Assembly: GCA_017439345.1 (NCBI GenBank) | Contig: JAFSJJ010000010.1 | Coordinates: 10,442 to 74,441 of the forward strand | DNA: 64,000 nt | Reading direction: 5' to 3' | Origin: Synergistaceae bacterium | GTDB taxonomy: Bacteria > Synergistota > Synergistia > Synergistales > Aminobacteriaceae | Shown: in pieces, positions 1 to 64,000 of the stretch | Layout: every line of letters begins with the position of its first letter | Numbering within the stretch: position 1 is the stretch's first letter | Position numbers and translations under genes: made by a program | The notes under the pieces: generated by a model | Told to the model about the DNA's origin: nothing | The model's input: only the letters and a program-made list of their open reading frames with translations | The model's database searches: none

Positions 1-777
1 AAGAGACATATTCAAAGCTGCAACGTTATAGCCTTCTTCGACCAAATCTATAACGTATTCAACGCCTTCCATTATGTCGTCAAGAGTTCCTGAACCGTCC
101 GCATTCATTGTCTTGATGGGAATGATTTTAACGTTCCAGTTGACTCCGGTTACGCCTTTAGAGTTATTGCCCCTTGCTCCGATTATGCCTGCAACGTGAG
201 TCCCGTGTCCGTTGTCGTCAAGAGCTGATGAAGTGCCACTCACGAAAGTTTTTGCGAGGTCTTGAGCAACATTAGGCTCTAAGTCCGGATTAGTCCAGTC
301 AACTCCGGTGTCGATTACAGCAACGTAAATATTATCGCTTCCCGTTGCAACGTCCCATGCATCAGGAGCGTTAATATAATCCAAGCCCCATAATTCGCTA
401 TACATAGGGTCATTAGGAGTCGCAGATATTCTTGCTATATAGTTCGGGGACGCTGCAATTACGTCAGGATTGTTTAATAATTCTTGTGCGAGTTCATCAG
501 CTTTTTTTGTGTCAGAATGAATTAACCCGAATATATTATTAGACTTGGCTGATAATTTCTTGTAGCTGCTGACAACGTAGGCTCCTGATTGAGATGCAAC
601 TGAAGCGAGTCTTAACGAGTCAACACCTATGCCGCTAAGTGAAGACACGGAGACTTGAGAACTTCCCGGCTTCAACACGACAATGACATCACCGGGCTTA
701 TATTCACTTGCATGGAGACATGAAGCAAACGCGCATATAATAATGAAACATGTGATCAATAATTTTTTTGTTTTCAT
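1..777 (-). CDS. Subtilisin-family serine peptidase (S8), N-terminal 259 codons; the rest lies outside the window
   Basis: Not in the ORF track because it runs off the edge. Hand translation from ATG 777..775 gives MKTKKLLITCFIIICAFASC (signal peptide), then AVIDTGVDWTNPDL (catalytic Asp box) and DDNGHGTHVAGIIGA (catalytic His box). The frame is open to position 1. Confidence 0.85.
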   Translation of the reverse strand, partial: MKTKKLLITCFIIICAFASCLHASEYKPGDVIVVLKPGSSQVSVSSLSGIGVDSLRLASVASQSGAYVVSSYKKLSAKSNNIFGLIHSDTKKADELAQELLNNPDVIAASPNYIARISATPNDPMYSELWGLDYINAPDAWDVATGSDNIYVAVIDTGVDWTNPDLEPNVAQDLAKTFVSGTSSALDDNGHGTHVAGIIGARGNNSKGVTGVNWNVKIIPIKTMNADGSGTLDDIMEGVEYVIDLVEEGYNVAALNMSL

Positions 778-868
778 GATTGAAACATTCTCTCCCTATA
801 AAAGAATTTATTATGACTAAGAATTATATAACAGCATGTATAATTTTTATGGAGGTGTGAAATTACTA

Positions 869-2407
869 ATGCACGAAAATATTATTATTATAAATTGCGG
901 TTCTCAGTTCACGCAGTTAATAGCACGAAGACTCCGTGAAATGAAAATACACAGCGTTATTCTTAACTGGGATGTTAAAGCCTCTGAAGTGTTAAAGCTC
1001 TCCCCCAAAGGCATAATTATCTCAGGAGGCCCCGACAGCGTTAATGAACCTGACGCAATTAATATAGACTCTGAAATATTAAGCGCAGGCTGTCCTGTTC
1101 TTGGAATTTGTTACGGAATGCAGTTAATCACGAAATTAACCGGCGGTGAAGTTAGCTCCGGCAATGCACCTGAATACGGAGTTACGCAAATCACAAAGCA
1201 AAATGATTCGGACTCGTTATTACTCGATAAAAATATTCCTGAAGAGTTCAAGGCTTTAATGAGTCACGGCGATAATGTCTCGAGATTACCTGAAGGCTTC
1301 GTTATCACTTCAAAGACTCAATCAGGAGTCATAGCTTCGATCGAGAATGCTCACAAAAAGTTTTTCGGACTCCAGTTTCATCCTGAAGTCATTCACACTG
1401 AACACGGAGATAAAATCATTCATAACTTCGCGTTTAATGTATGCAAGTGTTCGGGCGACTGGGACTTAACGGACTGGGTGAACACATCAGTTAATAATAT
1501 TCGTAATGCAGTAGGCGATTCAAAAGTAGTGTGCGGTTTATCCGGAGGCGTTGACTCGAGCGTCTGTGCAGTACTCGTTAATAAAGCGATAGGTCAGAAT
1601 CTTCACTGTGTGTTCGTCAATCACGGCTTAATGAGGCTCAATGAACCCGAAGCAGTCATGGCTCAGTATAAAGCACTCGGCCTTAATGTAATTTACGTTG
1701 ATGCAAGCGAAAGATTCTTAGAAGCACTCAAGGGAGTAACTGATCCTGAGAAAAAGCGGCACATAATCGGACATTTATTTATTGATGTGTTCGAGGAGGA
1801 AGCAAAGAAGATTCAGGGCACAGAGTATTTATTACAGGGAACTATTTATCCTGATGTCATAGAGAGCGGCAGCAAGAAGGGAGCAGCGTTAATCAAGTCT
1901 CATCACAACGTAGGCGGCCTGCCTGAGAAAATGAACTTGAAATTGTTAGAGCCTCTTAGAGATTTATTCAAAGATGAAGTGCGTAAACTTGGGAAAATAA
2001 TCAACATGCCTGAGTCAATTATTAACCGTCAGCCTTTCCCTGGACCCGGCCTCGCTGTCAGGTGTCTGGGAGAAATCACCAAAGCAAGACTTGATACTCT
2101 CAGGGCAGCAGATGCAATTTTCAGGACGGAATTGCAAAGAGCTAATCTGTATCAGGATATATGGCAGGCTTTCTGTGTGTTATTACCCGTTAAGAGCGTC
2201 GGCGTTATGGGAGACAGCAGGACATACAGCGAAGTTATAGCACTAAGGGCAATCAATTCACAGGACGCAATGACCGCAGAATTCACCCGAATAGATTATG
2301 ATGTTCTTGACAGAGTCGCAAAACGTATCTGCAACGAAGTCCCCGGAGTAAATAGAATAGTGTTAGATGTTACGTCAAAGCCTCCTGCAACGATTGAATG
2401 GGAGTAA
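869..2407 (+). CDS. guaA: GMP synthase (glutamine-hydrolysing)
   Basis: From ORF 836..2407; start moved to ATG 869 with GGAGGTG 9 nt upstream. It has an N-terminal class-I amidotransferase (GICYGMQ, FHPE), the ATP-PPase loop SGGVDSS, and a C-terminal GMP-synthase domain ending TIEWE. Confidence 0.95.
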   Translation: MHENIIIINCGSQFTQLIARRLREMKIHSVILNWDVKASEVLKLSPKGIIISGGPDSVNEPDAINIDSEILSAGCPVLGICYGMQLITKLTGGEVSSGNAPEYGVTQITKQNDSDSLLLDKNIPEEFKALMSHGDNVSRLPEGFVITSKTQSGVIASIENAHKKFFGLQFHPEVIHTEHGDKIIHNFAFNVCKCSGDWDLTDWVNTSVNNIRNAVGDSKVVCGLSGGVDSSVCAVLVNKAIGQNLHCVFVNHGLMRLNEPEAVMAQYKALGLNVIYVDASERFLEALKGVTDPEKKRHIIGHLFIDVFEEEAKKIQGTEYLLQGTIYPDVIESGSKKGAALIKSHHNVGGLPEKMNLKLLEPLRDLFKDEVRKLGKIINMPESIINRQPFPGPGLAVRCLGEITKARLDTLRAADAIFRTELQRANLYQDIWQAFCVLLPVKSVGVMGDSRTYSEVIALRAINSQDAMTAEFTRIDYDVLDRVAKRICNEVPGVNRIVLDVTSKPPATIEWE

Positions 2408-2410
2408 ATT

Positions 2411-3139
2411 TTAGTTCGTAGTCCTGTATAAATCCTGTATATCAATACGGGACTGCATATTTTCTCTCAAGGATCTGCGCGATGAATTATTATTATTTGC
2501 CTGAGTCGTATTCTTTGCACCTGCACCCTGTCCACTGAGTGAGTAGACGAAATTACGCTTCTCATAGCTCAAAGTTACGCTGTCCCTGTTTATGGCTGTT
2601 ATTCGACCTAAACCGCCGGGCAGCTTATTTCCCCTTTTGACTATTAAGCCCGTATTATTCGGAGTGTTTATCACAGCGAGTCTGTTTTTGCCTGTTAACA
2701 TGACTGCTTTGACTTCAATTTCAGGAGGAGTTATCTCTTGAATGACAGGGACTTCGGGTATATTAAGATTTCCGTTTTCAGCAAGAGTTATATTATCTGT
2801 TCCGTTAATATTTTCTATGTCAGTGTTAAATAATCTCCTGTTCATGGCAGTCATAGAACCTGCAAGAATGCTCCCGTCCTCGCGTTTATGTTTTACAAGA
2901 TTGATGCGCTCTATGAGTTTGTTAATATTTACGTCATTTCTTGAACGCCTGGTTACTATTGGTGAGTCCGGAGAAATTTCCGAAAGCTCCTCAGATTTCA
3001 AGTAATTCATGACAGCCCAAACACTGCCCATAATCAGGACAGAAAAATATATTAGCCTGAGAATTTTTGATCTCTCGCCGATCTGAATTCCTGAAAGATT
3101 TTCCCATAAAAATATAAACGCGCTTTTTAGATTTCCCAT
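2411..3139 (-). CDS. Membrane-anchored hypothetical protein, possible PilP/GspC-type beta domain
   Basis: Has an N-terminal TM helix (LIYFSVLIMGSVWAVM). The C-terminal beta-rich segment AVMLTGKNRLAVINTP...GNKLPGGLGRITAINRDSVTLSY resembles PilP/GspC domains by eye only. The tail is Asn-rich. Confidence 0.5.
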   Translation of the reverse strand: MGNLKSAFIFLWENLSGIQIGERSKILRLIYFSVLIMGSVWAVMNYLKSEELSEISPDSPIVTRRSRNDVNINKLIERINLVKHKREDGSILAGSMTAMNRRLFNTDIENINGTDNITLAENGNLNIPEVPVIQEITPPEIEVKAVMLTGKNRLAVINTPNNTGLIVKRGNKLPGGLGRITAINRDSVTLSYEKRNFVYSLSGQGAGAKNTTQANNNNSSRRSLRENMQSRIDIQDLYRTTN

Positions 3140-3154
3140 TTTAATTATTTCCTG

Positions 3155-3688
3155 TTAATTATTATTATTATTTTTATTATTTTCACTAGTTTCGTTCATG
3201 AGAGCTGCAAGAGTTACATCAGCCGTAACGAAAAGCGATGGAGCATCTTTGTCCCTCTGAATCTTTATACTCGTAATCTTTCCTGCTGTAGACATTGCCC
3301 GCCAGTCTGCTATTAAGTGCATTAAGCTGTAATATCCGCCCCTGAGATTCATAGTTATAGAACTGCTGCTTTGTCTGGTAGTAATTATATTTACCCCGTT
3401 ATTCTCTGCTGCCTGTCTGACGTAAGCATAAAATTCTACTATATCTGAAGCCGGCCTGATATTTTTAGGAGTTGATGCTTCGACCTTCCGAAGATTGTCC
3501 TGGACAATCGAAAAATTTTCAACTGTAAGAACTAAATCTGCCCGTTCGTTTTCAAGCGAGTCATACTCTTCACGCATTACTTCAAGCAAATGAACAGGAT
3601 ACCATGTTATTACGCATATAAGAATGCAAATTCCTGATAATACTCCTGCAAGAGCTAGAACTAATCTTTGATCAACGTCTGAATTCAT
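3155..3688 (-). CDS. Membrane-anchored hypothetical protein, PilO/GspM-like architecture
   Basis: Architecture is an N-terminal TM helix (LVLALAGVLSGICILICVITW), a coiled-coil stretch, then a small alpha/beta domain (GGYYSLMHLIADWRAMSTAGKITSIKIQRD). It ends in a poly-Asn tail. The family call is by architecture only. Confidence 0.5.
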   Translation of the reverse strand: MNSDVDQRLVLALAGVLSGICILICVITWYPVHLLEVMREEYDSLENERADLVLTVENFSIVQDNLRKVEASTPKNIRPASDIVEFYAYVRQAAENNGVNIITTRQSSSSITMNLRGGYYSLMHLIADWRAMSTAGKITSIKIQRDKDAPSLFVTADVTLAALMNETSENNKNNNNN

Positions 3689-3691
3689 GAT

Positions 3692-4300
3692 TTAATTACG
3701 GGATTTGTAAGCCAGACCCGTTATAGCTGTAACTGATTTAACCGGAGTCATCATCATAGAGCGAGTTACAGATAATCCGATTCTCTTATGTGCATTTAAT
3801 ATCATAATTATGTCCTCGATTACGCTTAGATTTAAATCACCGTAGCCGGGGCTGAATCTCGATGTCATGAATTCGCCCTCATGAAGTTCCGGAGCAATTT
3901 CTGATTTCATGAACTGGTCAATAAATGCGTCAATCCTGACCGAAGCACACGCATCAAGAGCAAGACCGTCAAGCATATTCTTTTGCTGAGAGATGGTTAT
4001 CTGCCTGTCGACCTCAAGGCCAAGAGTAGCCGCAAGTAAAATGCAGTCCCTAGACCTTGAAGTCAGGCGTTCAATATCTTCACTGTAGATATATGCTCCT
4101 GCAACTTCTATGCCTCCGTCAAAGCGAATAACAGGGAACCTGGCCCATACACATCTAGGCTGAATGAATGTCTCTAGTCTCTCGAAAGCGTTTTTCACAG
4201 TCTTGATTAACTCCTCGTCATGTATACTTGAAGGCACACGCATATAACGCAGGGCATCAGTGATTAATTTGTCAGTTATATTAGTTATGAGAAATTTCAT
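3692..4300 (-). CDS. Methionine synthase activation (AdoMet-binding) domain protein, stand-alone
   Basis: From ORF 3692..4336; start moved to ATG 4300 (MKFLITN). It carries ALRYMRVP near the N-terminus and the characteristic FSPGYGDLNL...IGLSVTRSMMMTPVKSVTAITG C-terminal motif. It overlaps the metF stop, so the two are likely coupled. Confidence 0.75.
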   Translation of the reverse strand: MKFLITNITDKLITDALRYMRVPSSIHDEELIKTVKNAFERLETFIQPRCVWARFPVIRFDGGIEVAGAYIYSEDIERLTSRSRDCILLAATLGLEVDRQITISQQKNMLDGLALDACASVRIDAFIDQFMKSEIAPELHEGEFMTSRFSPGYGDLNLSVIEDIIMILNAHKRIGLSVTRSMMMTPVKSVTAITGLAYKSRN

Positions 4301-5168
4301 AACGCTTTGTGTATAACACCGAACGAATTCCTGCATCGATTCGGCGCACTGTATCAGCTTGATTCATAGTATATAAGTGAATTCCTTCAACGTCTCTTGC
4401 AAGAAGGTCTATTATCTGCTCAGCTGCGTAGGCAATACCGGCTTCCTTAACTGCTCCTGCGTGATGGCCGTATGCGTTCACGAATCTCCTGACTCTTTCG
4501 GGCACAGAAGCTCCGCACATCTCTACAACTTTGCTGATCTGGGCGGCACTGGTTATGGGCATTATTCCGGCTATAATAGGCTGAGTTATTCCCATGTCCC
4601 TGACTCGTTCTTTCCAGTTCGAGAAAATATCATTATCAAAGAATAATTGCGATATAAGAGCTTTGACTCCCAGCTTGCATTTTTCCTTGAGGTGCTTCAA
4701 GTCGTCTTCAACTGAATCAGCCTCCGGGTGTTTCTCAGGGTAACATGCAGCGAACACATCAAAATCATCGCCGTACTCGCCCTTAATGAACTCGATTAAC
4801 TCAGAAGCATGGTGAAATTCTCCTAAGTCTGACTCGTCTTTAAGATCGCCCCTGAGAGCAAGAATATTTTTAACGTTATTTGCCTTGAGCTGTTCGAGGA
4901 TTCCCCGAATATTTTCGCGAGTGCTGCCTACGCATGTTAAGTGAGCTACTCCGCAGACGTGATATTTATTCTGGATTCCTGAAGCAATTTCTACGGTGTT
5001 ATCGCGGCTTGAACCTCCTGCCCCGTAAGTTACGCTGATTAAGTCCGGGTTAAAACTTACTAGACTGTCTATGACTGCATAAGTTCCCTCGAGGCTTTTA
5101 TTGCCCTTAGGAGGAAATATCTCAAAAGTGTAGCTTGGTGCAGGTTTAGTAAAAAAGTTCTCCATCAT
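4281..5168 (-). CDS. metF: 5,10-methylenetetrahydrofolate reductase
   Basis: 295 aa with FEIFPPK, SVTYGAGGS and HLTCVG motifs typical of the MetF TIM barrel. Confidence 0.9.
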   Translation of the reverse strand: MMENFFTKPAPSYTFEIFPPKGNKSLEGTYAVIDSLVSFNPDLISVTYGAGGSSRDNTVEIASGIQNKYHVCGVAHLTCVGSTRENIRGILEQLKANNVKNILALRGDLKDESDLGEFHHASELIEFIKGEYGDDFDVFAACYPEKHPEADSVEDDLKHLKEKCKLGVKALISQLFFDNDIFSNWKERVRDMGITQPIIAGIMPITSAAQISKVVEMCGASVPERVRRFVNAYGHHAGAVKEAGIAYAAEQIIDLLARDVEGIHLYTMNQADTVRRIDAGIRSVLYTKRYEISHN

Positions 5169-5258
5169 GATATTAAAAAAGTTTTTCTCCCTCGTAAAAA
5201 ATAAAAAAGTTAATTGCTGTATGTTATCTGATAAACAAAATTTTTCAAGCTGAATTAT

Positions 5259-6218
5259 TTATTTACCCTGAGCAAACAGCCAGTCCCTTAACGCCTGAAT
5301 TCTATACGCGTAATCAAATGAGCTCATGTGTTCAGAATATTGAACTTGGCCTTCAGTTAAAGCTGGTAAAGTGCTGCCCTGCCTGAAAGTTATAAACGTG
5401 TGAGCCTGTGATTTATTAAGTGTTAAGTCCGGATTCTTAGCGTCAACGTTACTGAACGAGTCAAATTTAATATTATCCCGCCTGAACATGTCCATAACTT
5501 CGCGCTGACCTGCTGAGGCTTTATCATCACCAGCTGAAGTGATATAAATAAATTTCTGAGACTCAAGCCCGTTTAATTCTTTAATATCCCATTGACCGGA
5601 CACGAATAAACATGCCGTGAACAAATCAGGGTTATTCGCTGCCAGTAAAAGCAGTGTCATACAGCCCATTGACTGTCCTGTTGCGTAAACTCTTGATTTA
5701 TCTATGCTGTAGTGATTAATTGCATGAGTAATAAATCTTTTTGTCAAGTTCACATAATCACTGACTTTAAAGCCGTTATGATCGCCAAGTATAACTTCAG
5801 GATAAAACGGAACTATAACAACGCATTTATATTTTTCCCAAACAAGTGCGCCGTAACCCTGCCTTATAGAGAAATCTGAAGGTTTGCCTGCTGCGCTTGC
5901 GTCTGCGATAAAGAATATCACGGGAAATTTTTTATCAGTCGAATAATCATCAGGGAAGCAAATATTATACTGAATGCTTTTGCCTGTTATATCATCGCTG
6001 AAAGTCTTAACCTGAAATTTATTTATTGACTCGTTTATGAGCGTATTTAACTCTTCATCGCTTGATTTATCAGGACGAAATATTTTAGCGCGTGCCTGAG
6101 TATCTGACTTTGACTTCGAGTGAAAATTTTCGTCAGCACTTCCTGCCCATGAAGCAAGAGAATAAGCAAGAATAATAATTGCCGCAAGAAAAATTTTTGC
6201 TGTCTTAATCTTAATCAT
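5259..6218 (-). CDS. Secreted alpha/beta-hydrolase esterase
   Basis: Has a signal peptide (KIFLAAIIILAYSLASWA) and the nucleophile elbow GQSMGC. It has a 4-nt overlap with the upstream speD. Confidence 0.7.
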   Translation of the reverse strand: MIKIKTAKIFLAAIIILAYSLASWAGSADENFHSKSKSDTQARAKIFRPDKSSDEELNTLINESINKFQVKTFSDDITGKSIQYNICFPDDYSTDKKFPVIFFIADASAAGKPSDFSIRQGYGALVWEKYKCVVIVPFYPEVILGDHNGFKVSDYVNLTKRFITHAINHYSIDKSRVYATGQSMGCMTLLLLAANNPDLFTACLFVSGQWDIKELNGLESQKFIYITSAGDDKASAGQREVMDMFRRDNIKFDSFSNVDAKNPDLTLNKSQAHTFITFRQGSTLPALTEGQVQYSEHMSSFDYAYRIQALRDWLFAQGK

Positions 6219-6631
6219 GACTGCTTTGCACCGTTAATCCTGTCTTCTTCCCAAGTTATGAACGAGTGATAATATTTCTGGTCATCATCATCAAGTCCGC
6301 GGCTTATTTCAGTTATGTGAATATGTGAAGCGTGAACTTGTTCTAATACATAATCAACGGCTAACATAGGCTCAGTGTGTTCACCGCAAGTGTAAATATC
6401 CAGAGCCATATAATTAACTTCCGGCCACGTATGAACAGAAAGATGCGACTCGCTGATGACGACTACTCCGCTTACTCCGCTAGGGGGGAATTTGTGAAAA
6501 GATACCGACCATACTTGAGCGTGTGCTCTTCTGGCAGCTTCAGTTAATATATCCTGAAGTTTTGATACGTTAGTGATAGTGTCATCACAGCCAGAAACTT
6601 CGACGATATAATGAACACCCTTAGGGGACAA
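6215..6631 (-). CDS. speD: S-adenosylmethionine decarboxylase proenzyme (pyruvoyl type)
   Basis: 138 aa with VVVISESHLSVHTWPE, the self-cleavage (E-S) motif of class-1 AdoMetDC. Confidence 0.85.
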   Translation of the reverse strand: MSPKGVHYIVEVSGCDDTITNVSKLQDILTEAARRAHAQVWSVSFHKFPPSGVSGVVVISESHLSVHTWPEVNYMALDIYTCGEHTEPMLAVDYVLEQVHASHIHITEISRGLDDDDQKYYHSFITWEEDRINGAKQS

Positions 6632-6704
6632 AATTAATCAGCCTCCTGAATAAAAAAATTAAAGAATATATTAATGAAAACTAAAAAATTTTATCACATA
6701 ACGC

Positions 6705-6737
6705 AAAAAAAACAGCAGACCCGTAATGAGTCCGCTG
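6705..6737 (-). terminator. Rho-independent terminator after the S9 peptidase gene
   Basis: On the minus strand: CAGCGGAC - 9-nt loop - GTCTGCTG (8 bp including one G-U), followed by T8. Confidence 0.6.
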
Positions 6738-6757
6738 CCCTGTGAGCAAAATAATAA

Positions 6758-8650
6758 TTAACGGGAGCCTAAATGCTTTCTGAAAAATTCCTCAAGCTGC
6801 CTGTAAAAATCGAATCTGTTCTCCTCGTTAGAAAATCCGTGTCCTTCGTTATCTTTGACCAGATAGACGACATCTTTACCTGCTTTTCTTACTGCTTCGA
6901 CTATCTGATCTGACTCTGCTTTATTAACTCTAGGATCATTTGCACCCTGAGCTACGAACAACGGAATATTAATTTTATCAGCGTGAAATACCGGCGAGAC
7001 TTCTTCGAGTAATGCTTTGTCTTTGCTTGGATCTCCTATCATCTCATACTCCATCTCGAGAAAAGGCTTCCAGTAAGGGGGAATGCTCTCTAACAACGTG
7101 AAAATATTTGACGGACCGACATAGCTCACTGCACACGCATATAAATCAGGAGTGAAGACTGCTCCTGCGAGTGCTGCATAACCGCCGTAACTGCCTCCGT
7201 AGATTGCAAGTTTATTCTTGTCTGCTATGTCCTGAGATACTGCCCAGAGTACACCGTCCGTTATATCATCCTGCATTTTCCTGCCCCACTGCTTGAAACC
7301 TGCCTGCCAGAAATTTTTGCCGTAACCAGTTGAACCCCTGTAATTAACCTGCAAGACTGCTATGCCCCTATTTGCCAAGAACTGAGCTTCAGAGTCAAAG
7401 CCCCAGCCGTCTCTAGCACTTGGCCCCCCGTGAGGAATGACGACTAAAGGCAATTTAACCGGATTAATTCCAACAGGAAGAGTCAAATAGCCGTGAATTA
7501 ATAAGCCGTCCCGAGCATTAAAACTTATTGCTTTCATGGGAGCCATGTTCTCTTCTTTGAGCCATGGTGATAACTCAGCAAGTTTTGACATTGAATTATC
7601 TTTGCTGTCATATAGATAATATGTGCCTCTAGTTCTGTCGCTGTAAGTCCTGATTATGAATTTGCGTTCGTCGTCGTCCATATCTGCAATGCTGACTTCA
7701 TAATTTGGGAAAAATTCCTCAAGAGTTTTCTGCAATGCTTCTCTGTCAGCGTCAAAAAATTTGTAGTGCCTCTTGTCGGTCGTGTAAGTTACGCCTGTGA
7801 TAATTCTTTTTTTCTTAGAGTGAAGTATGCCTCCTGTGTCGACTTCAGGATGTTCAAATATTAAGTCAAGTAATTTGTTTTCGTCAGGATCGAATTTATA
7901 TATAGCAGTCTTGTCGTGGCTTAAATTGCTTGCAACGTACATGAATTTATTGTCATAGTCAAATAATACCGGAGCAAACTCTTCTTTAAAGTTAGTCGTG
8001 ATTAATTTCCTGAAAGGTTCTGACTCGTTAGCCCTGTATAAAAAACTTGTGTTGACTCCGTCAGTCTCCCAAGCACATCTTAATTTTCCGTTATGGTCAG
8101 TCATCCAGCCGGTGATATTTCCGGGATTCTCTGCTATTAAGACAAGCTCGCCTGTATTAATATCGCACCTGTAAATATCAAAGACTTCGGGATTATTTTT
8201 ATTCATGTCTATTAACATGTGATTAGGGTCATCTTCAAGATCGTCAAGAATGCCTGCTTTGACCTTCTCAAACGGAGTCAAGTCCCTGGCTTCAGAGCCT
8301 TTTATATCAGTGATATAGACGTGATAATTTTCATCGCCGCCCGAATCCTGAGCAAAAACTATTTTATCGCTGCCCTTCCAGAAAAAGCCTGCTATGTCGC
8401 GTTCAGTTGCTGAAGTTATGCGTTTCTCTATGCCTGTTGCAATTTCCCTGACATAAACATTCATTCTATGTTCCCAAGGCTTAAAGAAAGCTAATCTTGT
8501 CCCGTCCGGTGAGATTGAGAAGCCTGCGTTATCAGGATTCCTGAAAAAGTCTTCCATAGGCAATATGGGAGGCATGGCAGCAAGGGCTGAAGCTGCAGGT
8601 AAGAACATAAACATGAATAGTGCGATAAAAAATAATCTCGTCGTTATCAT
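6758..8650 (-). CDS. Secreted S9 family serine peptidase (prolyl oligopeptidase / dipeptidyl aminopeptidase type)
   Basis: Has a signal peptide, a beta-propeller-like N-terminal half, a C-terminal alpha/beta hydrolase with GGSYGGY, and a late GHGF His motif. Confidence 0.85.
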   Translation of the reverse strand: MITTRLFFIALFMFMFLPAASALAAMPPILPMEDFFRNPDNAGFSISPDGTRLAFFKPWEHRMNVYVREIATGIEKRITSATERDIAGFFWKGSDKIVFAQDSGGDENYHVYITDIKGSEARDLTPFEKVKAGILDDLEDDPNHMLIDMNKNNPEVFDIYRCDINTGELVLIAENPGNITGWMTDHNGKLRCAWETDGVNTSFLYRANESEPFRKLITTNFKEEFAPVLFDYDNKFMYVASNLSHDKTAIYKFDPDENKLLDLIFEHPEVDTGGILHSKKKRIITGVTYTTDKRHYKFFDADREALQKTLEEFFPNYEVSIADMDDDERKFIIRTYSDRTRGTYYLYDSKDNSMSKLAELSPWLKEENMAPMKAISFNARDGLLIHGYLTLPVGINPVKLPLVVIPHGGPSARDGWGFDSEAQFLANRGIAVLQVNYRGSTGYGKNFWQAGFKQWGRKMQDDITDGVLWAVSQDIADKNKLAIYGGSYGGYAALAGAVFTPDLYACAVSYVGPSNIFTLLESIPPYWKPFLEMEYEMIGDPSKDKALLEEVSPVFHADKINIPLFVAQGANDPRVNKAESDQIVEAVRKAGKDVVYLVKDNEGHGFSNEENRFDFYRQLEEFFRKHLGSR

Positions 8651-8765
8651 TGTGAACGAAGACTCCTTTCATTTATTTTATTTATATATTTATCTATCAG
8701 TGTGAATTTTGAATTATATCATGAGTAAATAAATATTAAAGTCTGCCATCGTCCAGCCTGCAAAG

Positions 8766-9701
8766 TTATTCAGTTATGCCCGTAGCTTGAGATGCAAGTT
8801 CCGGAGAAAAGCCCATTTCGAGCAGCTTTTGATAAATATTCCTGCTTGCCTCTGCTTTACCATCAAGCAAACCCTTAGCTATTCCTTCGCGTCTGCCTTC
8901 ACGCCTGCCTTTAGCTTCGCCTTTAGCTACCTGCCGTGAAAGAAAGTTATCCATTGTTACTTTGTCTCCTTTCTCGTAATCATAAAGAATTCTGTTTTGT
9001 GCATATTCAAAAGTTTTATCGCCTGTCAATGCCCTCATCAGCTTTAACAGGGAGTCAACGTGTTCAATCTCCCATTTTGAAGCCTTGTAGTTCTTAGTAA
9101 TTCTCTTCTGCCTGAAGTAATCTACGACGATCCTGAAATCACTCGTAAACTTCGCCGCTTGTTCGTCAGTGAGCCACGCAATTTCTATTATATTAAGTTT
9201 TGCATCGTTCACAAACGGCCTAAAGCTCTTGGGAATATCCAGACATTCAAAAAGTGTTCGGGGCTTCTTCCAGCATCTCATGCCGTAATATAACACGATT
9301 GTTACTACAGGATAAAATTTCGTGTTAAGAAGTCTTTTCACTTCCTCAGAGTCCTCTGCTTTCTTGGCTGCCTTTATATCATCATCGCGTCTGGTTATCT
9401 GTACCCGATAGTCTCCTCCCTCGTAACCTGCGACTCTGACCGGCATTGCTTTATCAATCGTGCTTTGGTTCTCAAGACCTAGAAGACAAAAAATTATTCC
9501 GCCCTTAGTCCATAATTTAACGGTGTCCCGTTCCTGCTCGTGTATCTCTCCTGATGACGAATAAACATTTCGAGTCCTGACATCCTGCAAGTCCTCAGGA
9601 GCTATTTTTTCATCAAGAGGCAGCAAACCGTTAATAATATCTGCAAAGACATCGTTATAATCTTCAAGTTTTTTCTCAAGTATATCTTTATCGTGAGTCA
9701 T
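8766..9701 (-). CDS. Rpn/YhgA-family recombination-promoting nuclease (putative transposase-like PD-(D/E)XK)
   Basis: 311 aa with an N-terminal DVFADIINGLL region and the family-typical C-terminal KGxxEG-type repeats (GEAKGRREGRREGIAKGLLDG). Confidence 0.7.
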   Translation of the reverse strand: MTHDKDILEKKLEDYNDVFADIINGLLPLDEKIAPEDLQDVRTRNVYSSSGEIHEQERDTVKLWTKGGIIFCLLGLENQSTIDKAMPVRVAGYEGGDYRVQITRRDDDIKAAKKAEDSEEVKRLLNTKFYPVVTIVLYYGMRCWKKPRTLFECLDIPKSFRPFVNDAKLNIIEIAWLTDEQAAKFTSDFRIVVDYFRQKRITKNYKASKWEIEHVDSLLKLMRALTGDKTFEYAQNRILYDYEKGDKVTMDNFLSRQVAKGEAKGRREGRREGIAKGLLDGKAEASRNIYQKLLEMGFSPELASQATGITE

Positions 9702-9766
9702 AATGTGATAAATTTAGCGTGATATTAAATTTTTTGCTATTCGTAATTTTATGGAGGACTCTTAAC

Positions 9767-10948
9767 GTGAACATTTACCCGTTGAATATATCATCACAGC
9801 AGGACATCAATAACATATGCGCAAAGATTCAGACGGACTCAAGGGCATTGGCTTACTTGTCGCCTAAATATAAAATTCTGCACTTCTACGCTGAGAACAT
9901 AGACTACAGGGCAGCGGCTTTTCTCAAGCAGGAATTATTATCACGCGGCGGAGACACTATAGTTACTAAGCACGTAATAGACGGCAAAAGCTCATCAAGC
10001 AATATATTACTCATGGGAACAAGCTCGCAGATTAAGAGCCTGATTCAAAAATTATCTTCAATGGACTGCTGGGGACTGAAAGATTTACGCGAGAGTCTTT
10101 CACGTTCATTCACGAATATAAATATTAACAAATGGCACATCAACAGCAAAATAACTCTCGACAACGATAACACTAAATTAATGGCAATTATAAATCTTAC
10201 TCCGGACTCATTCTACGAGGGCAGCAGAGTCAACGAGTCTCAAATAATCAACACTGCACAGAAATTCTTGAACGAGGGCGCATATATTCTTGACATCGGG
10301 GCAGAGTCGACGCGTCCCGGAGCAGCTCAGGTTGACTCAGAAGAGGAAATTTCGCGGTTAATCCCTGCACTGAAAATTTTACGGCGTGAGTTTGGTGATA
10401 AATTAATAATTTCAGTCGACACTTACAAAGCACTCACAGCACGGTCAGCAATTGACTCAGGAGCAGACATAATTAACGACATAAGCGGCTTCTCACTTGA
10501 TAGGGACATGCTAACTACAATCGCAAAGTTAAACGTCCCGTATATACTCTCTCACATTGAAGGCACTCCATCTAACATGAAAGAATTTGAAGGCCATGAA
10601 GATATTATTAATACCCTGCAAGTTTACTTCACTGATAAAATAAACGCTCTCGAACAGGCAGGACTCAGACGTGAGAATATTATTCTTGATCCGGGCTTAG
10701 GCTTTGCTAAGTCAGAACACGACAACTTCATGATAATAAAGCATATCGAATCGCTAAAAGTTTTCGGGCTGCCAATCATGACAGGACACTCAAGAAAGAG
10801 ATTCACAGGTGATAAAAACGAAATTGCAGGGACTCTTGCCGTGAGTTCATTATTGGCTGGACGGGTGAGTCTCCTGCGTGTTCATGATGTCAGAGAAAAT
10901 TTGCTTGCTGTCTCAGTGAGTCAAAGTATTCATGAATCACAGTTTTGA
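9767..10948 (+). CDS. folP: Dihydropteroate synthase with an uncharacterised ~135-aa N-terminal extension
   Basis: From ORF 9719..10948; the likely start is GTG 9767 with GGAGGA 8 nt upstream. The pterin-binding domain begins near LMAIINLTPDSFYEGSR, followed by DIGAESTRPGA, DTYK, INDISG and GHSRK. Confidence 0.9.
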   Translation: MNIYPLNISSQQDINNICAKIQTDSRALAYLSPKYKILHFYAENIDYRAAAFLKQELLSRGGDTIVTKHVIDGKSSSSNILLMGTSSQIKSLIQKLSSMDCWGLKDLRESLSRSFTNININKWHINSKITLDNDNTKLMAIINLTPDSFYEGSRVNESQIINTAQKFLNEGAYILDIGAESTRPGAAQVDSEEEISRLIPALKILRREFGDKLIISVDTYKALTARSAIDSGADIINDISGFSLDRDMLTTIAKLNVPYILSHIEGTPSNMKEFEGHEDIINTLQVYFTDKINALEQAGLRRENIILDPGLGFAKSEHDNFMIIKHIESLKVFGLPIMTGHSRKRFTGDKNEIAGTLAVSSLLAGRVSLLRVHDVRENLLAVSVSQSIHESQF

Positions 10949-10952
10949 TTTA

Positions 10953-12091
10953 TTAATGTGAGAACTTGTGCCTAATCCAGAACCAAGTATATTTAATCAA
11001 GTTAAGAACTGGTATTTTATTTATGACCCGATACTTAAATGATGCAAAGATTCTCTGAAGCAAAGGCTTGTTTAAACGTTCGGTTAATAAATCTATATTA
11101 GCTGTCGTCTTATCTGCAAGAATGTCTATTAATTCACTGTGAGTTATATCTCTTCCCCATTCAGCTGCGAGAAATGTATTCCAGTATAATTTTTCGTGTG
11201 CTGCTCCTGTGAAGACTTTCCACGGCTTGGGGACTGCGTACATATGCATTATGCAATGTGATAAATCTAGGTCTTTATTAAGAAGGTCATAGACATTGAA
11301 TCTGGGATCAATAAATTTTTTATCGCTTTCGAAAACAGAATTAATTGCATCCTGGTCCGGGAAGAGCGGCATATGACGATAATACATAAGCCATTCAAGG
11401 ATAATTTTGCTGAAATCTCCTCTTTCGCGAATTTTTTTGAGATTCATAACAGTTACTCCGGAATTAATATATTGTGTTCTGTTGCAGCCTAAAAATTCTA
11501 CATGCAGTGATAATTCTGATAAAAATTTCTGGCTGTGAACCCTGTCTAATACGCCGGCAATGCTTTTATTCTCAAGATCGATGCTCCAGAGTTCGTTAAT
11601 ATCAAGATTTACGATTATGTCGCAGTCAATATAGATTATTTTGTCAAGTGCAGGCAAAGCTTCAGGGATAAACATTCTGTAAAGAGCTCCGACCGTCCAT
11701 TGTCCTGAAATATGCTTTATTGATTCGCTGATTCTTTTTTCATGCTCTGTTATGTCGATAAACTCTAAAGTCTGTGAAAAATTTTCTGCTGTCTTGATTA
11801 ATTTATTGCGGTTGTCCTGTGTTAAAGTCTCATCATGCAGAATATGAATTGTAACAGGATTATGAGTGTGCTGAAAAATTGAAGTGATTACTACGCCTGC
11901 ATTCTGTGAATAATTTCCTGAAGGGTCATAGAGTGCTAATGCTACGTGTATGCGTTCAAGTGTTTCATTAGGCTTTAAGGCACAATAACAGCGTTGGGCG
12001 TTGGGCGTTGGGCGTTGGGCGTTGGGCGTTGGGCGTTGGGCGTTGGGCGTTGGGCGTTGGGCGTTGGGCGAATTGTAAAGTTATTTTGCAT
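10953..12091 (-). pseudogene. GT8-family glycosyltransferase with no usable in-frame start (phase-OFF or frameshifted)
   Basis: The listed ORF 10953..11675 (DCDIIV, GT8 C-terminal half) continues open upstream to 12080, encoding ...NETLERIHVALALYDPSGNYSQNAGVVITS (the GT8 N-terminus). That stretch has no ATG/GTG/TTG. The upstream ATGs at 12091 and 11968 are both in the wrong frame. Confidence 0.7.
11991..12070. repeat. Perfect heptanucleotide tandem repeat, (GCGTTGG)x11 plus GCG
   Basis: Read directly from the sequence: 80 nt with an exact 7-nt period. The ORF-track entry 11994..12197 (GVGRWAL repeats) is its translation. Confidence 0.97.
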
Positions 12092-12100
12092 TCCTGTCAA
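12072..12100 (-). promoter_or_regulatory. Sigma70-type promoter, TTGACA-17 nt-TACAAT, facing the GT8 gene
   Basis: On the minus strand the -35 TTGACA is at 12100..12095 and the -10 TACAAT is at 12077..12072, with a 17-nt spacer. The same architecture is conserved in the paralogous copy at 17198..17226. Confidence 0.5.
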
Positions 12101-12158
12101 GCTCCCTGTTAATAATTTGCGTTTTTGTAATTACAACATAAAGCATTCATGCACTATT

Positions 12159-12269
12159 ATAAAAACGAAATTGCAGGGACTCTTGCTGGACGTGTGAGTC
12201 TCCTGCGTGTTCATGATGTCAAAGCTAATATGATTGCCGTCTCAGTGAGTAAAAGTATTCATGAATCAC
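12159..12269 (+). pseudogene. Relic duplicate of the folP 3' end (last ~37 codons, in-frame 18-nt deletion)
   Basis: Aligns with 10812..10940 with about 8 substitutions and one 18-nt gap. It translates as KNEIAGTLAGRVSLLRVHDVKANMIAVSVSKSIHESLF*, compared with KNEIAGTLAVSSLLAGRVSLLRVHDVRENLLAVSVSQSIHESQF* for folP. Confidence 0.85.
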
Positions 12270-12614
12270 TTTTCTAATTGACTCGCATTCTGACTCGGTC
12301 AATCTTGAGTCATTATTCTCGTCAAACATTTTATTGATTCCGCCTATGATTTCTTCAGCGAGTGAAGCAACTAAATCACTATCACCGGACATGCTTAATA
12401 TTTTTATGCCGTAATCGAAATCGCGTTTCAGGTTATCGAATTTTTCAGGGGTCGCAACAACTCTGCATTCATTCAGGGAGGATTCACGGACTCCGGGCTT
12501 CATGAGTTCCCATTTAAATTTTGCCTGAGGGTCAAAGCGGTTTGCAAGCTCCATTAATTCTTTGGCTCCTGATGAGATTTTCTTCTTGAACGTGTTAATT
12601 ATGTTCGCTGCCAT
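12225..12614 (-). CDS. Hypothetical small soluble protein (129 aa), last gene of the GTPase operon
   Basis: The ORF overlaps the upstream gene by 20 nt. I recognise no motif. Its final 15 codons are antisense to the folP-tail relic. Confidence 0.6.
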   Translation of the reverse strand: MAANIINTFKKKISSGAKELMELANRFDPQAKFKWELMKPGVRESSLNECRVVATPEKFDNLKRDFDYGIKILSMSGDSDLVASLAEEIIGGINKMFDENNDSRLTESECESIRKVIHEYFYSLRRQSY

Positions 12615-13449
12615 GTGATAAAGTTTTGTCTATTGACGGCGATACTACATCGTATTTTAAGACGCTGGAGTCTCTCGATGAAAAATGACGTTCCGGAAGT
12701 GCTTTCTTAATATCTTCTGTGAGTCCGTTGATAACTTCTCGGCGGTTGACCTCTTGAGCCTTCTGAATCTCTTGAGCCTTATCCCTGCCTCCAAAGACAT
12801 AACAGCCCGCGATAAAAACTCCTACAAGTACTGCAACACCTACTGTAACTGCTGCAATCTTCTTTACTTTACCTGAAGAGTTATCTTTATCATCATCAGC
12901 AAATGACTCTGTTTCTGTTATGTCAAAGACCCTGCCAATATTAATATATTGCTCCTCACCGTTACGCTTCGTCCACTTCAGAACTTTGCCTTTATGAAGC
13001 CAGCCGTTGTCCTCGAAATCTCCGCCGTCAGACTGAAGCCAGCTCATGAAAGCAGACTCGTCAAGTTTAACGCCTTCTGCTTCAGTGCCTTCGTTAATGT
13101 CTTGAAGATTATTACTCAGCCAATTTTCAACGTCCTCCCAGTGATCGCTAATCTTAATGAACGCTGAAGCTGCTTTGCTAATCTCTTCAATCGGGAAAAT
13201 TTCACAGAACGAGAATCTTATTGCTCGTCCCCTCTCGTCTCGTTTATGGCGGTCAAGACCTGAAGCTACGAGATAAATTTTTGCATTCTCAATGAACGAA
13301 CATACGCACTCTTCGCCTTCAAGAATGCTGCATTTCTGACGCAGGGGCCTGAAACCTTCATAATTGCTGACAGTACCTGAGCCTCCGTTGATAAAGACCC
13401 TGTAATCTACAAATCTTGTGCGCGTTACGAATCTGAAATTATCACTCAT
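12595..13449 (-). CDS. Hypothetical single-pass membrane protein (284 aa)
   Basis: Has GGGGGTG 8 nt upstream of the ATG. It has a ~195-aa N-terminal domain, one TM helix (IAAVTVGVAVLVGVFIAGCYVF) and a ~65-aa charged C-terminal tail. Confidence 0.7.
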   Translation of the reverse strand: MSDNFRFVTRTRFVDYRVFINGGSGTVSNYEGFRPLRQKCSILEGEECVCSFIENAKIYLVASGLDRHKRDERGRAIRFSFCEIFPIEEISKAASAFIKISDHWEDVENWLSNNLQDINEGTEAEGVKLDESAFMSWLQSDGGDFEDNGWLHKGKVLKWTKRNGEEQYINIGRVFDITETESFADDDKDNSSGKVKKIAAVTVGVAVLVGVFIAGCYVFGGRDKAQEIQKAQEVNRREVINGLTEDIKKALPERHFSSRDSSVLKYDVVSPSIDKTLSHGSEHN

Positions 13450-13453
13450 AGTT

Positions 13454-14437
13454 TTACACCCCCATTAATTCTTTTCCGCAGATTATTTCATTTCTGCTGC
13501 TTCCGGAAGATATTCCGCTGCGGACATATTTTGCGATGTCAGGCATGTTGTCAGGCGAGAAAAATTCCCAGTCCCAAACGCAAACAAAGTGAAACATTTT
13601 GCGCCATATACTTTTGCTGCGTTTCTGCTGCTTCCTGAACTGCTCGAATAAGAAGCTCATTGCGAATCTCAAAGGCTGGTCGGTGTATTCGGGACTAAAA
13701 GTTTTGCCGTTGACTTTCATGAAAACCTGCTCTACTGCTCTGCCGCCTGCTGTCTTTAAATAGCTGAATTTGACATTGCCCATCGTGTTAATCGGGACTA
13801 TTGCAATTGCCAGCTTGCCTTTATAAGTTTCCTGTCCCATTTTGATTGTGTCATGAAAAGCATTCTTGACTGCCTGCTTCAATGCCTGCTGAGAGCTCCA
13901 GCTTTCCATATACTTTTCGCACTTAATCGGCACGAGCAGAATTAATCTCTCCTGCTTGTCTGATTCTCCGATTACTTCTTTTATCATGAGTTCGACATCT
14001 CTAATAGCTGCCTGCTCTGCATATTTCCCGCCTTGTTCCATTAAGTAGGGTGTATCGACTGCGACTATAAACACCAAAGACTGCTTCATTAACTTGATGA
14101 CTTGATTATAGTCTTGATCTGCTGCACTGCGAGCTATCCATCTTCCGGGGAAATCAAAGAATCTCACGGGCATAATGTTTTTATTACCCTTAATCTTGAA
14201 ATCGAAGGAAGTCATGTCTTCAGTATTCTTGACTTCACTGATATTCAATGTGCTAGGGTTTGCTGATTCCTTGAGTCTCTGATAAGCGTCCTCAAGAATG
14301 CCAAATGTCCTTCTGTCAGGGTAAAACGTTCCGGGTATCATGCTCTCAAGCTCTCTGTTCATGCAGGCAAGCATTGAAGTTTTGCCCGAACCCGAAGGCC
14401 CAAGCATTGTGAATATTAACGGTTTTGTCTCTGCCAT
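13454..14437 (-). CDS. P-loop GTPase-like protein (327 aa, TRAFAC-type motifs)
   Basis: Walker A/G1 is MLGPSGSGKTSML and G3/Walker B is RFFDFPGRW. There is no canonical NKxD; LVPIKCEKY is a possible G4 variant. Confidence 0.8.
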   Translation of the reverse strand: MAETKPLIFTMLGPSGSGKTSMLACMNRELESMIPGTFYPDRRTFGILEDAYQRLKESANPSTLNISEVKNTEDMTSFDFKIKGNKNIMPVRFFDFPGRWIARSAADQDYNQVIKLMKQSLVFIVAVDTPYLMEQGGKYAEQAAIRDVELMIKEVIGESDKQERLILLVPIKCEKYMESWSSQQALKQAVKNAFHDTIKMGQETYKGKLAIAIVPINTMGNVKFSYLKTAGGRAVEQVFMKVNGKTFSPEYTDQPLRFAMSFLFEQFRKQQKRSKSIWRKMFHFVCVWDWEFFSPDNMPDIAKYVRSGISSGSSRNEIICGKELMGV

Positions 14438-14479
14438 AACGTTAACTCCTTTGTTAGTAGAATCTTTTCGCTGAGATAA

Positions 14480-14647
14480 TTACTTGCTTTGTTTAAGTAT
14501 CCAAGCAATGACAAAAGCTGTTACTGCTGAAGCTAGTGCTGAGGCCAAGAGCCACATCACTTTTTCTAAATTGCCTAAACTATTTTCCGCAAGCAAAACA
14601 AACCAAGAAGTCCCGCATAGAAGAAAAATAATACACACACAATCCAT
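14480..14647 (-). CDS. Possible small hydrophobic protein (55 aa); an alternative 25-aa ORF runs from ATG 14652
   Basis: Below the ORF-track cutoff. Hand translation gives MDCVCIIFLLCGTSWFVLLAENSLGNLEKVMWLLASALASAVTAFVIAWILKQSK. It fills the only gap in the operon. GGGGG lies 10-15 nt upstream of the two ATGs. Confidence 0.3.
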   Translation of the reverse strand: MDCVCIIFLLCGTSWFVLLAENSLGNLEKVMWLLASALASAVTAFVIAWILKQSK

Positions 14648-14659
14648 TTCATATTGTAT

Positions 14660-16933
14660 TTACCCCCTGAACATAAAATTAGATGAACTCAATAACGCAG
14701 CAATCTCACTCAACGGAGCGCGTAAAGCTGCACATAATTCATTTCGTCTTTGTGAAGCCCCGTACTCTTCAGGCCACACTTTCCCCCTGATTGACCGGTA
14801 AAATCTCCGCCACTGATTTTGAAGACTCTTGCCTTCAAGTTGATTTGATCTGATGACTATATCTTTGAATTCTTCGGCCGCTGCAAAAGCTGCCTTGTTA
14901 GGTTCCGAGTATATATCTGCAAATGTCCTGTAAATCTCGTTAATCGTTTCGTAATAAAGAGCCTCAAGCAGTGTTATTGTCTCGCCGATGTCTGACAAGG
15001 GAACAACGTATTCTTGTGACGCTTTGTCTAACGGGTCAAGCCTGTTGAGCGAACTTCTGAGCCTGTGCTGAATAAAGCTCCTGTAATTCATTGAGTAGCC
15101 GAATAACAGGTTAAAGCCTTCAATGAGGGCGGGGACATCGTCTTTGAATTCTGATTTATCAAGGAAATTTATAATCTCGTTGAGCAGTCTGTAATCTCTG
15201 ACTCCGAAAGCCTTTTCAAGTCTGCCGGTATCTGCAAGAATCTCGCATATTTTATTCTTCATGTCGAGCAGCACAGCATTTAATGTAACGTCTAAATTTT
15301 CCTGAAGCTGTGAACTTAATTCCGTCCTGAGCAGGTGCATTGCATTTTCACGGGCCGTCTGAAGTCCTCCTGCCATGTTTGAAGTTTCCTTGATGTAGCT
15401 AGTGTAGTTTGCAGCCAAATCAAATTCTTCTGCCGACTTTAGAATCTCCATGATCTTTTCTTTAAATGGTATGCAGTCATCATCGCGCTTGACTCTTAAT
15501 TCTGAACCTTCGCCGACAACTTCTTGAAGCTTCATCCGCAGTTTGTTCCATAAGTCGTCCCAGAGGTCGTCAAATTTTCCGCTGTCCCTCTCTGAGTTAG
15601 AGTCATCACGCAAGAGCCACATAGCTTTATCCGTAATATCTTTGATGTCTGATAACAGCTTGTTCAAGAGTTCCTGAAGATTTTTCGCGTACTCTAAATC
15701 ATTGCGTTCAATATTGGCTGCGAGAAACTCTAATGCCTTATCAATTAATTTCTGTGAGACTTCATCAGGATTAGTGCAGTCTACGATAACAGAGTCAGAC
15801 ACTTTGATTTGAGCACTTGACATGTACTTTTGCATTAACTCGCACTGAGGCATATTCTCCGCTCCAGGTCTTGAGTCGTGGTTGAATACCCAGAATGACC
15901 AGCGTTCTATAGGAAGTTTTTCACCGAGCGCACGTTTTGCCTGACTATATAAATGAATCTCGTTATCCTGCCAGGCTGCTCCGGTATTTGAGGGCTTTGA
16001 CAGAAAGAAGACTAAATCAACCTGATCGCTCAATGCAGATACGACTCTTTTAACGTCTCCGATTCGAGTGTCTCCGAGTCCCGGCAGGTCTATTAATCTC
16101 AATGCGTTTACGTCAGTGTTAGGGAACTTGCAGAAAATTTCTACCCGGTCAACTGCTGCGTGTTTGAAAAATACTCTTTCACCCTTTGCGTTATCTTGAG
16201 CTACGTATTCGCGTATTTGTTCCCGTGATATTCTTAGCGGCGGCTTGTCTAAGTACTCCTGATACTGGCTCAAGTGGTCTTGTAAGTCCTTCAGGTGTTC
16301 TAAGTGCAGATTCATTTGAGTTATATATTCAGGGCTTGCCTTCAACGTTCCAGGCTCAGGGATATTTTGAGTCTTGAACTCTGCAACGCTTGACGGAGGG
16401 AATAAATCAATTTTATGCTGCTGAAGGTCTGCAAAGTAAGGCTCGATGTTCTCAGATATAAAGCGTCTCTCAGTCAGAAAATTTACTACTGCATAGGCTT
16501 CACTTGCTGAAGGGTCGTTAATTATATCGCTTCGGACTCCTGTGCAGAATGCCAAATTTCCGTCCGGTATCTCCTGAGCACTTAGTCCCGTTATCGTCTG
16601 TAAGAGTCTGCTCTTGCCCTGTCTAGCTCTGCCGATTACTGCGATGTTAAGGGTTCTGCGTGAGAGTCTTGCTGCTATGTTGTGCAAGTCCGCCGTTAAC
16701 CAGCTGCCTTCGTTGATTATGTGTTCCGATGAGTTCACTGTCTTGAAGAGTTCCGCAAGGTTTCCTGATTCTGAGTCTGACTCTGAGTCTATGTCCCTGT
16801 TATATTTCCTGCATAAGTTCGAGAATTCCTCAAACTTTGAGAGTACCCGCGATAATTTCTCTCTTGACTGGGTAATCTTCTCTGCAAGAGGCGCGCGCTG
16901 ATTGATAATGCTCTCGATGAAGTCCTGTCTCAT
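14660..16933 (-). CDS. Dynamin-family large GTPase (bacterial dynamin-like protein, 757 aa)
   Basis: G1 is IAVIGRARQGKSRLLQTITG and G3 is LRLIDLPGLGDT. It has a long helical C-terminal half (~400 aa) and an N-terminal acidic/Ser stretch, DIDSESDSESG. Confidence 0.85.
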   Translation of the reverse strand: MRQDFIESIINQRAPLAEKITQSREKLSRVLSKFEEFSNLCRKYNRDIDSESDSESGNLAELFKTVNSSEHIINEGSWLTADLHNIAARLSRRTLNIAVIGRARQGKSRLLQTITGLSAQEIPDGNLAFCTGVRSDIINDPSASEAYAVVNFLTERRFISENIEPYFADLQQHKIDLFPPSSVAEFKTQNIPEPGTLKASPEYITQMNLHLEHLKDLQDHLSQYQEYLDKPPLRISREQIREYVAQDNAKGERVFFKHAAVDRVEIFCKFPNTDVNALRLIDLPGLGDTRIGDVKRVVSALSDQVDLVFFLSKPSNTGAAWQDNEIHLYSQAKRALGEKLPIERWSFWVFNHDSRPGAENMPQCELMQKYMSSAQIKVSDSVIVDCTNPDEVSQKLIDKALEFLAANIERNDLEYAKNLQELLNKLLSDIKDITDKAMWLLRDDSNSERDSGKFDDLWDDLWNKLRMKLQEVVGEGSELRVKRDDDCIPFKEKIMEILKSAEEFDLAANYTSYIKETSNMAGGLQTARENAMHLLRTELSSQLQENLDVTLNAVLLDMKNKICEILADTGRLEKAFGVRDYRLLNEIINFLDKSEFKDDVPALIEGFNLLFGYSMNYRSFIQHRLRSSLNRLDPLDKASQEYVVPLSDIGETITLLEALYYETINEIYRTFADIYSEPNKAAFAAAEEFKDIVIRSNQLEGKSLQNQWRRFYRSIRGKVWPEEYGASQRRNELCAALRAPLSEIAALLSSSNFMFRG

Positions 16934-17166
16934 GATAAATAAATCAATCCTTTCATGTTATGTGTGTGATGAGTGAATTAATGATCTCGAAATGTTCACA
17001 GCGAATCAAATGCATCTGGGTTAATGCATAAAATCAAATGTGAGCAGCCTTGTATTTCGTGAATGTAAATGTAAATTTGAATCGTGAAGAGCGTGTTAAT
17101 ATAAATACTGGTGTGAAAAATTTATTTTTATTTCGTTGAGTGTGATTTAATTCGTTTGAGTTCTCA

Positions 17167-17246
17167 GGCGTTAAGGCACAATAATAGCGTTGAGCAAAAT
17201 GTAAAATTATTCTGCATCCTTGTCAAGTTCTCCTTCATTAATGATT
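17167..17246. repeat. Direct repeat copy B of the promoter/leader element (single degenerate heptamer unit)
   Basis: GGCGTTAAGGCACAATAATAGCGTTGAGCAAAATGTAAAATTATTCTGCATCCTTGTCAAGTTCTCCTTCATTAATGATT aligns with copy A at 11971..12118. Confidence 0.8.
17198..17226 (-). promoter_or_regulatory. Sigma70-type promoter, TTGACA-17 nt-TACATT, facing the dynamin-like operon
   Basis: On the minus strand the -35 is at 17226..17221 and the -10 is at 17203..17198. This implies a leader of about 255 nt before ATG 16933. Confidence 0.5.
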
Positions 17247-17401
17247 AATAAATAATTTTCATTCAGTTTATTGAGTGATTATAACAAAAAATTTTTCTGC
17301 GTGAATGTTTTTATTTTTTCGTGAACGTTTATTAAAGCCCCTGTAAATTTGCTCTTACTTCTGAAATAATTATTATAGGATTTAATATTTAATCTGGAGG
17401 T

Positions 17402-18721
17402 ATGAGTCTTGTGTATAACTTGATCGTTTCCAAATTCGGCGGCAGTATAACGTGCAGTGCTGAGAAAATAAAACACTCTGTAGAAATCATCAGGTCAAAC
17501 CCTGCCCGGCGTTACATGATTGCTTCAGCTCCCGGAACAAATCCCCCTAATCATGGAATAACTGATTTGCTTTTCATGTCTCATTCGAGATTCTCAGACA
17601 ATAAAGATTATGAAGGACTGCTCGCGGAAATTGCAGATAGTTACAGAGCAATAATTGACGGTCTCGAGATAAATTTTGACATCGACTCTGAAATAGAGAA
17701 GCTGAGACAAGATTTGCTTGCAGGCCGTGAACTCGCTTATATAGGCAGCCGCGGCGAGTACATAATGGGTAAAATTCTAGCTGAGTTATTAGGCTGGACG
17801 TTTGTAGATGCAGCAGAGTTAATTTTCTTCAACGATGACGGTACGTTAAACGAGCCCAAGACATTTAGAACTGCAAACGAGAGACTCAAAAATATAGAAC
17901 ATGCAGTTATACCGGGTTTTTATGGCTCAATGCCTGACGGAAAAATTAAGACGTTCCCGCGCGGTGACGGCGATTCTTCAGGCGCTGTTATTGCCCGTGC
18001 AGTCAATGCAGATTTATTCGAGAAGTGGAGCGAAGTCAACAAAGTTTTTGCTATAGATACTGACGTGATTCCTGAGTCAAGACTCGTTAAATACATAACG
18101 TACAACGAGATTATAGAATTAAATTACATCAGGAAAACTATAATCCGTGACAGCGTTATATTCATGTTAAGAGAAGCAAATATCCCGATGAGAGTCAGCA
18201 GTATTTATGACGATGAAGGGACGTTGATAGGCTCAAGCATTCCAGAAGGCACAAGGAGCAGTACAGCAGCATGTATCAGCGGACGCAGAAATTTCAAGAT
18301 AATTCATATCGAGAAATATGGGCTTAACGAAATATTTGGGTTCGGTGAAAAATTGCTTGGAATATTCGCAAAGTACGGCGCAGCATGTGAACATTGTCTC
18401 TCAGGAGTTCATAAAATTGCTCTGGTAGTCAAAAATCCCATTTTCGACTTGAGATGCAATGCAATTATTGACGAGATAAAACGAGTCATCCAGCCTGATA
18501 CAATAAGACTCGATAAAGATTTATCACTCATTACAGTAATCGGCGAAGGCATGGGAACTGTCAGCGGCAAATTTGAGAAGATATTTCTTGCCCTGTGGAA
18601 GCCTAAAATCAACGTCAAAATGTTAGATCAGGGAGCGGACGACACTAATATAATTCTCGGAGTGTCTGATAAAGATTACGAGAACGCAATGAAGGCTTTA
18701 TATGACACGATTATAAAGTAA
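17402..18721 (+). CDS. lysC: Aspartate kinase
   Basis: 439 aa with IVSKFGGS at the N-terminus, an amino-acid kinase fold, and a C-terminal ACT-like pair (LITVIGEGM...). GGAGG lies just upstream of the ATG. Confidence 0.88.
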   Translation: MSLVYNLIVSKFGGSITCSAEKIKHSVEIIRSNPARRYMIASAPGTNPPNHGITDLLFMSHSRFSDNKDYEGLLAEIADSYRAIIDGLEINFDIDSEIEKLRQDLLAGRELAYIGSRGEYIMGKILAELLGWTFVDAAELIFFNDDGTLNEPKTFRTANERLKNIEHAVIPGFYGSMPDGKIKTFPRGDGDSSGAVIARAVNADLFEKWSEVNKVFAIDTDVIPESRLVKYITYNEIIELNYIRKTIIRDSVIFMLREANIPMRVSSIYDDEGTLIGSSIPEGTRSSTAACISGRRNFKIIHIEKYGLNEIFGFGEKLLGIFAKYGAACEHCLSGVHKIALVVKNPIFDLRCNAIIDEIKRVIQPDTIRLDKDLSLITVIGEGMGTVSGKFEKIFLALWKPKINVKMLDQGADDTNIILGVSDKDYENAMKALYDTIIK

Positions 18722-18956
18722 CGCTTTTATTATCATCATTATCATCATTGACTCAAGCCTCTGTGATTTTGATTTTCATGCTTTAATGAATTTCTTAATT
18801 CAGGAGGCATTTTTTATTTGCCTGTTAATGCGAAAGTTTTATTGAGTAGCTCTAACATAAAGTATTCATGCTAAAATTATTCATTCATATAATCATATAA
18901 TTAATAATTAAGTAGTACGCTACAAAAAATTTTGAGAGGAGAACAAATTCTTTCTT

Positions 18957-21578
18957 ATGTCAGACGAAAATTTAAACCAGCCTATTCAGCAAGAAATCAC
19001 AAACCCTGACGAGGCAGGAAGAATAATATCACTTCCACTAGTTGGAGAAATAAAGACAAGTTATCTTAATTACGCTATGAGTGTCATTGTCGGCAGAGCT
19101 TTACCTGATGCAAGAGACGGACTCAAACCTGTTCAGCGAAGAGTACTCTATGCAATGTCAGAACTTGGCCTGAAACATAACACAGCGTACAAGAAATCAG
19201 CTCGTATAGTCGGTGAAACTATGGGTAAGTATCACCCTCACGGAGACAGCGCAATCTATGACACCATGGTACGACTTGCTCAGAATTGGAACTTGAGATA
19301 CTGCCTTGTTGACGGTCAAGGAAATTTCGGCTCAGTCGACGGAGACAGCGCGGCGGCCATGCGTTACACTGAAGCGAGACTCAGCTGGCCGGGTGAAATA
19401 ATGTTAGCTAATCTCGACGAAGACACTGTTGACTGGGGACAAAACTTTGACGAGTCTCTCAAGGAACCTTTAACTCTGCCGTCTATACTGCCAAATCTTT
19501 TAGTCAACGGCTCAACGGGTATAGCTGTCGGAATGGCTACGAACATGCCCCCTCATAACTTGAATGAAGTTGCAGAAGTGTTATGCTGGCTCATTGAGAA
19601 TAATATAGAACCTGAAGACGCAGACTTACGCGAAATCATGAAGATTATGCCGGGCCCGGACTTCCCTACAGGAGGCGAAATCTTGGGACGTGCAGGAATT
19701 CACGAGGCTTACTCAACAGGACGAGGCAAGATAACTATTCGAGGCAAAATGCACGCTGAACAGTCAAAGCGGGGCAAGAACAGAATAATCATTACTGAGA
19801 TTCCGTTTAACGTGAATAAAACTATGCTGCTTGAAGCTATGGTCAGTGCTGTACAGGATAAGCAGATCGAAGGCATTACTGAAATCCGGGACGAGTCAGA
19901 CCGTGACGGCTTAAGAATAGTAGTCGAAATTGCAAGGGATATTGACTCGGACTTGATAATCAGACAGCTTTACAAACATACTCAGCTTCAGGCAACTTAC
20001 GGAGTTATTAATCTCGCTCTAGTTAATCAGCACCCCGAAATTTTGCCGATTAAAAATTTACTCAGCATTTATCTTAACTACAGGCGCGATGTTGTCAGAC
20101 GCAGAACTGAATTCAGGCTCAGGCAGGCTCAGGCAAGAGAGCATATCATCGAAGGCTTGAAGAAGGCTCTTGAGAATATCGAACAGGTAATAAAGATTAT
20201 TCGAGGCACTAATTCCGCAGGTGAAGCAAAAGAGAGCTTGCAGACTCAATTAGAGTTCTCGGACGTTCAGGCACAGGCAATACTTGATATGAGGCTCCAG
20301 AGACTCACAGGACTTGAACGCAATAGACTTGATGACGAACAAACTAAATTGCTTGGTGATATAGAGTCATATAATCACATTCTCAGCGACAAGAAGACTC
20401 TTGATAACGTTATTCGCGATGAACTCAGAGAGATTGCTTCACGCTTCGGAGACAAGAGACGAACTGAAATTATCGATAATTATGAAGAAGTCTCAGATGA
20501 AGACATGATTCAAGAGTCAGATATAGTGATTACCCTTTCACAAGATGGCTTCATTAAGCGTCAGCCGGTCGAGTTCTACAAGTTACAGGCCAAAGGAGGC
20601 AAGGGACGCAAGGGAGCTAACATTCAAGATGATGACAGCATTTCTCTTGTCAGCGTAACTCATACTCACAAGCATATTTACTTCTTTACGAATATGGGAC
20701 GAGTCATGACGGTCAAAGGCTACGAAATTCCAGAGACTAAATCAGGCAAAGGGAAACCCGTTAATAAAACTCTGCCGCTTTATGAGAATGAACGAATTGT
20801 CAATATCGCAAGTGATGACGACACAGGAAGCAAGTATTTATTCTTTATTACCAGATTGGGAATTGCGAAAAGAGTCAGCCTTGACGAAATGAAAGCCAGC
20901 AATAGACCTCGAAAAGCTATGAATATCGATGAAGGAGACGAGATCGCTCAAGTCAGACTCACTAACGGAGAAAATAATTTGCTTATCGTAACAGCTAAAG
21001 GCCAAGCCCTCAGGGTATCAGAACAGGAATTCAGGCAGATGGGCAGGACTGCACGAGGCGTTAAGGCTATAAATCTCAAGAACGGCGATAAAGTTTTGAG
21101 CTGCGATGTTGTCGATGATTCACGGACTATCTTATTAATCAGCGAACACGGTATAGGCAAACGCACAGATTTTGAAGCGTTCACTCCTCATCATAGAGCT
21201 ACGGCAGGAATCAAGATAATGAATCTCAATCACAGGACAGGAAAGCTCGCAGGCTGTTTATCAGTCAAAGATAATGACGAAATGTTAATAATCACGTCAA
21301 AAGGCATGATGATTAGACTTGAAACTAACAGCGTATCGAAATTATCACGAGTTGCAACAGGAACGATTATATTGCGTCTTAACGAAGGCGACACCGTTGC
21401 AGATTGCAGCCTCATCAAAGCACCTGAAGAGAGCAATGAACCTAAGTCAGAAAATTTGATTATGTTCAATGCCCCTGAAGACTTCAACGAGCAAGAGACT
21501 ATCACATTCAATGACTATGATTATGATAGTGATAACCAGGAGGACTCTGACAATGACAACGAAGATGAAAATAGCTAG
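18957..21578 (+). CDS. gyrA: DNA gyrase subunit A with an acidic C-terminal tail
   Basis: Has the [28 protein letters not shown] and HPHGD motifs and the active-site region [10 protein letters not shown]. The C-terminal beta-pinwheel is followed by [22 protein letters not shown]. Confidence 0.97.
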
Positions 21579-22185
21579 GGACGGTATAGCAATAATAACG
21601 TTCTTGATTCTATGCACAATAGCTTTTGCCTTTATCTCGATTATTCCTGCTGTAATAATGGGAGTTCTTGCAGTGTTCGTTATATGGTTCTTTCGAGACC
21701 CTGAGAGAAACGCAAATTATCAGGACGGATATTTTTTCTCACCAGCTGACGGCAACATCGTCGAAATCTCAGAGGCTGAACACCCATTCACAGGCCGGGC
21801 TCTCAAAGTCGGGATATTCATGAACGTTTTTAGTGTCCACGTTAATAGAGCTCCCTGCACAGGACGTGTTGATTATCTTGAATATATTCCAGGCAAGAAA
21901 ATTGCAGCGTTCTCACCTAAAGCAAGCGAAATAAATGAACGCAACATAGTAGGCTTGTCTACTCAGTGGGGACCGGTAATGATGACTCAGATAGCAGGGT
22001 TAATAGCGCGTCGAATAGTATGCAGATTAAGACGGGGCGACATTCTCGAAGCGGGGCAGCGTTACGGAATGATAAAGCTTGGCTCCCGTGTTGATTTATA
22101 TCTGCCTCGTGATACAGTATTGAAAGTTAATAAAGGCGACCGGGTCAAAGCCGGTATAACTTGTATAGGAGTGAAAGAAGAGTGA
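21553..22185 (+). CDS. psd: Phosphatidylserine decarboxylase proenzyme (short form)
   Basis: From ORF 21469..22185; start moved to ATG 21553 with GGAGGA 8 nt upstream. It has an N-terminal TM segment and the LGSRVD self-cleavage motif. It overlaps the end of gyrA. Confidence 0.85.
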
Positions 22186-22961
22186 ATTTAAGAATACGAA
22201 AATTTTTGCAGAGACGAAGGAAGCTCGGCAGAATAACTAAGAAACCCGTTGAGTTCAGGCAGTTAGCCCCTAACATGGTAACCAGCGGCAATTTATTATG
22301 CGGTATATTCTCGTTAATGCTGGTGTTACATGGTAGATTTATTCCTGCTGCATGGATGATATTCTTTGCTGTGATATTCGACGGCTTCGACGGCAAAGTT
22401 GCCAGGATGCTCGGAGGAGGCTCTCAATTTGGACTCGAGTTCGACAGCTTGGCAGATCTAGTCAGCTTCGGTGTAGCTCCGTCAATATTGCTTTATCAAG
22501 TTTTCGTGAAAGAGCTTTATCTCATCGGCGCAGTATCGTCATGCTTCTTTGCGTTGTGTGTAGCTTTGAGGCTTGCGAGATTTAATATAGTTCATGTTCC
22601 CGGACCGTTTCAGGGTCTGCCTTGTCCTGCAGGAGGGTTATTCGTGGCTTCGTTCATAATTGCGAAAATTAATCTGCCCTCGTGGGTTATGGCTCTAATT
22701 CTGGTATTAACGGGCTTCCTTATGATCTCGAGTATTCCATATGCTAACATGAAGAAATTAACTAAGAAGACTGCTGACAAGACTAAATTCTTTGCTTTGT
22801 TATCGCTTATTGCAGTATCGTTTATCTTCCTGAAGAGTGCTGCTCCGTTATTCTTGTTCGCGTTGTATATAATAAGCGGCTTGATTAAATTCGACTGGGG
22901 AAGCTGGTTATTGAGACCTGAAGCAAGAGATGAAGCTCTGAGTACTTCACATAAGAAATAA
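22182..22961 (+). CDS. pssA: CDP-diacylglycerol--serine O-phosphatidyltransferase
   Basis: Has the CDP-alcohol phosphatidyltransferase motif DGFDGKVARMLGGGSQFGLEFDSLAD. The likely start is GTG 22182, which overlaps the psd stop as GTGA. The ORF-track TTG 22161 is an alternative. Confidence 0.85.
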   Translation: MNLRIRKFLQRRRKLGRITKKPVEFRQLAPNMVTSGNLLCGIFSLMLVLHGRFIPAAWMIFFAVIFDGFDGKVARMLGGGSQFGLEFDSLADLVSFGVAPSILLYQVFVKELYLIGAVSSCFFALCVALRLARFNIVHVPGPFQGLPCPAGGLFVASFIIAKINLPSWVMALILVLTGFLMISSIPYANMKKLTKKTADKTKFFALLSLIAVSFIFLKSAAPLFLFALYIISGLIKFDWGSWLLRPEARDEALSTSHKK

Positions 22962-22985
22962 TATTATATTTACTCAAAAAAAATT

Positions 22986-23025
22986 GCAGGCTCGAGAGAA
23001 ATTTTAATCCCCCGAACCTGCTTTT
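22986..23025. terminator. Bidirectional hairpin terminator between pssA and the convergent STAS gene
   Basis: GCAGGCTCG - 18-nt loop - CGAACCTGC (one mismatch), flanked by A8 upstream and TTTTATT downstream. Confidence 0.5.
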
Positions 23026-23039
23026 ATTGTGTGTGTTAA

Positions 23040-23339
23040 TTACTGAACGTTGAGAATTTCATCAAATCCTGTTGTCTCAAAAATCTTCATGACTTCCGGT
23101 ACAGCGTTCTTGATTACCATAGTTCCCTGCTGTGAATTCATGTACTTCTGAGCCTTCAGTAAAACTCTTAGTCCTGCCGATGAGACATAAGCTAGCTTTG
23201 ACATATCAACAACAAAATTCTTTACGCCCTTGAGATTAGTGCTTAAATCCTTTTCGAGCTGGTCTGCCGTTACTGCACTCAGCTTCTTATCGAGCGTCAA
23301 TGTAAGGTCTTGGCCGTTATCTGACTTGTCGAATATCAT
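23040..23339 (-). CDS. STAS-domain protein (SpoIIAA/RsbV-like anti-sigma-factor antagonist fold), 99 aa
   Basis: Contains DMSKLAYVSSAGLRVLLKAQK, with the conserved Ser-containing loop, and a C-terminal FETTGFDEILNV. Confidence 0.85.
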   Translation of the reverse strand: MIFDKSDNGQDLTLTLDKKLSAVTADQLEKDLSTNLKGVKNFVVDMSKLAYVSSAGLRVLLKAQKYMNSQQGTMVIKNAVPEVMKIFETTGFDEILNVQ

Positions 23340-23363
23340 ATTATGCCTCCTGCTTAATCACTC

Positions 23364-23657
23364 TTACTCAATGTTGAGCAGTTCATCGAAGCCCGTAACT
23401 TCGAATATTTCCCGTATCTCCTGACTTATATTCTTGACCGTCATGCTGCCCTGCTTGTTCATGATTTTCTGAGCCTTAAGTAAAACTCTCAATCCTGCTG
23501 ATGAGATATAAACAAGTTTGCTCATGTCCATAACTAGAGCTTTTACGCCCGCAAGTCCGCCGAGTTCAGCCTCAAGTTCAGGAGCTGTCGTGGTGTCAAG
23601 TCTGCCGTCAAGTGAAATTGTTAATTCGTCTCCGTTAGTTGTTTTGTTGATTAACAT
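23364..23657 (-). CDS. STAS-domain protein, 97 aa (tandem paralog)
   Basis: Contains DMSKLVYISSAGLRVLLKAQK and FEVTGFDELLNI. It is a clear paralog of 23040..23339. Confidence 0.85.
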   Translation of the reverse strand: MLINKTTNGDELTISLDGRLDTTTAPELEAELGGLAGVKALVMDMSKLVYISSAGLRVLLKAQKIMNKQGSMTVKNISQEIREIFEVTGFDELLNIE

Positions 23658-23661
23658 GTTT

Positions 23662-25524
23662 TTATTTGCCTCCAGATTTTAATAATTTTATTTTGTTAGC
23701 TGCGTCTGCTTTTAGACCCTTGAGATCTATTTTGCCGCTCCCAAGTACCGGAAGTTTATTATACACAATAAAGTATGAAGGTATCTTAAACTTCGATAAA
23801 TGTTTTGCTAATTCAGAACGTATGAATTTCTCATCGAATTTAGCTCCGTCCTTAAGCGTTATACATGCACAGACCTCTTCACCGAAAAATTCACTGGGAA
23901 CTCCGACAACTTTCACTTCTGAGATAATATCACTAAGTAAAGTTATTGCATTCTCAACTTCAATCGGAGTGATGTTCTCGCCGCCCCTGATGATTAACTC
24001 TTTCAATCTGCCTGATAATCTCAAGTAGCCGTCAGCGTCAATCATGCCTAAGTCTCCTGTGTGAAGCCAGCCTTCTGCGTCAATTGACTGGTCATCAATC
24101 GGAACTTTGTAATAGCCGAGCATTAAATTGCTGCCCTGAACGAGAATTTCTCCCTGCTGATTTATATCACAGTCTTGATTTGTCTCGATATTGCGTATCT
24201 TGATTTCGAGTATCCCGAACGGAAGCCCTACAGTGTGCAGAATATGATCTTGACTGTCATCTGCCTTAGTGAGTGAAACCGGAGCCATCTCGCTTAGTCC
24301 GTATGCTGACATGAAATGATTTGCGGGCATATTCTTCTGGAACATCTCAATCTGAGCCGGTGTTGCTGCTGCTGCTGATATTATCGTTCGTCTTAAGCTG
24401 GCGGCTTTATCAGGAGTGAAATTCTTGTTATTCACAAGAGCTATTAACATCGCCGGAACTGAGTGAAATATCGTGCATTGATGCTTCGAGATAAGCTCTA
24501 ATATCGTATCAGTTCTTATATTCTCAGGGAAATAAACGCTTGAATTCACGATCAAACTTGATAATAAATTCGCTACAAGTCCGAATATGTGAAATAACGG
24601 AGCAATTATGCAGCTTCTATCGCTTTCAGTTATGTTCATGCGCTTTGTGTTCTCAACTGAAGCGTTCATCAAGTTAAAATACGAGAGCAATACACCTTTG
24701 GGACGGCCTGATGAACCTGACGTAAATATTACAACTGCAGGATCGTCAGCTTCAAAGTCGTGCTGGTATTTATCTTTGATTGCGTCATATTCGCCGATAC
24801 GGGACTTGTAATTAATATCTTTCGCAAATGAGTACGTCTTAACGCCTTCAAGAGCAATATTTTTCTCGACTGCCTCGCCTATGCATAGATAATCAGTGTC
24901 AGAGATTTTCATAAACATAGACAATTCGCTTGCATTGAGATTAAAGTTTAACAACACTGCGATTGCCCCTAATTTCTGAAGTGCAAAGAACGTTAATACC
25001 CAGTTTGCAGAGTTTGCCCCGAGTATGCCTACATGAGAGCCTTTGTGAATTCCCAGCTTGCTTAAGTCATCGGCTATAACGTGAGAACATTGTTCTATTT
25101 CCTGCCAAGTATAAGAGTCAATTGCATCAAATAAAATTTTCCTGTATCCTGACTCATAAACGCTCTTAGCAAGAAATTTCTTGAAGTTAAAGTGTATCAG
25201 CTCGTCTAGCTTGCTCTCTGAATCATGCTTGATTAATTCAACGTTCAAAATCTGGTCAAAGCCGGTAGTCTCGAATATATCAAAGACTTCTTGAGTAACG
25301 TTTATAATCTTGAATTTATCCTTGAATCTCTTGGCACAGATTAATAATTCTCTAAGTCCGCTCGATGAGATATAAGGCACGTCCTTTAAGTCAAATATCA
25401 AAGCGTCTGCATCATCAGGGATTTTTGCAGCATTAAGCCTCAATTCAGGAGAACTAGCCGTATCTATTCTGCCGGAAAGTTTGGCCAGAAAGTTTTTGTT
25501 ATCCTGCTGAACCTGAAACTGCAT
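23662..25524 (-). CDS. N-terminal STAS domain fused to an ANL-superfamily acyl-AMP/CoA ligase
   Basis: Residues 1-~100 form a STAS domain (DLKDVPYISSSGLRELL, FETTGFDQILNV). These are followed by the AMP-binding motifs IFTSGSSGRPKGV, YGLSE, HTGDLG, IIRGGENI and GSGKIDLKGLK. Confidence 0.85.
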   Translation of the reverse strand: MQFQVQQDNKNFLAKLSGRIDTASSPELRLNAAKIPDDADALIFDLKDVPYISSSGLRELLICAKRFKDKFKIINVTQEVFDIFETTGFDQILNVELIKHDSESKLDELIHFNFKKFLAKSVYESGYRKILFDAIDSYTWQEIEQCSHVIADDLSKLGIHKGSHVGILGANSANWVLTFFALQKLGAIAVLLNFNLNASELSMFMKISDTDYLCIGEAVEKNIALEGVKTYSFAKDINYKSRIGEYDAIKDKYQHDFEADDPAVVIFTSGSSGRPKGVLLSYFNLMNASVENTKRMNITESDRSCIIAPLFHIFGLVANLLSSLIVNSSVYFPENIRTDTILELISKHQCTIFHSVPAMLIALVNNKNFTPDKAASLRRTIISAAAATPAQIEMFQKNMPANHFMSAYGLSEMAPVSLTKADDSQDHILHTVGLPFGILEIKIRNIETNQDCDINQQGEILVQGSNLMLGYYKVPIDDQSIDAEGWLHTGDLGMIDADGYLRLSGRLKELIIRGGENITPIEVENAITLLSDIISEVKVVGVPSEFFGEEVCACITLKDGAKFDEKFIRSELAKHLSKFKIPSYFIVYNKLPVLGSGKIDLKGLKADAANKIKLLKSGGK

Positions 25525-26396
25525 TATTGATTTAACTCCTTGTTGACGACATCGAGAATAACTGCGCGTAATTCAGGGTCTTCCAGTGCTAACTGGACAT
25601 TTGCCGAGAGCCAGCCTTTTTGAGTTCCGCAGTCAAATCTGCGTCCTTTGAAGACTACTCCCCATACTGGTTCTTGAGAGCATAATGTCTTGAGAGAGTC
25701 TGTGAGCTGAATTTCTCCGCCGGTGCCTGCCTGCTGGTTGTGCAATAACTCAAATATCTTAGGCGATAATACATAGCGTCCCATGATTGCTAAGTTGCTG
25801 GGTGCTTCCTCAAGCAAGGGCTTCTCTACCATGTCAACGATCTTGTGAATTCCTGGTTCAACTTCGAACTGAGATTTCACTATTCCATAGCGCGAGACGT
25901 TCTGAGGCTCGACCTCTTCAAGGGCTATGACACTGCCGCCCATCTTCTCATGAACGCGGATTAACTGGGCAATAACAGGGTCTTCAGGGTTAATAAATAC
26001 GTCATCGGGCAAAGCTACTGCAAAGAACTCATTCTTGCACATAGGCTCGGCACATAATACAGCGTGGCCAAGTCCTAGAGGCTGTCTCTGCCTGACAAAT
26101 AATATCTCGGCCATGTTCGCTATCTTGAGCATCTTCTCATAAAGTGCTACTTTGCCTCGTGATTTCAGCATTTCCTCGAGTTCAAACGACCGGTCAAAAT
26201 AGTCCTCAATTGAACGCTTGGCACGTCCTGTTATCATTATAATCTCGTTACAGCCTGAAGCTACTGCTTCTTCGACACCATACGAAATTATCGGACGATT
26301 GACAAGGGGAAGCATTTCCTTCGCAAGTTCCTTCGTTACAGGCAAAAAACGAGTCCCTAAACCAGCAACAGGAAATACACATTTCGTAATCTTCAT
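25524..26396 (-). CDS. galU: UTP--glucose-1-phosphate uridylyltransferase
   Basis: Has KCVFPVAGLGTRFLPVTKELAKEMLP at the N-terminus and VEKP. The stop overlaps the downstream ATG by 1 nt. Confidence 0.9.
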   Translation of the reverse strand: MKITKCVFPVAGLGTRFLPVTKELAKEMLPLVNRPIISYGVEEAVASGCNEIIMITGRAKRSIEDYFDRSFELEEMLKSRGKVALYEKMLKIANMAEILFVRQRQPLGLGHAVLCAEPMCKNEFFAVALPDDVFINPEDPVIAQLIRVHEKMGGSVIALEEVEPQNVSRYGIVKSQFEVEPGIHKIVDMVEKPLLEEAPSNLAIMGRYVLSPKIFELLHNQQAGTGGEIQLTDSLKTLCSQEPVWGVVFKGRRFDCGTQKGWLSANVQLALEDPELRAVILDVVNKELNQ

Positions 26397-26414
26397 GATA
26401 AATAAATTACCTCC

Positions 26415-28166
26415 TTAAAAATTTTGAGCAAACTGACTGTTATACAAATCCGCATAAAGTCCGTTCTTCGCTAATAATTCATCGTGAGTCCCGGCTTCAC
26501 AGACATCGCCGTTGTTCATGACTAGAATTAAATCAGCGTTCTTTATCGTCGATAACCTGTGAGCTATTACAAATGACGTTCGACCCTTCATTAAGTTATC
26601 AAGGGCTGACTGTATTATTTTCTCTGTCCTAGTATCTACGTTCGATGTAGCTTCGTCAAGTATCAATACAGGCGAGTTCTTTATCATTGCTCGTGCTATA
26701 GTGATTAACTGCTTCTGACCTGATGAAAGACTTGATATGTCATTTATAATCGTGTCTACGCCTTCGGGTAATGCCTTCACCGAGTAATCAAGACCTGATG
26801 CTTTTAATACGTCATTCAAGTTCTGATCTGAAATATTCTTGCTGGAATAAATAATATTATCTTTAACAGAACCTTCAAACGTCCATATATCCTGAGGCAC
26901 TAAGCCTATAAAGTCATGAAGCCTTTCACGCGATATTGTGCTGATGTCTACTCCGTCAAAGTATATTTTGCCGTCATTCAGGTCATAAAAACGCATTAAT
27001 AAATTCATCATCGTTGACTTGCCTGCGCCGGTCGGCCCTACGATTGCTACTTTCTGGCCGGATTTAATATCTGCGCTGAAATCATGAATTATAATCTGTC
27101 CGGGAACATAGCCGAATTTAACATGTGAGAATTTTACGTCTCCCATGATTTTATTATTATTATTCTCTTTCTCTGGTGAAGTTATTTCGCTGATTTCAGG
27201 CTCCTCGAGAAGCTCAAATATTCTCTCTGCTGAGGCCATCGCAGGCTGCAAGAACGATATGAACTGCGAGATATTTATCAACATCTGAGAAAATATATTC
27301 GAGTACGTCATAAATGCTACCATGACACCTAGTGTTACGCCTTCGGATTTCGAGAGAATTAAATTAGACGTTACAAATACTATCAAGAACTGCGCTATTA
27401 ACCCTCCTGCTGTCATTATGGGCTGCATTATTCCTGATACGAACTGCGATAACCTGGAGCTTTCATATAATTCATCATTGCCGGCTTCGAATAAGGCTTT
27501 AATTCTGTCCTCGTTGTTAAATGCCTTTATTACTGAATGACCGTTGAAGGCTTCTTCTGCAAGAGAATTCACTTTGCCTAACAACATCTGCTGCTTGATA
27601 AAATACGGCTGGGATCTGCCCATCAGGAATTTATTTATATTCAGGAATATAATACTCGTAATCACAGTAACAAGAGCTAATATCACATTCATATAGAGCA
27701 TTATGCACGATGCGCAGATTAATACTACTATTGACGTAACTATTGCGCTTAAATTATTCGTCAAGGCATTAACCATTATGTCTATATCAGTAGTTATCCG
27801 GCTCATAATATCTCCGGTCTGGCGGGTATCAAAATATGACAGGGGTATTCTATCAAGTTTGGCATTTATCTCAGTTCGTAAATCACGGCCCATTAACTGT
27901 GAGACATGAACAAGCATTATATTCTGAATGAACGTTAATAAACTTCCTCCGGCAAGAAATATCACAGCAAGTCCGGAATAATATAACACTTGATTAATAT
28001 TCATAGGCTTAGAAATTCCTGACGCTATCTCATCAGTGATTAGCTTGACTAACTGTGGCAGTACTATCGAAGCTATCGTCCCGATTAATGCAAGTATTAA
28101 CGAGATAAAAATTTTTGCGCTGTATATCTTGAGACGTGAATATATTTTTGCAATTAGTCTTAGCAT
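26415..28166 (-). CDS. ABC exporter subunit (TMD-NBD), consensus ATPase site
   Basis: Six-helix TMD. Walker A is GPTGAGKST, the signature is LSSGQKQL, Walker B is LILDEATSNVD and the H-loop is IAHRLST. Confidence 0.9.
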   Translation of the reverse strand: MLRLIAKIYSRLKIYSAKIFISLILALIGTIASIVLPQLVKLITDEIASGISKPMNINQVLYYSGLAVIFLAGGSLLTFIQNIMLVHVSQLMGRDLRTEINAKLDRIPLSYFDTRQTGDIMSRITTDIDIMVNALTNNLSAIVTSIVVLICASCIMLYMNVILALVTVITSIIFLNINKFLMGRSQPYFIKQQMLLGKVNSLAEEAFNGHSVIKAFNNEDRIKALFEAGNDELYESSRLSQFVSGIMQPIMTAGGLIAQFLIVFVTSNLILSKSEGVTLGVMVAFMTYSNIFSQMLINISQFISFLQPAMASAERIFELLEEPEISEITSPEKENNNNKIMGDVKFSHVKFGYVPGQIIIHDFSADIKSGQKVAIVGPTGAGKSTMMNLLMRFYDLNDGKIYFDGVDISTISRERLHDFIGLVPQDIWTFEGSVKDNIIYSSKNISDQNLNDVLKASGLDYSVKALPEGVDTIINDISSLSSGQKQLITIARAMIKNSPVLILDEATSNVDTRTEKIIQSALDNLMKGRTSFVIAHRLSTIKNADLILVMNNGDVCEAGTHDELLAKNGLYADLYNSQFAQNF

Positions 28167-28168
28167 GA

Positions 28169-29899
28169 TTAATCCTGTCCTGTCTGCGATTTCGCTATTT
28201 CCTGATAGAGTGGGCAGCTTTGCATTAACTCCGAATGAGTACCTTCACCGACTATGCGCCCTTTGTCTATCACTATGATTTTATCAGCGTTAATTATAGT
28301 GCTGATTCTCTGGGCTGCTATCAAGATCGTTGCGTCCTGAAATTCTTCTCGTAAGGCTTGGCGTAACTTCTTGTCAGTAACTAAATCAAGTGCCGAAAAC
28401 GAGTCATCGAATAAATATATCTCAGCAGATTTACTTACTGCGCGCGCGATTGTCAATCTCTGCCTCTGGCCTCCTGAAAAATTACCGCCCCCGTGTTCGA
28501 CTTGAGAATTATAGCTGTCAGGTCTGGCCTCGATAAAGTCTTTAGCCTGTGCAATTTCCGAAGCTCTCTCAAGATTATTATTATTCCCTGAGAAATTTAT
28601 ATTATCTGCTATAGTACCTGTGAACAAAATATTTTTCTGGGGGACATAGCCTATTCTTGAGCGTAAATCAGCAAGATTGAAGTCTTTAACGTCAACGCCG
28701 TCTACTAGAATTCTGCCCTCTGAAGCGTCATATAATCTGGGAATTAAATTCAAGAGCGAACTCTTTCCGCACCCTGTAGGCCCGATAAATGCTACTGTCT
28801 GACCTCGTGAAACACTAAATGATATATCATCAAGAGAATTTGCTCCTGCTCCGGGATACTTGAAGCTGACGTGATTGAATTCTATAGTTCCGGACTTCGC
28901 AATTTCGCCTGAATAATTACCGTCCTGAATGCTCACGGGAGAATTAATTACTTCATTCACGCGGCCTGAACATACTAATAATCTTGGGAGCTGAATAAGC
29001 ATTAACGTTATAATCATGAAAGCATTGATGACTATTCCGCTGTAGAAAAATGCTACCAGCATATCAGAAAACAGAGCAAGTTTCGCTGATGAGTCAGCAA
29101 GAGACATTATCATATATGCTCCGGTTACATAAATAATTATTCCCGGTATGCTCTGAAAGAACGTTAAAACAGGATACATCGCTGACATTCGGGAATTGAC
29201 ATATATATTAGTGTCAGTCAACGGCGCGTTTACGTCATTAAATCTCTTGGCCTGATAATCATAAGCGTTGTAGGCGTGAATTACTCTTATACCTGATATA
29301 TGCTCGAACGAAACTTGATTTAGCTTGTCAGTTAATTTATTTACTATTTTCATTCGGGGCGTTAATGACGTTATCAAGAATATCACGAATATTATTATAA
29401 TCAGGACTATCGAAGCTATTACACCAGTCCAGATATAATTTTGCTTTGATAAATTTATCACGGCTAGAATTCCGGTCAACGGAGCACGAATTATGATCAT
29501 AGGCAGCATTGATATAAACATTTGAATTTGCGTTATATCAAGTGTACAGCGCGTTAATAAGCTCGGCACTGTGAACTCGTTGACTTCCTTCAATGAGAAA
29601 TCTATAACTTTGTCAAATGTCCGTGTCCGTAATCTTTTAGCTATGATGCTTGCTAGTTTTGCCGTGAAATATACGCTTCCTACACCGCATAACAAATTAG
29701 CCCCCGCACAGGCTAACATCGCTAAACATAAAGGCACTATTGCACTGAACGGGGTATTATTATTCTGTAATAAAAGCGTTATATTCTTGATATATTCCGG
29801 GAATAACAAATCAAGTCTGGCCTGACATGCTATTAATACAAGAGCAATAACAAGCCAGATATATTCACGGGCTTTGATTTGACGAAATATATTTTTCAC
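28169..29899 (-). CDS. ABC exporter subunit (TMD-NBD), degenerate ATPase site
   Basis: Walker A is GPTGCGKSS and the signature is FSGGQRQR. Walker B is YLFDDSFSALD (catalytic Glu replaced by Asp) and the H-loop is IAAQRIST (His replaced by Gln). Confidence 0.9.
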   Translation of the reverse strand: MKNIFRQIKAREYIWLVIALVLIACQARLDLLFPEYIKNITLLLQNNNTPFSAIVPLCLAMLACAGANLLCGVGSVYFTAKLASIIAKRLRTRTFDKVIDFSLKEVNEFTVPSLLTRCTLDITQIQMFISMLPMIIIRAPLTGILAVINLSKQNYIWTGVIASIVLIIIIFVIFLITSLTPRMKIVNKLTDKLNQVSFEHISGIRVIHAYNAYDYQAKRFNDVNAPLTDTNIYVNSRMSAMYPVLTFFQSIPGIIIYVTGAYMIMSLADSSAKLALFSDMLVAFFYSGIVINAFMIITLMLIQLPRLLVCSGRVNEVINSPVSIQDGNYSGEIAKSGTIEFNHVSFKYPGAGANSLDDISFSVSRGQTVAFIGPTGCGKSSLLNLIPRLYDASEGRILVDGVDVKDFNLADLRSRIGYVPQKNILFTGTIADNINFSGNNNNLERASEIAQAKDFIEARPDSYNSQVEHGGGNFSGGQRQRLTIARAVSKSAEIYLFDDSFSALDLVTDKKLRQALREEFQDATILIAAQRISTIINADKIIVIDKGRIVGEGTHSELMQSCPLYQEIAKSQTGQD

Positions 29900-29905
29900 G
29901 TTATA

Positions 29906-31045
29906 TTAACCTGCAAAGCCTTCCCATAAGTCTTTGAAATCATGTGTCTGCAAGTACTTAGGGTAATTCTTTCTCACTGTTTCCCATACTTTAGGGTCGC
30001 TTGTAATAGAAAGGCCGTCAACTATAGCCGGATAATTTCTGTGAAGTTCATAGAACAAGAATTCAACGTATTCTGCCTTGTCGCCGAACTCCTGAACAAA
30101 GAAATCATGAATAACATTATCGGCTCTCATACCGTCTTCGCCCATGTTCTGATAATCTATCCTGATAAAGCCGTCTTCTAAGCTCTTCATCATGTGAGCT
30201 AATACCAGCCAGAATTTTTCGGGATTGTCTCTGAAGTAGGCTATTTTCATAACTGAAGACTTCATGAGATTTAATCCGTTCAACTGTGATGATACTGCCT
30301 TTAATGTTCCCTTAGGGCTTCTTGTGCTGCGTGATAAAGACGTAAAACTCGGCCTGTATATATACCAACCTCCGGGGTTGACAACGTAATTCTTTGCATT
30401 GAACAGACACTCAAGCGAGAATATTAAATCTTCGGCTAACTTCATTTCACCGAACTTGATATTATGCGCGAGTAAAAATTCCCTCTTGTAAAGCTGGTTC
30501 CATACTGCCCAGTGATATTTATGCTTTAGCCAGCCGTCAAGACGTTCGTCCATATCATCATTAATTAACGTAACTTCCTGAGCAGGCTGAAAATCAAGAT
30601 GAACTACAAACGATAATACACTATCTTTATCCGTCATATCAACAGGGATATATTCGCCTTTAGCAGGTATAATCGGGTTTAAGCCTGTGTTATGAACTAC
30701 ATCTGCGTTAAATTTACTTGCAGCACTGAACATTTTCTCGAACATTTCGGGCTGAACTTGATCATCGCTGTCAACAAAACCTATATATTTGCCTCGTGCT
30801 TCCTGAATTCCCCGATTACGGGCTTCACCTGCTCCCATGTTTCTGGGCTGATTAATTAACTGTACACGTTCATTATTTCCGTAAAGTTCTTCGCATATCT
30901 TCATGCTGTTATCCGGTGTGCAGTCGTTCACAAGGACAACTTCAAGATTTGAGAGCGTCTGATTCAATATGCTGTCAACGCACACTTTGATATACTTTTC
31001 CACGCCGTAGACAGGCACTATAACTGATACATCGAAATTATTCAT
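29906..31045 (-). CDS. GT2-family glycosyltransferase
   Basis: Contains VSVIVPVYGVEKYIKVCVDSILNQT and FVDSDD. Start moved to the second ATG, 10 nt after AGGAG. Confidence 0.85.
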   Translation of the reverse strand: MNNFDVSVIVPVYGVEKYIKVCVDSILNQTLSNLEVVLVNDCTPDNSMKICEELYGNNERVQLINQPRNMGAGEARNRGIQEARGKYIGFVDSDDQVQPEMFEKMFSAASKFNADVVHNTGLNPIIPAKGEYIPVDMTDKDSVLSFVVHLDFQPAQEVTLINDDMDERLDGWLKHKYHWAVWNQLYKREFLLAHNIKFGEMKLAEDLIFSLECLFNAKNYVVNPGGWYIYRPSFTSLSRSTRSPKGTLKAVSSQLNGLNLMKSSVMKIAYFRDNPEKFWLVLAHMMKSLEDGFIRIDYQNMGEDGMRADNVIHDFFVQEFGDKAEYVEFLFYELHRNYPAIVDGLSITSDPKVWETVRKNYPKYLQTHDFKDLWEGFAG

Positions 31046-31076
31046 GTAAATCATCTCCTGGATTAAATCGATTAAA

Positions 31077-31901
31077 TCAAATCAAATCAAAATTTTTCAG
31101 GGCGTTATATATTCCATCGTGATCTATGTCATCTGTTATATAATCCCCGTATTCTTTGGCTGCGTTTGAACCGTTGCCCATAACTATGCCGGTTCCTGAA
31201 GAGTTCAGCATTTCCAAATCATTAACGCTGTCTCCGAATGCATAAGTATCGCTCACTGACAAGCCGAGTTTCTCACAAAGCCTGCGAATTCCTGAACCCT
31301 TGCTCATGCCCTCAGGGACTATTTCGAAGACATCAAGGCGTTCACGATTTATAAATATGGGCTGCTGAATCAGGACATCATAATATTCTGACATGAGATT
31401 TAGAAATTTCACCCTGTCCCACTTGTCAGCTTCACTGCCTGCTACACATGTTGCCTTGCTGATTATTAATTCGCTGTCAACGTCAATATCGTTAATTGAA
31501 AGCAGATTATCGCCTACAGATTTTCTCAACGTGTCAACTTGTCCTGGAGGGTTAAAGCCTTCGGGGTCGAAATAAAGATTATAACGACCCTCGTAGACTG
31601 CACCGAACTTGTATTTACGAATGGCATTCAGTGTCTGAACAGCAAGCTCATGGGAAAGCTCATAATAAAATAACGTATTATTATCGTGTTCTATCAAAGT
31701 TCCGCAGCCGGATATTATTCCGCTGAAGCCTAGATTTATAACTTGAGACGGGATATTAACTTTCGTTCGTCCTGTGCAGATAAATGCAAGATTGCCTTTT
31801 TCCTGAAGCATTTTGATTGAATCACGTGTACTTTCAGGGATAAAGCCTTTGCTGGTCATTAAAGTCCCGTCTATATCAAAGAAAGCCGCTTTCCTGTTCA
31901 T
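31077..31901 (-). CDS. HAD-IIB (Cof-type) sugar-phosphate phosphatase
   Basis: Contains AAFFDIDGTLM, CTGR and the C-terminal GDSVNDLEM. Confidence 0.85.
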   Translation of the reverse strand: MNRKAAFFDIDGTLMTSKGFIPESTRDSIKMLQEKGNLAFICTGRTKVNIPSQVINLGFSGIISGCGTLIEHDNNTLFYYELSHELAVQTLNAIRKYKFGAVYEGRYNLYFDPEGFNPPGQVDTLRKSVGDNLLSINDIDVDSELIISKATCVAGSEADKWDRVKFLNLMSEYYDVLIQQPIFINRERLDVFEIVPEGMSKGSGIRRLCEKLGLSVSDTYAFGDSVNDLEMLNSSGTGIVMGNGSNAAKEYGDYITDDIDHDGIYNALKNFDLI

Positions 31902-31904
31902 GAT

Positions 31905-33221
31905 TTATTCATGAATTAAACGTTCGACTAACATTTTCTCACAGCTGATAATTCCGACATCGTTAATATAATTATCTATTCCGGCCTCACTAAATCTGCG
32001 TGAAATGCTCTGTACGAGTTTGTCGCTGTCAAATCTCTGCGTTAATCTGAACGTTATATCTTCCTCGTTAGCTCCAACGAAAATATAAAATCCGTCCGTC
32101 GTTGCATGAGGTTCCATTTGAACGCGTTCGACAAGCTGATAATATTCCGGCCTCAAAGTTACGCGTCCTGGATAAGTTATAACGTAAGTATCAGGATTTG
32201 AGCCTTCGTTTGAGTGTGCATTAGAATTCTCGCGTTCAATCTCTTCAATTGACTTAGTGCCGTTCTCAAAGCCTTTAACCGTATTAACTTTTCGTGCTAC
32301 GACAGAGCCGTAATTCTCTTTGTGCAGCTGTGCTTTCATGAAACCTGATAATTCAGTGCATATTTCCGGAAGACTCTTAACGCGTAATTCAGGAGTTATA
32401 GGCAGAATAAAGCTCTCTGAACAGTTCTCGTCAGTCCAGATATTATATAAGTGCCTCAAGTCAACAGGAATTTTCGCAATAATAGTCTGGTCTTCGGGTT
32501 TATACGTGTCATAGACGGCTAAAGTAGTGCATGTTACTAACAAGGGAACAAATGAGACGCCTAACTCTTTAGTCTTTGCTATGAACTGCTTTAGATTTAA
32601 CATGATTTCATAGCTGTGCATCTGGTCGCGTTCTTCAGGGTAAATATCTTCGACTTCAGGGGTCATGTGAAATAAATTCTCAGCCTTAAACTTCCATGAC
32701 GGCGCAATACTTTCATCGGCTAATACTGCATAAGGATTTACGAGGCCTTCTGCTTCGGGGCTGGCATGTAATCTAACGTCTTCATCGGGCTGAACGTCAA
32801 AGCCTTCAAGTTTCGCGTAGTGATATAAAAGCGTCTTCCAAATCGGCCATGATCCTTTGAAGTCCGTCATTCCGTGAAAGAATAATACTGAGAAAGACTT
32901 TTCACCGGTAATAAGAAAATAAAATAAATACCCGTTAGTGTCATCTGTGCCGTAATAGTGCCTTACATCAGGGTCATCAAAGAACGCTATTTCTTTATCA
33001 GAATTATCGATCTTCCAGACCTTATTATCTTTTATTACGGGTCTGAATGCAAAGTTAGGGTATGCCTCAAAAGTTTTCTTGGCTGCAAGTTTCAGATGTT
33101 CGAGATTAACAGGCCTGGTAAGCGTGAAGCTCATTCGGTTGCTGAATGTCGTTGAATGTCCTGCTCCCCTGTAGAACATCATTTTGTTAGAGTAACCTAG
33201 TTCCCTAAGTTCCATATTCAT
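31905..33221 (-). CDS. Condensation/CAT-superfamily-like acyltransferase (HxxxD = HGMTD)
   Basis: Start moved to ATG 33221, 12 nt after AGGAGTG. Contains FFHGMTDFKGSWP. It is a paralog of 37800..39095 along its full length. Confidence 0.65.
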   Translation of the reverse strand: MNMELRELGYSNKMMFYRGAGHSTTFSNRMSFTLTRPVNLEHLKLAAKKTFEAYPNFAFRPVIKDNKVWKIDNSDKEIAFFDDPDVRHYYGTDDTNGYLFYFLITGEKSFSVLFFHGMTDFKGSWPIWKTLLYHYAKLEGFDVQPDEDVRLHASPEAEGLVNPYAVLADESIAPSWKFKAENLFHMTPEVEDIYPEERDQMHSYEIMLNLKQFIAKTKELGVSFVPLLVTCTTLAVYDTYKPEDQTIIAKIPVDLRHLYNIWTDENCSESFILPITPELRVKSLPEICTELSGFMKAQLHKENYGSVVARKVNTVKGFENGTKSIEEIERENSNAHSNEGSNPDTYVITYPGRVTLRPEYYQLVERVQMEPHATTDGFYIFVGANEEDITFRLTQRFDSDKLVQSISRRFSEAGIDNYINDVGIISCEKMLVERLIHE

Positions 33222-33262
33222 GATAAATAAAATCACTCCTTAATAAATTTAAGAAAAAATAC

Positions 33263-35827
33263 TTATCTAGCGCACACACTCTGAATTATACGCGACTTGA
33301 AAAATTTTATTGCTTTTGGACTGTCCGTAACGTGAACGGGGTCTATTGCATCAGGTAAAACATTACGCTTATACTGGAGAATATCACGATATAATATATG
33401 CGTCTTTGGCTCGTTGAACATGATTTTGACTTCACGGGACAGCATTCTTGATACAAGATTTTCTGCACGTGAAATTTTTTCCTTATCGAGTTTTACGCCT
33501 TCATAATACGGAAGCTCCAGAATTAGGCAGTAAGTCTCATCGTCCTTGAAAAATACGAAATCACGGACTTCAATATTTATCTCGCGCTCGCACAATATTG
33601 CAGATTCGTACATATCATCTTCGCTTATTCCCCCGTAAATAGCATAACGCCTTCCTGGAGCTGAGAATATTAAATTCTTATCCGTGAGTTCTTCTGCCTT
33701 GATTATAAGTTCTGTCCTGTATCTATAAAGCCCTGCCAATGTCGATACTATCAGCCTGTAAGACCTGCCCGGTTCTAACTGGTGAGCGTAATACATTCTG
33801 CCGTCATCAAGAGCTTCGAATTCATAAAATGCTGATGTCAAACACAACTTGAACATGTCATGAGAATACACGCTGCCTGCAAAGACTTCTTCTGAGGCAA
33901 TTCCGGCATTCTCTACTGGAATATTCTTTACATATAATTTCAGGTGATGAGCATGTATCTTGAACGCTCCTGAAGTGTTGCATATGAATTTCTCAAGCTC
34001 TGGCCATATCTGACTTATTGCATCGTCTGCATAGAAATCTACTGTCCTGAGTTCTTCGGCCCGTGCCTTATCCGGTGAAATTCTCTTGTTCAGAGCTTCC
34101 CTTAAGCTGTCGGGGAGACCTTCTCTATCACTGATACAGCCTGCTTCTATGTCATTGCAAAGTTCCTGCCAGTGTTCGAACATAAACTCAAGATTATCAA
34201 TCAGTATCCATGCATTAGGCGCGAAAATAACGTCAAGGCCTCGTTCCTTGAGTGCAAAGAATAACCGTGCGTAATCGGCATTCAATATCTCATTCGGGAA
34301 CATCAGCTCAACAGGATTTATCAAATTCAGCCTGTTATTCAGTTCAGTCAAATTGTTCGAGTATAATTCTGACAATATCAAGCCCAGCAAAGTATTTGTA
34401 TACGTGTTGTCCAAGTCAAGACCGGATGAGTGATACGGCAGACTTTCAAGCATCAGGAAAATTTTACGCCCTGCAATCAGCTTCCGAAACTCATCAACGT
34501 AATATTTCAAGTGCCTCTGTGTAAACGGAAGCCTTCTCGCTTTACCCATTATGCCGTGAGTCAGGGCATACGATGTTATGTCGCTGTCTGTGAATATTCC
34601 TGTCTCTGCTATTCTTGCTGTAAGTCTTATCATAGGCTCGTAAGTGTCATAATCAGTCAAGGGCAGCCGCGAAGAATAACCTTCCATTGTCATTATATTC
34701 TCGAACTGATAGCGTTTTCCGTAATCAGAGTGTTCACCGTTCTCAAGAATATTCTTCAATATTTGAGCCTGACAATCTTTCACAGTTATGGGCATTGGCT
34801 GTCTTCGATACGAGATAAAGCTCCGGCTTGAGTCTAATTCTCCCTCATTGATTATAACCTGAGGAAGTGTCAAAAGCTCTTTGCGCCTCTGGTCAGAATA
34901 TAATTTTGTCGCAGGCAGAGGAGTCAGCATTCTCACATATGGTTCAAGAATTTCACGTATTTCATTGCGCGTCTCTTTAGTAATAACAGTGCTTGAGAGT
35001 ATCAGCATTGCCTCATGGGTCAACAAATTATGCATGACATCATTCATATTGAACCCGAAACTCAGACCGGTATCAAATATTTTCTTGAAGCCTAGTGCAT
35101 ACGATATTAACTTCTCATTCGAAAGATCCGTTGCCTGTACAAGCGAGGCACTGTTCACAAAATACACATAGCCAATTAACTGAGGCAGCAAACATACATT
35201 ATCAGCATAACCATACGCCTTGACGTTGAAAGCAAAATCCTCTGCAAAGAATATATCTTCGTCAAAACGCAGATTATGTTCATCGAGAAATTTACGCCTG
35301 TACAGCTTTGAAGTTACCATGCCCCATATTACGTTAAAAATTTTCTTGTCGTCCCAGTTATGCCTGTTCACTACAATGCGTTCTTGAGTCTGATCCCACA
35401 AAACTTTTTCGTTCAAGATTAAGTGCGACTCAGCCTCTAACTCAATCTCACGCCGGAACGCGCATATATCAGAGTTCGTGTTGATTATATTATTCAACGC
35501 AGATTTTATACACTCAGGGGTATATTTATCATCGCCGTCAAGAAATCCTACATAATCGCCCGATGCATGTTCAAGCGCGTAATTTCTGGGACTTGAAGGG
35601 GTGTGATAATCATTATCAAGAATGCATATTTTCACGTTGTCATAACCTGCAAGCATTGTCCGTATACTGTCTTGATAGTCTTTAGGCGAATTGTGAACCG
35701 CCACTACCCACTCAATATCAGCAAAGCCGAACGTCTGAGCCTTCATTGACTCAAACGCCCGTGCGAAGATATTTAAATCTACGTTGTGAAGAGGTGTTAT
35801 TACAGAAATTTTATAATAATCTCTCAT
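33263..35827 (-). CDS. Fusion protein: N-terminal GT2 glycosyltransferase plus C-terminal GH3-like (acyl-acid amido synthetase type) adenylating domain
   Basis: GT2 part: ISVITPLHNV...FLDGDD. From about residue 345 it shows the GH3 pattern AQILKNILENGEHSDYGKRYQFENI...RLPLTDYDTYEPMIRL...SYALTHGIMGKARRLPFT. Confidence 0.7.
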   Translation of the reverse strand: MRDYYKISVITPLHNVDLNIFARAFESMKAQTFGFADIEWVVAVHNSPKDYQDSIRTMLAGYDNVKICILDNDYHTPSSPRNYALEHASGDYVGFLDGDDKYTPECIKSALNNIINTNSDICAFRREIELEAESHLILNEKVLWDQTQERIVVNRHNWDDKKIFNVIWGMVTSKLYRRKFLDEHNLRFDEDIFFAEDFAFNVKAYGYADNVCLLPQLIGYVYFVNSASLVQATDLSNEKLISYALGFKKIFDTGLSFGFNMNDVMHNLLTHEAMLILSSTVITKETRNEIREILEPYVRMLTPLPATKLYSDQRRKELLTLPQVIINEGELDSSRSFISYRRQPMPITVKDCQAQILKNILENGEHSDYGKRYQFENIMTMEGYSSRLPLTDYDTYEPMIRLTARIAETGIFTDSDITSYALTHGIMGKARRLPFTQRHLKYYVDEFRKLIAGRKIFLMLESLPYHSSGLDLDNTYTNTLLGLILSELYSNNLTELNNRLNLINPVELMFPNEILNADYARLFFALKERGLDVIFAPNAWILIDNLEFMFEHWQELCNDIEAGCISDREGLPDSLREALNKRISPDKARAEELRTVDFYADDAISQIWPELEKFICNTSGAFKIHAHHLKLYVKNIPVENAGIASEEVFAGSVYSHDMFKLCLTSAFYEFEALDDGRMYYAHQLEPGRSYRLIVSTLAGLYRYRTELIIKAEELTDKNLIFSAPGRRYAIYGGISEDDMYESAILCEREINIEVRDFVFFKDDETYCLILELPYYEGVKLDKEKISRAENLVSRMLSREVKIMFNEPKTHILYRDILQYKRNVLPDAIDPVHVTDSPKAIKFFKSRIIQSVCAR

Positions 35828-37796
35828 GAGTTGCTAAGAAATTCTTTATATCAAAATCCGTGCTGAACAGGAAATCAAGGTTGTAATTATTATGCCCGTC
35901 CTTGTCTTTGGTTATTGACATGTCATCTGATGCAAACGCAATAATCTTTGCGCTCTCAGAAGTCTTGCGCTGTTTCTCGAAATCATAAGGCTGGCCGGAA
36001 TCTTTGAACGTAAGCCTGAGGTAATCACTAAAGCATACTAGATCTAAGTGAATATCGCCTACGTCATCAAATGCGTTCATAATGCGCTCGATAAGCATTT
36101 CTTCTGAAGCAAGACGGATTCTGCGCGCCTTTCTGACATCAAAGCCGAACTGCATTGCATAGCCTTCTATCATCGAAATTAACGGGTCTATAGCATATGA
36201 AGTGTTCTTGACTACAACACTGCTGACTTCAACGCCCTTCTTGAGTTCGCCTTCAAGTTCAAGGGTTCTCAGCTTCATTAACATATCGACATGCAGTTTT
36301 CTCTGGTCAATTTTGCCTGTAGCATTCAGCGGGAACTTGTCATATATAAAGAAATACGCAGGGACTTTGAACGAGCCTACAGTTTCCTTAAGATGCTTGC
36401 GTAATGCGTCCTCATCAAATTTTGCGCCTTCCTTGAGAGTTATGCACGCACCCAAGTTCTCACCGTAAAGCCTGTCTTTGAAGCCGAATATACGACATTC
36501 CTTAATGCCTTCTAAGCTGATTGCCTGAGCCTCGATTTCGCCGGGGGTGATATTCTCTCCGCCCTTGATAATAATATCTTTAATGCGTCCTGCGATTCTT
36601 ACGTTGCCGTCTTCGTCCATAACGCCTAAATCTCCGGTATGGAACCAGCCGTTTTCGTCAATAGCCTGTTTCTCCGGAGGCAGCTTGTAATATCCGTTCT
36701 TAACATGGAAGCCTCGAGTTACAAGTTCGCCGACTTCTCCAGCAGGAAGCAGCTGATTATTTTCACCGCAAATGCCTATCTCGACTTCAGGTATTCTGCG
36801 TCCTATTGTGTTATGCCTCACTGAAATATTATCTTCAGGCCGTGCCATAATGAAAACTGTAGCTGTCTCAGTCATTCCGAACATATTCAAGAACGTTGCG
36901 TTATTCAATGCCGTCTCAAACCTCACGAACTGAACAGGTGACGTATAACTTCCTGCTATTCCGCACATCCTGACATACGGCGCGCATTTGGCTGTAGCGT
37001 CTTTGCTGTCTATTATAGACTGATATACTGCTGCTACTGACCATAAGTCGCTTACATGCTCTCTATTTACTATATCGGCTATAGCGTCAGCTTTCACTTT
37101 CTCAGGAATATATACAGTTCCGCCAAGACATAAATATATGCACGGGATACTCAATCCAAACGCATGGAACAGGGGAAGTGCTACACATGCCTTAGTGCCT
37201 CGAATTGACTTGAACTCATCGGCAAATATCAGCGAACAGTTAATCATCGAGTACTGTGAAGTCAATACAGCCTTAGGAAATGAAGTAGTCCCTGAAGTGT
37301 AAATAATATATGCATCGTCCTTAATGTCCCATTTTGAGTCATCAACAGCAATTTTCTCACATGAAGCAAAATCCGTCTCAAGATACGAGAACACTTTATC
37401 TTGAGGAAGCTCAAAGGATTTAGCTAGCATTTCAGCCTCTGAAGCAACACCTTTAGTATCATGAGTAGCTCCGTAAAGGACATATTTAGAATCTGCAAAT
37501 GTTACTAACGGGGTTACATCATTGATAGAATAATTCGAGTTAAGGCACACTGCAACACCGCCGGCGTGAACAATGCCGTAATAAGTGCAGAGCCATTCAG
37601 GTGAAGGACTTCCCCATATTACAACATGGTCATTTTTCTTGACACCGTGCTTGACTAGATACGATGATACAGCGTCAATATTCTCAATCAGCTGCTTGTA
37701 AGTAACCCGCTTATCTCCCATTACAACAGCGTCTTTGTCAGGGTGCAGGGCTGCCTGCTCGGTGAATATCTGATAATACGTCTTGTTTGTGAACAT
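35811..37796 (-). CDS. ANL-superfamily acyl-AMP/CoA ligase with a C-terminal RsbW/SpoIIAB-like domain
   Basis: AMP-binding motifs are IIYTSGTTSFPKAV, FGMTET, HTGDLG, IIKGGENI and ATGKIDQRKL. An extra ~140 aa follows (residues ~520-661), containing RRIRLASEEMLIERIMNAF...GDIHLDLVCFSDYLRLTFKDSGQPYDF. Confidence 0.8.
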   Translation of the reverse strand: MFTNKTYYQIFTEQAALHPDKDAVVMGDKRVTYKQLIENIDAVSSYLVKHGVKKNDHVVIWGSPSPEWLCTYYGIVHAGGVAVCLNSNYSINDVTPLVTFADSKYVLYGATHDTKGVASEAEMLAKSFELPQDKVFSYLETDFASCEKIAVDDSKWDIKDDAYIIYTSGTTSFPKAVLTSQYSMINCSLIFADEFKSIRGTKACVALPLFHAFGLSIPCIYLCLGGTVYIPEKVKADAIADIVNREHVSDLWSVAAVYQSIIDSKDATAKCAPYVRMCGIAGSYTSPVQFVRFETALNNATFLNMFGMTETATVFIMARPEDNISVRHNTIGRRIPEVEIGICGENNQLLPAGEVGELVTRGFHVKNGYYKLPPEKQAIDENGWFHTGDLGVMDEDGNVRIAGRIKDIIIKGGENITPGEIEAQAISLEGIKECRIFGFKDRLYGENLGACITLKEGAKFDEDALRKHLKETVGSFKVPAYFFIYDKFPLNATGKIDQRKLHVDMLMKLRTLELEGELKKGVEVSSVVVKNTSYAIDPLISMIEGYAMQFGFDVRKARRIRLASEEMLIERIMNAFDDVGDIHLDLVCFSDYLRLTFKDSGQPYDFEKQRKTSESAKIIAFASDDMSITKDKDGHNNYNLDFLFSTDFDIKNFLATHERLL

Positions 37797-37799
37797 GTT

Positions 37800-39095
37800 T
37801 TATTCAACCTTTCTTAATTTTTCTAAGTCTACTATATTATGACTTATACGGCCTCTATCCGTGAATTCAGTCTTGAAGCCTGCTTTGATCAGCTCAGAGT
37901 TCATCGCACGCGCTAATTTATCATCATCAAATCTCTGAATTGACGTAACGTTCAGAATATCTCTAAACGTAGTTATAATGAAATACGACAAAGCAAACGG
38001 AGCATCAACGAAAATATTCTCGAACAGGTCATTAACTGCGCCGGGCATATCCATAATGCCAAGATAACTTGTACCGTAAGTTACTCCGCCGGGAACTGAT
38101 GACGTAAGCTCTTTACTCTTTGATATAATATCCTCTTTCTCGAACTCCCGAACCGCACAAGCCTTGTTGTATAACGATTTAGCGTAATTCTCAGGCTTCC
38201 TTTGAAGATTAATGACGTTCTTAATATAAGCGCAGAAATCTTCATCATTCATTGCAAGCTCTTGACTTGACACAGGGATAAACACAGCGTCTGAGAAATT
38301 CACTATGCTTGAACACTTGAACACAGCACGAAGATCAACGGGCAGGGCAGTTAATATATTCCGTGAGCCGATATCATAATTATTATTTACAGCTTTTACC
38401 ATAAGACTTATCATCAACGGCATAAAACTTGTATGCATTGACTTTGAAGCCTTCAGAAATTCACTCAGGCTCAGGGTAATTCTATAGTGATGAGAGTACG
38501 TTTCAGCAGGATTATAGAACTCAACTGGAAGCGGGTAATAATTCGCGAAGTCCGGCACAAACGACGGCTCTATGTCCTTATCAGCAAAAGTATTATACGG
38601 GTCAAGATTTTCAGGAGTATCCCAGTTTTCAGGCTCTTTAGTCCTTATTTCGGCCTTAGCAAGTTCTTCAGGTGAGAGTTCAATCTTTGCGTAATAATAC
38701 AATGCTGTCTTGAGAAAACTGCTCAGACCCCGCCAGTCAGATATTCCGTGATACATCGAGATAATAACATGCTTATCATCTTCAGAGTCCTGAATAATTG
38801 CCATCAAGTACCCGTTAGTCTCATCTGAACCGAGATTAATTATACGGTCATGTCTGATTACTTTCACAGGTGCATTATTGCTCTCAAAGAAAATTTTGCC
38901 TTCTTTAATTACAGGTCTGTAAGCGAACTCCGGGAAAAGCGATAAAGCCTTCTCGAGACCTGCTCTCAGCGCGTCAACATCAACTTTGGACTTGAAATAA
39001 AGATTAACTCGAACGTCCATAGTTGCACCACTACCCGAAGCTGTATAGTAAAAATATTTGTCAGAAGCTCCGGGAACACGTAAATTACTATTCAT
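37800..39095 (-). CDS. Condensation/CAT-superfamily-like acyltransferase (HxxxD = HGISD)
   Basis: Contains SMYHGISDWRGLSSF. It is a paralog of 31905..33221 (shared ETNGYL, YYYAK and LPVDLR blocks). Confidence 0.65.
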   Translation of the reverse strand: MNSNLRVPGASDKYFYYTASGSGATMDVRVNLYFKSKVDVDALRAGLEKALSLFPEFAYRPVIKEGKIFFESNNAPVKVIRHDRIINLGSDETNGYLMAIIQDSEDDKHVIISMYHGISDWRGLSSFLKTALYYYAKIELSPEELAKAEIRTKEPENWDTPENLDPYNTFADKDIEPSFVPDFANYYPLPVEFYNPAETYSHHYRITLSLSEFLKASKSMHTSFMPLMISLMVKAVNNNYDIGSRNILTALPVDLRAVFKCSSIVNFSDAVFIPVSSQELAMNDEDFCAYIKNVINLQRKPENYAKSLYNKACAVREFEKEDIISKSKELTSSVPGGVTYGTSYLGIMDMPGAVNDLFENIFVDAPFALSYFIITTFRDILNVTSIQRFDDDKLARAMNSELIKAGFKTEFTDRGRISHNIVDLEKLRKVE

Positions 39096-40590
39096 GATAT
39101 TTTCTGCTCCATAAAGTTAATTTTTCGGGTGTGAAATCTTTATACGGCTCGAATATATCTGCATCGAACCTGTACATTTTATTCCTTTCCCAGTCTGAAC
39201 CGGGGTTGCCTGTCTTGGCGAAATTTACTGCACGTTCAAAGAATTTATCACCGGTTACGAAATCTGCTTCAGTCCAGTAATCTTTTCTCAAGTCCGAATA
39301 GTGCTTGAATAAATACGCCAGCTCCGAAGAGTGGAAAGAACCCCATATATTTGACTCAGGTCCCGGCATAACGTGTTCAAAGCGCAGCAGCCATGTATTA
39401 TTATTTCCTGTCTTAGAGCGTGCATTAGCGAATAAAACATTTTCTGCTGATAAGAAATCCTGCTGCATAACAGCCAGCGAACCGGGAAATTTATCAGGCG
39501 GGTAAATCGCCATAGCTTGAGAGAATAACTCATCACCGAAGAATTTTCTTGCTGAATTTATATAATCCTGCTCGTTCTCGGCTTCAATGAACGGGAAAAG
39601 TAAATAATCATTGGCAACAAAACTTGCTATATAGTCATAATCATTAGTCAAGCCCTGAATTACTCCGTCATGAAAAGTTTTGTCAAGCACGTAACTATCA
39701 AGACAATACGGCAGATACTGTTTAGGCAGCTTTAATAAATCATCAGCCGGAATACTGCGCATTTGTTCTGCATCGAGCGAACCTAATAATTCATCACCAA
39801 GTGCTTCACAGTGCTTCAAAGGCTCATAAATAAAAACTTTGTCGAAACCTTTACCAGTCTTACTCGGAACGTTTGAAGCAGGCAGATGAAACGTTGTATG
39901 ACTCATTGCGAAAACACGCTTGAACAGTCCCTTAGCCAGCGGTGAGACAGCAAGAGTATTGACCGCAGCAGCCCCCGAAGATTGTCCTGCAATAGTGATA
40001 TTGTCAGGATTCCCTCCGAAAGCCTTTATGTTGGCTCGAACCCATTTTAACGCCTTAATCTGGTCTAACAGCTGATAATTTCCTGAAACGTGTTTATCAT
40101 TTTCAGAGCTTAAAGCAGAACTTGCCAGCAGTCCGAGAATTCCTTCTCTGAAATTAACGCTGACGAATATAACTCCTGAGCGTGCAAGATTTTCACCGTC
40201 ATAGACTTCACACGATGAGCCTCCTGAAATGAAGTTGCCTCCGTGAAAGTAGACGATAACAGGTTTATTATCTGCATTATCGTTAGGAGACCATATATTG
40301 AGATACAAGCAGTCTTCTGAATAGCCTTTAGTAGTGTCGATAATGAACTCGCTACTCCACATCAAGAATGCTTCCTGCTTAGCCTGAATTGCACTCTTTG
40401 CCCATGAAGTACAGTCTCTAACGCCGTCCCATTGAATTACGTCCTGAGGGGCTTTCCATCTCAAATTTCCAACAGGAGGGGCAGCATATGGAATTCCCTT
40501 GAAGATATTAACGGCTTTGTCGCTGGTCATACAGCCCGAGATATTTCCGCCTTCAACGCTGAATACGCCAGTGCTCAATAAATTTTGCAT
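39088..40590 (-). CDS. Type-B carboxylesterase (para-nitrobenzyl-esterase-like), no signal peptide
   Basis: Contains FKGIPYAAPPVGNLRWKAP, EDCLYLNIWSP, VYFHGGNF and the nucleophile GQSSGA. AAGGGAG lies 12 nt upstream of the ATG. Confidence 0.88.
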   Translation of the reverse strand: MQNLLSTGVFSVEGGNISGCMTSDKAVNIFKGIPYAAPPVGNLRWKAPQDVIQWDGVRDCTSWAKSAIQAKQEAFLMWSSEFIIDTTKGYSEDCLYLNIWSPNDNADNKPVIVYFHGGNFISGGSSCEVYDGENLARSGVIFVSVNFREGILGLLASSALSSENDKHVSGNYQLLDQIKALKWVRANIKAFGGNPDNITIAGQSSGAAAVNTLAVSPLAKGLFKRVFAMSHTTFHLPASNVPSKTGKGFDKVFIYEPLKHCEALGDELLGSLDAEQMRSIPADDLLKLPKQYLPYCLDSYVLDKTFHDGVIQGLTNDYDYIASFVANDYLLFPFIEAENEQDYINSARKFFGDELFSQAMAIYPPDKFPGSLAVMQQDFLSAENVLFANARSKTGNNNTWLLRFEHVMPGPESNIWGSFHSSELAYLFKHYSDLRKDYWTEADFVTGDKFFERAVNFAKTGNPGSDWERNKMYRFDADIFEPYKDFTPEKLTLWSRKYHE

Positions 40591-40737
40591 ATCGCCGATA
40601 AACTCCCTTCGTGAATTTAAGGTTTTAATTTATAAAATTGTAACACGAATTTTTATTTTATTTACATCTTCAAGCATATTGTTCAAATGCTATAATTAAT
40701 AAATTTTATTTTTATTCTGGAGGCTTCTCTAAATATC

Positions 40738-41406
40738 ATGAAAACGAAAAAATATTTTTACCTGCTGATACTTGCTTTAATGTTCAGTGCTTTTGCTTCA
40801 GGAGGCTGCGGCGGCAGTTCCGATGGTTTCGTCTATACGCAGCCTGCCACAGAGTCGCTTCTTAACGGTGAATGGCGTATTGTTTCCGGGCATGTAGAGA
40901 TTTACAACATGGAAGTATCTGGAGACTATATTATCCCCAGTTTTGACGAGCTACCCTTATACACAGAATTTTCTGTTACAGTCAGCGAAAACGGCAGCAA
41001 TGATAAATATACAATTACACTTAAAGGCGGCGGTGTTTACGCACAGGACAATACGACTTCAGTGTTTGGGCAGTTTTACCCTAAGTACTTCTCAAACTAT
41101 GATACAGATCAGCAGAAGATTGCATTAACTTTTGATTCATTGCCCATAGTTCTTGGCACCCCGTTTTACACGCAGCTTGATGCTGAAAACTTTACCAGCG
41201 AAGATTTAAGCGAAGGTCTTACTGACAACGTTAACATGGACATAATCAGCGAGTATCTGCCAGAAGAGCCTATAGAAATTTACTCATGGGAGATAGCACC
41301 GGAACATCTATCTTTGTTCTGGATTGAGAGCGGTGACATCGATACACTTTACTGGGAATCTGTAGGCAACACAAATTATTATATAAAAATGGAGCGTCAA
41401 GATTAG
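40738..41406 (+). CDS. Lipoprotein of unknown function
   Basis: Has a signal peptide with the lipobox FASGGC. GGAGG lies upstream. Confidence 0.7.
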   Translation: MKTKKYFYLLILALMFSAFASGGCGGSSDGFVYTQPATESLLNGEWRIVSGHVEIYNMEVSGDYIIPSFDELPLYTEFSVTVSENGSNDKYTITLKGGGVYAQDNTTSVFGQFYPKYFSNYDTDQQKIALTFDSLPIVLGTPFYTQLDAENFTSEDLSEGLTDNVNMDIISEYLPEEPIEIYSWEIAPEHLSLFWIESGDIDTLYWESVGNTNYYIKMERQD

Positions 41407-41411
41407 ACTAT

Positions 41412-41446
41412 AAAAAAAAAATAAGGGGGTCGCTTTGACCTCCTTT
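41412..41446. terminator. Hairpin terminator, strong for the minus-strand efflux operon and weaker for the plus-strand lipoprotein gene
   Basis: AAGGGGGTC - GCTTT - GACCTCCTT (9 bp including one G-U), with an A9 run on the plus side that reads as a U-run on the minus strand. Confidence 0.65.
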
Positions 41447-41455
41447 ATGTTATCT

Positions 41456-42892
41456 CTACATCATTGGCTGCCATCCTCCGCCCAGAGCCTTAAAGAGTGT
41501 TATCAAGTTCAGCATTCGTTGACCGTTGCTTGAAGCTAAATCGTTCTCGATAGAATTAACGCTTTCCATAGCATTTAAGACGCTGTTAAAGTCCGTAAGT
41601 CCCTGTTCATATTTATCTCTTGCAGTGTTCAAAGCGTCATGAGCGGAATTCAATGCACTCTGCAAACTCTGATTTCTGATTTCCTCCTGAACATTCGACG
41701 TTAAAGCATTCCTGACTTCTGATACTGCACTTAATACAGTTTTCTCATAGGCGGCAAGCATTTGCTCTTCTCTAGCTGTCTGAACCTTAATATTCTTTCT
41801 GATTTGACCTCCGTTAAATATAGGCCAGGATAATCTAGGCAAAAACGTTGAACCTATGCTGTGTCCCTCGAAAATAGTACTTGAATGCAGGCTGTCAAGA
41901 CCTATAGAGCCCGTTAATGTGATAGTCGGATAATAATCTTTCTGAGCGGCTTTCTTTCTTGAACGCTGGGCGGCTAAATTTCTTTCAGCGGCAATAATAT
42001 CCGGCCTCTGTCTTATAGTCTCTGCGGGAATACCGTTAAGCCTGTTTACGTCAACTTCAGGAAAAGAATTATTGTTATTTAACAGCTCGTTAATGCTTCC
42101 CGGAACTTCACCGGTTAATATAGCTAATGCATTCATGATTTCTTCAATCTGCTGCCTCAATGCCGGCAAAGTCGATTTAGTGCGCTCAAGGGTATATCTT
42201 GACTGTTTGACAGCGAGTTCATCTTTCAAGCCTGCGTCAAACTGTGATTGAGTAAGATTTAGCATATCCTGTTGAAGATTAATATTATTCTCGGCTATCT
42301 TGATACGTTCCTGAAAAGTTCTGAGATTAATATAATTTCCTGCGACTTCAGCAGAAAGACTTACCCAAGCATTATGAAGCGAGGCATATTCGGCTTCGTA
42401 GGCTGCTTTAGAGGCGTTGATGTTATCCTGTTTCTTGCCCCACAAGTCAAGCTCCCATGAAGCATCAAATCCTAAGTGATAATTATTCGAGCTTCCTGCA
42501 TTGGGAATATTTTTAGACGGCTCTGAATGCGTCCATGTCCCTGAACCGTCAACTCTAGGGGAAGCATCAGCCATTGAGAGACCTAATTGAGCGCGTGCTT
42601 CCTGAACTTTGGCTCTTGATGTCTGAATATCTTTGTTATTCGCAAATGCCCTGCCGATTAATTCTGTCAAAGTCGGATCATTGAAAGTCTCCCACCATTG
42701 AGCAAGAATGTTTATATTCTTGTCTTTACGTCCTGAGCTTTCGTTGATTAACTTATCCCATTTTGAGGGTGCAAAGTTAATTTTATCTGCACTTGTATAT
42801 TTCTGAACGAGTTCGAGCCAGTCATCTGCATATACAGTGTGTGTGTTCAATGTAAGTAAAATTACTAATGCTAAGATTGCTTTATTCGTCAT
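41456..42892 (-). CDS. Outer-membrane efflux factor (TolC/NodT family)
   Basis: From ORF 41456..42949; start moved to the Met before TNKAILALVILLTLNTHTVYA (signal peptide). It has two OEP repeats with coiled-coil segments. Confidence 0.85.
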   Translation of the reverse strand: MTNKAILALVILLTLNTHTVYADDWLELVQKYTSADKINFAPSKWDKLINESSGRKDKNINILAQWWETFNDPTLTELIGRAFANNKDIQTSRAKVQEARAQLGLSMADASPRVDGSGTWTHSEPSKNIPNAGSSNNYHLGFDASWELDLWGKKQDNINASKAAYEAEYASLHNAWVSLSAEVAGNYINLRTFQERIKIAENNINLQQDMLNLTQSQFDAGLKDELAVKQSRYTLERTKSTLPALRQQIEEIMNALAILTGEVPGSINELLNNNNSFPEVDVNRLNGIPAETIRQRPDIIAAERNLAAQRSRKKAAQKDYYPTITLTGSIGLDSLHSSTIFEGHSIGSTFLPRLSWPIFNGGQIRKNIKVQTAREEQMLAAYEKTVLSAVSEVRNALTSNVQEEIRNQSLQSALNSAHDALNTARDKYEQGLTDFNSVLNAMESVNSIENDLASSNGQRMLNLITLFKALGGGWQPMM

Positions 42893-45800
42893 CATCATCG
42901 TCATCATCTCCTTCGTCGTCATCGTCATAATTATAATCATAATCATCATGGCCGAACATTCGCGCTAATCCTGCCTTTAATTTCTCTCTGAAAGTCTGCA
43001 TCAACACGAATAATCCGGGAATTAGGAACACTCCGAACACTGTTGCTACAGTCATTCCGAACACCATAGTAGTACCGACATGAAGACGGCTTGCGGCACC
43101 TGCTCCAGTAGCAAATATCATAGGCAATGCACCCAAAACGCATGTAAAAGCAGTCATAAGGACGGATCTAAATCTTTCACGGGCAGCTTCGGCAGCAGCA
43201 TTCAAGATAGTTTGACCTCTTAATTCTCGTTCTTCTTTTGCAAATTCGATGATTAATATAGCGTTCTTGCTTGCGAGACCTACCAGAAGCAATAATCCTA
43301 ACTGAGTATATACGCTGATAGTGATACCCATTACGTAAATTCCGGCTAGTGCGCCTAAAATAGCTACAGGAAGCGAAAGCATAACTGCAAACGGAATGCT
43401 CCAGCTTTCGTATTGAGCAACGAGAAATAGAAATCCGAATAAGACTGCGGCTGTAATGACTATTATAAATTGACTGCCTTCTCTTTGTTCCTGGTAAGTC
43501 TGTCCTGACCACTGATAGGCATAACCTGCGGGAAGTGTTTTAGATAATTCCTGAATTTTTGCGATACCCTGACCGCTTGAATATCCAGGATTTAATGTAA
43601 TCATGACATCTGCGCAGGGATATAGATTAAATCTTGATACAGCTCTTGGTGCAGTTATTTCGCGAAGAGTTACGACACTGCTTACTGGAACCTGCTCGCC
43701 CCATATGTTCGGAATTGGAAGCCTGCCTATGTCGTCAACTGTATTTCTAAATGCCCAGTCGGCTTGAAGCATAACCCTGTTAATCTGCGAGCCTAAGTTA
43801 ATATCATTGACGTAAAGTGTTCCCAGATACATATATAACGTATCGAAAATAGTTCCTGTATTAACGCCCATACTTTCGGCCTTAGCTCTGTCAACGTCAA
43901 GAAATATATGCGGTGTGCTGGCATTGTAAGTCGAGAAAGCATACATGAATTCAGGAGCAGCGTTAATCTGCATAATGAAGTTCTGCAAAACTTTTTCGAG
44001 TTCCAGAGGGTCAAATCTTCCTACAGCCTGCAGCTTCATTTCAAGACCGTTCATCATGCCCAGACCAGGAACTCCTCCTTGAGCGAATATATTAACCTGA
44101 GCTTGAGGGAACTTGCTTGTTATCGCATTAGCCTGAGCCATTATAGAACTCTGTGATAATTCAGGAGTTTTTCTCTCGTCCCAGTCCTTCAGAGTCAAAG
44201 AGAATGCACCGGTATTTTCGCCTGCACCGCCTACAAAGCTGAAACCTTCAATGCCCATGTTATTCTTAACGCCGTCAATCTTTGCCAGAGCCGGAACGAT
44301 TTCGCTTACAAATTTAGAAGTCCTTGCTCCCGATGCACCTTCAGGAAGCTGTATAACTCCCATCAATGAGCCTTGATCTTCCTGAGGGATAAATTCTGAC
44401 GGAGTTATATCCATAATGTAATAAGATGCCCAGCCTACCAGAGCCAGAGATAATATAATTACTATCATACTTCTTGCGATTAACACAGAGATTTTCACGA
44501 ATATATTCGTACTGACATTCAATATAGCATTGAACCATGCAAGAGGCCCTCTAGTCTTAGGCTTTATATTAGTCAGCATATGGGCGCACATTGCAGGACT
44601 CAAAGTAAATGCAACTGTCGTAGAACATACTACGGCGAATGACATAGTAACTCCGAATTGTTTATAAATCTCGCTGGTAATTCCTCCCATGAAGGCAACA
44701 GGAACAAATATAGCCATGAATACCAAAGTAGTAGCAATCATAGGCCCGGAAACGTCAATCATTGCCCGTTCAGTAGCTGCCTTAGCGTCAAGCCCTTCAT
44801 GTTCCATTATGTAAAGCACTCTTTCAACAACGACAATAGCGTCATCAACGACAGTGCCTATGACCAGAACTAAGCCGAACAGGGTAAAAGTATTAATGCT
44901 GTAGTCCAGAACCGCAAGACTTATGAACGTAGCCAATAACGAGACAGGAATAGCAGCCGCCGGTACAAGAGTAACTCTCCAGTCCTGTAAAAATATATAG
45001 CAGACTAACACGACAAGAAAGAATGTTAATGCAAGGGTCTCTAATATTTCCTGAATAGATATTCTGACAAAATCTGTGCTGTCGTAAATTATCTCGAACG
45101 CAGTATCAGAAGGCATAGAATTTTTTGTTTCTTCCATGAACTTTTTAACGCCGTCCATAACGTCAAGAGCATTTGCGTCAGCTCCCTGAGACAAGAATAA
45201 AACAGTACATTCATCGCCGTTGTAAGTCGAATTCACTGAATATGACTCAGAGCCTAACTCAACCCTCGCTACATCTTTGAGCCTGACTACAGCACCTGTA
45301 TTACTGCGCTTTACTATTATATCCTCGAACTCTTCAGCAGCATTTAATCTGCCTTTAGCCACGAGTGAATAAACTATCGGGGTATTATTATCATATCTGG
45401 GACTTGAACCGATTGAACCCAGGGCAGCCTGCTTGTTCTGACTTTGAATAGCCGCACTGACATCTACAGGCGACATGTTCATACTTGATAATTTATCAGG
45501 GTCGAGCCATATTCTGACGCTGTACTTAGCTCCCATGACGTTGACGCTTCCCATACCGGGAATACGCTTTAACGAGTTCACAACGTTATTAACGGCATAA
45601 TCACTCAGGAATAATGCATCACGAGTTTTATTAGGTGAAATAACTGCAACGAAAGCCAGCATGTTCGAGAATGAGACCATAGCAGTTATACCCATTTGAT
45701 TAACTATTGCGGGAAGCTGAGCCGTAGCCTGATGAATTTTGTTCTGAACTTTGACAAGAGCCATATCTGAATTAGTGCCGGTCTCGAACGTTACGACAAG

Positions 45801-46070
45801 ATTATATGCGCCGTTGTTGCTTGATGTAGAATTCATATAAATCATGCCTTCAACGCCGTTGATAGCTTCTTCTAATGGAATTCCTACAGTATTTGCGACG
45901 GTCTGGGCATCTGCGCCGGGGTAATTAGCCATGACCATAATTTGAGGCGGTGCAATATTCGGGTATTGCTTAATAGGCAGTCTGTGAGCGCACAATATAC
46001 CTGCTATCATCAGGATACATGAAATAACTACAGCAAATCTCGGCCTTTGTATAAAAAATTTCGAGAACAT
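42882..46070 (-). CDS. RND-family inner-membrane efflux permease (AcrB-like) with an acidic C-terminal tail
   Basis: 1062 aa starting MFSKFFIQRPRFAVV, with a 12-TM / two-large-loop architecture. The tail is GHDDYDYNYDDDDEGDDDDDDDE. Confidence 0.93.
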   Translation of the reverse strand: MFSKFFIQRPRFAVVISCILMIAGILCAHRLPIKQYPNIAPPQIMVMANYPGADAQTVANTVGIPLEEAINGVEGMIYMNSTSSNNGAYNLVVTFETGTNSDMALVKVQNKIHQATAQLPAIVNQMGITAMVSFSNMLAFVAVISPNKTRDALFLSDYAVNNVVNSLKRIPGMGSVNVMGAKYSVRIWLDPDKLSSMNMSPVDVSAAIQSQNKQAALGSIGSSPRYDNNTPIVYSLVAKGRLNAAEEFEDIIVKRSNTGAVVRLKDVARVELGSESYSVNSTYNGDECTVLFLSQGADANALDVMDGVKKFMEETKNSMPSDTAFEIIYDSTDFVRISIQEILETLALTFFLVVLVCYIFLQDWRVTLVPAAAIPVSLLATFISLAVLDYSINTFTLFGLVLVIGTVVDDAIVVVERVLYIMEHEGLDAKAATERAMIDVSGPMIATTLVFMAIFVPVAFMGGITSEIYKQFGVTMSFAVVCSTTVAFTLSPAMCAHMLTNIKPKTRGPLAWFNAILNVSTNIFVKISVLIARSMIVIILSLALVGWASYYIMDITPSEFIPQEDQGSLMGVIQLPEGASGARTSKFVSEIVPALAKIDGVKNNMGIEGFSFVGGAGENTGAFSLTLKDWDERKTPELSQSSIMAQANAITSKFPQAQVNIFAQGGVPGLGMMNGLEMKLQAVGRFDPLELEKVLQNFIMQINAAPEFMYAFSTYNASTPHIFLDVDRAKAESMGVNTGTIFDTLYMYLGTLYVNDINLGSQINRVMLQADWAFRNTVDDIGRLPIPNIWGEQVPVSSVVTLREITAPRAVSRFNLYPCADVMITLNPGYSSGQGIAKIQELSKTLPAGYAYQWSGQTYQEQREGSQFIIVITAAVLFGFLFLVAQYESWSIPFAVMLSLPVAILGALAGIYVMGITISVYTQLGLLLLVGLASKNAILIIEFAKEERELRGQTILNAAAEAARERFRSVLMTAFTCVLGALPMIFATGAGAASRLHVGTTMVFGMTVATVFGVFLIPGLFVLMQTFREKLKAGLARMFGHDDYDYNYDDDDEGDDDDDDDE

Positions 46071-46076
46071 AATTAA

Positions 46077-47123
46077 TTACTCCTGAATTTGAACCGGTGC
46101 ATTGTCAAATAATTTCTGAATGCCTTCGACGACAACCAAATCACCCGTGTTAATGCCTGTAACAGCGGACATTCCGTCATCAGTGTCTGCTTTAACTGTA
46201 ATTTTCGTGTAGTGAGCCTTATTATTCTTTATGACATACACATAATTTGCGTTATTAGCACTTATCTTTGCCGCTTGTGGAATTAACACGCCCTTTTCTG
46301 GTATCTTGGGGGACAGCAAAACATGAACGCCGGCACCTGATATTAAATTATTATCGGGATTATCGAACAGCCACCATGTTTTTATAGTCCCTGTTGACGA
46401 AGCTATATAGTTATCATCAAATTCATGTTCACCGGAAAGATTATAGCCCTGAATTTCTGCCTTGTAGTCATTATTTTTTATTTCAAGATAATCGCTGTCA
46501 GGAATATCAATAGCTGCCCTGATTGGATCTGACTGAACTATTGTTGCAAGAGTCGAACTCGGCCCGACGTAATTGCCTTTTGTGAATTCAGCGCGTCCTA
46601 TAATGCCTGAAATAGGAGCAGTAATTCTTGTACGTCCTGCATCAATCTGAGCAATCTGCAAACTTGCCTTAGCCTGAGCTACATTCGCCTGACCCTGTTT
46701 GACATTAGCGTCTGCTGTGTCCATATCTGAAGCCGGTACTGAGCGTTTATCTGCTGCCTTGAGCCTCTGCAAATATTTTCTGGCACGTTCTAAATTAGCT
46801 TCAGCGTTCTGTAATTCTGCTTTTCTTAATGCTACAGTTGCGTTGAACTGTGAACTTTCGAGAGTGAATAGAGTTTGGCCTGCTTTGACGTACGAACCTT
46901 CTTTGAAGTGGACTTTGTTGATCTTAGCTGATACTTCAGGTTTTATCTGCACTGACTGGACTGCCTGAATGAAGCCCGTATATTCGTGTTTAACGTGAAT
47001 ATCGCCGTAAACAGCTTTACTGACTTTGACTATAACACCATCAGCAGCAAAACTTTTCGTCTCTGTCTGCAATAACAGCAACAACAACAGAAACGTAACC
47101 GCTGAAAAAATTTTTTCTCTCAT
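46077..47123 (-). CDS. RND periplasmic adaptor (membrane fusion protein)
   Basis: Has a signal peptide, a lipoyl/alpha-hairpin region (KAELQNAEANLERARKYLQRLK) and a beta-barrel. Confidence 0.88.
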   Translation of the reverse strand: MREKIFSAVTFLLLLLLLQTETKSFAADGVIVKVSKAVYGDIHVKHEYTGFIQAVQSVQIKPEVSAKINKVHFKEGSYVKAGQTLFTLESSQFNATVALRKAELQNAEANLERARKYLQRLKAADKRSVPASDMDTADANVKQGQANVAQAKASLQIAQIDAGRTRITAPISGIIGRAEFTKGNYVGPSSTLATIVQSDPIRAAIDIPDSDYLEIKNNDYKAEIQGYNLSGEHEFDDNYIASSTGTIKTWWLFDNPDNNLISGAGVHVLLSPKIPEKGVLIPQAAKISANNANYVYVIKNNKAHYTKITVKADTDDGMSAVTGINTGDLVVVEGIQKLFDNAPVQIQE

Positions 47124-47231
47124 GTAACAAAAATCTCCCCGATAACGTTATAATATTCTTAATGAAAGTTCGTAAATTATACTACGTTGAATAGAGCTTG
47201 AATAAAATTTATTTTGGGAAGATATTATTAC

Positions 47232-47477
47232 TTATTGCGGCTTGTAAATTCTTTTAGCACGTTCTGCTTTCTTTCTGGCTTCCTCTCGTTTATAGGCATT
47301 CTCAAGGACTCTGACAATCTCGCTCCATTTCTTACTCCAGGCTAATTCGGCTTTACTAGGCTCATCAAGTCCGGGCTTATCAGGAGCGTCAATATCTTTA
47401 GGTGATTTATACACAGTGAAATTTTCACCGTCAAACGACACTGATGAACCGTCATTGAACGGGATATACACTCTCAC
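47232..47477 (-). CDS. Hypothetical 81-aa protein
   Basis: The ORF has a 4-nt overlap with the upstream GNAT gene. It has a basic C-terminal tail and no recognised motif. Confidence 0.5.
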   Translation of the reverse strand: MRVYIPFNDGSSVSFDGENFTVYKSPKDIDAPDKPGLDEPSKAELAWSKKWSEIVRVLENAYKREEARKKAERAKRIYKPQ

Positions 47478-47953
47478 GGCCTGACACCCTGAACTAACGG
47501 CAGCTTTGCACTCATGACGATAGCGTCTTCACCGTTGGAATAATAACCCTGACGAATTTTCTCGCTCTTGAACTTCATGCTTGAATATAAAGCTATAGCA
47601 GCAATATTAGATTTCCTGACACGAAGCATTAATCTTCGCATATTTAAATACTCTGCACAGTCGCTGACGGCTAATAATAACTGCGAGCCTATTCCCTTTC
47701 TGTGAAAATGTTTGTCGACTAACAGAGCCATCAACACCCCTGAACGTTTCTCGCGTCCCAGAACTGCATAGCCTAATAAAGGAGCTTCCGGAGTTGTAGC
47801 GAAAGCCCCTATATAAGTCGTCTCAGTGCCTGAATCCTGACCCAAGTCCGATTTAATAACTTCTTCAGGCCACGACCAGCTCAAACCGGCATTAATTCGC
47901 AATATACCGGGAAGGTCATTAAGGGTCAAGAAATTAATCTCAGGCACGAACAA
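47474..47953 (-). CDS. rimI: GNAT N-acetyltransferase, RimI-like
   Basis: 159 aa with the acetyl-CoA loop HRKGIGSQLL. Its size and layout match ribosomal-protein-alanine acetyltransferases. Confidence 0.6.
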   Translation of the reverse strand: MFVPEINFLTLNDLPGILRINAGLSWSWPEEVIKSDLGQDSGTETTYIGAFATTPEAPLLGYAVLGREKRSGVLMALLVDKHFHRKGIGSQLLLAVSDCAEYLNMRRLMLRVRKSNIAAIALYSSMKFKSEKIRQGYYSNGEDAIVMSAKLPLVQGVRP

Positions 47954-47959
47954 TATAAA

Positions 47960-49252
47960 TTACATTCCTTTATTAATCGTCTGGTTTCTGTCAGCACCGA
48001 CACCAATTAAGCCTACCTGAACGCCTAGTGCTTCTTCGATATATTTCACGTAAGATTTTGCATTCTCGGGAAGCTCATCAAAGCTCTTGCAGTGGGTAAT
48101 GTCATCGTCCCAGCCCGGCAGGGTCTCATAAACGGGCTTTAACTCGCTCAGAATTCTTGTATCAGTCGGCCATGAAGTAATTTTCTCGCCGTCAAGTTCA
48201 TAGCTTGTGCAGACTTTAATATCTCCCATTCCGGTTAAGACATCAAGTTTTGTCAATGCGATTATGCTTGCTCCGTTCAGTTCAGTCGAATATTTCAAGC
48301 CGGGAATATCGAGCCATCCGCAGCGTCTCGGCCGTCCTGTAGTAGCTCCGAATTCTCCGCCGTTAGCTCTTAACTTCTCGCCTGCTTCCGTGAAATCTTC
48401 AGTTGGAAAAGGTCCTTCGCCTACTCTCGTAGTATATGCCTTTACGACTGAAATAACGCGTGTTAAATCACTGGGTGCAAGTCCTGTACCTGTGAAAGCT
48501 CCTGAAGCGGAAGTGCTTGAACTCGTTACATATGGATATGTCCCGTGATCTATATCGAGCAATGCAGCCTGAGCGCCTTCGAGTAAAATATGTTTGCCTT
48601 CATCAACTGCTTTGCGTAAAAGTGCGCGTGTATCATCAACGTACGGAGCAATAGCCTCGCCCCATTTTCTAGCGGGTTCATAGACTTCATCGAACGGCAT
48701 AGGCTTTTGATTATATAATTTCGTGAAGATTAAATTTTTCTCTTCAAGTATATAAGTCAATCTTTCGCGCAGTAAATCAGGGTTGATTAAATCCTCAATT
48801 CTCAAGCCGGAACGCGAATATTTATCAACGTAACAAGGACCTATGCCCCTGCCTGTAGTGCCTATTTTACGGCCTTTGCCTCTAGCTTCTTCCTGTAACT
48901 TATCAAGCATCTTGTGATACGGCATAACGACATGAGCATGAGGACTTACGGCTAATCTTGCTCTGTCCTGACCGCGTGCGAATAATTCTCCTGTCTCATT
49001 TAAGAACTGCTCAGGGTCAATAACGAGTCCATTACCCAGAACACATAATTTTCCGGGATAAAGCATACCTGAAGGCAGCAGGTGAAACACTACTTTTTGA
49101 CCGTCCGCAACGACAGTGTGTCCTGCATTAGCTCCGCCCTGATAGCGTACAAACACGTCAACTTCAGAGCCAAGCATATCGACTACTTTGCCTTTACCTT
49201 CATCGCCCCATTGAGCTCCGACTAACAAATCAACATTTTTATTATTACTCAA
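47960..49252 (-). CDS. purA: Adenylosuccinate synthetase
   Basis: Contains GAQWGDEGKGK, GGANAGHT, TTGRGIGP and GATTGRPRRCGW. Confidence 0.96.
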   Translation of the reverse strand: MSNNKNVDLLVGAQWGDEGKGKVVDMLGSEVDVFVRYQGGANAGHTVVADGQKVVFHLLPSGMLYPGKLCVLGNGLVIDPEQFLNETGELFARGQDRARLAVSPHAHVVMPYHKMLDKLQEEARGKGRKIGTTGRGIGPCYVDKYSRSGLRIEDLINPDLLRERLTYILEEKNLIFTKLYNQKPMPFDEVYEPARKWGEAIAPYVDDTRALLRKAVDEGKHILLEGAQAALLDIDHGTYPYVTSSSTSASGAFTGTGLAPSDLTRVISVVKAYTTRVGEGPFPTEDFTEAGEKLRANGGEFGATTGRPRRCGWLDIPGLKYSTELNGASIIALTKLDVLTGMGDIKVCTSYELDGEKITSWPTDTRILSELKPVYETLPGWDDDITHCKSFDELPENAKSYVKYIEEALGVQVGLIGVGADRNQTINKGM

Positions 49253-49300
49253 AATTTTATTGCCTCCTGTAATATATATATATTATATAAGTGTGTGTGT

Positions 49301-50572
49301 TTATTTCCTGCGCATAGATTTCTTGATTTCACTCATTGCCGCAAGTAACTGGGCATCTTTATTAACGTCTCTGTCAGGTTCGCCCTTGACTTCTATATCA
49401 GGAGTTAAGCCTACATGATCTATAACTTTTCCTGAAGGTGTGTAATATCTTGCAATAGTTACATAAACACCGCTTCCGTCAGTCAATGGGAACAGAGTTT
49501 GAACGCTTCCTTTACCGAAAGACTTTTCACCGAGCAATTTAGCCCTTCCCCTGTCGTTCAAAGCACCTGCAACAATTTCGCTTGCACTGGCACTGCCTCC
49601 GTTAATCAAGACTATCATCGGCATATCTGTCATGAAGGTTTTCTTGTCAACGTAATATTTCTCGTTAGCACGTTCCGAACGTCCTTTAGTCTCGACTACG
49701 AGACCATTTTTCAGAAACATGCTCGCTATTTTCACGCTTACGTCAAGCAGTCCGCCTCCGTTGTTGCGCAAGTCAAGAATCAGAGCTTTTGCACCCTGCT
49801 TTATTAAGTCTTTTAGAGCAGTCTTTGCTTCGTCATCAGTCTTGTGCTTGAACTGAGTTAATTTGATATAGCCTATATCATCCGAGAGCATTTGAGAACG
49901 TACACTCTTGAGCTTGATTATTTCTCTGGTAATCTCGAAACTTAATAATTCATCTTCCCCTTCACGCCTGACCCAGACAGTAACTTTTGTATCAGGTTCG
50001 CCTCTCAATTTCTGGACAACTCTATCAGAAGTCCAGCCTACGACAACTTCATTATCGACTTTGACTATTTGATCTTTGGCCTTAAGTCCTGCACGTTCAG
50101 CCGGTGAGTCTTCCATAGGTGCAATGACGAGAATAGCACCGTCTCTGTCTCCTACGTACATGCCCAAGCCTCCGTAACGTCCTTCGAGTTCAATTTCTTC
50201 GTCTTTGAGCTGAGTAGGCGACACAAAGCGTGTATATGGGTCTTTCCATGCCTCGACCATGCCTTTAGCTGCACCGTGAAGCAAATCTTCTTCTTTGGCC
50301 GGTTTAGTTTCTGCATCGACTTGATAGCTTTCTATAATATATCTCACTTGACGCAGAAGCCACAATGAACGAACATTAAACGGCGATATTCTGTTAAAGT
50401 CCTGTTCTGAGAAATCGGCGGCTCGAATTTCATTAATTTTTAATACATGACCACAAAAGAAGCCTATTGACGCGAAGACTATAAAAATCAGGATATATAT
50501 TTTTTTGCTATTTTTCACTTTGCTATACGCACCTGCCTTGAAAAAATTATAATGCCCTGAATTATACAGCAT
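49301..50572 (-). CDS. ctpA: Carboxy-terminal processing protease (S41) with a PDZ domain
   Basis: Has an N-terminal TM segment, a PDZ domain (SPAERAGLKAKDQIVKVD) and the S41 core (LRNNGGG, GGSASASEI, GEKSFGKG). Confidence 0.88.
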   Translation of the reverse strand: MLYNSGHYNFFKAGAYSKVKNSKKIYILIFIVFASIGFFCGHVLKINEIRAADFSEQDFNRISPFNVRSLWLLRQVRYIIESYQVDAETKPAKEEDLLHGAAKGMVEAWKDPYTRFVSPTQLKDEEIELEGRYGGLGMYVGDRDGAILVIAPMEDSPAERAGLKAKDQIVKVDNEVVVGWTSDRVVQKLRGEPDTKVTVWVRREGEDELLSFEITREIIKLKSVRSQMLSDDIGYIKLTQFKHKTDDEAKTALKDLIKQGAKALILDLRNNGGGLLDVSVKIASMFLKNGLVVETKGRSERANEKYYVDKKTFMTDMPMIVLINGGSASASEIVAGALNDRGRAKLLGEKSFGKGSVQTLFPLTDGSGVYVTIARYYTPSGKVIDHVGLTPDIEVKGEPDRDVNKDAQLLAAMSEIKKSMRRK

Positions 50573-50593
50573 TCACGAATAAATATTATTTTC

Positions 50594-51868
50594 TCAGCGT
50601 AAGTAATTCATGGGGTTTTGCGCACTTCCTCCTTTTCTGACCTCAAAATGAAGCCCGTACTCCGAGTCAGTCCCAGTGTTGCCTACCGTTCCTATGACTG
50701 CACCCTTCTGAACTGAGGCACCTTCACGCACTGAAGCACCGCCTAAATGAGCATACACTGTAGATAAATCACCGCCGTGATCTATAATAACAACTTGACC
50801 GAAGCCCCTAAGCCAGCCTTGATAAAGAACTTCCCCCGGACCTGCTGCCTTAACTGGAGTCCCTGCCGCTGCCCTGATGTCTATTCCTGAATTAAATATT
50901 TTAGTCTTGAACGTAGGGTGAACTCGATTGCCATACTGCATAGTTACAGTTCCCCGAACCGGCCATGATAAAGCCCCTGTATATCTTGCAGGTGAAGGAC
51001 TTGAAGGCGGAGGAGTCTGCTTAGTTCTTGCAGGAGTAGGAGTCTGAGCCGGAGCCGCTTTACTTGATTTATTCTGAGTCTGAGGTGCAGGAGTCTGAGT
51101 CTTCTTTGCTTGAGCTGTTCTCTTTTGCTGTTTCTGTTTCATGAGAGAGTTTATTTTATTACCTACTGCACGTTGAGCGTTCTCAAGTTCTCTAGCTGCT
51201 GACTCTGCCTTTTTCTGTTCGCTCTGAACGTCTCTTAATAACGAGTCAGTTTTCTTTATAGAGCTGTCATATTCAGAACGTTTCTTTCTTAATTCGCCTG
51301 CCTGAGCTTCGAGCTGTTTTTGATTGTCTTCAAGCTGTTTCTTTGATGCCGTCAATTCCTGCTGCTGATTATATAATTTTTCGATTAGTGCTGTATCCTG
51401 CCTTGCGAATCGTCTAAGCATATACGCTGTATTAACTGCCTCATGAGGTCCTTCTGAAGCGAACAGAATACTCAAATTATTTTCTTCAGGAGTAAATTTA
51501 TATATATCAACGAGTCTTGCACGCAAAGTTTTCATTACGTTCTCTATAGAGTTATTCAGGTCTTGAATTTTCTTGTTAATCTCATTTGATAAATTCTTAA
51601 GCCTTGAAATTTCCTTTTCTATATTTTGCATTTGCTCTTGTGAGTTATTTGCATTTTGCTTTAATCTTGACAGCTGACTCAATAAATTTCTTGACTCCTG
51701 AGATTTTTTCTTTGCGAGTTCATTATACTGTTTAATTTTTTTGCGCATATCTTCTTGATTCTTCTGCTGGGTCTTTATCTGAGTATCTATATTTGCTGCT
51801 TGTGTCTTATCTTGAGTATGTGCAAGTAATATTATGCTGATTAATATGACTATAAAAGATTTTTTCAT
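50594..51868 (-). CDS. EnvC-like coiled-coil protein with a degenerate M23/LytM domain
   Basis: Has a signal peptide, a long coiled coil and a Pro/Thr/Gln linker. In the LytM domain HxxxD reads NSGID and HxH reads GLH. Confidence 0.8.
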   Translation of the reverse strand: MKKSFIVILISIILLAHTQDKTQAANIDTQIKTQQKNQEDMRKKIKQYNELAKKKSQESRNLLSQLSRLKQNANNSQEQMQNIEKEISRLKNLSNEINKKIQDLNNSIENVMKTLRARLVDIYKFTPEENNLSILFASEGPHEAVNTAYMLRRFARQDTALIEKLYNQQQELTASKKQLEDNQKQLEAQAGELRKKRSEYDSSIKKTDSLLRDVQSEQKKAESAARELENAQRAVGNKINSLMKQKQQKRTAQAKKTQTPAPQTQNKSSKAAPAQTPTPARTKQTPPPSSPSPARYTGALSWPVRGTVTMQYGNRVHPTFKTKIFNSGIDIRAAAGTPVKAAGPGEVLYQGWLRGFGQVVIIDHGGDLSTVYAHLGGASVREGASVQKGAVIGTVGNTGTDSEYGLHFEVRKGGSAQNPMNYLR

Positions 51869-51886
51869 GATTAATTCACCTTCAAG

Positions 51887-53056
51887 CTATTTCTTGAGAT
51901 AATCCAAAGGGTTCTGAACGTAGCTGCCTTTTCTGACTTCAAAGTGTAAATGATAGCCTGTAACGTTGCCTGTTTTGCCTACGCGGGCTATAGTTGCTCC
52001 TGCCCTGACGACCTGGCCTTCTTTAACGAGACTTGATGACAAGTGAGCATATAACGTTGAGTAATCTCTGCCGTGATCAAGAATAACGACTCTGCCGTAA
52101 CCCCTAAGCCATCCGTCAAATAACACTTCACCTGCTGCGGCTGCTTTAACAGGAGTCCCGTTTGGAGCTGCTATGTCGATTCCAGTGTGTAATATTTTGC
52201 GCTTTAGAATAGGGTGAATTCTGTAACCGTAATTACTCGAAATTTTGCCTCGTACAGGCCAGTCGAACATTGAGCCTCTGCCCTTGCCTGCGAGATAATC
52301 ATTTTTCTTGAGGGCATCTTTTTTCTTGCGTAACATGACTATCATATCGCCTGCTGCTTTCTGAGCCTGTTCTGCCTCGAGAGCTGCTTTCTCTGCCAAA
52401 GCCTTTTGTCTCCTTAGAGAGTTTATAAAGCTGTTAGTATCTTTAATGCTCTTCTTGTATCTGTCTCTCTGAGTCTGTACCTGTTCAGTTTTCTCTCTGA
52501 GTCTGGCCTGCTGGTCGTCCATAGTGATTCTAGACAGCTCCATATTCTGGACTCGTGCCTGAAGCTGGCTCAATATTGCCTCGTCTCGTTGATTAACGAG
52601 TCTCAAAAGGTGCGCTGTTTCCACTGCCTCAAAGACGCTCCGTGAAGCAAAAAGGGTTCTCATAGCTTCGGCTTCTCTGTATTTGTACATGTCCACGAGT
52701 CTGCCTTTAATCTGCTCTGAGAGTTCATTAATCTTAATCTGCTCTTCCTGCATGTTAGTATTCAGAGTCTCTATATTATCTTGAATTTTCTGATTCTGAA
52801 GCTCTAGAACCGTAAGCTCTTGACGCGCAAAATTTTCGTCCTGCTGAAGCGTATTTACTTTAGTCAACAAGCCTTCGACCTTAACGCCCATCTCGCGGAT
52901 CTGTTTTTTATAGTCAGCAATTTGTCTCGTTAAATCCGAACGTTTTTTCTCTTCAGCAGCAATCTGAGCATCAAGACCTTGTTTACTTGCAGCACTCACG
53001 AGGCCGGGAGCCAGCATTAATATTAATATAAATCCTGCAAATAATCGCTTAATCAT
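51887..53056 (-). CDS. Coiled-coil M23 metallopeptidase with intact catalytic motifs
   Basis: Has a signal peptide and a coiled coil. The HTGID (HxxxD), YAHL and HLHFE (HxH) motifs are all present. Confidence 0.85.
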   Translation of the reverse strand: MIKRLFAGFILILMLAPGLVSAASKQGLDAQIAAEEKKRSDLTRQIADYKKQIREMGVKVEGLLTKVNTLQQDENFARQELTVLELQNQKIQDNIETLNTNMQEEQIKINELSEQIKGRLVDMYKYREAEAMRTLFASRSVFEAVETAHLLRLVNQRDEAILSQLQARVQNMELSRITMDDQQARLREKTEQVQTQRDRYKKSIKDTNSFINSLRRQKALAEKAALEAEQAQKAAGDMIVMLRKKKDALKKNDYLAGKGRGSMFDWPVRGKISSNYGYRIHPILKRKILHTGIDIAAPNGTPVKAAAAGEVLFDGWLRGYGRVVILDHGRDYSTLYAHLSSSLVKEGQVVRAGATIARVGKTGNVTGYHLHFEVRKGSYVQNPLDYLKK

Positions 53057-53058
53057 AA

Positions 53059-53955
53059 TTATTCAGGCCTGGTTATGGCATTAATAAATCTCGCAACGAC
53101 AAGATAACTGCATACCCATCCCAGAGTCGCCCCGAACCCTGCAAGAAGCGCACAGAACCTCCAGATAACTGCATTATCAGATAATAAACTCGAACTCAAG
53201 AACGGCATATTTTCATGAATCAATCTCACAGCAGGAATATATACGGCTATAATTCCCCCTCCAGCAGCCAATGCACCGAGCAACGCTAATAATGTCCCTT
53301 CAAGAACAAACGGTGTTGCTATATAAGAACGTGTTGCGCCTACAAGATACATTATGCCTATCTCATCACGCCTTGAGTAAAGCGAAATATGAATCGTGTT
53401 ATATACGACTAAAGCCGTAATTATTACTGATAATATAAACATTGCGAGTGCTGCTCTTGATGAAATCTGCGACAATGCATTAATCCTCTTGACGACTAGA
53501 CCGGCATAGACTATATCTTCAATTTCGGGCATAGTCTTTAACTCGCTGACTAGGGGCTCAACATCACTTGCGGCGTTCACATGGATCTCGAAATTATAGG
53601 GAATGGGATTATCTCCTATCATGTCAAGTGCTTTTGACTGAGAACCCATTTTTTCCTGTAATTTTGCCAGTGAATCCGAAGGCGAATATATTTTCATAGC
53701 GTGGACGTATTCAAGAGACTGAATTTTTGCTGCAATCTCCTCAACGTTAAGAGTATTATCTTTGACTAAGTAAGCCTGAACGACTAATTCACTTTCGAGA
53801 CGCGATAATAAATTTTCCATGTTGAGCGAAAACAAAGTAGTTATGCCCAGAATCCAGAACATAACTCCTGCCGTAATTAAAGTTAAGAGACCTAATACCC
53901 AGTGATTTATAGTCAACCGCCACATATCGCGCAGGATATATTTAAACGTAGTCAA
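53059..53955 (-). CDS. ftsX: Cell-division ABC transporter permease FtsX
   Basis: 298 aa with 4 TM segments and a large first extracytoplasmic loop. It lies immediately downstream of ftsE. Confidence 0.85.
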   Translation of the reverse strand: MTTFKYILRDMWRLTINHWVLGLLTLITAGVMFWILGITTLFSLNMENLLSRLESELVVQAYLVKDNTLNVEEIAAKIQSLEYVHAMKIYSPSDSLAKLQEKMGSQSKALDMIGDNPIPYNFEIHVNAASDVEPLVSELKTMPEIEDIVYAGLVVKRINALSQISSRAALAMFILSVIITALVVYNTIHISLYSRRDEIGIMYLVGATRSYIATPFVLEGTLLALLGALAAGGGIIAVYIPAVRLIHENMPFLSSSLLSDNAVIWRFCALLAGFGATLGWVCSYLVVARFINAITRPE

Positions 53956-54633
53956 TTAATAGCCTCCTCCCTTCTCATCGCGGATTAATTTGCCTGATTC
54001 AAGCTCTAAAACTCTCTGCCTTGCCGAGTTCACTATATTTTGATTATGAGTGCTCATTACGACCGTAACACCTGCTGCATTAATAGCGAACAAAATTTTC
54101 ATGACTTCAGCTGAAGTGTGAAAGTCAAGATTTCCTGTAGGCTCATCGGCAATAAATAACGACGGCGAGTTTGCCAGGGCTCTTGCAATTGCGACTCTCT
54201 GCTGTTCTCCTCCTGAGAGCTGGGCAGGCTTGAAGTTTCTCCGTCTCCACAGACCGACTTGGTTAATAACGTCTTTGGCTCGTTCTTCGACTATTTTCTT
54301 TGGAACTGACATAGCTTCCATGACGAACGCAACGTTTTCATATACGGTCAAACTTGATATTAATCTGAAATCCTGAGCTACGAGACCTACATCACGCCGA
54401 TAATACGGGACATCAGCACTTCGCATTCTCCGCAGGTCAAAGCCTCCGACGGCAACGACACCTTTAGAAGGCATAAGTTCTCTTGTAATTAATCTTAACA
54501 GCGTAGATTTCCCGGAACCTGTCTGACCGATTACGTAAACAAATTCGCCCTGTTCGATATTAAAATTTACGTCTACCAGAGCAGCTATATCAGGCTCAAA
54601 AATTTTGCTTACTCCTGAAAACGAAATATTCAT
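53956..54633 (-). CDS. ftsE: Cell-division ABC ATPase FtsE
   Basis: Contains [24 protein letters not shown] and [11 protein letters not shown]. It is 225 aa. Confidence 0.9.
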
Positions 54634-54685
54634 GTTATAAAATCATCATCTCCATATGCATTTAGGGTGCGCATGTTATTATTTA

Positions 54686-55594
54686 TCATTGTTTATATTT
54701 ATCACGTTCTGCAACTGCTTCAAGAGTGTCATAATATCCCCATATTGCATTAACGATTTCATTGACGGGCATTTTGCGGACTTCTCTCAGGACGTTCCAG
54801 AGTTCATGATTCAGATATACCCACACGAAAAATATAGCTTCAGATAAATTTAAATTGCTTGAGCTGCTTTTTCTGCCGAACCTGCCGTGAATGAGCCACC
54901 CGCTTTTGGGATTATAGACGACTACGGGCGATATATTCTGCGCGCTGATTTTCTGGAGTTCCATTTTTGTGAACGAATAATTTTCTTCAAGTTCTTTGAG
55001 AGATTCTTTATCCGGTAAATCAGTCAATGAGAAATATATTTTTGCCTCATGTTCACTCTTGTCGAAATTTTCCGGGCCTGCCCTGAGCCATGCTTTTATT
55101 CTGGTAACTTCTTCGAGTTCGCTTCGGGACAATGCAAATCTCAGAGTCCAATATGCTTTATATAATCTTGAATCTTTCTGCATCTCTAGTGCGAAAATAT
55201 TCTCGTCAAGATAATCTATATTTTCATTAACGAACGCAGGATGATACTTCAAGAAAGTCTTTAATAACATAACTGTTGCAGTATGCTGCCCCGGAGGCTC
55301 ACAAATCATGAATAACTCTTTGCGCAGCTCATTCACAGTCTGGGCAGAAATTATTATCGGTCTTGTATCTTGATTTGCCAGAGCTAATTTCGTATCGTCA
55401 TATAGAAACACTTCCTGAGCATGATTAGCAGCATTTAAATCCGAGTAAATCCATTTATCGAACGTACCCAGTAAATATTTATTATGAGGGAGCAGCACCA
55501 TCACTGCGGGTTCATCTGGTAATTTCACACCGTCAGGGACATATTCAGACGGCAGCTTGGCCAGATTTCCGTTAGACATTAATTCAAGCAGCAA
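54686..55594 (-). CDS. Hypothetical soluble protein (302 aa)
   Basis: A long ORF in the gene-dense minus-strand run. I recognise no motif. Confidence 0.55.
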   Translation of the reverse strand: MLLELMSNGNLAKLPSEYVPDGVKLPDEPAVMVLLPHNKYLLGTFDKWIYSDLNAANHAQEVFLYDDTKLALANQDTRPIIISAQTVNELRKELFMICEPPGQHTATVMLLKTFLKYHPAFVNENIDYLDENIFALEMQKDSRLYKAYWTLRFALSRSELEEVTRIKAWLRAGPENFDKSEHEAKIYFSLTDLPDKESLKELEENYSFTKMELQKISAQNISPVVVYNPKSGWLIHGRFGRKSSSSNLNLSEAIFFVWVYLNHELWNVLREVRKMPVNEIVNAIWGYYDTLEAVAERDKYKQ

Positions 55595-55615
55595 ATTTTT
55601 TCTCTCCTCTCATGA

Positions 55616-56533
55616 TTAATTTTCATACTCCCGCAATAATAAACCGTGCCTCAAACCGTTAATACTGACTATGCATTTATCAGCGTTTAACACTTTCAGA
55701 GCTTCATATGCTATGCAGGCACTTCCCAGAATAACATCAGCCCTTGAAGCGGGAAGTCCTATTATATTTTCACGTTCACTCAGCGTTAATGAGGCATAAA
55801 TTCTAATCTGAAGGCTTATATCACGAAGAGTTAATATAGAACCGTGCAGCTTTGACGGCATAAAGTTTTCGCAGGCATTCTTAACGCTTGACATTGCTGC
55901 GACTCCGCCTCCTACTCCGATTATGTGAGAATTATTATTAATTAACGAGAATGAAGCTGTATCATATTCACTAAATAAATTTTTTACGAATTCTAATGCT
56001 TTATCACATGAAGATTTGCTGAAAGGTTTATTATGTTCGTTAAAGAATTTCTCGCAGAGATTAACTGCACCGACCGGGACGCTTATAACTTTTTCAACGC
56101 CCTGAGCTACATTGCCCGAAACAAATTCAGTGCTGCCTCCTCCTGAATCAAACATGATTATATTTCCTGACAAGTCAAAGCCGTCAACAGCTCCCAGCCA
56201 TGAATATTTAGCCTCGTCAATTCCTGATAACACATGAACTTCAAGACCTGTAGAATCTTTCACGAGCTTTAAGAACTCATCAGCATTCTTTGCAGTTCTC
56301 AAGGCCATAGTACCAGCTATGAATATATCGCCTTTAGCATGTTTTATCATTCTACAGACTGCATCACAGGATTTCTTCATACTTTCGGGGCTTAACAATC
56401 CCGTTGAACTCATTCCGCGAGACAATCTTACGACTTCAGTTTCATCATGTATAATGCTGACTTTATTATTATATATTCTCGCAGTCCTCATCTTGATTGA
56501 GTTGCTTCCGATGTCTATTACAGTCCTAATCAT
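55616..56533 (-). CDS. Ppx/GppA-family phosphatase (ASKHA-fold N-terminal module only)
   Basis: Contains IDIGSNSIKM and FDSGGGSTEF. At 305 aa it lacks the HD-type C-terminal domain. Confidence 0.8.
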   Translation of the reverse strand: MIRTVIDIGSNSIKMRTARIYNNKVSIIHDETEVVRLSRGMSSTGLLSPESMKKSCDAVCRMIKHAKGDIFIAGTMALRTAKNADEFLKLVKDSTGLEVHVLSGIDEAKYSWLGAVDGFDLSGNIIMFDSGGGSTEFVSGNVAQGVEKVISVPVGAVNLCEKFFNEHNKPFSKSSCDKALEFVKNLFSEYDTASFSLINNNSHIIGVGGGVAAMSSVKNACENFMPSKLHGSILTLRDISLQIRIYASLTLSERENIIGLPASRADVILGSACIAYEALKVLNADKCIVSINGLRHGLLLREYEN

Positions 56534-57650
56534 TATGCCTTCTCAAGCCTTCTTGAAACACGAAACAGAACGCTGTAGCCGGTATAGTGAACAACAAGCC
56601 CAGGGTACCTGCCACACCTTGAACTATTTCCTGAGCAATATACGGATCATTAAGAACCCCTGAGAGTTCAACGCCCGCAGAGCATATTAACACCGCCATA
56701 GGGAGCGAACTTCCCATGTAAGCAAGTATTAACGTATTAATCATGCTTCCCAGAACTTCAGAGCCTACGTTCAAGCCAGCAAGCAATAATCTATCTAACG
56801 GGATATTTTCATCATAGTCAACGAATTCGGACATTGAAGCAGTAACTGACACACCGACATCAAGAACTGCACCGATTGAGCCTATTAACACACTTGCAAG
56901 CAGCAAGCCCCTCATGTTAAGTTCAGGAATAGTCGAAGCTAACAGCGCAGCCCCTTCACCTGCAAGACCTGATAACTGCCAGATATAGACCATCAAAGCA
57001 CCTGACAGGAAACCGCATAGAACTCCGCCAAGACTTCCCAGCAAAGCAACGAGCATATATCTAAAGTGTCTGACAACGCATAATATAGTTACAGTAGAGA
57101 TTATGAACACCGAAGCCATAGCCAGCCATACAGGAGACCAGCCTTGAGTAATTAACGGAATCATAGTGAAGATTAACACAGCGATTGAAGCTCCGAGTCC
57201 TAATAAAGCAAGAAGCCCCCTTGTTCCTGTAAGAGCAATGAGGATTAAGCAAACTCCCATAACGAAGCCTGCAACATGTGAGACTCTAAATGCGTCAGAG
57301 ATTGAATATTGAGTCCTGCCGTCGTCGAACATGTCCCATACAAGTAAATAACGCCTTCCGGGGATAACTTCCAAGCCGCTCCCTGCAAGCCTTACTGTTT
57401 TGACTGTCATTAACTCTTTATTATGACTGCCTGATAAAATCTGAAGGGTCAACGTGCGTTCAAGGGTCTCATAATTGTCTTCGTCTTCGTTGATATTTTC
57501 ATGTTTAGCTACACTTTCCGGGCCTGCCTCGATGACTTTTACGATTAATGACTCGTTGTTGTTCCAGTTCTTGACAGCGAGATAATCTACAGCGAAATAG
57601 AAGCCTATAGAAATTAACAGAGCAATAAATATTTTCATAAAGAACTTCAT
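56526..57650 (-). CDS. YibE/F-like multi-pass membrane protein
   Basis: Has an N-terminal TM helix plus an extracytoplasmic domain, followed by about 7 TM helices. The family call is by architecture. Confidence 0.55.
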   Translation of the reverse strand: MKFFMKIFIALLISIGFYFAVDYLAVKNWNNNESLIVKVIEAGPESVAKHENINEDEDNYETLERTLTLQILSGSHNKELMTVKTVRLAGSGLEVIPGRRYLLVWDMFDDGRTQYSISDAFRVSHVAGFVMGVCLILIALTGTRGLLALLGLGASIAVLIFTMIPLITQGWSPVWLAMASVFIISTVTILCVVRHFRYMLVALLGSLGGVLCGFLSGALMVYIWQLSGLAGEGAALLASTIPELNMRGLLLASVLIGSIGAVLDVGVSVTASMSEFVDYDENIPLDRLLLAGLNVGSEVLGSMINTLILAYMGSSLPMAVLICSAGVELSGVLNDPYIAQEIVQGVAGTLGLLFTIPATAFCFVFQEGLRRHND

Positions 57651-57652
57651 GA

Positions 57653-58591
57653 TTATAAATCGACCTCCCAGCCTCTTGCTTGTATAAATATTTTCATGTC
57701 TTCAGGTATCGGAGCAGTAAATTTTCTGCCTGCTATTTCACTCAATGAGTCATTAACTTTTTCGGGGAACTCAAGCTGCCATGCATGTAACAACGGACGA
57801 GTTATATTCTTGTTCTCTCGATTAGCAGAGAATGAGCCGTATTTCCTGTCGCCTAAGATAGGATGCTTAATATATGCCATGTGAACGCGTGCTTGATGAG
57901 TCCTTCCCGTCAATAATTCAAGTTTAACGAGTGAAAAATTTTTGTCTCCTGCAATGAATTCGCATTTAGTCATAGCTTTTACGCCTGCATTATCATCAAC
58001 GCGGACTAAATTATTATCAGGATCTTTCACCAATGGAGCGTCAATCAACACATTATCAGGAGCGCGCCCCGTAACTATGGCGAGATAGAATTTGCGAATC
58101 AATCTTTGCTTGAATAACTCTTCCATAGCCCTTAACGAGTCCCCGTGCAATGCAACCGCAAGAACTCCTGTAGTGTTGCGATCAAGTCTGTGAACTGCTG
58201 CAGGTGTCTTAGTTCCTAACACTCCCCATACACGTGAAATAACGCTGTCTCCTCCCGGCTCATCGGGCTGAACGAGCATACCAGAAGGCTTATCGAGAAT
58301 TAAGACGTTATCGCCTTGAAATAAAATTTTTATCTTACCCCATGAAGAGTGCCTGAAGACTCTAGACTCTTTATCAGAATTATTATTATTCAGAGGCCAT
58401 ATGACGCTCAACTCATCGCCTGTGTTTAAGTGAGTCCCCGGTTCCCGCACCCTTTTAGAGTTAATGCGAACATCACCCTTGCGAATAGCCTTCATGATCT
58501 CGCCAAGAGTTACCCATTTGAATAACGAGCGTAAAGTTCTGTCGAGTCTTCTGCCGTCGTTATCCTGATTAATTTTTATAATATAGCTCAC
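57653..58591 (-). CDS. RluA-family pseudouridine synthase with an N-terminal S4 domain
   Basis: Contains RLDRTLRSL...GDVRINSKR (S4 domain), the catalytic HRLDRNTTG motif, and TGRTHQARVH. Confidence 0.88.
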   Translation of the reverse strand: MSYIIKINQDNDGRRLDRTLRSLFKWVTLGEIMKAIRKGDVRINSKRVREPGTHLNTGDELSVIWPLNNNNSDKESRVFRHSSWGKIKILFQGDNVLILDKPSGMLVQPDEPGGDSVISRVWGVLGTKTPAAVHRLDRNTTGVLAVALHGDSLRAMEELFKQRLIRKFYLAIVTGRAPDNVLIDAPLVKDPDNNLVRVDDNAGVKAMTKCEFIAGDKNFSLVKLELLTGRTHQARVHMAYIKHPILGDRKYGSFSANRENKNITRPLLHAWQLEFPEKVNDSLSEIAGRKFTAPIPEDMKIFIQARGWEVDL

Positions 58592-59631
58592 TGAATATCA
58601 ACTCCGCGCCATAGTCTCCGGTCAACGAAGCTCAAATAGTCCGTGAATTCGCTTTGAGTTCCCATAGCGTCAATCTGCGATTTCCAGTAATTTAACTTGA
58701 AGTCCAAATCATCAGCAGCACTTACAATCATAGCTTCAGGAGTGGCAGGCAGGACAGGTGAGCCGAATTCTCTTAATCCGTGATGACTGACTATAATATG
58801 AGCTATTGCGTTAGTTATATTCTCGTCAAGATTTTCACCTTCAGCAAATTTCAGAAACATATTTGAACCCAAAACTATATGTTCCATTATGTTGCCTTTG
58901 ACAGTATTTCTCGGAGTCGTATCAATCGAGTAGCTTTCGAGTTTGCCTATATCATGAAGCAGTGCACCAGCTATGACTATGTTCATGTTGACAGGGACTT
59001 GAAATGCCTCATAGTGTTTAGCAATATCGCGCGCACCTATTGCGACTGAGACGGAATGCTCTAACAATCCTCCGACATAAGCATGATGAAGCAGAGTAGC
59101 AGCCGGCCAAATCTTGAACTTTTCCCAAAGATTATATTTAGTGAAGAAGACTGACAACAGGAAATCATGAATTTCTTTGTGCTTAACTTGTGCGATTAAG
59201 TCTCTGAATTGATCTTCAAGATAAGCTGCATTAACCGGAGAAGTCTTAATAAAACCGCTCGGAGGATACTGCTCTTGATCAAGATAATATACTTCATTGA
59301 AATTATATTGCATTAGGTCTCTGTACTGTCCGACTTTGCCGGCAATGCCTATGCTTTTGCCCTCGAATGTGAGTCCGCAGTTATCCGGGTCAACAGGGAA
59401 CGAGTCTCCGCCCTGCCTGTTAATCCAGCTTGAGTTAGTCCAAATTTTGCCGTCTAAATCTCCTGTCTTGTCGCTTAAAGTCATTTCCCAGAAAGGATTA
59501 TTATTACGGTCAACGCGTCTGGATAATCTTGAAGCCACACCCATAACGTAAAATTCTGCGTCTATTGGAAGCAGCTTCACCTCTCGAATATTAAGAAGTT
59601 TTTTGCTCATGGAAGAAAATTTGCCTTTCAT
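58588..59631 (-). CDS. YhaM-like 3'-5' exoribonuclease (OB fold + HD domain)
   Basis: Has an N-terminal OB-fold region and the HD motifs HHAYVGGLLEHS and LLHDIGK. Confidence 0.75.
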   Translation of the reverse strand: MKGKFSSMSKKLLNIREVKLLPIDAEFYVMGVASRLSRRVDRNNNPFWEMTLSDKTGDLDGKIWTNSSWINRQGGDSFPVDPDNCGLTFEGKSIGIAGKVGQYRDLMQYNFNEVYYLDQEQYPPSGFIKTSPVNAAYLEDQFRDLIAQVKHKEIHDFLLSVFFTKYNLWEKFKIWPAATLLHHAYVGGLLEHSVSVAIGARDIAKHYEAFQVPVNMNIVIAGALLHDIGKLESYSIDTTPRNTVKGNIMEHIVLGSNMFLKFAEGENLDENITNAIAHIIVSHHGLREFGSPVLPATPEAMIVSAADDLDFKLNYWKSQIDAMGTQSEFTDYLSFVDRRLWRGVDIQ

Positions 59632-59740
59632 ATTTTTTGAGTTAATATTATATCAGTGAGTTAATCTGTGATAATGTATTAATATAAAGATATGAATTAC
59701 TAATACAATTACTAATACACAAAGAGAGGCTCAACACGCA

Positions 59741-60262
59741 TTGATACTTTCAGGACTCGAGATACTCAATCACATAGGACGCGAGATTATTATAGACCCT
59801 TTCGACGAGAAGAGACTCAATCCCAACAGCTATAATTTATCGTTACACAATGAATTAATCACATACACCTGCGATGAACTTGACATGAGACACGACAACC
59901 CTACTCAGAGAATATTAATACCGTCTGAAGGCTTTGTGCTGATGCCGGGTAAATTATATCTTGGCCGGACTTGTGAATACACTCGGACTGAAGGTTATAT
60001 CCCAATGTTAGAAGGACGCTCATCAATTGGAAGATTAGGAATATGCATTCATGTTACGGCAGGTTTTGGCGATGTAGGCTTTGCGGGTTACTGGACGCTT
60101 GAATTATTTTGCGTTCAGCCTGTGAGAATTTATGCAGGAGTCCAGATAGCGCAGATCTATTATCACACCATAACAGAGCCTTACGAGAATTATACTAACG
60201 GCAAGTACCAGAACAACACGGGCATTCAAGCGAGCATGTTATATAAAGAATTCCTGCTATAA
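59741..60262 (+). CDS. dcd: dCTP deaminase
   Basis: Uses a TTG start with AGAGAGG upstream. Contains LEGRSSIGRLGI and AGYWTLEL. It is 173 aa. Confidence 0.85.
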   Translation: MILSGLEILNHIGREIIIDPFDEKRLNPNSYNLSLHNELITYTCDELDMRHDNPTQRILIPSEGFVLMPGKLYLGRTCEYTRTEGYIPMLEGRSSIGRLGICIHVTAGFGDVGFAGYWTLELFCVQPVRIYAGVQIAQIYYHTITEPYENYTNGKYQNNTGIQASMLYKEFLL

Positions 60263-60274
60263 TCTTAAGCCATC

Positions 60275-61141
60275 ATGAAAGCAAAAGAACTCGGAATGAT
60301 AGTTAATTTACGCAAGCCCGAAGCTGTCAACACTGCACGGCGTTTACTTGACTGGGGACAGAAGAATAAATGCCCCTTCATGCTGCCTCATCAGGAAGCC
60401 AGCGCACTGACTACAGCAGGACTTGACGATGAACAATGGCTCAAGACGGTAAAACTTGCGCTCGTAGTTGGAGGCGACGGAACTTTTTTACGTGCAGCAA
60501 GATTCGTAATGGGTACAGATATTATTTTGCACGGCGTTAATCTTGGTCATCTTGGATTTCTTGCATCGAGCAGACCTGAAGGAGTCGAACAGGATTTAGA
60601 AAATATATTACATGACAATTTTGATGTCCTCGAACGCAGAGTCTTAACATGTACACTCAAGCACGATAACTCTGCCTCACACAAAATCTACGCTCTTAAT
60701 GATATAGTCTTGAGCTCAAATGCAATAGCAAGGCTTCTTCAAGTCGAGATAAGATTTAACGATAAATTTTTCTGTGTGTTACCAGCTGACGGAGCAATAA
60801 TCTCATCACCTACAGGTTCAACAGCATATGCTCTCTCAGCAGGAGGCCCTATCATTCCCCCTCACATGAATGCAATGTTACTTGTACCAATGTGCGCTCA
60901 CACGTTATATTCAAGACCGTTAATAGCTTCTGATAACGACACTATAACCCTAATCCCCTGCGGAGTGTCTCGAGACTTAATATTGACTCAGGACGGCCAG
61001 CTCGCTTATGAAGTCTTACCTGGCGATAGAATCGATATAAGGCTCTCACGGACAAAGAAGATCAGAACTGTAAATCTAGCAGGCAAAAACTTTCTTGACA
61101 TAGTTCGCGAGAAATTAGGCTGGGGAGTAGCGTTCAGATAA
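60275..61141 (+). CDS. nadK: NAD kinase
   Basis: Contains VVGGDGTFLRAAR, NLGHLGFL, DGAIISSPTGSTAYALSAGGPI. Confidence 0.92.
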   Translation: MKAKELGMIVNLRKPEAVNTARRLLDWGQKNKCPFMLPHQEASALTTAGLDDEQWLKTVKLALVVGGDGTFLRAARFVMGTDIILHGVNLGHLGFLASSRPEGVEQDLENILHDNFDVLERRVLTCTLKHDNSASHKIYALNDIVLSSNAIARLLQVEIRFNDKFFCVLPADGAIISSPTGSTAYALSAGGPIIPPHMNAMLLVPMCAHTLYSRPLIASDNDTITLIPCGVSRDLILTQDGQLAYEVLPGDRIDIRLSRTKKIRTVNLAGKNFLDIVREKLGWGVAFR

Positions 61142-61147
61142 TAAATA

Positions 61148-62722
61148 ATGTTAGAGAAATTATTAATTCACAACATAGGCGGACTTCGTGAAGCTGAACT
61201 TGAATTCACACCGGGACTAAATATAATCACAGGTGAGAGCGGTGCAGGAAAATCAAGCGTAATCAAAGCACTTGAACTCTTAACGGGAAGTCGTGGAGGA
61301 GCGAAATTTATTCGTGCAGGTGAAGAACGCGGCCAAGTCGAAGCAAGATTTACAGGCAGCATAATAACCCGTGAAATTCTCAATACAGGACGCAGCAAAT
61401 CAAAATTAGGAAGCATTAATATCGGCTTGAACGAATGCTCTAAAATCGTGAATGAGTTAATCAGGATTCAGAATCAGTTTGCCCAGATTGAATTACTCGA
61501 CAGCGACAGGCAGCTTGCAATGCTTGACTCATGCATTGATGACCATACTATATTTGAAGAGTTTCATGAAGCCTTTGAACGCGCTAAGACCAGCTCAGGA
61601 GAATTACAAGCCATGAAGAAGCGCAGAGCCGAAATTGAGAAGCAGTACTCTAACGCGAAAGAAATTTTTGATTTGGTCAAGACTGCGAAACCTGAACCTG
61701 GACTCGAAATAAGACTCGAAAATTTATTATCAGATATAACTCACAGGACATCAGAACGCAAACGGGCGAAAACTTCACTTGATTCATTAACAGGCGGACT
61801 GTCAGAACACGGACTAATCGAGAACGCTAAAACATGCTTTGAGAATTTATATGCTTTCATGAACGAAGATGACATTTCACAGGTAAGAGACTCGCTTGAA
61901 AATATAGATAACGTAATGAGAAATATTTCTATCGATGACGAAGAGGGCGGGCTTGCATTACGTGAAGAGACTGAATCAAGACTCGGAGCGTTGCGAAAAT
62001 TAAAGCGTATGAGCAATATTCTTGATGAGAACGAGTTATTAAACTACTGCGATGAAATATCTAATGCCCTTGAATGGCTCGAGAAGAGTTATAGCGAGCT
62101 TGAAAATTTATCAGCACGTTCACTTGATGACAGAAAAGAGGCTCAGGCCCTCGCAATGAGGATCAGGGAATCAAGACAGCATGAAGCCGACATGTTAGCG
62201 CAGAGAGTCAATAATATCCTGTGTGAACTCGCAATGCCGGGAATAAAGTTTATTATCAAGTTGAATTCACTGCAAAAATTAAATCATAACGGAGCAGATG
62301 AGATTGAATTTATATTGCAGGACTCTACTCGTTTGGGTAAGATCGAGAACATAGCTTCAGGCGGTGAACTCAGCAGGCTGTTATTAGCGTTGCAGTTATC
62401 TTTACCTGATGACTTGCTCCCACCTACGATAATATTTGACGAAGCAGCGGCAGGACTCGGGGGACGTGCAGCCACGTTGACGGGGTTGCAGCTCAAGAAG
62501 TTATCGCGAAAGTGTCAAGTTATTCTTGTAACTCATGAGGCTTCAATTGCAGCGTTGGGAGACTCGCATATACTCATTCAGCGCAGTGAATCAGAAACTT
62601 TCATGAAGAATATATCAGGAAATGAAAGAGTCCGGGAGATCGCAAGAATGTTATCAGGGTCGCCGGACTTGAACGAGGCACTTGAACACGCAAGAATTTT
62701 GTTGAAATTACCCCCTGAATGA
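61148..62722 (+). CDS. recN: DNA repair protein RecN (short form, 524 aa)
   Basis: The N-terminal Walker A is ITGESGAGKS. It has a long coiled coil, the C-terminal signature ASGGELSRLLLAL, and the Walker B FDEAAAGLGG. Confidence 0.85.
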   Translation: MLEKLLIHNIGGLREAELEFTPGLNIITGESGAGKSSVIKALELLTGSRGGAKFIRAGEERGQVEARFTGSIITREILNTGRSKSKLGSINIGLNECSKIVNELIRIQNQFAQIELLDSDRQLAMLDSCIDDHTIFEEFHEAFERAKTSSGELQAMKKRRAEIEKQYSNAKEIFDLVKTAKPEPGLEIRLENLLSDITHRTSERKRAKTSLDSLTGGLSEHGLIENAKTCFENLYAFMNEDDISQVRDSLENIDNVMRNISIDDEEGGLALREETESRLGALRKLKRMSNILDENELLNYCDEISNALEWLEKSYSELENLSARSLDDRKEAQALAMRIRESRQHEADMLAQRVNNILCELAMPGIKFIIKLNSLQKLNHNGADEIEFILQDSTRLGKIENIASGGELSRLLLALQLSLPDDLLPPTIIFDEAAAGLGGRAATLTGLQLKKLSRKCQVILVTHEASIAALGDSHILIQRSESETFMKNISGNERVREIARMLSGSPDLNEALEHARILLKLPPE

Positions 62723-62758
62723 AAATTTTTATCTCACACAAGGGGAATTGATTACGTC

Positions 62759-63970
62759 CTAAATTAATTCGTCAGCGAGTTTCATAGCAAGTTCAACGAC
62801 TAAATCAGAGTTATAGTGCTGATGTTCTCCCCAGCGGCCAAGACCGTAGAAATTTTTGCTTCTGCACCATGTCAATAAGTCTTTCATTATTCGGGGCTTG
62901 TCAAGCGTATTCAACGGGTAAGCGTACTTAATCGAGAAGCCTTCGTTATCATTATGACTCAATCTTGCTTCGTTGGTCTCTGTCCAGACTCCATGACTGC
63001 CGAGTAAAACATTATGACGCACGAATATTCTATGATAGTCAAGAGTTAAATCAGGCAAGTAAATCCATTGAGCCGAAGTGTCAATATTTTCTGGTATATA
63101 TTTAACTCTGACTGAAGTATGACGCAAATTTTGAATCGATTCTTTGAGAGCTTCAGGCATAGCTTTTATCCCGCGAAATTCTCTATAAGGTATCGTGTTA
63201 ATAATTATGCTGCCTTGATACTCCGAGCCTTCAAGAGTCCTGACGCATAATGAGTCAAAGTCAATATAATTAACGTGCTGGTTATAAATTATTTTGTCAT
63301 CGAGGGAGCGTGCCATCCTGAGCCATACTTCACCGTAGCCGTAATCTTTAGGGTAAAAGAATTCAGCATGACCGGGCTGCTTAGCGTGGGCTTTTCTCTC
63401 GAGGCATGAACGCAAAGTATCTTCAAAGCTGACTTCGGGCAACTTTTCAAGCCAATACGTGCCTAAGTTATCAAGCTCTTCACCGAACATTTTTATGTTG
63501 TAAGGTATCATGTAATCATTTGCGATTGAGTCTCCAAGTTTCCAGCGAATCCAGTCCGTGAACTTCTCAGGTTTTGGCTTACCGGTGATGCAGCCTGCCT
63601 TTGAGATTGAGCTTAAATATTTTATTTGGTTCTCTAAGTCAAGCTGCCATATATTAGCCTCGAAAGGATGCGAGATTACTTGACCGTTAATATGTATCGT
63701 TGTATCTCGTGTGAAGTGATTCCACTCAGAACGCGGCATGAATTCAAACAGGAATTTCACAACTTCGGGTCTTCTAACGTCGAGAATATGACCGCCTCCG
63801 ATGTCAAGGGCTGAACCGTCAACATTAACAGATCTGCATAAACCGCCTGCTTCGTGTTCAGCTTCGAGAATAATAAAATCGTGTTCGTTATGATTAAGCA
63901 ATCTATGGGCAAATGACAGACCAGAGGGGCCGGCACCGAGAATTAAGTATTTTGCGTTCATGAATTTCAC
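62759..63970 (-). CDS. FAD/NAD(P)-binding oxidoreductase (amine-oxidase / UDP-galactopyranose-mutase-like fold)
   Basis: Has the N-terminal dinucleotide-binding motif YLILGAGPSGLSFAHRL...ILEAEHEAGG. The substrate is unknown. Confidence 0.7.
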   Translation of the reverse strand: MKFMNAKYLILGAGPSGLSFAHRLLNHNEHDFIILEAEHEAGGLCRSVNVDGSALDIGGGHILDVRRPEVVKFLFEFMPRSEWNHFTRDTTIHINGQVISHPFEANIWQLDLENQIKYLSSISKAGCITGKPKPEKFTDWIRWKLGDSIANDYMIPYNIKMFGEELDNLGTYWLEKLPEVSFEDTLRSCLERKAHAKQPGHAEFFYPKDYGYGEVWLRMARSLDDKIIYNQHVNYIDFDSLCVRTLEGSEYQGSIIINTIPYREFRGIKAMPEALKESIQNLRHTSVRVKYIPENIDTSAQWIYLPDLTLDYHRIFVRHNVLLGSHGVWTETNEARLSHNDNEGFSIKYAYPLNTLDKPRIMKDLLTWCRSKNFYGLGRWGEHQHYNSDLVVELAMKLADELI

Positions 63971-64000
63971 CCTATAGCATTAAAGAATAGAATTACAGGA

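Follow-up and report, generated by a model that had tools for sequence, protein, structure and literature searches.

Why does the 3' end of folP, the gene for dihydropteroate synthase, occur twice, once on each side of a glycosyltransferase gene, and how did the second copy come to lie there? We analysed the window, a 64,000-nt stretch of Synergistaceae bacterium (GCA_017439345.1, contig JAFSJJ010000010.1, forward strand, positions 10,442-74,441) from a metagenome-type assembly of 2.54 Mb in 46 contigs. The downstream flank of folP was fetched for 20 related species, although most comparison contigs are short; a scan of JGI metagenomes with folP as the query returned no relative. Gene order in the genus is folP, an optional convergent GT8 glycosyltransferase gene and then gyrA-psd-pssA. 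The second folP tail is a real recombination scar where two alternative cassettes were joined. Since three elements are duplicated, namely the tail of folP, the leader of GT8 and the promoter of gyrA, the window holds two alleles head to tail, and the folP-gyrA interval is probably a cassette-exchange hotspot, two of whose alternative alleles have been joined here. The features of the interval are as follows.

9767..10948, plus strand: folP, dihydropteroate synthase (Pfam PF00809, E 6.7e-66; start and stop codons checked)
10693..10909: recombination tract within folP; its 24 mismatches to L076 start at 10693
10812..10948, plus strand: folP tail copy 1, the live end (...RENLLAVSVSQSIHESQF, stop)
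10953..11990, minus strand: GT8 glycosyltransferase body (Pfam PF01501, E 3.3e-37, cutoff 24.3)
11991..12070, minus strand: heptamer tract found by TRF, (GCGTTGG)x11.4 on the plus strand and (CCAACGC)n on the gene strand
12072..12138, minus strand: GT8 leader, its layout kept in 7/7 GT8-bearing loci examined
12105..12158, plus strand: P1, a degraded and truncated second gyrA promoter region (...AACATAAAGCATTCATGCACTATT)
12158..12159: novel joint of the gyrA promoter remnant to folP codon ~349 of 393 (ATAAAAACG...)
12159..12277, plus strand: folP tail copy 2, orphan
12225..16933, minus strand: GTPase block
12225-12614, minus strand: small gene of 129 aa, the last gene of the block
12595-13449, minus strand: 284-aa gene of the block
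13454-14437, minus strand: DO-GTPase2, 327 aa, of the block
14660-16933, minus strand: dynamin-like protein, 757 aa, of the block
17165..17295, minus strand: what is left of a GT8 5' region, on the gyrA side of the block (Smith-Waterman)
17402..18721, plus strand: lysC-like ORF for a putative aspartate kinase, named by reading the sequence
18821..18880, plus strand: P2, live promoter region of gyrA, with its core CATGCTAAAAT at 18867-18877

Two folP tails from diverged alleles

The folP gene starts at a GTG (9767) and encodes 393 amino acids, the same gene call being carried by identical contigs, and its product has an N-terminal extension of ~150 residues preceding the pterin-binding domain. 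The original prediction was that the 3' end recurs with about 8 substitutions and one in-frame 18-nt deletion, and both global alignment and blastn confirmed this. Alignment of 10812-10940 with 12159-12269 gives 129 columns with 103 matches, 8 mismatches and a single 18-nt in-frame gap, and the two copies match with a blastn E-value of about 1e-30. In a repeat search of the window they appear as two blocks, 10812-10839 and 12159-12186 (28/28 identical) and 10856-10950 and 12185-12279 (87% identical). These are the only two folP tail copies in the 2.54-Mb genome. Of the 20 related species, 0 duplicate their own folP tail, and the conspecific strains L076/L077 have one.

Copy 2 is open in the folP frame as claimed, ending ...KNEIAGTLAGRVSLLRVHDVKANMIAVSVSKSIHESLF at a TAA (12275-12277) whose position is equivalent to that of the folP stop. 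It was also taken to be a displaced, once-functional folP end, and it does match the working folP tail of L076/L077, which ends ...RANMIAVSVSQSIHESLF; the ANMI and ESLF signatures and the sequence after the stop codon are common to both. A difference in lineage between the copies had been proposed as well, and the two tails do come from diverged alleles: the ENLL...ESQF type of tail goes with GT8, and the ANMI...ESLF type with the GTPase block (L076 and copy 2). Identity between copies 1 and 2 is about 93% over 111 aligned positions and only 77% in the distal 61 nt. These distal 61 nt (a 53-nt overlap with the block plus 8 nt past the stop) are 97% identical to the functional tail of L076, while the proximal part is 91% identical to it, apart from the deletion, and 97% identical to copy 1. 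Because copy 2 is thus a mosaic of copy 1-like and L076-like sequence, an extra gene-conversion or crossover step is needed, which counts against the joining of two ready-made alleles. The functional tails of L054 and L076 are themselves mosaics of copy-1-like and copy-2-like states.

The 18-nt deletion occurs in this strain only and falls within the proximal 66 nt of copy 2, which have no known coding role and would be free to decay. Read on the opposite strand, the distal 53 nt code for the C-terminus of the block's small gene, and it is as the antisense coding end of that gene that this stretch of copy 2 has been kept. A "pseudogene fragment" can be retained as the coding end of an opposite-strand gene, and annotation pipelines would miss such cases. 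Orphan folP tails are also present in L079, L080 and L081; no tRNA was found adjoining that of L079.

Alternative cassettes between folP and gyrA

Three allele types occupy the interval: an empty type, in which the folP stop abuts the gyrA promoter; a type with a convergent GT8 gene that appears phase-variable; and a type with the GTPase block, seen in this species cluster only. The GT8 frame is open over 339 aa, with a DxD motif (IDCDII) at residue ~115, and contains no start codon above 11675. It weakly matches LPS 3-alpha-galactosyltransferase, and a search for a donor found the closest other GT8 to be only 51% identical, so that none can be named. Between the start codon and this frame is the heptamer tract, a perfect repeat that follows an ATG and 7 codons and translates as (PTPNAQR)n. 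The leader holds the ATG (12091-12089) and an RBS (12106-12102), together with TTGACA-N17-TACAAT (12100-12072), which is close to consensus, and, upstream, an extended -10, TGTTGTAAT (12138-12130). Of the 20 species with a fetched flank, 8 have a GT8 gene with the same tract in the folP-gyrA interval, and GT8 is thus an old resident of the locus. GC content is 36% for GT8, 43% for the GTPase block and 41% for the window; a foreign origin of GT8 was considered on this basis and set aside, 36% against 41% being too weak a signal.

The tract has 11 units in the window and 8 in three contigs from three samples, with 0 other differences between the 8- and 11-unit contigs over 3.5-8.7 kb. By frame logic GT8 is out of frame (OFF) at both lengths, and the seven GT8-bearing loci divide into 4 ON and 3 OFF. 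In 6/7 of these loci (PTPNAQR)n is read in one shared frame from an RBS-linked start, and the one locus with a CCAACGA variant reads the equivalent QRPTTND. In-frame peptides are found in P0122, P0124 and P0132. GT8 therefore appears to be phase-variable through the (CCAACGC)n tract. Intragenic simple sequence repeats control phase-variable LPS glycosyltransferases, for example in Haemophilus influenzae, and heptanucleotide tracts have been reviewed (PMC2651432). The locus resembles such contingency loci in its perfect tract, in a unit that is not a multiple of three and lies in the 5' coding region, in the intact GT8 frame downstream, in the variation of unit number between otherwise identical sequences and in the presence of ON and OFF states among relatives. 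It differs in its host, Synergistaceae of another phylum and reportedly of gut or rumen origin, in the CCAACGC unit, conserved across a deep genus, in the near-consensus promoter directly 5' of the tract that overlaps the RBS and start codon, and in that phase variation is here read from sequence and not from observed switching. A heptamer-controlled, apparently phase-variable surface glycosyltransferase across a Synergistaceae genus would bring contingency loci to this group.

The last gene of the GTPase block (~120-130 aa) converges on folP and overlaps its last ~55 nt, and the conserved C-terminus of the small protein, RKVIHEYFxSLRxQ, is encoded antisense to the folP tail. Neither the small gene nor tail-like DNA was found beside copies of the block in ten other species of the genus, and PADLOC returned nothing significant for the block among known defence systems. 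Towards gyrA the block-type allele still ends in GT8 sequence, with the opening codons, 1-2 heptamers and the leader, and in the gyrA promoter. In the window this remnant has the opening codons of GT8, a single degenerate heptamer (17186-17195), TTGACA-N17-TACATT (17226-17198) and an extended -10, besides P', a degraded copy of the promoter. Comparison of 17165-17246 with the GT8 5' region gave a Smith-Waterman score of 83 against about 17.5-17.7 +/- 2.6 for shuffles, and the spacer between block and gyrA in L079 is likewise a GT8 5' remnant (score 90, shuffles about 17.5 +/- 2.6). The remnants indicate that the GTPase-block allele derives from a GT8 allele whose GT8 body was replaced. Between P' and the live gyrA promoter (gyrA starts at 18957) sits the lysC-like ORF, which is missing at this place in L079.

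The joint and the exchange of alleles

The window can accordingly be read as two units, with every boundary element of both cassettes accounted for. Unit 1 consists of the folP tail, GT8, the heptamer tract, the leader and a promoter remnant; unit 2 consists of the orphan tail, the GTPase block, the GT8 remnant, the leader and the promoter. The promoter remnant of unit 1, P1, is positionally homologous to the CATGCTAAAAT found upstream of gyrA across the genus, but its -10 is destroyed. It is identical to 18821-18880 at 41/60 positions (E 1e-4), and its local score was reached by 2 of 1000 shuffles. At the joint 12158/12159 the partners have only ~2 nt of microhomology. In L081 this joint recurs with a tail that lacks the deletion and with a different block allele downstream, the GT8 leader and P1 of L081 differing from those of the window at 1 of 108 positions, and in L079/L080 the same tail start lies behind a fuller promoter copy. 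As the joint recurs in a diverged lineage with a different block allele, it is older than this strain. On its promoter side the joint is not the same in L079 as in the window and L081, for which later deletions must be assumed; read as an illegitimate join with ~2 nt shared, the joint thus has an uncertain original sequence.

Up to 10692 the conspecific strains L076/L077 share 99.9% identity with the window, and over 10693-10909 they share ~89%, L076 having 3 differences in the 2,413 nt upstream and 24 between 10693 and 10909. In these strains folP runs straight into the GTPase block without GT8 and without a second tail, an arrangement shared by L054 and L082, and across the whole block the L076 strain is 81% identical to the window. 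The left crossover lies inside folP, ~120 nt upstream of the repeat, which argues for homologous and not site-specific exchange, and the conspecific's divergence over the entire block shows the event to have been a swap of alleles rather than an insertion. Either of the two conspecific haplotypes could be the derived one. The breakpoint inside folP appeared only against L076, with no clear signal against L054, L053, L056 and L057; for this strain-level exchange the left crossover was mapped, and the comparison contigs are mostly too short for the right-hand one. Ordinary homologous recombination, with folP as its anchor, has since passed composite and simple alleles between strains and lineages. 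Of the proposal that GT8 and a replacement tail arrived together, what stands is that copy 1, with the last ~250 nt of folP, belongs to the exchanged haplotype; the recent gain of GT8 does not.

Origin of the composite locus

The original prediction was of an island targeting a gene 3' end, that is, a GT8 island integrated site-specifically into the end of folP, bringing a new tail and displacing the old one. Direct repeats of a gene end do flank the insert, with an exact block of 28 nt, as in integrative islands that use gene 3' ends or tRNA genes and are bounded by attL/attR; an "empty" conspecific with a single tail and no GT8 exists, and copy 1 lies within the exchanged segment. That conspecific, however, carries a different block allele, at 81% identity throughout, the exchange tract begins ~120 nt upstream of the repeat within folP, and the borders are not a common core, the right end of the insert being a gyrA promoter remnant and not an att site. 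There is no integrase or recombinase in 10949-12158, where GT8 is the only ORF with a domain. The predicted lack of an integrase or transposase thus holds between the tails, with the caveat of a gene directly upstream of folP that weakly matches Rpn/YhgA-like nucleases and that could play a part in exchange. With no integrase, and with GT8, its heptamer tract and its leader at this locus in 8/20 species as old residents, site-specific insertion is unsupported and highly improbable, and a better fit is an illegitimate join with homologous exchange of alleles afterwards. To an assembly artefact, in which co-occurring strains with different alleles were stitched together via the shared tail, we attach next to no probability. 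Window-type and L079-type contigs do occur in the same sample (ERZ27256812), and the assembly is of metagenome type in 46 contigs, but with only ~2 nt shared between promoter and tail an assembler could not have created the joint. Independent assembly of the arrangement in three other samples with 0 mismatches, making four samples with an identical arrangement, and recurrence of the joint in L081 with a different downstream allele exclude an artefact for practical purposes.

It is also conceivable, if unlikely, that duplication came first, a tandem copy of [folP tail - GT8 - leader - gyrA promoter] having arisen before the block replaced the second GT8 body, and that the simple folP-to-block alleles of L076, L054 and L082 came later, by tail-tail recombination deleting the first unit. 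One tandem event would yield all three duplicated elements and the single novel joint, the block could have entered a spare GT8 copy at no cost, the 97% identity of proximal copy 2 to copy 1 agrees with it, and mosaic functional tails in L054 and L076 are expected from tail-by-tail deletion. Yet the units have diverged (tails about 93% identical, leaders about 81%, promoters about 68%), and no genome with two GT8 units was found. Moreover, every block allele has its small gene overlapping the tail of folP, so that the block would have had to be fitted to the tail inside the duplicate. For the head-to-tail joining of two alternative alleles, the joint would have formed once, by an illegitimate, non-homologous join, most likely when a genome that carried one allele took in the other, with one homologous anchor in folP or gyrA. 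A GT8 unit entering a block genome, a block unit entering a GT8 genome and duplication first are all possible orders of events. The founding process would be that named homology-facilitated illegitimate recombination, which combines a one-sided homologous anchor with an illegitimate join (PMC5361080, citing de Vries & Wackernagel 2002, Prudhomme et al. 2002 and Meier & Wackernagel 2003; also PMC3240628). The folP anchor, with its sharp change from 99.9% to ~89% identity at 10693, resembles this process, and the joint at 12158/12159, almost without homology in its present form, may do so too, except that the founding event at folP is deduced from scars only.

Displacement of Rhs/CDI C-termini leaves orphaned 3' ends, and T6SS effector-immunity modules are displaced sequentially in Vibrio cholerae, where homology-facilitated illegitimate recombination is put forward as the rare founding step and homologous recombination as the common one (PMC5361080). 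The folP locus shares with these systems a conserved 5' gene part acting as homologous anchor, a gene whose alternative 3' ends each have their own downstream module, and a displaced 3' end kept downstream with its linked module and without the 5' part (copy 2 and the block). It differs in that the anchor is a housekeeping enzyme gene, folP, and not a toxin gene, that the modules are GT8 and the GTPase block and not toxin-immunity pairs, that the orphan is retained as the antisense coding end of another gene and that a second boundary element, the gyrA promoter, is also duplicated; the resemblance concerns the process and not the family. The folP-tail duplication points to no new mechanism. 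The event is of an ordinary kind, unusually well documented, and provides a strain-resolved example, from a phylum that has been little studied, of how alternative accessory cassettes next to essential genes are swapped and now and then stacked.

The 12-mer AAAG[C/T]ATTCATG occurs at only four places in the window, at the folP tails and the gyrA promoter regions. In other species no 12-mer shared between the folP end and the gyrA promoter was found, and a general att-like core is therefore not supported. It is decidedly unlikely that the tail of folP and the promoter region of gyrA are portable homology arms dedicated to exchange, and that the C-terminus of the small gene, overprinted on the antisense strand of an essential gene's end, ties the block to folP. 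Were the homology arms real, whole tail-to-promoter units could be stacked or swapped, perhaps with help from the Rpn/YhgA-like nuclease, and through the overprinted small gene the GTPase block would carry a piece of folP wherever it moved.

The duplicated folP tail and its surroundings

The last ~130 nt of folP (10812-10940) are found again at 12159-12269, and the 2.54-Mb genome holds these two copies of the folP tail only. A repeat search returned one exact block of 28 nt and one 95-nt block with 87% identity, and global alignment and blastn gave 103 matches, 8 mismatches and one in-frame 18-nt gap (E ~1e-30), so that the duplication had been accurately described in the original prediction, down to its counts of substitutions and deletions. 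The folP frame of copy 2 is open to a stop at the place equivalent to that in copy 1. The second copy lies in the following arrangement:

9767-10948, + strand: folP, convergent with GT8
10953-11990, - strand: body of the GT8 glycosyltransferase (Pfam PF01501, E 3e-37)
11991-12070: perfect heptamer tract, (CCAACGC)x11, between an RBS-linked ATG (12091) and the GT8 body
12159-12277: folP tail copy 2, next after the GT8 unit
12225-16933, - strand: GTPase block, comprising a dynamin-like protein, a DO-GTPase2 protein, a 284-aa protein and, as its last member, a 129-aa gene (the small gene)
17402-18721: lysC-like aspartate kinase ORF, named from its sequence, without a family-library scan
18957 (start): gyrA, 3' of the lysC-like ORF

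The distal 53 nt of copy 2 are overlapped on the opposite strand by the 3' end of the small gene. The C-terminus of the small protein, RKVIHEYFxSLRxQ, ranks with the best-conserved parts of the protein and is coded antisense to the folP tail, and in every recovered contig that reaches it, the 3' end of the gene lies within a live or orphaned folP tail. It follows that, with DNA inserted between folP and the block, the two genes can both remain whole only through duplication of the overlap. The small protein forms only five clusters in a collection of 5.8 billion proteins, and neither the gene nor tail-like DNA was found beside block copies elsewhere in ten other species. The pair of dynamin-like and DO-GTPase2 genes occurs in 19 other genomes (e.g. 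G013, G109 and G107), all of the same genus, often with two DO-GTPase2 paralogs and at other loci; it was found in none of the other 19 genera of the family and is not in PADLOC, and may be a genus-restricted conflict system.

Several further features were observed in this region. A perfect palindrome, ATTCATGAAT, lies inside each folP tail (10929-10938 and 12258-12267) and codes for Ile-His-Glu on both strands, once in folP and once in the small gene. The folP ORF (409 aa) has an N-terminal extension of ~150 aa (9767-10230) ahead of the pterin-binding domain, which Pfam matches at residues 155-378, and this extension is conserved across the genus. Divergent from folP is a 311-aa gene (8766-9701, - strand) with a match to Pfam Transposase_31 (YhgA-like) just over the cutoff and a match to the Rpn recombination-promoting nuclease family under the NCBIfam cutoff; a large part of it (~8822-9426) is without counterpart in the related contig L082.

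Alternative alleles between folP and gyrA

By the names under which related proteins are listed, the organism belongs to the Synergistaceae. Downstream flanks of folP were fetched for 20 species of the genus, between which folP identity is only 50-65%. In 12 of these gyrA-psd-pssA lies within ~6 kb of folP, and in 8, including 6 of the 12, a convergent GT8 directly follows it; the remaining species have other genes there, and none of the 20 carries a duplicate of its own folP tail. In GT8-less alleles the gyrA promoter core CATGCTAAAAT is abutted or overlapped by the folP stop. All seven GT8 loci examined in detail have one layout, consisting of an extended -10, an RBS, a start codon, 6-9 codons, (CCAACGC)n with 4-13 units, and GT8. 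Given this common layout and its recurrence after folP across the genus, GT8 is an old resident of the folP-gyrA locus, and the view that it was newly arrived DNA was not borne out.

Contigs of much closer lineages, most of them short, came from a large protein collection. Those of L076 and L077, from two samples, show 3 differences from the window over 8280-10692 and 24 between 10693 and 10909; they belong to a conspecific strain in which recombination has left a sharp breakpoint within folP. There folP leads straight to the small gene and the GTPase block, without GT8 and without a second tail, and the block is only 81% identical to that of the window. The functional folP of this strain ends in ...RANMIAVSVSQSIHESLF*; it agrees with copy 2 in the states ANMI and ESLF, which are diagnostic, and in the post-stop sequence. 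The same folP-to-block arrangement is found in L054 (folP ~90% nt and 92% aa identity) and L082 (~89% nt). Copy 2 is therefore the end of an alternative, block-linked folP allele, and the claim that it derives from a real folP holds. The copy 1 tail type (ENLL...ESQF) is linked to GT8. Alternative alleles occur between folP and gyrA, and strains swap them by crossover within folP.

In two lineages with 82-85% folP identity (L053 and L055), synteny with the window stops at the folP stop codon (window 10946), with a cold-shock gene and thiamine genes following folP in one and polysaccharide genes in the other. Rearrangement in this clade thus has a general boundary at the folP 3' end.

Copy 2 is itself a mosaic, 97% identical to copy 1 in its proximal part and 97% identical to the functional tail of L076 over its distal 61 nt (the 53-nt overlap and 8 nt past the stop). 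Against L076 the proximal part has 91% identity plus the 18-nt deletion, which among the copies compared is in that of the window strain only. The better preservation of the distal part agrees with retention of the small-gene overlap.

Two units in tandem and the origin of the joint

Immediately left of the joint at 12158/12159, the segment 12105-12158 (...AACATAAAGCATTCATGCACTATT) is a degraded copy (P1) of the live gyrA promoter region, P2 (18821-18880), with 41/60 positions identical (E 1e-4) and a local score matched in just 2 of 1000 shuffles. Where the block ends towards gyrA, 17165-17246 is a remnant of the GT8 5' region, in which the initial GT8 codons are kept together with a single degenerate heptamer and the leader (Smith-Waterman score 83, against 17.7 +/- 2.6 in shuffles). 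In L079, the spacer between block and gyrA reaches a score of 90 against the GT8 5' region over ~150 nt, extending into the promoter. This remnant beside the block indicates that the block allele is a GT8 allele in which the GT8 body was replaced. The data support a reading of the window as a tandem of two units, [tail 1 - GT8 - tract - leader - P1] followed by [tail 2 - block - GT8 remnant - leader remnant - P'], where P' is a further degraded promoter copy. The lysC-like ORF sits between P' and P2, and its region (17296-18880) looks like a third unit inserted in, and partly duplicating, the promoter region; the ORF is absent at the corresponding place in L079.

The 12-mer AAAG[C/T]ATTCATG has only four sites in the 64 kb (10923, 12140, 12252 and 18859), all in direct orientation, two of them at the ends of the folP tail copies and two in the gyrA promoter copies. 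No such motif common to the folP end and the gyrA promoter was found in the other species compared. The 12-mer is perhaps left over from an ancestral allele whose folP end continued into the gyrA promoter.

The joint of P1 to the tail is also present in L081, whose GT8 leader and P1 have a single difference from those of the window in 108 positions; the 18 nt are still in its tail, which is followed by a different block allele, ~83% identical to the window's. L079 and L080 have the block allele and tail start of L081 but a fuller promoter copy ahead of the tail, with unrelated genes on the left and no lysC-like ORF. The joint is therefore older than the window strain and has been reshuffled by homologous recombination. 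An assembly artefact is excluded, as three contigs from three further samples match the window sequence except in heptamer tract length.

Integration of a site-specific island at the folP 3' end, as originally proposed, is rejected: an ORF and domain scan found no recombinase genes in the insert between the tail copies, the right border of the insert is a promoter remnant, the exchange tract begins ~120 nt upstream of the repeat, and GT8 was at the locus ancestrally. A single joint of the composite is novel; it is almost without homology and would have formed once, by an illegitimate join, most likely through homology-facilitated illegitimate recombination when a genome with one of the alleles took in the other. 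The leading alternative has the whole unit duplicated in tandem and GT8 then replaced in the second copy, in which case simple block alleles would have come later, by tail-by-tail deletion; the mosaic tails are compatible with either course. The closest documented process is the displacement of gene 3' ends in Rhs loci and in the T6SS effector-immunity arrays of V. cholerae, where orphaned ends and linked genes are left downstream and for which homology-facilitated illegitimate recombination was suggested (PMC5361080). The process is alike and the genes are not: here a housekeeping gene, folP, provides the anchor, and the orphan lives on as the coding end of a different gene, on the antisense strand. 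The tail duplication is thus real and now largely explained, as a well-resolved case of a known kind of event.

The heptamer tract of GT8

The GT8 frame itself lacks a start codon, and the frame of the RBS-linked ATG (12091) crosses the tract and stops just past it. In the window the heptamer is repeated 11 times, and in three contigs of otherwise the same sequence (L058-L060), from three other samples, 8 times; at both lengths the ATG is out of frame with GT8, and 6, 9 or 12 units would bring it into frame. Tracts of 4-13 units are found in six other species (contigs L034, L035, L038, L046, L048 and L051), and among the seven species GT8 is in frame in 4 and out of frame in 3. At 6 of 7 loci, translation from the conserved start gives (PTPNAQR)n for the tract, in one common frame, and a CCAACGA-variant locus (G015) gives the equivalent QRPTTND. 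The tract peptide is in frame in the metagenome homologs P0122, P0124 and P0132, and 6 of the 34 retrieved homologs are called from an internal Met, which would fit an out-of-frame 5' end. Repeat-controlled phase variation of this kind is known (PMC2651432), and the GT8 tract matches it. The tract is probably a slipped-strand ON/OFF switch of GT8, OFF in the window assembly, and GT8 a probable new phase-variable locus.

Immediately 5' of the tract is a near-consensus sigma-70 promoter, TTGACA-N17-TACAAT (11/12; 12100-12072, - strand), which overlaps the leader RBS and start codon and is kept in all GT8 alleles though the encoded peptide differs. A copy of it, TTGACA-N17-TACATT (17226-17198, - strand), is now ahead of the GTPase block.

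Follow-up and report, generated by a model that had tools for sequence, protein, structure and literature searches.

How is a glycosyltransferase made from a reading frame that has no start codon ahead of its catalytic domain, and what is the role of the long, perfect repeat that lies at the head of that frame? Both questions arise in the window, by which we mean the whole 64-kb stretch of Synergistaceae DNA that was analysed. The initial annotation of this DNA had read the locus as an ON/OFF switch, driven by strand slippage, at the 5′ coding end of a family 8 glycosyltransferase (GT8) gene, now OFF, and this core reading is supported here by a polymorphism confined to the repeat and by ON and OFF alleles of homologues. 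We propose, with a probability of roughly 80%, that the tract acts as the mutable part of a phase-variation switch that works at translation, on an LgtC-like GT8 gene, and that the switch is currently OFF.

Repeat tract and reading frames

The argument turns on four features of the minus strand, which is the coding strand.

11991..12070, minus strand: simple-sequence repeat, (CCCAACG)x11, 100% perfect
12089..12091, minus strand: ATG, candidate start of the switchable ORF (MQNNFTI...); a TTG at 12100-12098 shares its frame
11975..11977, minus strand: TAA at which the ATG-12091 frame now ends (n = 2 mod 3), after a leader peptide of 38 aa
10953..12080, minus strand: GT8 glycosyltransferase frame, open for 375 codons and then closed by a stop

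Tandem Repeats Finder places the repeat at 11991-12070 (period 7, 11.4 copies, 100% matches, 0% indels, unit GCGTTGG), in agreement with the exact 80-nt tract described earlier, and reports it as the sole long simple-sequence repeat of the window. A perfect repeat of 80 nt cannot be a product of chance. On the minus strand the elements are ordered AGGGAG-c-TTGACA-GGA-ATG-CAAAATAACTT-TACAAT-TCG-(CCCAACG)11-CTGTTATTGTGCCTTAAAGCC. Whichever frame is used, the tract codes for (RPTPNAQ)n, and in the mRNA sense it consists of 57% C, 29% A and 14% G, with U absent.

Translation from ATG 12091 yields MQNNFTI(RPTPNAQ)n...PNAVIVP* and runs into the TAA at 11977-11975, just as the initial annotation had stated. 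The frame beside it is open from 12080 to 10953 and encodes ...ERIHVALALYDPSGNYSQNAG...; its earliest ATG, GTG or TTG is at 11675 (ORF 10953..11675), so the claim that these 375 codons lack an earlier start also held. Between the tract and the catalytic domain, no ATG, GTG or TTG was found in the GT8 frame. Two other starts were considered and rejected. ATG 11968 does give MKHLNAYT*, outside the GT8 frame, as had been noted; it shares the frame of ATG 12091 and stops after 8 codons. The ATA (IHV...) start of the NCBI record is without a Shine-Dalgarno sequence, and ATA is very rare as a start codon.

Eleven perfect units, each of 7 nt and thus not a multiple of 3, lie between ATG 12091 and the GT8 domain, which is one of the marks of a contingency locus. 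We rebuilt the locus in silico with n = 3 to 18 units and compared the products. A full-length protein (360+7k aa) results solely at n = 3, 6, 9, 12, 15 and 18, in line with the earlier prediction that 9 or 12 units would be ON. Products with n = 1 mod 3 end in ...PTLLLCLKA* and those with n = 2 mod 3 in ...PNAVIVP*, both non-productive phases terminating 6-7 codons past the tract. Because a full-length product needs a unit number that is a multiple of 3, n = 11 is OFF.

An RNA-level element was also sought. An Rfam scan of the window returned zero matches, hence no known RNA element at the leader, and a putative stem in which TACAAT pairs with ATTGTG over the tract was discarded, as other leaders do not keep the pairing when compared by eye.

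Start codon and upstream signals

Three further features of the minus strand bear on how the frame could be expressed.

12102..12107, minus strand: Shine-Dalgarno-like AGGGAG, 10 nt upstream of ATG 12091
12130..12138, minus strand: P1, candidate extended -10 promoter TGTTGTAAT, lying ahead of both the Shine-Dalgarno sequence and the start codon
12072..12100, minus strand: P2, sigma-70 promoter-like TTGACA-17-TACAAT, matching 11/12 consensus positions and enclosing the start codon

Two repeat-less paralogues start right after the TTGACA position, with VQSNSSTI (P0004) and VHNNANI (P0018). Because these N-termini match MQNNFTI, ATG 12091 is the homologous start. All related leaders carry AAAGGAG, AAGGAG or GAGGAG at the site equivalent to AGGGAG. 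The sequence TGnTAnAAT stands at the P1-equivalent site in 9 of 11 repeat-bearing leaders, in the leader of L091 (TGATATAAT) and in all three repeat-less paralogue leaders; as a predicted promoter, P1 can supply a coding mRNA.

The encoded glycosyltransferase

The catalytic domain begins IHVALALYDP (11951), and its DxD motif is YIDCDIIV. Pfam assigns residues 54-288 to PF01501 (Glyco_transf_8; E=4.5e-37, 128.4 bits against a cut-off of 24.3). Of the solved structures, LgtC, a galactosyltransferase of Neisseria, matches best (1g9r/1ga8, E=1.7e-15); YIDCDIIV aligns with its YLDIDVLV, and NYSQ, in the N-terminal NY nucleotide-binding segment, with its NYAA. An alignment of 18 sequences (17 homologues and the window protein) contains 46 invariant columns, and the window protein matches 46/46, among them the D-x-D, H236, K242 and W244. 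Judged by its sequence, and leaving phase aside, the gene looks intact and functional. The probable role of the enzyme is to transfer a sugar onto lipopolysaccharide or some other surface glycan. In relatives, rmlABCD genes adjoin the cluster-1 gene and Wzz adjoins the cluster-10 gene.

Tract length at the window locus

A truncated 240-aa product of the window gene (P0001) is recorded on eight contigs, three of which (L001, L002 and L003) we compared with the window. They show 0 mismatches over 12,744, 4,289 and 3,505 nt, respectively, and in each the lone gap is the tract, with 8 units against the window's 11. The initial annotation had called for comparison with related genomes or metagenome-assembled genomes (MAGs); the three metagenome assemblies of the window locus have flanks identical to the window's around a tract of different length, and between the window and its matching assembly the tract is the only polymorphism within 12.7 kb. 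Such variation between otherwise identical assemblies is what a contingency locus should display, and homologues display the same pattern.

The tract lengths, which derive from short-read metagenome assemblies, and the resulting states are as follows.

Window gene: n = 11, 8, 8, 8; all OFF
Cluster-1 gene: n = 8, 10, 8, 11, 10, 10; n = 8 and 11 in frame from a GTG/TTG start (ON), n = 10 OFF
Cluster-3 gene: n = 5, 9, 8, 5, 5, 5; n = 5 and 8 OFF, n = 9 ON only if translation begins at an ATG lying 43 nt ahead of the tract

All window-gene alleles (11, 8, 8 and 8) share one phase, n = 2 mod 3, and no ON allele is among the four. Exact look-up of the ON proteins predicted for n = 6, 9, 12 and 15 in ~15 billion catalogued proteins found none, and exact look-up of the predicted OFF leader peptides of the window gene likewise found none.

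Repeat-bearing homologues

Synergistaceae GT8 homologues with ~40-50% identical protein sequence (P0003, P0009, P0012, P0021, P0042 and P0044) open with an in-frame (RPTPNAQ)n, behind N-termini such as MSEYSDKIAQ(RPTPNAQ)n, MKGEIDNDGRSGYNAPNAQ(RPTPNAQ)n and MMDNLGTM(RPTPNAQ)n; related translated units are RTTHNAQ (CACAACG) and SNEQRAT (AGCAACG). The initial annotation had taken the tract for a local expansion. That view is not borne out, the tract being conserved across the GT8 gene family. Within 90%-identity clusters, allele lengths step by exactly 7 or 14 aa (370/377, 365/379, 361/368 and 362/376), and 7-aa steps recur in independently called NCBI and ENA proteins.

Pairs that show this at DNA level come from the cluster-1 homologue, for which both ON and OFF frames are present, the window gene being OFF in 4/4 alleles. 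L123 (n = 8, ON) and L128 (n = 10, OFF) differ by 0 mismatches over 4,111 nt and one 14-nt gap; L123 and L130 (OFF) likewise show 0 mismatches besides one 14-nt gap. From these alleles of relatives we infer that switching at the window locus may be reversible. Taken as a sequence pattern, the family-wide variation in unit number and frame is that expected of contingency loci.

Repeats were also seen in further GT8 relatives. In a metagenome scan, 4 of 78 had three or more repeat units situated 32-41 nt ahead of the catalytic domain, namely (CACACGA)5, (CCCAAAG)4, (CCCAACG)3 and the pentanucleotide (CATCA)4, and a fifth of the 78 had a repeat 166 nt upstream. All units of the family are CA-rich and G-poor in the mRNA sense. 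A scan of species-representative genomes for (CCCAACG)x3 gave at least 119 loci in many unrelated phyla, with one from Synergistaceae (L091) among the matches listed. A protein search with (RPTPNAQ)7 gave 16 short matches, one of which, P0163, is a GT2 N-terminus with the same leader.

Proposed switch mechanism

We propose that transcription most likely proceeds from the extended -10 promoter P1 (about 12130-12138), that ribosomes would bind AGGGAG and initiate at ATG 12091, and that (CCCAACG)n would then be read through as (RPTPNAQ)n. Entry into the GT8 frame would require n to be a multiple of 3. Units of 7 nt would be gained or lost through slipped-strand mispairing as the DNA is replicated, shifting the gene between a single ON frame and two OFF frames. 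With 11 or 8 units, translation would end at TAA 11977 after 38 or 31 codons, respectively, and the enzyme would not be made. Switching would in turn give antigenic or phage-receptor heterogeneity. The use of P1 and ATG 12091 we infer from their conservation in related leaders, and the substrate and selective agent named here are likewise putative.

The initial annotation had cautioned that the near-consensus TTGACA-17-TACAAT could exclude ATG 12091. The promoter-like sequence is indeed present; the conserved upstream P1 and Shine-Dalgarno sequence can supply coding mRNA. The coding model would fail if P2 were the only active promoter, because P2 transcripts would start inside the tract, downstream of the start codon. 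P2 alone cannot express the enzyme, because its transcript would be without any GT8 start codon.

A promoter-like sequence abutting the tract

P2 ends 1 nt before the tract as defined by Tandem Repeats Finder and 3 nt before the first CCCAACG unit, and its predicted transcription start lies inside the first repeat unit. It is not peculiar to the window locus. All 11 distinct repeat-bearing leaders contain TTGAC[AT], an unrelated spacer of 16-18 nt and TAnAAT (or AATAAT/TTAAAT), ending 0-3 nt before the tract. Among the repeat-less paralogues, P2 is kept in one of three and degenerate in the other two (CTTACA/TACAAC and TAGATA/TATACC). A promoter match of at least 10/12 within 130 nt upstream was found at 7 of 73 repeat-less GT8 loci, a contrast confounded by shared ancestry, and for this reason we treat the association of promoter and repeat as a lead only. 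We judge a coding constraint to be an unlikely cause of the TTGACA/TACAAT conservation: the Thr codon is ACA throughout, and the 16-18-nt spacer breaks the frame relation. Nor is the tract placed as it would be in a promoter-spacer switch; it lies 1-3 nt downstream of the -10 hexamer, and the spacer is 16-18 nt in all leaders, unaffected by unit number.

A cassette-like leader heads both GT8 paralogues and GT2 genes (L091 and P0163) in Synergistaceae. It is conceivable, if rather doubtful, that P1, the Shine-Dalgarno sequence, the start codon, the embedded P2 and the CA-rich repeat form a portable cassette used on different glycosyltransferase families, in which P2 is functionally tied to the repeat. 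Repeated melting or scrunching of the first units by P2 might make slippage more frequent; P2 might instead interfere with transcription from P1; or it might give rise to transcripts that have no start codon and on whose C-rich, G-poor tract Rho is loaded. A C-rich, G-poor, U-free tract of this kind resembles a Rho-utilisation site. If true, any such role for P2 would add a transcriptional layer to the translational switch.

Alternative explanations

If the gene were a fixed pseudogene, permanently out of frame in the species and with the tract as a leftover, it would make sense that four of four alleles are OFF in one frame, that the ON protein is absent from the protein records searched and that the NCBI annotation of the gene (P0121) is reached only by an ATA start. 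We nevertheless hold this to be improbable. The 375-codon frame has no other lesion and keeps every family-invariant column; the tract is 100% pure and still changing in length while its 12.7-kb flank has 0 substitutions; and single-unit steps from 8 to 11 would pass n = 9, an ON state. Homologues, moreover, occur in both states.

Alternatively, the tract could be the 5′ untranslated leader of a P2 transcript, with length tuning mRNA stability or translation and not frame, as leader repeats do for Moraxella uspA1 and uspA2. What makes this worth weighing is that P2 matches the consensus so closely, that 11 distinct repeat-bearing leaders keep its hexamers despite differing spacers, and that both hexamers are degenerate in two of the three paralogues that have no repeat. 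A P2 transcript, however, would have no GT8-frame ATG, GTG or TTG before residue 136, and the same is true of homologues, which are read in frame from starts upstream of the tract with 7-aa length steps; P1 and a Shine-Dalgarno sequence stand upstream in nearly all leaders. We regard an untranslated tract as quite improbable. That the length differences are assembly artefacts, with the repeat collapsed or expanded by short-read assemblers, is very improbable. Tracts of 35-91 nt fit within single 150-nt reads, three independent samples (L001-L003) agree on n = 8, n = 8, 10 and 5 recur across independent samples, and NCBI and ENA proteins, called independently, show matching 7-aa steps; in favour of an artefact are the origin of every sequence in metagenome assemblies and the chimeric look of at least two of the joins found at tracts (L126, and L220 vs L221).

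History of the locus

In related genomes the homologous GT8 gene sits between gyrA and folP/S9 peptidase. Two features of the window bear on how its own copy came to lie there.

12159..12279, plus strand: duplicate of the folP 3′ end, a copy of the 10812-10950 region (87% and 100% matches)
17167..17305 (about), minus strand: putative relic GT8 5′ leader with P1, Shine-Dalgarno sequence, TTGACA, ATG 17217-17215, TACATT, one unit CTCAACG and ~17 GT8-like codons

The window GT8 cassette is bracketed by the folP 3′ end (10812-10950) and its copy (12159-12279), an arrangement that suggests cassette replacement at a hypervariable site. The gyrA-folP interval would be that site, its GT8 alleles being just 40-50% identical to each other. 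The leader near 17.2 kb had been described as paralogous, with a single degenerate unit, and that unit is recovered as CTCAACG on the minus strand; its P1 reads TTCACG-16-TATAAT with TG. It lies near the gyrA side and now stands upstream of a dynamin-like/DO-GTPase2 operon. We take the single-unit copy to be a likely relic of a former GT8 5′ end and not the ancestral state. In L220/L221 and L126, identical gene bodies follow different leaders joined at the tract, either through genuine recombination or because the assemblies are chimeric.

Relation to known systems

The proposed switch has close counterparts in Haemophilus influenzae, where lgtC encodes a galactosyltransferase with a 5′ GACA repeat tract (PMC3938747) and a family 8 glycosyltransferase has a CAAT repeat in the 5′ region of its ORF (PMC2651432). 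As in these genes and lic2A, a repeat whose unit is not a multiple of 3 would switch a glycosyltransferase from within its 5′ coding region, and LgtC is also the closest solved structure to the window protein. The initiation codons of lic2A were studied by Dixon et al. 2007, as cited in PMC3938747; in some of the homologues described here, start codons occur in two frames, which is reminiscent of lic2A. Unlike in H. influenzae lgtC, the unit here is a heptanucleotide (CCCAACG) and not a tetranucleotide, and the start codon lies within an embedded consensus promoter. The host, too, is an anaerobic gut Synergistaceae and not a Pasteurellaceae pathogen, and the switch here is a predicted one.

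Heptanucleotide repeats have precedents of their own. Phase variation of Neisseria meningitidis pglE is controlled by one (PMC7157529), likewise within a glycosyltransferase gene and affecting a surface glycan; the glycosyltransferase family, the acceptor (a pilin glycan for pglE) and the unit sequence differ, and common ancestry of the repeats is not implied. Heptanucleotide repeats near the promoter modulate expression of H. influenzae hmw1A and hmw2A (PMC2651432). The tract here is also close to a promoter, but the hmw repeats are placed ahead of their gene, where they grade transcription, whereas this tract is inside the ORF, downstream of the -10 element, and would set frame. Full-text literature searches for repeat-mediated phase variation in Synergistetes or Synergistaceae found no report. 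The proposed window switch would be a new instance of a known mechanism, in a host phylum that is little studied, and the feature that could lift it above a routine example is the co-conserved promoter abutting the repeat.

Implications for annotation and biology

Gene calls at these loci need to be read with care. In-frame cluster-1 alleles (n = 8 or 11, from GTG) are still called as a truncated 312-aa product, and we rejected truncated gene calls as a readout of the OFF state on this account; the NCBI record of the window gene (P0121) relies on an ATA start. With ON genes truncated or an ATA start invented by gene callers, MAGs give a misleading picture of surface-glycan capacity and of strain heterogeneity.

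The conserved promoter abutting the repeat may offer a handle on whether initiation of transcription and instability of the repeat are coupled. Contingency loci driven by repeats are most familiar from a handful of mucosal pathogens. Both the 'XIEF21' sample labels and the names of the MAGs point to a source that we take to be ruminant gut, and our findings suggest that commensal Synergistaceae of the ruminant gut apply the contingency-locus strategy to the LgtC enzyme family.

Repeat-bearing GT8 genes in databases and in the window

The repeat-bearing GT8 genes are wrongly handled in public annotation, as is seen for the protein records P0121, P0122, P0126 and P0129. The window GT8 gene itself (P0121, NCBI MBQ6772748.1) is given an ATA start, with the residues IHVAL entered as MHVAL, and metagenome gene callers return truncated products beginning MTSIFENT, even for in-frame alleles.

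The 3' end of folP is present twice, flanking the GT8 cassette (window 10812-10950 and 12159-12279). The two copies are 87-100% identical, the duplicate has an 18-nt deletion, and the antisense strand of the duplicate encodes the C-terminus of a 129-aa ORF (12225-12614). A four-gene operon occupies the minus strand at window 12225-16933, with the relic GT8 leader to one side of it and the current GT8 cassette to the other. It includes the following:

operon gene for a 757-aa dynamin/GTPase-like protein
operon gene for a 327-aa DO-GTPase2 protein

The 284-aa and 129-aa proteins of this operon gave no Pfam matches. In related genomes, the interval between gyrA and folP holds GT8 only. The S9 peptidase gene and folP are separated by an ORF matching Transposase_31 (YhgA-like; window 8766-9701, minus strand), and this ORF is missing from the syntenic loci L131-L135.

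Other repeats and the heptamer outside Synergistaceae

A further GT8 relative (locus L140, 2300-2500) carries a 51-nt (17-aa) repeat, GSHDTRPNGTQVAKHAV x3, N-terminal of the catalytic domain; this repeat is in frame, so the N-terminus varies in length with the reading frame unchanged. An imperfect (TCA)n / 12-nt repeat of about 20 triplets (68-74% matches) sits at window 42886-42949, where the minus-strand ORFs 41456-42949 and 42882-46070 meet, and because it too is in frame it provides no frame switch.

Scanning species-representative genome contigs for repeated CCCAACG listed matches (L004-L122) with arrays of 3-30 copies in at least 119 genomes across many phyla, a raw count and not a measure of enrichment. 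Among the matches listed, the taxa include Verrucomicrobia, Limnohabitans, Acidobacteria, Planctomycetes, Streptomyces and Nitrospirales, and arrays of variant heptamers are frequent neighbours. One Flavobacteriales contig has this arrangement:

L045, ATGAAACG(CCCAACG)5, then a lipoprotein signal peptide

Leaders and gene bodies joined at the tract

The gene bodies of two GT8 loci, L220 and L221, are identical, with no mismatch across 2,565 nt, and the loci have two differing leaders, with the junction exactly at the tract. Comparison with L123 and L131 likewise identifies locus L126 as a cluster-3 upstream region fused to a cluster-1 gene body. These tract junctions may have arisen by recombination at the repeat that the loci share; the alternative is chimeric assembly of the metagenomes.

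The GT8-type leader and tract also head GT2-type glycosyltransferases:

L091 (Fretibacterium), 1-200, minus strand, GGAGGAG-7 nt-TTG start, TATAAT, GCG(CCCAACG)3, then ...LSVIVLTYNA in frame
P0163, GT2-type N-terminus, MSEYSAKIAQ(RPTPNAQ)3...FSIIVPAYNTE

Given this occurrence ahead of genes of a second glycosyltransferase type, the leader may behave as a portable module.

Follow-up and report, generated by a model that had tools for sequence, protein, structure and literature searches.

The DNA analysed here, hereafter the window, is a 64,000-nt stretch from a Synergistaceae bacterium (GCA_017439345.1 JAFSJJ010000010.1:10442-74441). Downstream of the dihydropteroate synthase gene folP, whose closest homologs are from Synergistaceae, it carries two gene cargos in tandem, a GT8 glycosyltransferase gene and a GTPase "conflict" operon. 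The left part of the interval contains the following features:

9767-10948, plus strand: folP, dihydropteroate synthase, 393 aa (Pfam Pterin_bind, E = 7e-66; called with 393 aa in identical contigs)
10812-10948, plus strand: flank A, the duplicated segment, made up of the final 137 nt of folP and functional here (direct repeat with 12159-12277)
10953-12091, minus strand: GT8 glycosyltransferase gene (PF01501), frame-shifted (phase OFF) in this assembly
11994-12070, minus strand: perfect heptanucleotide repeat (CGCCCAA)x11 in the 5' coding region (Tandem Repeats Finder: 11.4 copies, 100% matches)
12072-12100, minus strand: sigma-70-like pair TTGACA-17-TACAAT, enclosing the ATG and abutting the repeat (11/12 consensus positions)
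12089-12107, minus strand: Shine-Dalgarno AGGGAG (12107-12102) and ATG (12091-12089) of GT8, coordinates verified
12108-12158, no strand: segment j, matching a motif of the related genome L063; putative remnant of the ancestral GT8-gyrA intergenic region, ending at a novel junction with A'
12159-12277, plus strand: flank A', a decayed folP-tail relic with an 18-nt deletion (matches 10812-10948)

The second cargo and the right border follow:

12225-12614, minus strand: 129-aa protein, last operon gene (ORF; no Pfam match)
12595-13449, minus strand: 284-aa protein with one hydrophobic segment, VKKIAAVTVGVAVLVGVFIAG (ORF; no family match)
13454-14437, minus strand: 327-aa GTPase of the DO-GTPase2 family (PF19993, 46.7 bits versus a cut-off of 27)
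14480-14647, minus strand: 55-aa hydrophobic small ORF, missed by public gene callers
14660-16933, minus strand: 757-aa dynamin-like GTPase, first operon gene (weak Dynamin_N and MMR_HSR1 matches)
16934-17163, minus strand: 230-nt leader separating the GT8 stub from the 757-aa gene, within ~87-88%-identical alignments to L063 and L064
17164-17240, minus strand: flank B', GT8 5'-end stub (Shine-Dalgarno AAGGAG, TTGACA-17-TACATT, ATG 17217, one degenerate heptamer)
17240-17300, no strand: segment j', putative left half of the ancestral intergenic motif (matches the L063 j motif)
17278-17305, minus strand: candidate promoter P1, TTCACG-16-TATAAT with a TG extension, upstream of copy B of the right flank (10/12 consensus positions)
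17411-18721, plus strand: lysC, aspartokinase, 436 aa, GTG start, bracketed by j' and the gyrA-upstream motif
18838-18906, no strand: gyrA-upstream motif, putative right half of the ancestral intergenic region, together with a partial copy of j' (L063 j motif)

Both pairs of flanking repeats described in an earlier note on this DNA lie where that note placed them, and alignments and shuffles indicate that they are not due to chance. On the left, A and A' are 100% identical over the first 28 nt, after which A' carries the 18-nt deletion, followed by 95 nt at 87% identity; the last ~55 nt of A' are antisense coding sequence for the C-terminus of the 129-aa protein. On the right, the ~81-nt segment copies A (12111-11966) and B (17240-17164) align locally, with the tandem repeat collapsed, over 81 nt at ~80% identity (score 84; 500 shuffles, mean 19.7, maximum 34). 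Within the 64 kb searched, the 26-nt core of this flank, GGCKTTAAGGCACAATAAYAGCGTTG, occurs exactly twice (0 expected) and the j motif three times, all at cassette borders; within this stretch the flanks are thus not a dispersed repeat. The junction at 12158/12159 is spanned by the independent assemblies L004, L005, L006, L010, and L013 and recurs, with the same relic, in the ~12% divergent lineage L063; it is therefore not an assembly artefact. An integron-like or site-specific cassette array was rejected: the gene lists of identical contigs contain no integrase within ~10 kb on either side, only a YhgA-like ORF, and the borders are gene fragments rather than attC-like sites.

The right flank had been taken for a promoter and leader, and of this description the duplication stands while the identity does not. 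The GT8 gene begins in copy A, which comprises Shine-Dalgarno, ATG, heptamers, and ~9 codons and is interrupted by the perfect 77-nt heptanucleotide repeat (11994-12070), which the earlier description omitted. Copy B, a gene stub, today precedes the GTPase operon; its ORF comprises 18 codons, MQNNFTFCSTLLLCLNA followed by a stop, and the orthologous stub of L064 has at least four perfect CGCTCAA units left.

The GT8 product matches PF01501 with E = 3.5e-37 over 345 aa (128.8 bits versus a cut-off of 24.3; profile positions 7-250 of 253), a full-length family match in a frame without stops between the repeat and 10953; the same product falls far below the cut-off of the LPS 3-alpha-galactosyltransferase equivalog model. 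The tract is perfect, its unit is not a multiple of three, and it lies between ATG 12091 and the GT8 domain. Computed from this ATG, 11 units lead to a stop after 38 codons; an intact GT8 protein of 374 or 381 aa results with 9 or 12 units, and peptides of 31-45 aa with 8, 10, 11, or 13. Repeat length differs between otherwise identical genomes, with 8 units in L004, L005, and L006 versus 11 in the window and 0 mismatches over up to 16.7 kb. No other structural heterogeneity of the kind anticipated in the earlier note was seen within the species: both units are present in every assembly, and the assemblies differ solely in this copy number. Taken together, these features suggest that the GT8 locus is a simple-sequence-repeat (SSR) contingency gene, a known kind of system, with switching predicted. 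Translation would start at ATG 12091, upstream of (CGCCCAA)n, and slipped-strand changes in n would shift the frame, setting the gene ON if n is a multiple of three and OFF otherwise, as predicted here.

The module recurs at twelve related Synergistaceae 5' ends (a thirteenth, L066, is truncated by its contig end). Shine-Dalgarno and start codon upstream of the repeat are kept across homologous modules, and heptamer-derived peptides are encoded at the N-termini of the homologs, where the N-terminal peptide is conserved. Between the repeat and the conserved IHVALAVYDP strand, the SSR loci examined contain no ATG, GTG, or TTG in the GT8 frame; in the window, the next in-frame start beyond the tract lies 105 codons into the GT8 domain, and homologs without a repeat start ~5 codons before the strand. 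Related genomes carry the 5' module also on GT8 paralogs at other loci, with repeat units that vary by paralog (CGCCCAA, CGACCAA, CGCACAA, GAGCAAC, CACAAGC, CACGAGC, CGCACAT, GGAATCA, CACACGA, and CACAG). The TTGACA-17-TAYAAT pair is kept as strongly as a real promoter, and the frame-shift model does not account for it.

The operon was compared with that of L064. The 757-aa protein is 86% identical and the other genes 58%, 59%, and 32%, with a different gene content, that is, the constant core with variable components of a DO-GTPase conflict system. Homologs of the 757-aa protein form a gradient within Synergistaceae and then drop to ~35% identity in cyanobacteria. A GAP1 component was not detected, and no Pfam or NCBIfam model matches the 284-, 129-, and 55-aa proteins. 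Transcription of the operon most likely starts in the captured GT8 promoter region and may continue into GT8.

Relatives with a single cargo bear out the claim that two alternative cargos are stacked between common flanks. In L064 (folP tail 94% identical in nt) and L003 (folP 92% identical in aa), folP converges directly on the GTPase operon without GT8, and the last operon gene overlaps the true folP tail. In the more distant Synergistaceae L015-L018 (folP 58-61% identical in aa), folP converges on GT8 without the GTPase operon. GT8 is an ancient folP neighbour rather than a recent cargo, and the GTPase operon is the newcomer. The proposal that lysC forms the conserved right arm did not hold, as unit 2 of L063 abuts gyrA without lysC. 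The full L063 j motif matches the window at 12130-12152, 17250-17286, and 18853-18881, and at E<=0.01 no further match is part of the motif; the identities of lysC and gyrA were confirmed, and two copies of a ~30-nt motif flank lysC, a gene that is absent at this position in L063. From these alignments, the ancestral right border appears to be the region upstream of gyrA and not lysC.

We conclude that the interval probably arose long ago when two haplotypes of one locus fused additively, and that the surviving GT8 is probably a repeat-switched contingency gene. The ancestral order would have been folP converging on GT8, followed by the intergenic region and gyrA. In one lineage, the DO-GTPase/dynamin-like operon would have replaced the GT8 body, exactly from the folP stop codon to ~28 nt past the 5' repeat of the GT8 gene, leaving a stub (promoter, Shine-Dalgarno, ATG, and heptamers) that now heads the operon. 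Later recombination would have joined the GT8-bearing and operon-bearing versions head to tail via one illegitimate junction, j|A' at 12158/12159, leaving the final 137 nt of folP and the 5' end of GT8 in two copies. In which direction and by what mechanism the stacking took place is what we infer from the arrangement; the microhomology that seems to exist at the junction does not reach statistical significance. Because the A' copy of the window and the relic of L063 have derived substitutions in common (AAAGCTAATAT) and nearly the same left end, stacking predates the ~12% divergence of the two.

A different order of events would fit the architecture exactly, also with one novel junction: an in-situ tandem duplication of the whole segment from the folP tail through GT8 and its 5' end to j came first, the operon then replaced the redundant second GT8, and L064 and L003 arose by later A-A' deletions. 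Deletion between the 119-137-nt direct repeats would give an L064-like locus, and folP of L003 ends in CACTTTTCTAA, as does relic A'. However, in all four lineages the left edge of the operon coincides exactly with the folP stop codon, as would be the case only if that folP copy was functional and under selection at the replacement, and the folP tails of L064 and L003 have none of the relic-specific substitutions, which would require a crossover within the final ~45 nt or a very early one. More events are required as well, and we consider this order unlikely, preferring the fusion of two haplotypes. As to the surviving gene itself, all four alleles of the window's GT8 are OFF (8 or 11 units, which give the same frame) and the public protein collection contains no ON allele, so that both states were not found for the same gene; a dead pseudogene with a neutral, non-switching microsatellite would look like this. 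Against such a decayed state, the frame runs without a stop through all 345 codons that follow the repeat and can be aligned with GT8 homologs over this whole length, the tract is perfect, and the module, with differing heptamers, is kept in many paralogs and lineages with a mix of states (2 ON and 6 OFF among eight scorable intact GT8 genes of reference MAGs at the family level), which makes a pseudogene very improbable.

The hexamer pairs have the geometry given in the earlier note, TTGACA-17-TACAAT at 12100-12072 and TTGACA-17-TACATT at 17226-17198 on the minus strand, with 11/12 and 10/12 consensus positions, and were thought to be an identical promoter driving both cargos; the heptamers would then lie in a transcribed leader and act, if at all, on RNA or transcription. 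TTGACA is indeed invariant in 12/12 modules, though the start codon lies at offsets of 0-15 from it, a TAnAAT-like hexamer abutting the repeat follows after 17-18 nt in 9/12, and GT8 genes without a repeat lack the pair. Yet the pair encloses the ATG, and no start follows closely after the repeat, so that it is ruled out as promoter of a translated GT8 mRNA: a transcript beginning after the -10 would have neither a Shine-Dalgarno nor any usable start codon. In addition, L021 and L023 have a 9-nt spacing and the TTG of TTGACA as start codon, and an extended -10 promoter precedes TTGACA by 31-60 nt more often than expected (nine of the twelve modules versus 2.5; a canonical one is absent upstream of copy A). 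A working promoter for both cargos is thus decidedly unlikely, and we retain the reading of the pair as part of the GT8 5' end.

Three cargos lie behind the 5' module, namely GT8, the GTPase operon, and a queH-like ORF in L063. It is conceivable, if doubtful, that the module (promoter, Shine-Dalgarno, TTGACA-N17-TAYAAT, and heptamers) is a portable unit under selection beyond its role as a gene head, in which an internal promoter fires into the repeat and sets its mutability or adds a transcriptional layer of switching, and which offers a homology anchor for swapping or stacking cargo.

SSR contingency is a strategy documented mainly in a few pathogens, and a literature search returned no report of such loci in Synergistota. 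The present data provide sequence-level evidence that gut and rumen Synergistaceae vary surface glycosylation by such genes, and one genome can hold several independently switchable GT8 paralogs. They also point to a conflict operon that entered a core locus by replacing the body of a contingency gene, took over its expression signals, and at a later step came to lie in tandem with the original gene. As regards annotation, such GT8 genes are routinely and wrongly given as truncated ORFs, and the repeat is a site at which assemblies break. With its conservation and its position next to the repeat, the promoter-like pair poses a concrete, testable question.

The rearrangement itself is of an ordinary additive kind. 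Homology-facilitated illegitimate recombination and tandem duplication create one novel junction, from segment end to segment start; the window likewise has one, with shared homology opposite, so that the outcome is additive and not a replacement, but the microhomology at its junction is not significant. Like the double-GTPase (DO-GTPase) conflict systems described by Kaur, Burroughs, Iyer, and Aravind (eLife 2020, PMC7159879), the window operon has a DO-GTPase2, small transmembrane partners, and strongly variable accessory genes. Unlike them, it has no detected GAP1 or recognisable effector domain, and its partner is a 757-aa dynamin-like GTPase. One DO-GTPase is present in the window versus two in L064.

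In Haemophilus influenzae and Neisseria, SSR contingency loci occur in glycosyltransferases for LOS/LPS and protein glycosylation; the GT8 genes lgtC and lic2A have tetranucleotide repeats, and Neisseria pglE has a CAAACAA heptanucleotide repeat. The Synergistaceae loci resemble these in having a perfect repeat, with a unit not divisible by three, in the 5' coding region of a glycosyltransferase, in a copy number that sets the frame and varies between otherwise identical genomes, and in having several paralogs per genome, each with its own repeat. In contrast to these loci, the unit sequence varies between Synergistaceae paralogs, switching is predicted from sequence, and the repeat always follows a conserved Shine-Dalgarno-TTGACA-N17-TAYAAT arrangement.

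Both repeat pairs that an earlier note had described around the two units were confirmed. A decayed relic, A', at 12159-12277 duplicates the final 137 nt of folP (10812-10948), the copies being identical over the first 28 nt, followed by an 18-nt deletion in the second copy and then 95 nt at 87% identity. The right-flank repeat, comprising copy A (12111-11966, minus strand) and copy B (17240-17164), aligned over 81 nt at ~80% identity with a score of 84 when the tandem repeat was collapsed beforehand (maximum of 500 shuffles, 34), and the 64 kb contain exactly two copies of its 26-nt core, with 0 expected. The hexamer pairs TTGACA-17-TACAAT and TTGACA-17-TACATT were present as described, and the gene identities held for folP, the GT8 glycosyltransferase, the five-ORF operon (which encodes a dynamin-like GTPase of 757 aa and a DO-GTPase2 protein of 327 aa), lysC, and gyrA. 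Nearest folP homologs were from Synergistaceae, with no close relative in a folP scan of GTDB genomes, and Rfam searches of 9-20 kb gave no match: neither a riboswitch nor any other known RNA was found in the flanks. The accompanying interpretation stood in part: stacked alternative cargo gained comparative support, but the "promoter/leader" and lysC as a conserved arm did not.

Rather than a promoter/leader, the right flank is the front end of a GT8 gene that a repeat appears to switch. The GT8 frame is open from a heptanucleotide repeat within copy A down to the stop at 10953, with a PF01501 match over its whole length, and its first ATG, GTG, or TTG after the repeat occurs only at codon ~105. 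Initiation signals are found upstream of the repeat:

11994-12070, minus strand: perfect heptanucleotide repeat (CGCCCAA)x11, interrupting copy A
12107-12102: Shine-Dalgarno sequence AGGGAG, upstream of the repeat
12091-12089: GT8 start codon ATG, upstream of the repeat, opening MQNNFTI(RPTPNAQ)n

With the 11 units of the window, the frame from the ATG at 12091 stops after 38 codons; 9 or 12 units yield an intact GT8 of 374 or 381 aa, and 8, 10, or 13 units do not read into intact GT8. Three same-strain metagenome assemblies, L004 (16.7 kb), L005, and L006 (L numbers denote related loci or contigs from other assemblies), showed 0 mismatches to the window, the sole difference being a 21-nt gap that leaves 8 units instead of 11. 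All alleles seen for this gene were out of frame (OFF), no in-frame (ON) allele was present in the protein collection, and a JGI metagenome scan, in which a degenerate pattern represented the bases directly preceding the repeat, returned 0 matches and no further alleles. Copy B retains the same Shine-Dalgarno sequence, TTGACA, and ATG, followed by one degenerate heptamer and ~28 nt of sequence, and encodes an 18-codon stub ORF.

The N-termini of GT8 homologs in other Synergistaceae can also be decoded as heptamer repeats, such as DQRPTTNDQRPTTN (unit CGACCAA) and RTTHNAQRTTHN (unit CGCACAA). Thirteen 5' ends of this simple-sequence repeat (SSR) type were found in DNA of GTDB genomes and metagenomes, 12 of which were complete enough for comparison as modules; the thirteenth, L066, is cut by a contig end. 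The unit varies by locus (CGCCCAA, CGACCAA, GAGCAAC, CACAAGC, CACGAGC, CGCACAT, GGAATCA, CACACGA, and the pentamer CACAG). Scored from the start codon beside the Shine-Dalgarno sequence, the eight intact GT8 loci that could be assessed divided into two in frame and six out of frame, which would be about the 1:2 ratio expected of a three-state frame switch. In the SSR-type loci examined, the stretch from the repeat to the conserved IHVALAVYDP strand contains no start codon, and repeat-less homologs begin ~5 codons ahead of this strand. Public assemblies break at these repeats (ends of L010, L012, and L013, start of L019, L062 at ~2955, end of L014): Logan contigs stop within the repeat, one MAG contig begins in it, one scaffold is interrupted there by an N gap, and the MEGAHIT contig L014 passes from the repeat into Illumina adapter. 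Elsewhere in the window, Tandem Repeats Finder reported a (TCA)n / 12-mer imperfect tandem repeat at 42886-42949.

The TTGACA hexamer is invariant in all 12 modules despite start-codon offsets of 0 to 15 nt and unrelated surroundings, and a TAnAAT-like hexamer adjoins the repeat, at 17-18 nt spacing in 9 of the 12. Such sigma-70-like pairs overlap the first codons at 12072-12100 and 17198-17226 of the window and in L015, L020, L028, L038, L062, L063, and L070; the ATG at 12091 itself falls within the spacer of the TTGACA/TACAAT pair. Repeat-less GT8 genes lack the element. The internal pair thus looks like a selected promoter with its +1 inside the repeat, from which a transcript would lack both ribosome-binding site and start codon. 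In L021 and L023, the hexamers are 9 nt apart and the TTG of TTGACA is the start codon. Nine of the 12 modules, compared with 2.5 expected, carry an extended -10 motif (TGnTAnnnT) at 31-60 nt upstream of TTGACA, among them the following:

17305-17278: candidate extended -10 promoter of copy B

Copy A has no canonical upstream extended -10. We take an upstream promoter as the presumptive source of translated mRNA, leaving the internal pair unexplained.

The proposal of alternative cargo was borne out by relatives that carry one cargo only. In L064, a true folP (94% nucleotide identity to 10709-10951) converges directly on the GTPase operon, whose 757-aa protein is 86% identical to that of the window and beyond whose far end lie a leader of 230 nt and a GT8 stub retaining four or more perfect CGCTCAA units; in L003 (folP 92% identical at the amino acid level), folP likewise directly adjoins the operon. 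In the more distant Synergistaceae L015-L017 and L018 (folP 58-61% amino acid identity), folP converges on GT8, with the repeat present in L015-L017, and in L001 and L002 (folP 85% and 82% identical) unrelated genes lie downstream. These layouts indicate that GT8 is an old neighbour of folP, and its body appears to have been replaced by the operon from the folP stop codon up to a point ~28 nt beyond the repeat. The window holds both states in tandem, and every assembly of its species has both units. A chimeric assembly of two strain haplotypes was rejected, because independent assemblies and a divergent lineage share the junction and because the folP tail and A' differ in sequence.

That divergent lineage, L063 (~88% nucleotide identity), carries window positions 17290 to 12162 as a single block adjoining gyrA. 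After this block come an intact form of segment j (in the window, the remnant of the GT8-gyrA intergenic region at 12108-12158) and then a further decayed Shine-Dalgarno/TTTACA stub fused to a queH-like ORF. None of lysC, GT8, and folP is found at the corresponding L063 position, and lysC as a conserved right arm is therefore not upheld. Matches of the L063 j motif in the window are confined to 12130-12152, 17250-17286, and 18853-18881, indicating that the ancestral right border was the gyrA-upstream region, a split and partly duplicated copy of which would now enclose lysC. An ~30-nt motif (TTTATTGAGT..TAAC) is seen on both sides of lysC (17263-17300 and 18838-18871). Since its two halves are contiguous in L063, with no lysC, the gene seems to have been inserted or lost independently at this intergenic site; its true start is the GTG at 17411, not an ATG. 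The relationship of j was resolved only via the intact L063 motif: a direct pairwise alignment, suggesting a ATTATAAAAA microhomology at the junction of j and A' (12158/12159) and homology of j to 17263-17300, was no better than for shuffles, and the microhomology was dismissed.

In L063 and the window, A' starts at nearly the same base and has common derived substitutions (AAAGCTAATAT) absent from every functional folP; the junction is therefore older than the split of the two lineages, and the 18-nt deletion in the window A' postdates it. The operon boundary coincides exactly with the folP stop codon in four of four lineages, as would be expected if replacement occurred with that folP copy still functional, and this favours a replacement-first order. 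In this order, the operon would have replaced the GT8 body in a single-copy locus, and additive recombination of a GT8 haplotype with an operon haplotype would then have stacked the units. It is improbable, in our estimate, that tandem duplication in situ came before the replacement, an order that includes secondary deletions in both L064 and L003. A terminator-like hairpin with a T-run (12291-12312, plus strand), just past the relic folP-tail stop and within the 129-aa gene, probably once served as the folP terminator in the operon-only haplotype. Immediately upstream of folP lies a YhgA-like ORF (8766-9701, minus strand; Pfam Transposase_31, Rpn-type), also called in the same-strain contig L004 and with a similar-sized ORF at its position in L001. 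RecA-independent recombination is reportedly promoted by Rpn nucleases, and the ORF may have a bearing on a locus whose junctions are illegitimate.

According to PMC7159879, the DO-GTPase2 family, of which the 327-aa operon protein is a member, forms the core of predicted membrane-proximal conflict systems; among the operon proteins, no GAP1 component was found. Accessory genes differ strongly among close relatives: L003 is ~90% identical to the window in folP and ~71% in the adjoining operon genes (12159-13095; nucleotides), and L064 is 87% identical in the 757-aa gene and ~67% in the middle genes, suggesting a mosaic or fast-evolving operon. The 757-aa protein has ~32% identical homologs on cyanobacterial plasmids. 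Unit 2 was rejected as a recognisable mobile element, as its DNA matched no plasmid and the 757-aa protein matched no phage; PADLOC gave marginal matches alone (mad8, LeoBC, E ~ 2e-3), which were given no weight. In L063, the 757-aa GTPase gene is split over three frames (9811-12075; called as 430 + 88 + 143 aa), reflecting either a pseudogene or assembly errors. Operon and GT8 are co-directional, with GT8 downstream and no minus-strand terminator predicted between them (12091-12225); read-through transcription into GT8 is possible.

The red-deer MAG Red_deer_1_mag_77 encodes three GT8 paralogs (L020, L023, L038), each with its own 5' repeat (GAGCAAC x10, CACGAGC 4+4, and CACAG x5), an arrangement that would permit combinatorial surface-glycan switching. 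We found no literature report of SSR phase variation in Synergistetes. The rearrangement at the folP locus is as such ordinary, and the SSR-GT8 family in Synergistaceae belongs to a known kind of repeat-switched gene.

What the first reader, a model, noticed from the sequence alone, without database searches (positions are those of the whole stretch)
12225..17226. Orphan operon: dynamin-like GTPase + small hydrophobic ORF + second compact GTPase + single-pass membrane protein + small helical protein, a candidate undescribed conflict/membrane system
This is a tightly coupled minus-strand operon (gaps of 4 nt, a 20-nt overlap, and one 222-nt gap holding a hydrophobic mini-ORF). It is driven by a consensus promoter with a ~255-nt leader. 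It encodes:
- a 757-aa dynamin-family protein (G1 GRARQGKS, G3 DLPGLGD, long helical stalk);
- a 327-aa P-loop GTPase (GPSGSGKT, DFPG) with no dynamin stalk;
- a 284-aa single-pass membrane protein;
- a 129-aa protein.
The last two have no motifs I recognise.

The operon sits in a repeat-bracketed variable locus next to a phase-variable-looking surface glycosyltransferase. That is the kind of neighbourhood where defence genes accumulate.

Dynamin-like proteins are known in anti-phage defence (the LeoA/LeoBC Eleos system, and DynA-mediated membrane protection in Bacillus). However, the partner set here is not the Eleos composition as I know it: a short non-dynamin GTPase plus a dedicated membrane anchor. 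A paired-GTPase membrane-surveillance or abortive-infection module is a reasonable hypothesis, but it is only a hypothesis.
Basis: inference. Interest (0 to 1): 0.8.

Follow-up and report, generated by a model that had tools for sequence, protein, structure and literature searches.

The report
Dynamin, small GTPase, membrane-anchor gene cassette
This operon is one copy of a previously unnamed but widespread, horizontally mobile three-gene set: a dynamin-like GTPase, a small switch GTPase and a membrane-anchored regulator-like protein, found in rumen Synergistaceae and many cyanobacteria, which probably reshapes or guards the cell membrane, although its trigger and purpose are untested.

Summary
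The five minus-strand ORFs, their spacings and their motifs are exactly as described.

**What each protein is**
- The 757-aa protein has a true bacterial dynamin-like fold (AlphaFold pLDDT 88; Foldseek BDLP E 5e-13).
- The 327-aa GTPase belongs to Pfam DO-GTPase2, a family defined in 2020 for computationally predicted "GTPase-centric conflict systems".
- The 284-aa protein has a cytoplasmic domain with longin topology and an invariant D..GR loop, one TM helix and a variable outside tail.

**Not an orphan.** The order 757 → 327 → 284 recurs in 63 of 80 genome loci and 73 of 80 metagenome loci. These come from Synergistaceae, many cyanobacteria (including a Nostoc plasmid), and one Chloroflexota and one Bacillota MAG. 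The 55-aa and 129-aa ORFs are specific to this lineage.

**What it is not.** It is not Eleos. It lacks the GAP1, GASH and FNIII parts of canonical DO-GTPase systems. It resembles E. coli RdcA/RdcB only by analogy.

**Mobility.** The cassette moves as a block, together with a relic 5' module of a phase-variable gene and a copy of the folP 3' end.

**Most likely mechanism (inferred).** The anchored longin-like protein regulates the small GTPase, which recruits or activates the dynamin at the membrane.

A defence role is possible but unproven. Flanking genes are mostly housekeeping, and one clade adds a diguanylate cyclase.

The parts
14660..16933 (-). D757: bacterial dynamin-like GTPase. N-terminal helices span residues 2-91, the G domain about 95-384, and the helical trunk 389-750. 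No TM segment was detected.
   Evidence: ORF. Pfam Dynamin_N scores E 1.4e-5, just under the cut-off. The AlphaFold2 model has pLDDT 88.4. Foldseek PDB matches: BDLP 2j69 E 4.8e-13, SynDLP, IniA, Campylobacter DLP1/2, and LeoA at E 3.7e-5. Invariant G1 (G101, K107, S108), T131, and D282/G285 across 96 homologs. dN/dS is 0.15 against L098.
14480..14647 (-). H55: probable small two-helix membrane protein, lineage-specific and not annotated in any public source.
   Evidence: ORF with two hydrophobic stretches. A 57-aa ORF sits in the same slot in L098 (68% identical) and in L182 (84%). In L097 the slot holds a 326-aa G327 paralog with an N-terminal two-TM hairpin. dN/dS is noisy at 0.63 and 1.5. 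The exact sequence is absent from the protein collection.
13454..14437 (-). G327: small P-loop GTPase of the DO-GTPase2 family. The G domain starts at residue 8. There is no zinc ribbon, no TM segment and no stalk.
   Evidence: Pfam PF19993 scores E 4.1e-12, 46.7 bits against a cut-off of 27. Family motifs are GPSGxGKT, D[FY]PG[GRE]W (no catalytic Gln) and an invariant PxKCEKY. It lies directly downstream of the dynamin gene in 63 of 80 genome loci. dN/dS is 0.31.
12595..13449 (-). M284: single-pass membrane protein. It has a cytoplasmic domain of residues 1-170 with longin-like topology, a TM helix at about 203-225, and a short helical outside tail.
   Evidence: In the AlphaFold2 model the N-domain has pLDDT 80-94, with strand/helix order beta-beta-alpha-beta-beta-beta-alpha-alpha. 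Foldseek best matches are TagF, the Lst4 longin domain, and chains of GATOR1, FLCN-FNIP and SEA complexes, at E 2e-3 to 0.1 and probability 0.75-0.89. D71, R75 and S80 are invariant or nearly so across 38 family members. Profile-profile comparison of the Synergistaceae version against the cyanobacterial version gives 92.9% probability, E 3.6e-7. There is no Pfam match even at E 10.
12225..12614 (-). S129: small lineage-specific protein of unknown fold. Its last ~17 codons are antisense to the folP-tail remnant.
   Evidence: ORF. Homologs are found only in close relatives: L182 at 70% identity, and L097 weakly at E 4e-6. Its C-terminal motif resembles the C-terminal tail of the M-protein of L011. 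dN/dS is 0.50. No family match.
16934..17165 (-). Untranslated leader of the operon.
   Evidence: It is conserved at 80-83% in L097 and L182. There is no Rfam match. Folding energy is no better than shuffles, z = 0.23.
17164..17305 (-). Relic 5' module.
   Evidence: It aligns with the 5' end of the neighbouring GT8 gene. Promoter scan. The same module precedes the cassette in L182, L097 and L098.
12159..12279 (+). Remnant copy of the folP 3' end, marking the 3' border of the cassette.
   Evidence: It is 80-87% identical to 10812-10950 with an 18-nt deletion. It is present after the cassette in L182 and L097, where no folP is nearby.

Best explanation
The operon is a horizontally mobile, accessory three-part GTPase machine that acts at the inner face of the cytoplasmic membrane.

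**Shown**
- The core is a conserved gene triad in the order D-G-M.
- D is a BDLP-fold dynamin-like protein with intact G1-G3 motifs and no membrane anchor of its own.
- G is a small DO-GTPase2-family GTPase that lacks a catalytic glutamine after DxxG.
- M is a single-pass membrane protein. Its N-terminal domain has longin topology and an invariant Asp/Arg loop. Its part beyond the TM helix varies greatly and in some members carries extracellular Ig-like repeats.

**Inferred**
1. M sits N-in/C-out and serves as the membrane platform and nucleotide-state regulator of G. The invariant Arg75 may act as an arginine finger, as in the longin-domain GAPs FLCN, NPRL2 and SMCR8.
2. G is the switch. It either recruits D to the membrane or pairs with D's G domain to gate D's GTPase-driven assembly.
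3. D then tethers, seals or remodels membrane. In one Synergistaceae clade it may instead act on a co-encoded membrane diguanylate cyclase.

The variable outside tail of M is the likeliest input site, sensing envelope state or an invader. I think the most probable biological role is a response to envelope damage or invasion. This matches the 'conflict system' sense in which DO-GTPases were first described. H55 and S129 are lineage-specific accessories.
For: **The triad is conserved**
- Anchored on D: G follows in 63 of 80 genome loci, and G plus M in 62. Eight of the 66 loci with enough downstream sequence truly lack G; L090 is also flagged by the script but does carry G.
- Anchored on G: D precedes in 73 of 80 metagenome loci. 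The 7 exceptions are all cut by the contig end or, in one case, preceded by a paralog.
- The third gene is homologous across phyla (hhalign 92.9%).

**Component identities**
- D fold.
- G family.
- M fold, topology and invariant D71/R75.
- Extracellular He_PIG repeats follow the TM helix in the L040 M-protein.
- Membrane anchoring recurs. Second G paralogs carry TM helices in L026-L031, L097 and L102. A fused DO-GTPase2-C2 protein occurs in L024.

**Background on longin GAPs**
- Longin-domain GAPs use an arginine finger located within the longin domain (PMC12290439).

**Accessory and mobile character**
- Flanks differ between Synergistaceae relatives.
- Several genomes carry two or more copies.
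- A complete triad lies on Nostoc carneum plasmid3.
- The block moves together with its 5' module and folP tail.
- D carries frameshifts in L182.
- Purifying selection acts on D, G and M, with dN/dS of 0.15-0.31.
Against: - The longin assignment rests on one model built from 13 sequences. The Foldseek E-values are no better than 2e-3 and the TM-scores are below 0.5.
- The position of R75 relative to a nucleotide pocket was not modelled.
- No membrane paddle or amphipathic anchor in D was demonstrated.
- No interaction, GTPase activity or phenotype has been measured for any member.
- Flanking genes show no clear enrichment of defence genes.
- No phage or viral copies were found.
- The GGDEF-linked clade and the SNF2-helicase variant (L007) show that the G-M pair can serve other outputs. 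'Membrane remodelling' may therefore not be the common denominator.
Confidence: 0.5

Rival explanations
1. It is a dedicated anti-phage defence system, either abortive infection or membrane protection. The dynamin is the effector, and the G-M pair is the sensor and threshold switch.
For: - G belongs to a family defined in predicted conflict systems (PMC7159879).
- Its distribution is patchy, multi-copy, plasmid-borne and non-syntenic.
- The extracytoplasmic tail of M is hypervariable.
- In L007 the dynamin is replaced by an SNF2 helicase.
- Some cyanobacterial loci sit next to CHAT-TPR, SF1 helicase, NB-ARC or NERD genes.
- Dynamin-like proteins do act against phage: DynA (PMC8844932) and Eleos (10.1101/2022.05.11.491447).
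Against: - No PADLOC model matches any of the five proteins convincingly.
- Only a handful of the 130 nearest flanking ORFs match defence models, and the commonest neighbours are GGDEF, flavin reductase and sugar or metabolic genes.
- The neighbours in this window are gyrA, aspartate kinase and folP.
- No experimental test exists.
Confidence: 0.25
2. It is a signalling module like E. coli RdcA/RdcB-DgcE. A dynamin-like GTPase reads the GTP level or membrane state and switches membrane-embedded enzymes such as diguanylate cyclases. No membrane remodelling is involved.
For: - In seven Synergistaceae loci (L026-L031, L034) a multi-TM GGDEF gene directly follows M on the same strand. It overlaps M by 4 nt in L028 and L029.
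- RdcA is a soluble dynamin-like GTPase of similar size and layout that activates DgcE through its membrane domain (PMC6510439).
Against: - D757 and RdcA share only weak G-domain similarity (hhalign 39%).
- RdcB is unrelated to G327.
- The window's operon and the cyanobacterial cassettes have no GGDEF gene.
- The GGDEF link is confined to one clade and could reflect shared ancestry of closely related genomes.
Confidence: 0.15
3. It is a housekeeping membrane-dynamics system, for example for thylakoid or cell-envelope biogenesis or for division. It happens to be unannotated.
For: - BDLPs are proposed to act in cyanobacterial membrane dynamics (PMC9950537).
- Flanking genes are mostly housekeeping.
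- Purifying selection acts on all three core genes.
Against: - The pattern scan found only 252 relatives in a collection of 185,579 species genomes.
- Synergistaceae, which have no thylakoids, carry it, often in several copies.
- It shows variable position, plasmid carriage and frameshifted copies.
Confidence: 0.07
4. It is an ordinary member of an already described system: Eleos (LeoA/LeoBC) or the canonical DO-GTPase-GAP1 system.
For: - There is a weak LeoBC match (E 0.002) and a fold match to LeoA (E 3.7e-5).
- G passes the Pfam DO-GTPase2 cut-off.
- M sits where GAP1 would sit and, like some GAP1 proteins, has a C-terminal TM helix with outside Ig/cadherin-like domains (PMC7159879).
Against: - There is no LeoA model match and no second or fused dynamin.
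- No GAP1-N, GAP1-M or GAP1-C domain, GASH domain, FNIII repeat or zinc ribbon was found. This covers 38 plus 10 M-family members, 10 distant representatives, and the other ORFs.
- The 2020 paper does not mention dynamin and reports DO-GTPase systems as nearly absent from cyanobacteria, where this cassette is commonest.
Confidence: 0.03

Closest known systems
Bacterial dynamin-like proteins (Nostoc punctiforme BDLP 2J69, SynDLP, IniA, Campylobacter DLP1/2)
   Same: D757 has the same overall fold: a G domain plus a long helical neck and trunk built from N- and C-terminal helices. Foldseek E-values run from 4.8e-13 to 1e-9 at probability 1.0. The G1, G2 and G3 motifs are conserved.
   Different: There is no detectable sequence match to any solved dynamin, and the Pfam Dynamin_N score is below the cut-off. 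D757 is not paired with a second dynamin, unlike most BDLP operons. Its partners are instead a small GTPase and a membrane protein. No paddle or TM segment was identified.
DO-GTPase / GAP1 'GTPase-centric conflict systems' (Kaur, Burroughs, Iyer, Aravind 2020, PMC7159879)
   Same: G327 is a Pfam DO-GTPase2 member. Relatives often carry two paralogous copies, one of them with TM helices. A constant partner is encoded just downstream and can carry a C-terminal TM helix and outside Ig/cadherin-like domains. The associated NTP-driven polymer-forming partner parallels the tubulin and HSP70 themes of those systems.
   Different: GAP1 domains, GASH, FNIII repeats and zinc ribbons are absent. The partner is a dynamin-like protein, which the paper does not mention. 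The cassette is commonest in cyanobacteria, where those systems are reported as nearly absent. The function of those systems is itself only predicted.
Eleos (LeoA / LeoBC) anti-phage system
   Same: It is a dynamin-superfamily GTPase in a small operon with membrane-associated partners. D757 resembles LeoA at fold level.
   Different: The PADLOC LeoBC match is marginal and covers only the N-terminal helices, and there is no LeoA match. Eleos partners are themselves dynamins. Here the partners are a stalkless small GTPase and a longin-like membrane protein.
E. coli RdcA (YjdA/CrfC) - RdcB - DgcE
   Same: It is a roughly 750-aa soluble dynamin-like GTPase with an N-terminal helical extension and a co-encoded small partner, acting on a membrane-embedded diguanylate cyclase (PMC6510439). 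Seven Synergistaceae cassettes end in a multi-TM GGDEF gene.
   Different: Similarity is weak and limited to the G domain. RdcB is unrelated to G327 or M284. The operon in this window has no GGDEF gene.
Longin-domain regulators of small GTPases (FLCN-FNIP, GATOR1 NPRL2/3, C9orf72-SMCR8; bacterial TagF; by analogy MglB for MglA)
   Same: M284's N-domain has longin secondary-structure order, and its best structural matches are these proteins. It is encoded next to a small GTPase. It carries an invariant arginine in a loop of that domain, as the longin GAPs do (PMC12290439).
   Different: The resemblance is at fold level only and statistically weak. There is no sequence similarity. M284 is a single chain with a TM anchor rather than a longin heterodimer. 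The GP motif described for eukaryotic GAP longins was not seen. GAP or GEF activity is untested.

Membership tests
Dynamin superfamily / bacterial dynamin-like proteins | Large G domain with G1 (GxxxxGKS/T), a G2 threonine and G3 (DxxG) | tested here: met
   GRARQGKS at 101-108, T131 and DLPG at 282-285 are invariant in 96 homologs. Pfam Dynamin_N scores E 1.4e-5, at 25.6 bits against a cut-off of 27.
Dynamin superfamily / bacterial dynamin-like proteins | Helical neck/trunk (stalk) fold flanking the G domain | tested here: met
   The AlphaFold2 model has pLDDT 88.4. Foldseek gives BDLP 2j69 at E 4.8e-13, and SynDLP, IniA, DLP1/2, Mx and mitofusin at probability 1.0.
Dynamin superfamily / bacterial dynamin-like proteins | Membrane-binding paddle or TM segment | tested here: inconclusive
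   A hydropathy scan found no TM segment. A conserved hydrophobic stretch around 601-620 (GFxLL..SYRxFIQHR) could be a paddle, but this was not examined in three dimensions.
Dynamin superfamily / bacterial dynamin-like proteins | Assembly- or dimerisation-stimulated GTP hydrolysis and membrane remodelling | not testable with these tools
   This needs biochemistry.
Eleos (LeoA/LeoBC) | LeoA-type and LeoBC-type dynamin proteins encoded together | tested here: not met
   PADLOC gives LeoBC at E 0.002, 15 bits, covering residues 17-126 only. There is no LeoA match, and the partner proteins are not dynamins.
DO-GTPase / GAP1 GTPase-centric systems | DO-GTPase family GTPase | tested here: met
   PF19993 DO-GTPase2 scores 46.7 bits against a cut-off of 27, covering residues 11-194. 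The precomputed annotation is the same for 13 of the 16 homologs.
DO-GTPase / GAP1 GTPase-centric systems | GAP1 protein (GAP1-N1 or -N2, GAP1-M and GAP1-C domains) encoded downstream | tested here: not met
   No GAP1 or any other consistent Pfam match was found in M284, in 38 family members at E 0.01, in 10 members at E 10, or in 10 distant representatives. Caveat: profile-profile comparison with the GAP1 models could not be run.
DO-GTPase / GAP1 GTPase-centric systems | GASH protein or FNIII-repeat protein; N-terminal zinc ribbons on the GTPase | tested here: not met
   None was found in the five ORFs. G327 begins directly at the P-loop strand, with no Cys-rich N-terminus.
RdcA/RdcB regulators of diguanylate cyclase | Homology to RdcA and RdcB | tested here: not met
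   D757 against RdcA gives BLASTP E 0.005 over 65 residues and hhalign 39%. G327 against RdcB shows no similarity.
Longin-domain GTPase regulators | Longin fold (beta-beta-alpha-beta-beta-beta-alpha-alpha sandwich) | tested here: inconclusive
   The secondary-structure order fits. Foldseek matches to TagF, the Lst4 longin domain, and GATOR1, FLCN and SEA chains have E 2e-3 to 0.1, probability 0.75-0.89 and TM-scores of 0.38 or less.
Longin-domain GTPase regulators | Catalytic arginine finger contacting the GTPase's nucleotide | not tested
   R75 is invariant, but no complex model or assay was possible.

The most novel reading that the evidence does not exclude
The D-G-M triad is a self-contained bacterial counterpart of the eukaryotic logic 'small GTPase + longin-domain GAP/GEF on a membrane + dynamin-family mechanoenzyme'. 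It is spread by plasmids among cyanobacteria and Synergistaceae, and it works as a new class of inducible membrane-defence or membrane-repair system. If so, it would be the first bacterial case of a longin-type arginine-finger regulator controlling a septin/GIMAP-clade GTPase that in turn deploys a dynamin.
Probability: 0.3. Interest if true: 0.85.

Novelty: new variant of a known kind. Interest (0 to 1): 0.65.

Why it matters
- Bacterial dynamins still mostly lack known triggers and partners. A cassette that hard-wires one to a small switch GTPase and a membrane-anchored regulator gives a defined three-protein system in which recruitment and activation of a bacterial dynamin can be tested.
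- It extends the DO-GTPase family, so far only a computational prediction, to a new partner set. It also extends it to cyanobacteria, where those systems were thought nearly absent.
- If the longin-like arginine-loop domain is a true GAP, regulation of small GTPases by longin-domain GAPs would have a bacterial example.
- If the cassette protects against phage or envelope damage, it adds a new defence type that is frequent in bloom- and mat-forming cyanobacteria and in rumen and oral Synergistaceae.

Tried and rejected
- **Sequence searches of the PDB.** Single sequences and family profiles of D, G and M found no solved homolog.
- **PADLOC and NCBIfam.** Only marginal hits were returned.
- **GAP1 hypothesis for M284.** No Pfam support was found at any threshold, nor in distant representatives. 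The Synergistaceae-type M profile finds only 78 clusters among 1.84 billion proteins.
- **RdcA/RdcB homology.** Rejected.
- **Riboswitch or structured leader.** There is no Rfam match, and folding gives z = 0.23.
- **Phage or prophage carriage.** Nothing was found in IMG/VR or in GenBank phages.
- **Empty-site search.** The aspartate-kinase look-up failed because the public gene call starts at a different codon. All contigs with the identical GT8 protein also carry the operon.
- **Conserved synteny.** Rejected. No other cassette-bearing locus has the aspartate kinase, gyrA, folP or GT8 neighbours. The exception is L182, which keeps gyrA only.
- **Literature.** Searches on DO-GTPase, bacterial dynamin with small GTPase or longin, and Eleos found no description of this triad. 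This is not proof that none exists.
- **Not spent.** The third Foldseek job and a structure prediction of G327 were not run.

Full report
**1.

The window carries five minus-strand ORFs at exactly the stated coordinates, with the stated spacings and motifs:
- 757 aa, 14660-16933
- 55 aa, 14480-14647
- 327 aa, 13454-14437
- 284 aa, 12595-13449
- 129 aa, 12225-12614

The same DNA occurs in public assemblies of a rumen-type 'MAG: Synergistaceae bacterium'. There the four larger ORFs are MBQ6772749-52 (IJP48_01680-01695), all labelled hypothetical. The 55-aa ORF is annotated nowhere; gene callers place an antisense 97-aa ORF there instead.

**2. What the proteins are**

*D757.* It scores just under Pfam's Dynamin_N cut-off and has no sequence-detectable relative in the PDB. 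An AlphaFold2 model built on 96 homologs is confident (pLDDT 88.4). Foldseek places it firmly in the dynamin superfamily:
- best matches are Nostoc BDLP (E 4.8e-13), SynDLP, IniA and the Campylobacter DLP pair;
- these are followed by Mx, mitofusin/Fzo1 and OPA1;
- LeoA matches at E 3.7e-5.

G1 (G101, K107, S108), T131 and D282/G285 are invariant in the family. No TM segment is present.

*G327.* It is a Pfam PF19993 DO-GTPase2 member, at 46.7 bits against a cut-off of 27. That family comes from Kaur et al. 2020 (PMC7159879). They predicted 'GTPase-centric conflict systems' built from one or two DO-GTPases, a GAP1 protein, a GASH or FNIII protein, and variable effectors. The G327 family keeps GPSGxGKT and D[FY]PG[GRE]W, so there is no glutamine after the DxxG. 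It also keeps an invariant PxKCEKY.

*M284.* It has no family match anywhere. Its model is confident for residues 1-170. The layout is:
- an N-domain with strand/helix order beta-beta-alpha-beta-beta-beta-alpha-alpha, the longin order;
- a disordered linker;
- the TM helix;
- a helical tail.

Foldseek's best matches are TagF, the Lst4 longin domain, and chains of the GATOR1, FLCN-FNIP and SEA complexes. They are weak, with E 2e-3 to 0.1 and no hit below 1e-3. Across 38 family members, D71 and R75 are invariant and S80 is nearly so. D71 and R75 lie in the loop between the last two strands; S80 lies in the strand that follows.

*S129 and H55.* Neither has any family match.

**3. It is not an orphan: a conserved triad**

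A pattern scan of one genome per species found 252 relatives of D757. The best 80 loci are Fretibacterium/Synergistaceae MAGs, about 60 cyanobacteria, one Chloroflexaceae MAG and one Bacillota MAG. The cyanobacteria include Nostoc, Calothrix, Scytonema, Okeania, Lyngbya, Laspinema, Waterburya, Pleurocapsa and Spirulina.

I translated all six frames and searched them with phmmer and iterated HMMs. Results:
- A G327 homolog lies directly downstream of the dynamin gene in 63 of the 80 loci, and both G and an M284-like single-pass protein in 62.
- The script flags 9 of the 66 loci with enough downstream sequence as lacking G. One of these, L090, does carry G, overlapping the end of D.
- In the reverse experiment, anchored on G327 in JGI/ENA metagenome contigs, D precedes G in 73 of 80 loci. 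Six of the 7 exceptions have G within about 430 nt of the contig start; the seventh (L123) is preceded by a truncated G paralog that runs to the contig start. M follows in 67.

The third genes of Synergistaceae and cyanobacteria are homologous over the N-terminal about 90 residues, which include the D..GR.IR.S loop (hhalign 92.9%, E 3.6e-7).

*Variants*
- Many Synergistaceae cassettes carry a second G paralog, often with TM helices.
- Gene order is D-M-G in L021, L033 and L103.
- L024 has a 1208-aa protein that fuses DO-GTPase2, a second P-loop domain and a C2 domain.
- L007/L008 have a 4-TM protein, an SNF2 helicase, two G paralogs and an M-like protein, but no dynamin.
- L040's M-protein carries five He_PIG Ig-like domains after the TM helix. 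This places the C-terminus outside the cell.

*The small ORFs*
- S129 occurs only in the closest relatives (L182, and weakly L097). Its C-terminal motif appears fused to the tail of the M-protein in L011.
- H55 is kept as a 55-57-aa ORF in three lineages. It occupies the slot where L097 has a TM-anchored G paralog.
- dN/dS is 0.15 for D, 0.31 for G, 0.27 for M, 0.50 for S129, and 0.6-1.5 for H55, the last being noisy.

**4. The locus and mobility**

The region is two tandem units of the form [folP 3' end][cassette][5' module].

- *Unit 1* is the true folP end (10812-10950), a GT8 glycosyltransferase, and its 5' module.
- *Unit 2* is a folP-tail remnant (12159-12279, 80-87% identical with an 18-nt deletion), the GTPase operon, and a second copy of the 5' module at 17164-17305.

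The module holds a promoter-like TTCACG-16-TATAAT preceded by TG, a ribosome-binding site, ATG-MQNNFT, and CCAACGC units.
- Upstream of GT8 the tract has 11 units here and 8 in the ENA assemblies. In both cases the start is out of frame with the GT8 body.
- Upstream of the operon there is a single unit and a 17-codon uORF.

The promoter scan is not enriched over shuffles.

The same block is found in L182 and L097, whose flanks differ: 5' module, then the 80-83% conserved leader, then the operon, then the folP-tail remnant. L182 additionally carries a further piece of the 5' module after the remnant. L182 lies next to gyrA but has no aspartate kinase, folP or GT8.

Further signs of mobility and dispensability:
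- In L182 the dynamin gene is interrupted by two frameshifts.
- No other cassette-bearing Synergistaceae locus shares this window's neighbours.
- Several MAGs hold two cassettes.
- D homologs lie on eight cyanobacterial plasmids.
- Nostoc carneum NIES-2107 plasmid3 carries the complete triad.
- No copy was found in IMG/VR or in GenBank phages.

The cassette is therefore accessory and moves horizontally as a block.

**5. How it most likely works**

*Shown.* There is a fixed trio:
- an anchor-less dynamin-fold mechanoenzyme;
- a small GTPase without an obvious catalytic glutamine;
- a membrane-anchored protein whose cytoplasmic domain has longin topology and an invariant Asp/Arg loop, and whose extracytoplasmic part is hypervariable.

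*Established knowledge.*
- Longin and roadblock domains are the usual platforms that bind and regulate small GTPases.
- The longin GAPs FLCN, NPRL2 and SMCR8 use an arginine finger within the longin domain (PMC12290439).
- Dynamin-family proteins are activated by G-domain dimerisation and assembly on membranes.

*Inference.*
1. M, oriented N-in/C-out, tethers G and sets its nucleotide state, with R75 as a candidate arginine finger.
2. G-GTP recruits D to the membrane, or G pairs with D's G domain to gate it.
3. D assembles and tethers, seals or remodels membrane.

The outside tail of M is the likeliest input.

The biological purpose is the weakest link.

*For a conflict or defence role*
- The origin of the DO-GTPase family in predicted conflict systems.
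- The patchy, multi-copy, plasmid-borne distribution.
- The variable sensor-like tail.
- The swap of the dynamin for an SNF2 helicase in L007.
- Occasional CHAT-TPR, NB-ARC, NERD or SF1-helicase neighbours.
- The precedents of DynA and Eleos (PMC8844932; 10.1101/2022.05.11.491447).

*Against a conflict or defence role*
- No convincing PADLOC match.
- Among the 130 nearest flanking ORFs of 35 cassettes, only a few match defence models: PDC-S03 x3, mad2 x3, generic MotA-like ZorA x2, and singletons. The commonest Pfam families are GGDEF (7), flavin reductase (5), Uma2 (4), rhomboid (3) and metabolic enzymes.

The seven GGDEF genes all come from one Synergistaceae clade. There a multi-TM diguanylate cyclase follows M on the same strand, overlapping it by 4 nt in two loci. 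This recalls E. coli RdcA/RdcB, in which a soluble dynamin-like GTPase and its partner activate the membrane cyclase DgcE (PMC6510439). However, D757 and RdcA share only weak G-domain similarity, and RdcB is unrelated to G327. That system is therefore an analogy and a rival reading, not a family assignment.

**6. Comparison with what is known**

- *Bacterial dynamin-like proteins:* a member at fold level. The paddle is unresolved and activity cannot be tested here.
- *Eleos:* not a member.
- *DO-GTPase-GAP1 systems:* the GTPase criterion is met. The GAP1, GASH, FNIII and zinc-ribbon criteria were tested and not met. The 2020 paper never mentions dynamin and reports its systems as nearly absent from cyanobacteria.
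- *Reach of the M family:* the Synergistaceae-type M profile reaches only 78 clusters among 1.84 billion representative proteins, none of the 10 distant ones scanned carrying a GAP1 domain.
- *Literature:* my searches found no description of this triad. Absence from an open-access library is not proof.

**7. Verdict**

One component belongs to a described family, and the defence claim is unproven.

I rate it a new variant of a known kind: a DO-GTPase-centred system with a dynamin partner and a longin-like anchor. Interest is 0.65. The conserved architecture is striking and directly testable, but every functional statement is still inference.

Noticed in passing
window 10953-12091 (-), repeat tract 11991-12067: The family-8 glycosyltransferase is a slipped-strand phase-variable gene.
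- The Pfam GT8 domain needs residues upstream of the ATG at 11675.
- The likely start, ATG 12091, is joined to the gene body through a (CCAACGC)n tract and is out of frame with it.
- The tract has 11 units in this window and 8 in the ENA contigs L001 and L179-L181. Both counts give the OFF frame.
- Two Logan contigs end inside the tract.
   Followed up: partly
window 17164-17305 and 11970-12150: The 5' end of the phase-variable GT8 gene is duplicated upstream of the GTPase operon. The duplicated piece holds a promoter-like element, a ribosome-binding site, ATG-MQNNFT and a heptamer unit. Upstream of the operon it forms a 17-codon uORF (17217-17164).
   Followed up: partly
window 12159-12279; L182 14406-14562; L097 5958-6113: A roughly 120-nt copy of the folP 3' end lies antisense to the last codons of the 129-aa ORF. 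It travels with the cassette into contigs that have no folP nearby. The mechanism of this block movement is unexplained.
   Followed up: partly
window 8766-9701 (-): The 311-aa ORF next to folP matches YhgA-like Transposase_31 (Rpn-type recombination-promoting nuclease family), just above the Pfam cut-off. It might relate to the local rearrangements.
   Followed up: no
L026-L031 and L034 (e.g. L029 7929-9149): In one Synergistaceae clade a multi-TM GGDEF diguanylate cyclase is the fifth gene of the cassette. It overlaps the M gene by 4 nt in L028 and L029.
   Followed up: partly
L007 185-6034, L008: This variant has no dynamin. It holds a 4-TM protein, an SNF2-family helicase, two G327 paralogs, a 224-aa protein and an M284-like protein.
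   Followed up: no
L024 1247-4873: A 1208-aa protein fuses a DO-GTPase2 domain, a second P-loop domain and a C-terminal C2 (lipid-binding) domain. It lies about 3 kb upstream of a D757 homolog that has no adjacent G or M gene.
   Followed up: no
L040 11193-13424; L090 11205-12197: Some M-family proteins carry large extra domains beyond the core. L040 has five He_PIG Ig-like repeats after the TM helix, and L090 has pentapeptide repeats.
   Followed up: no
L182 9811-12075: In a 79-kb contig of a close relative, the dynamin gene (86-94% identical) is split over three reading frames by two frameshifts. This is either pseudogenisation or assembly error.
   Followed up: no
L087 10536-16040; L051 12394-17046; L045 12518-17551: Giant signalling or conflict-type genes sit inside or next to some cyanobacterial cassettes.
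- L087: a 1834-aa protein with Ser/Thr kinase, AAA_16, GAF and histidine-kinase domains lies between D and G.
- L051: a CHAT-TPR protein lies next to the cassette.
- L045: an SF1 helicase lies next to the cassette.
   Followed up: no
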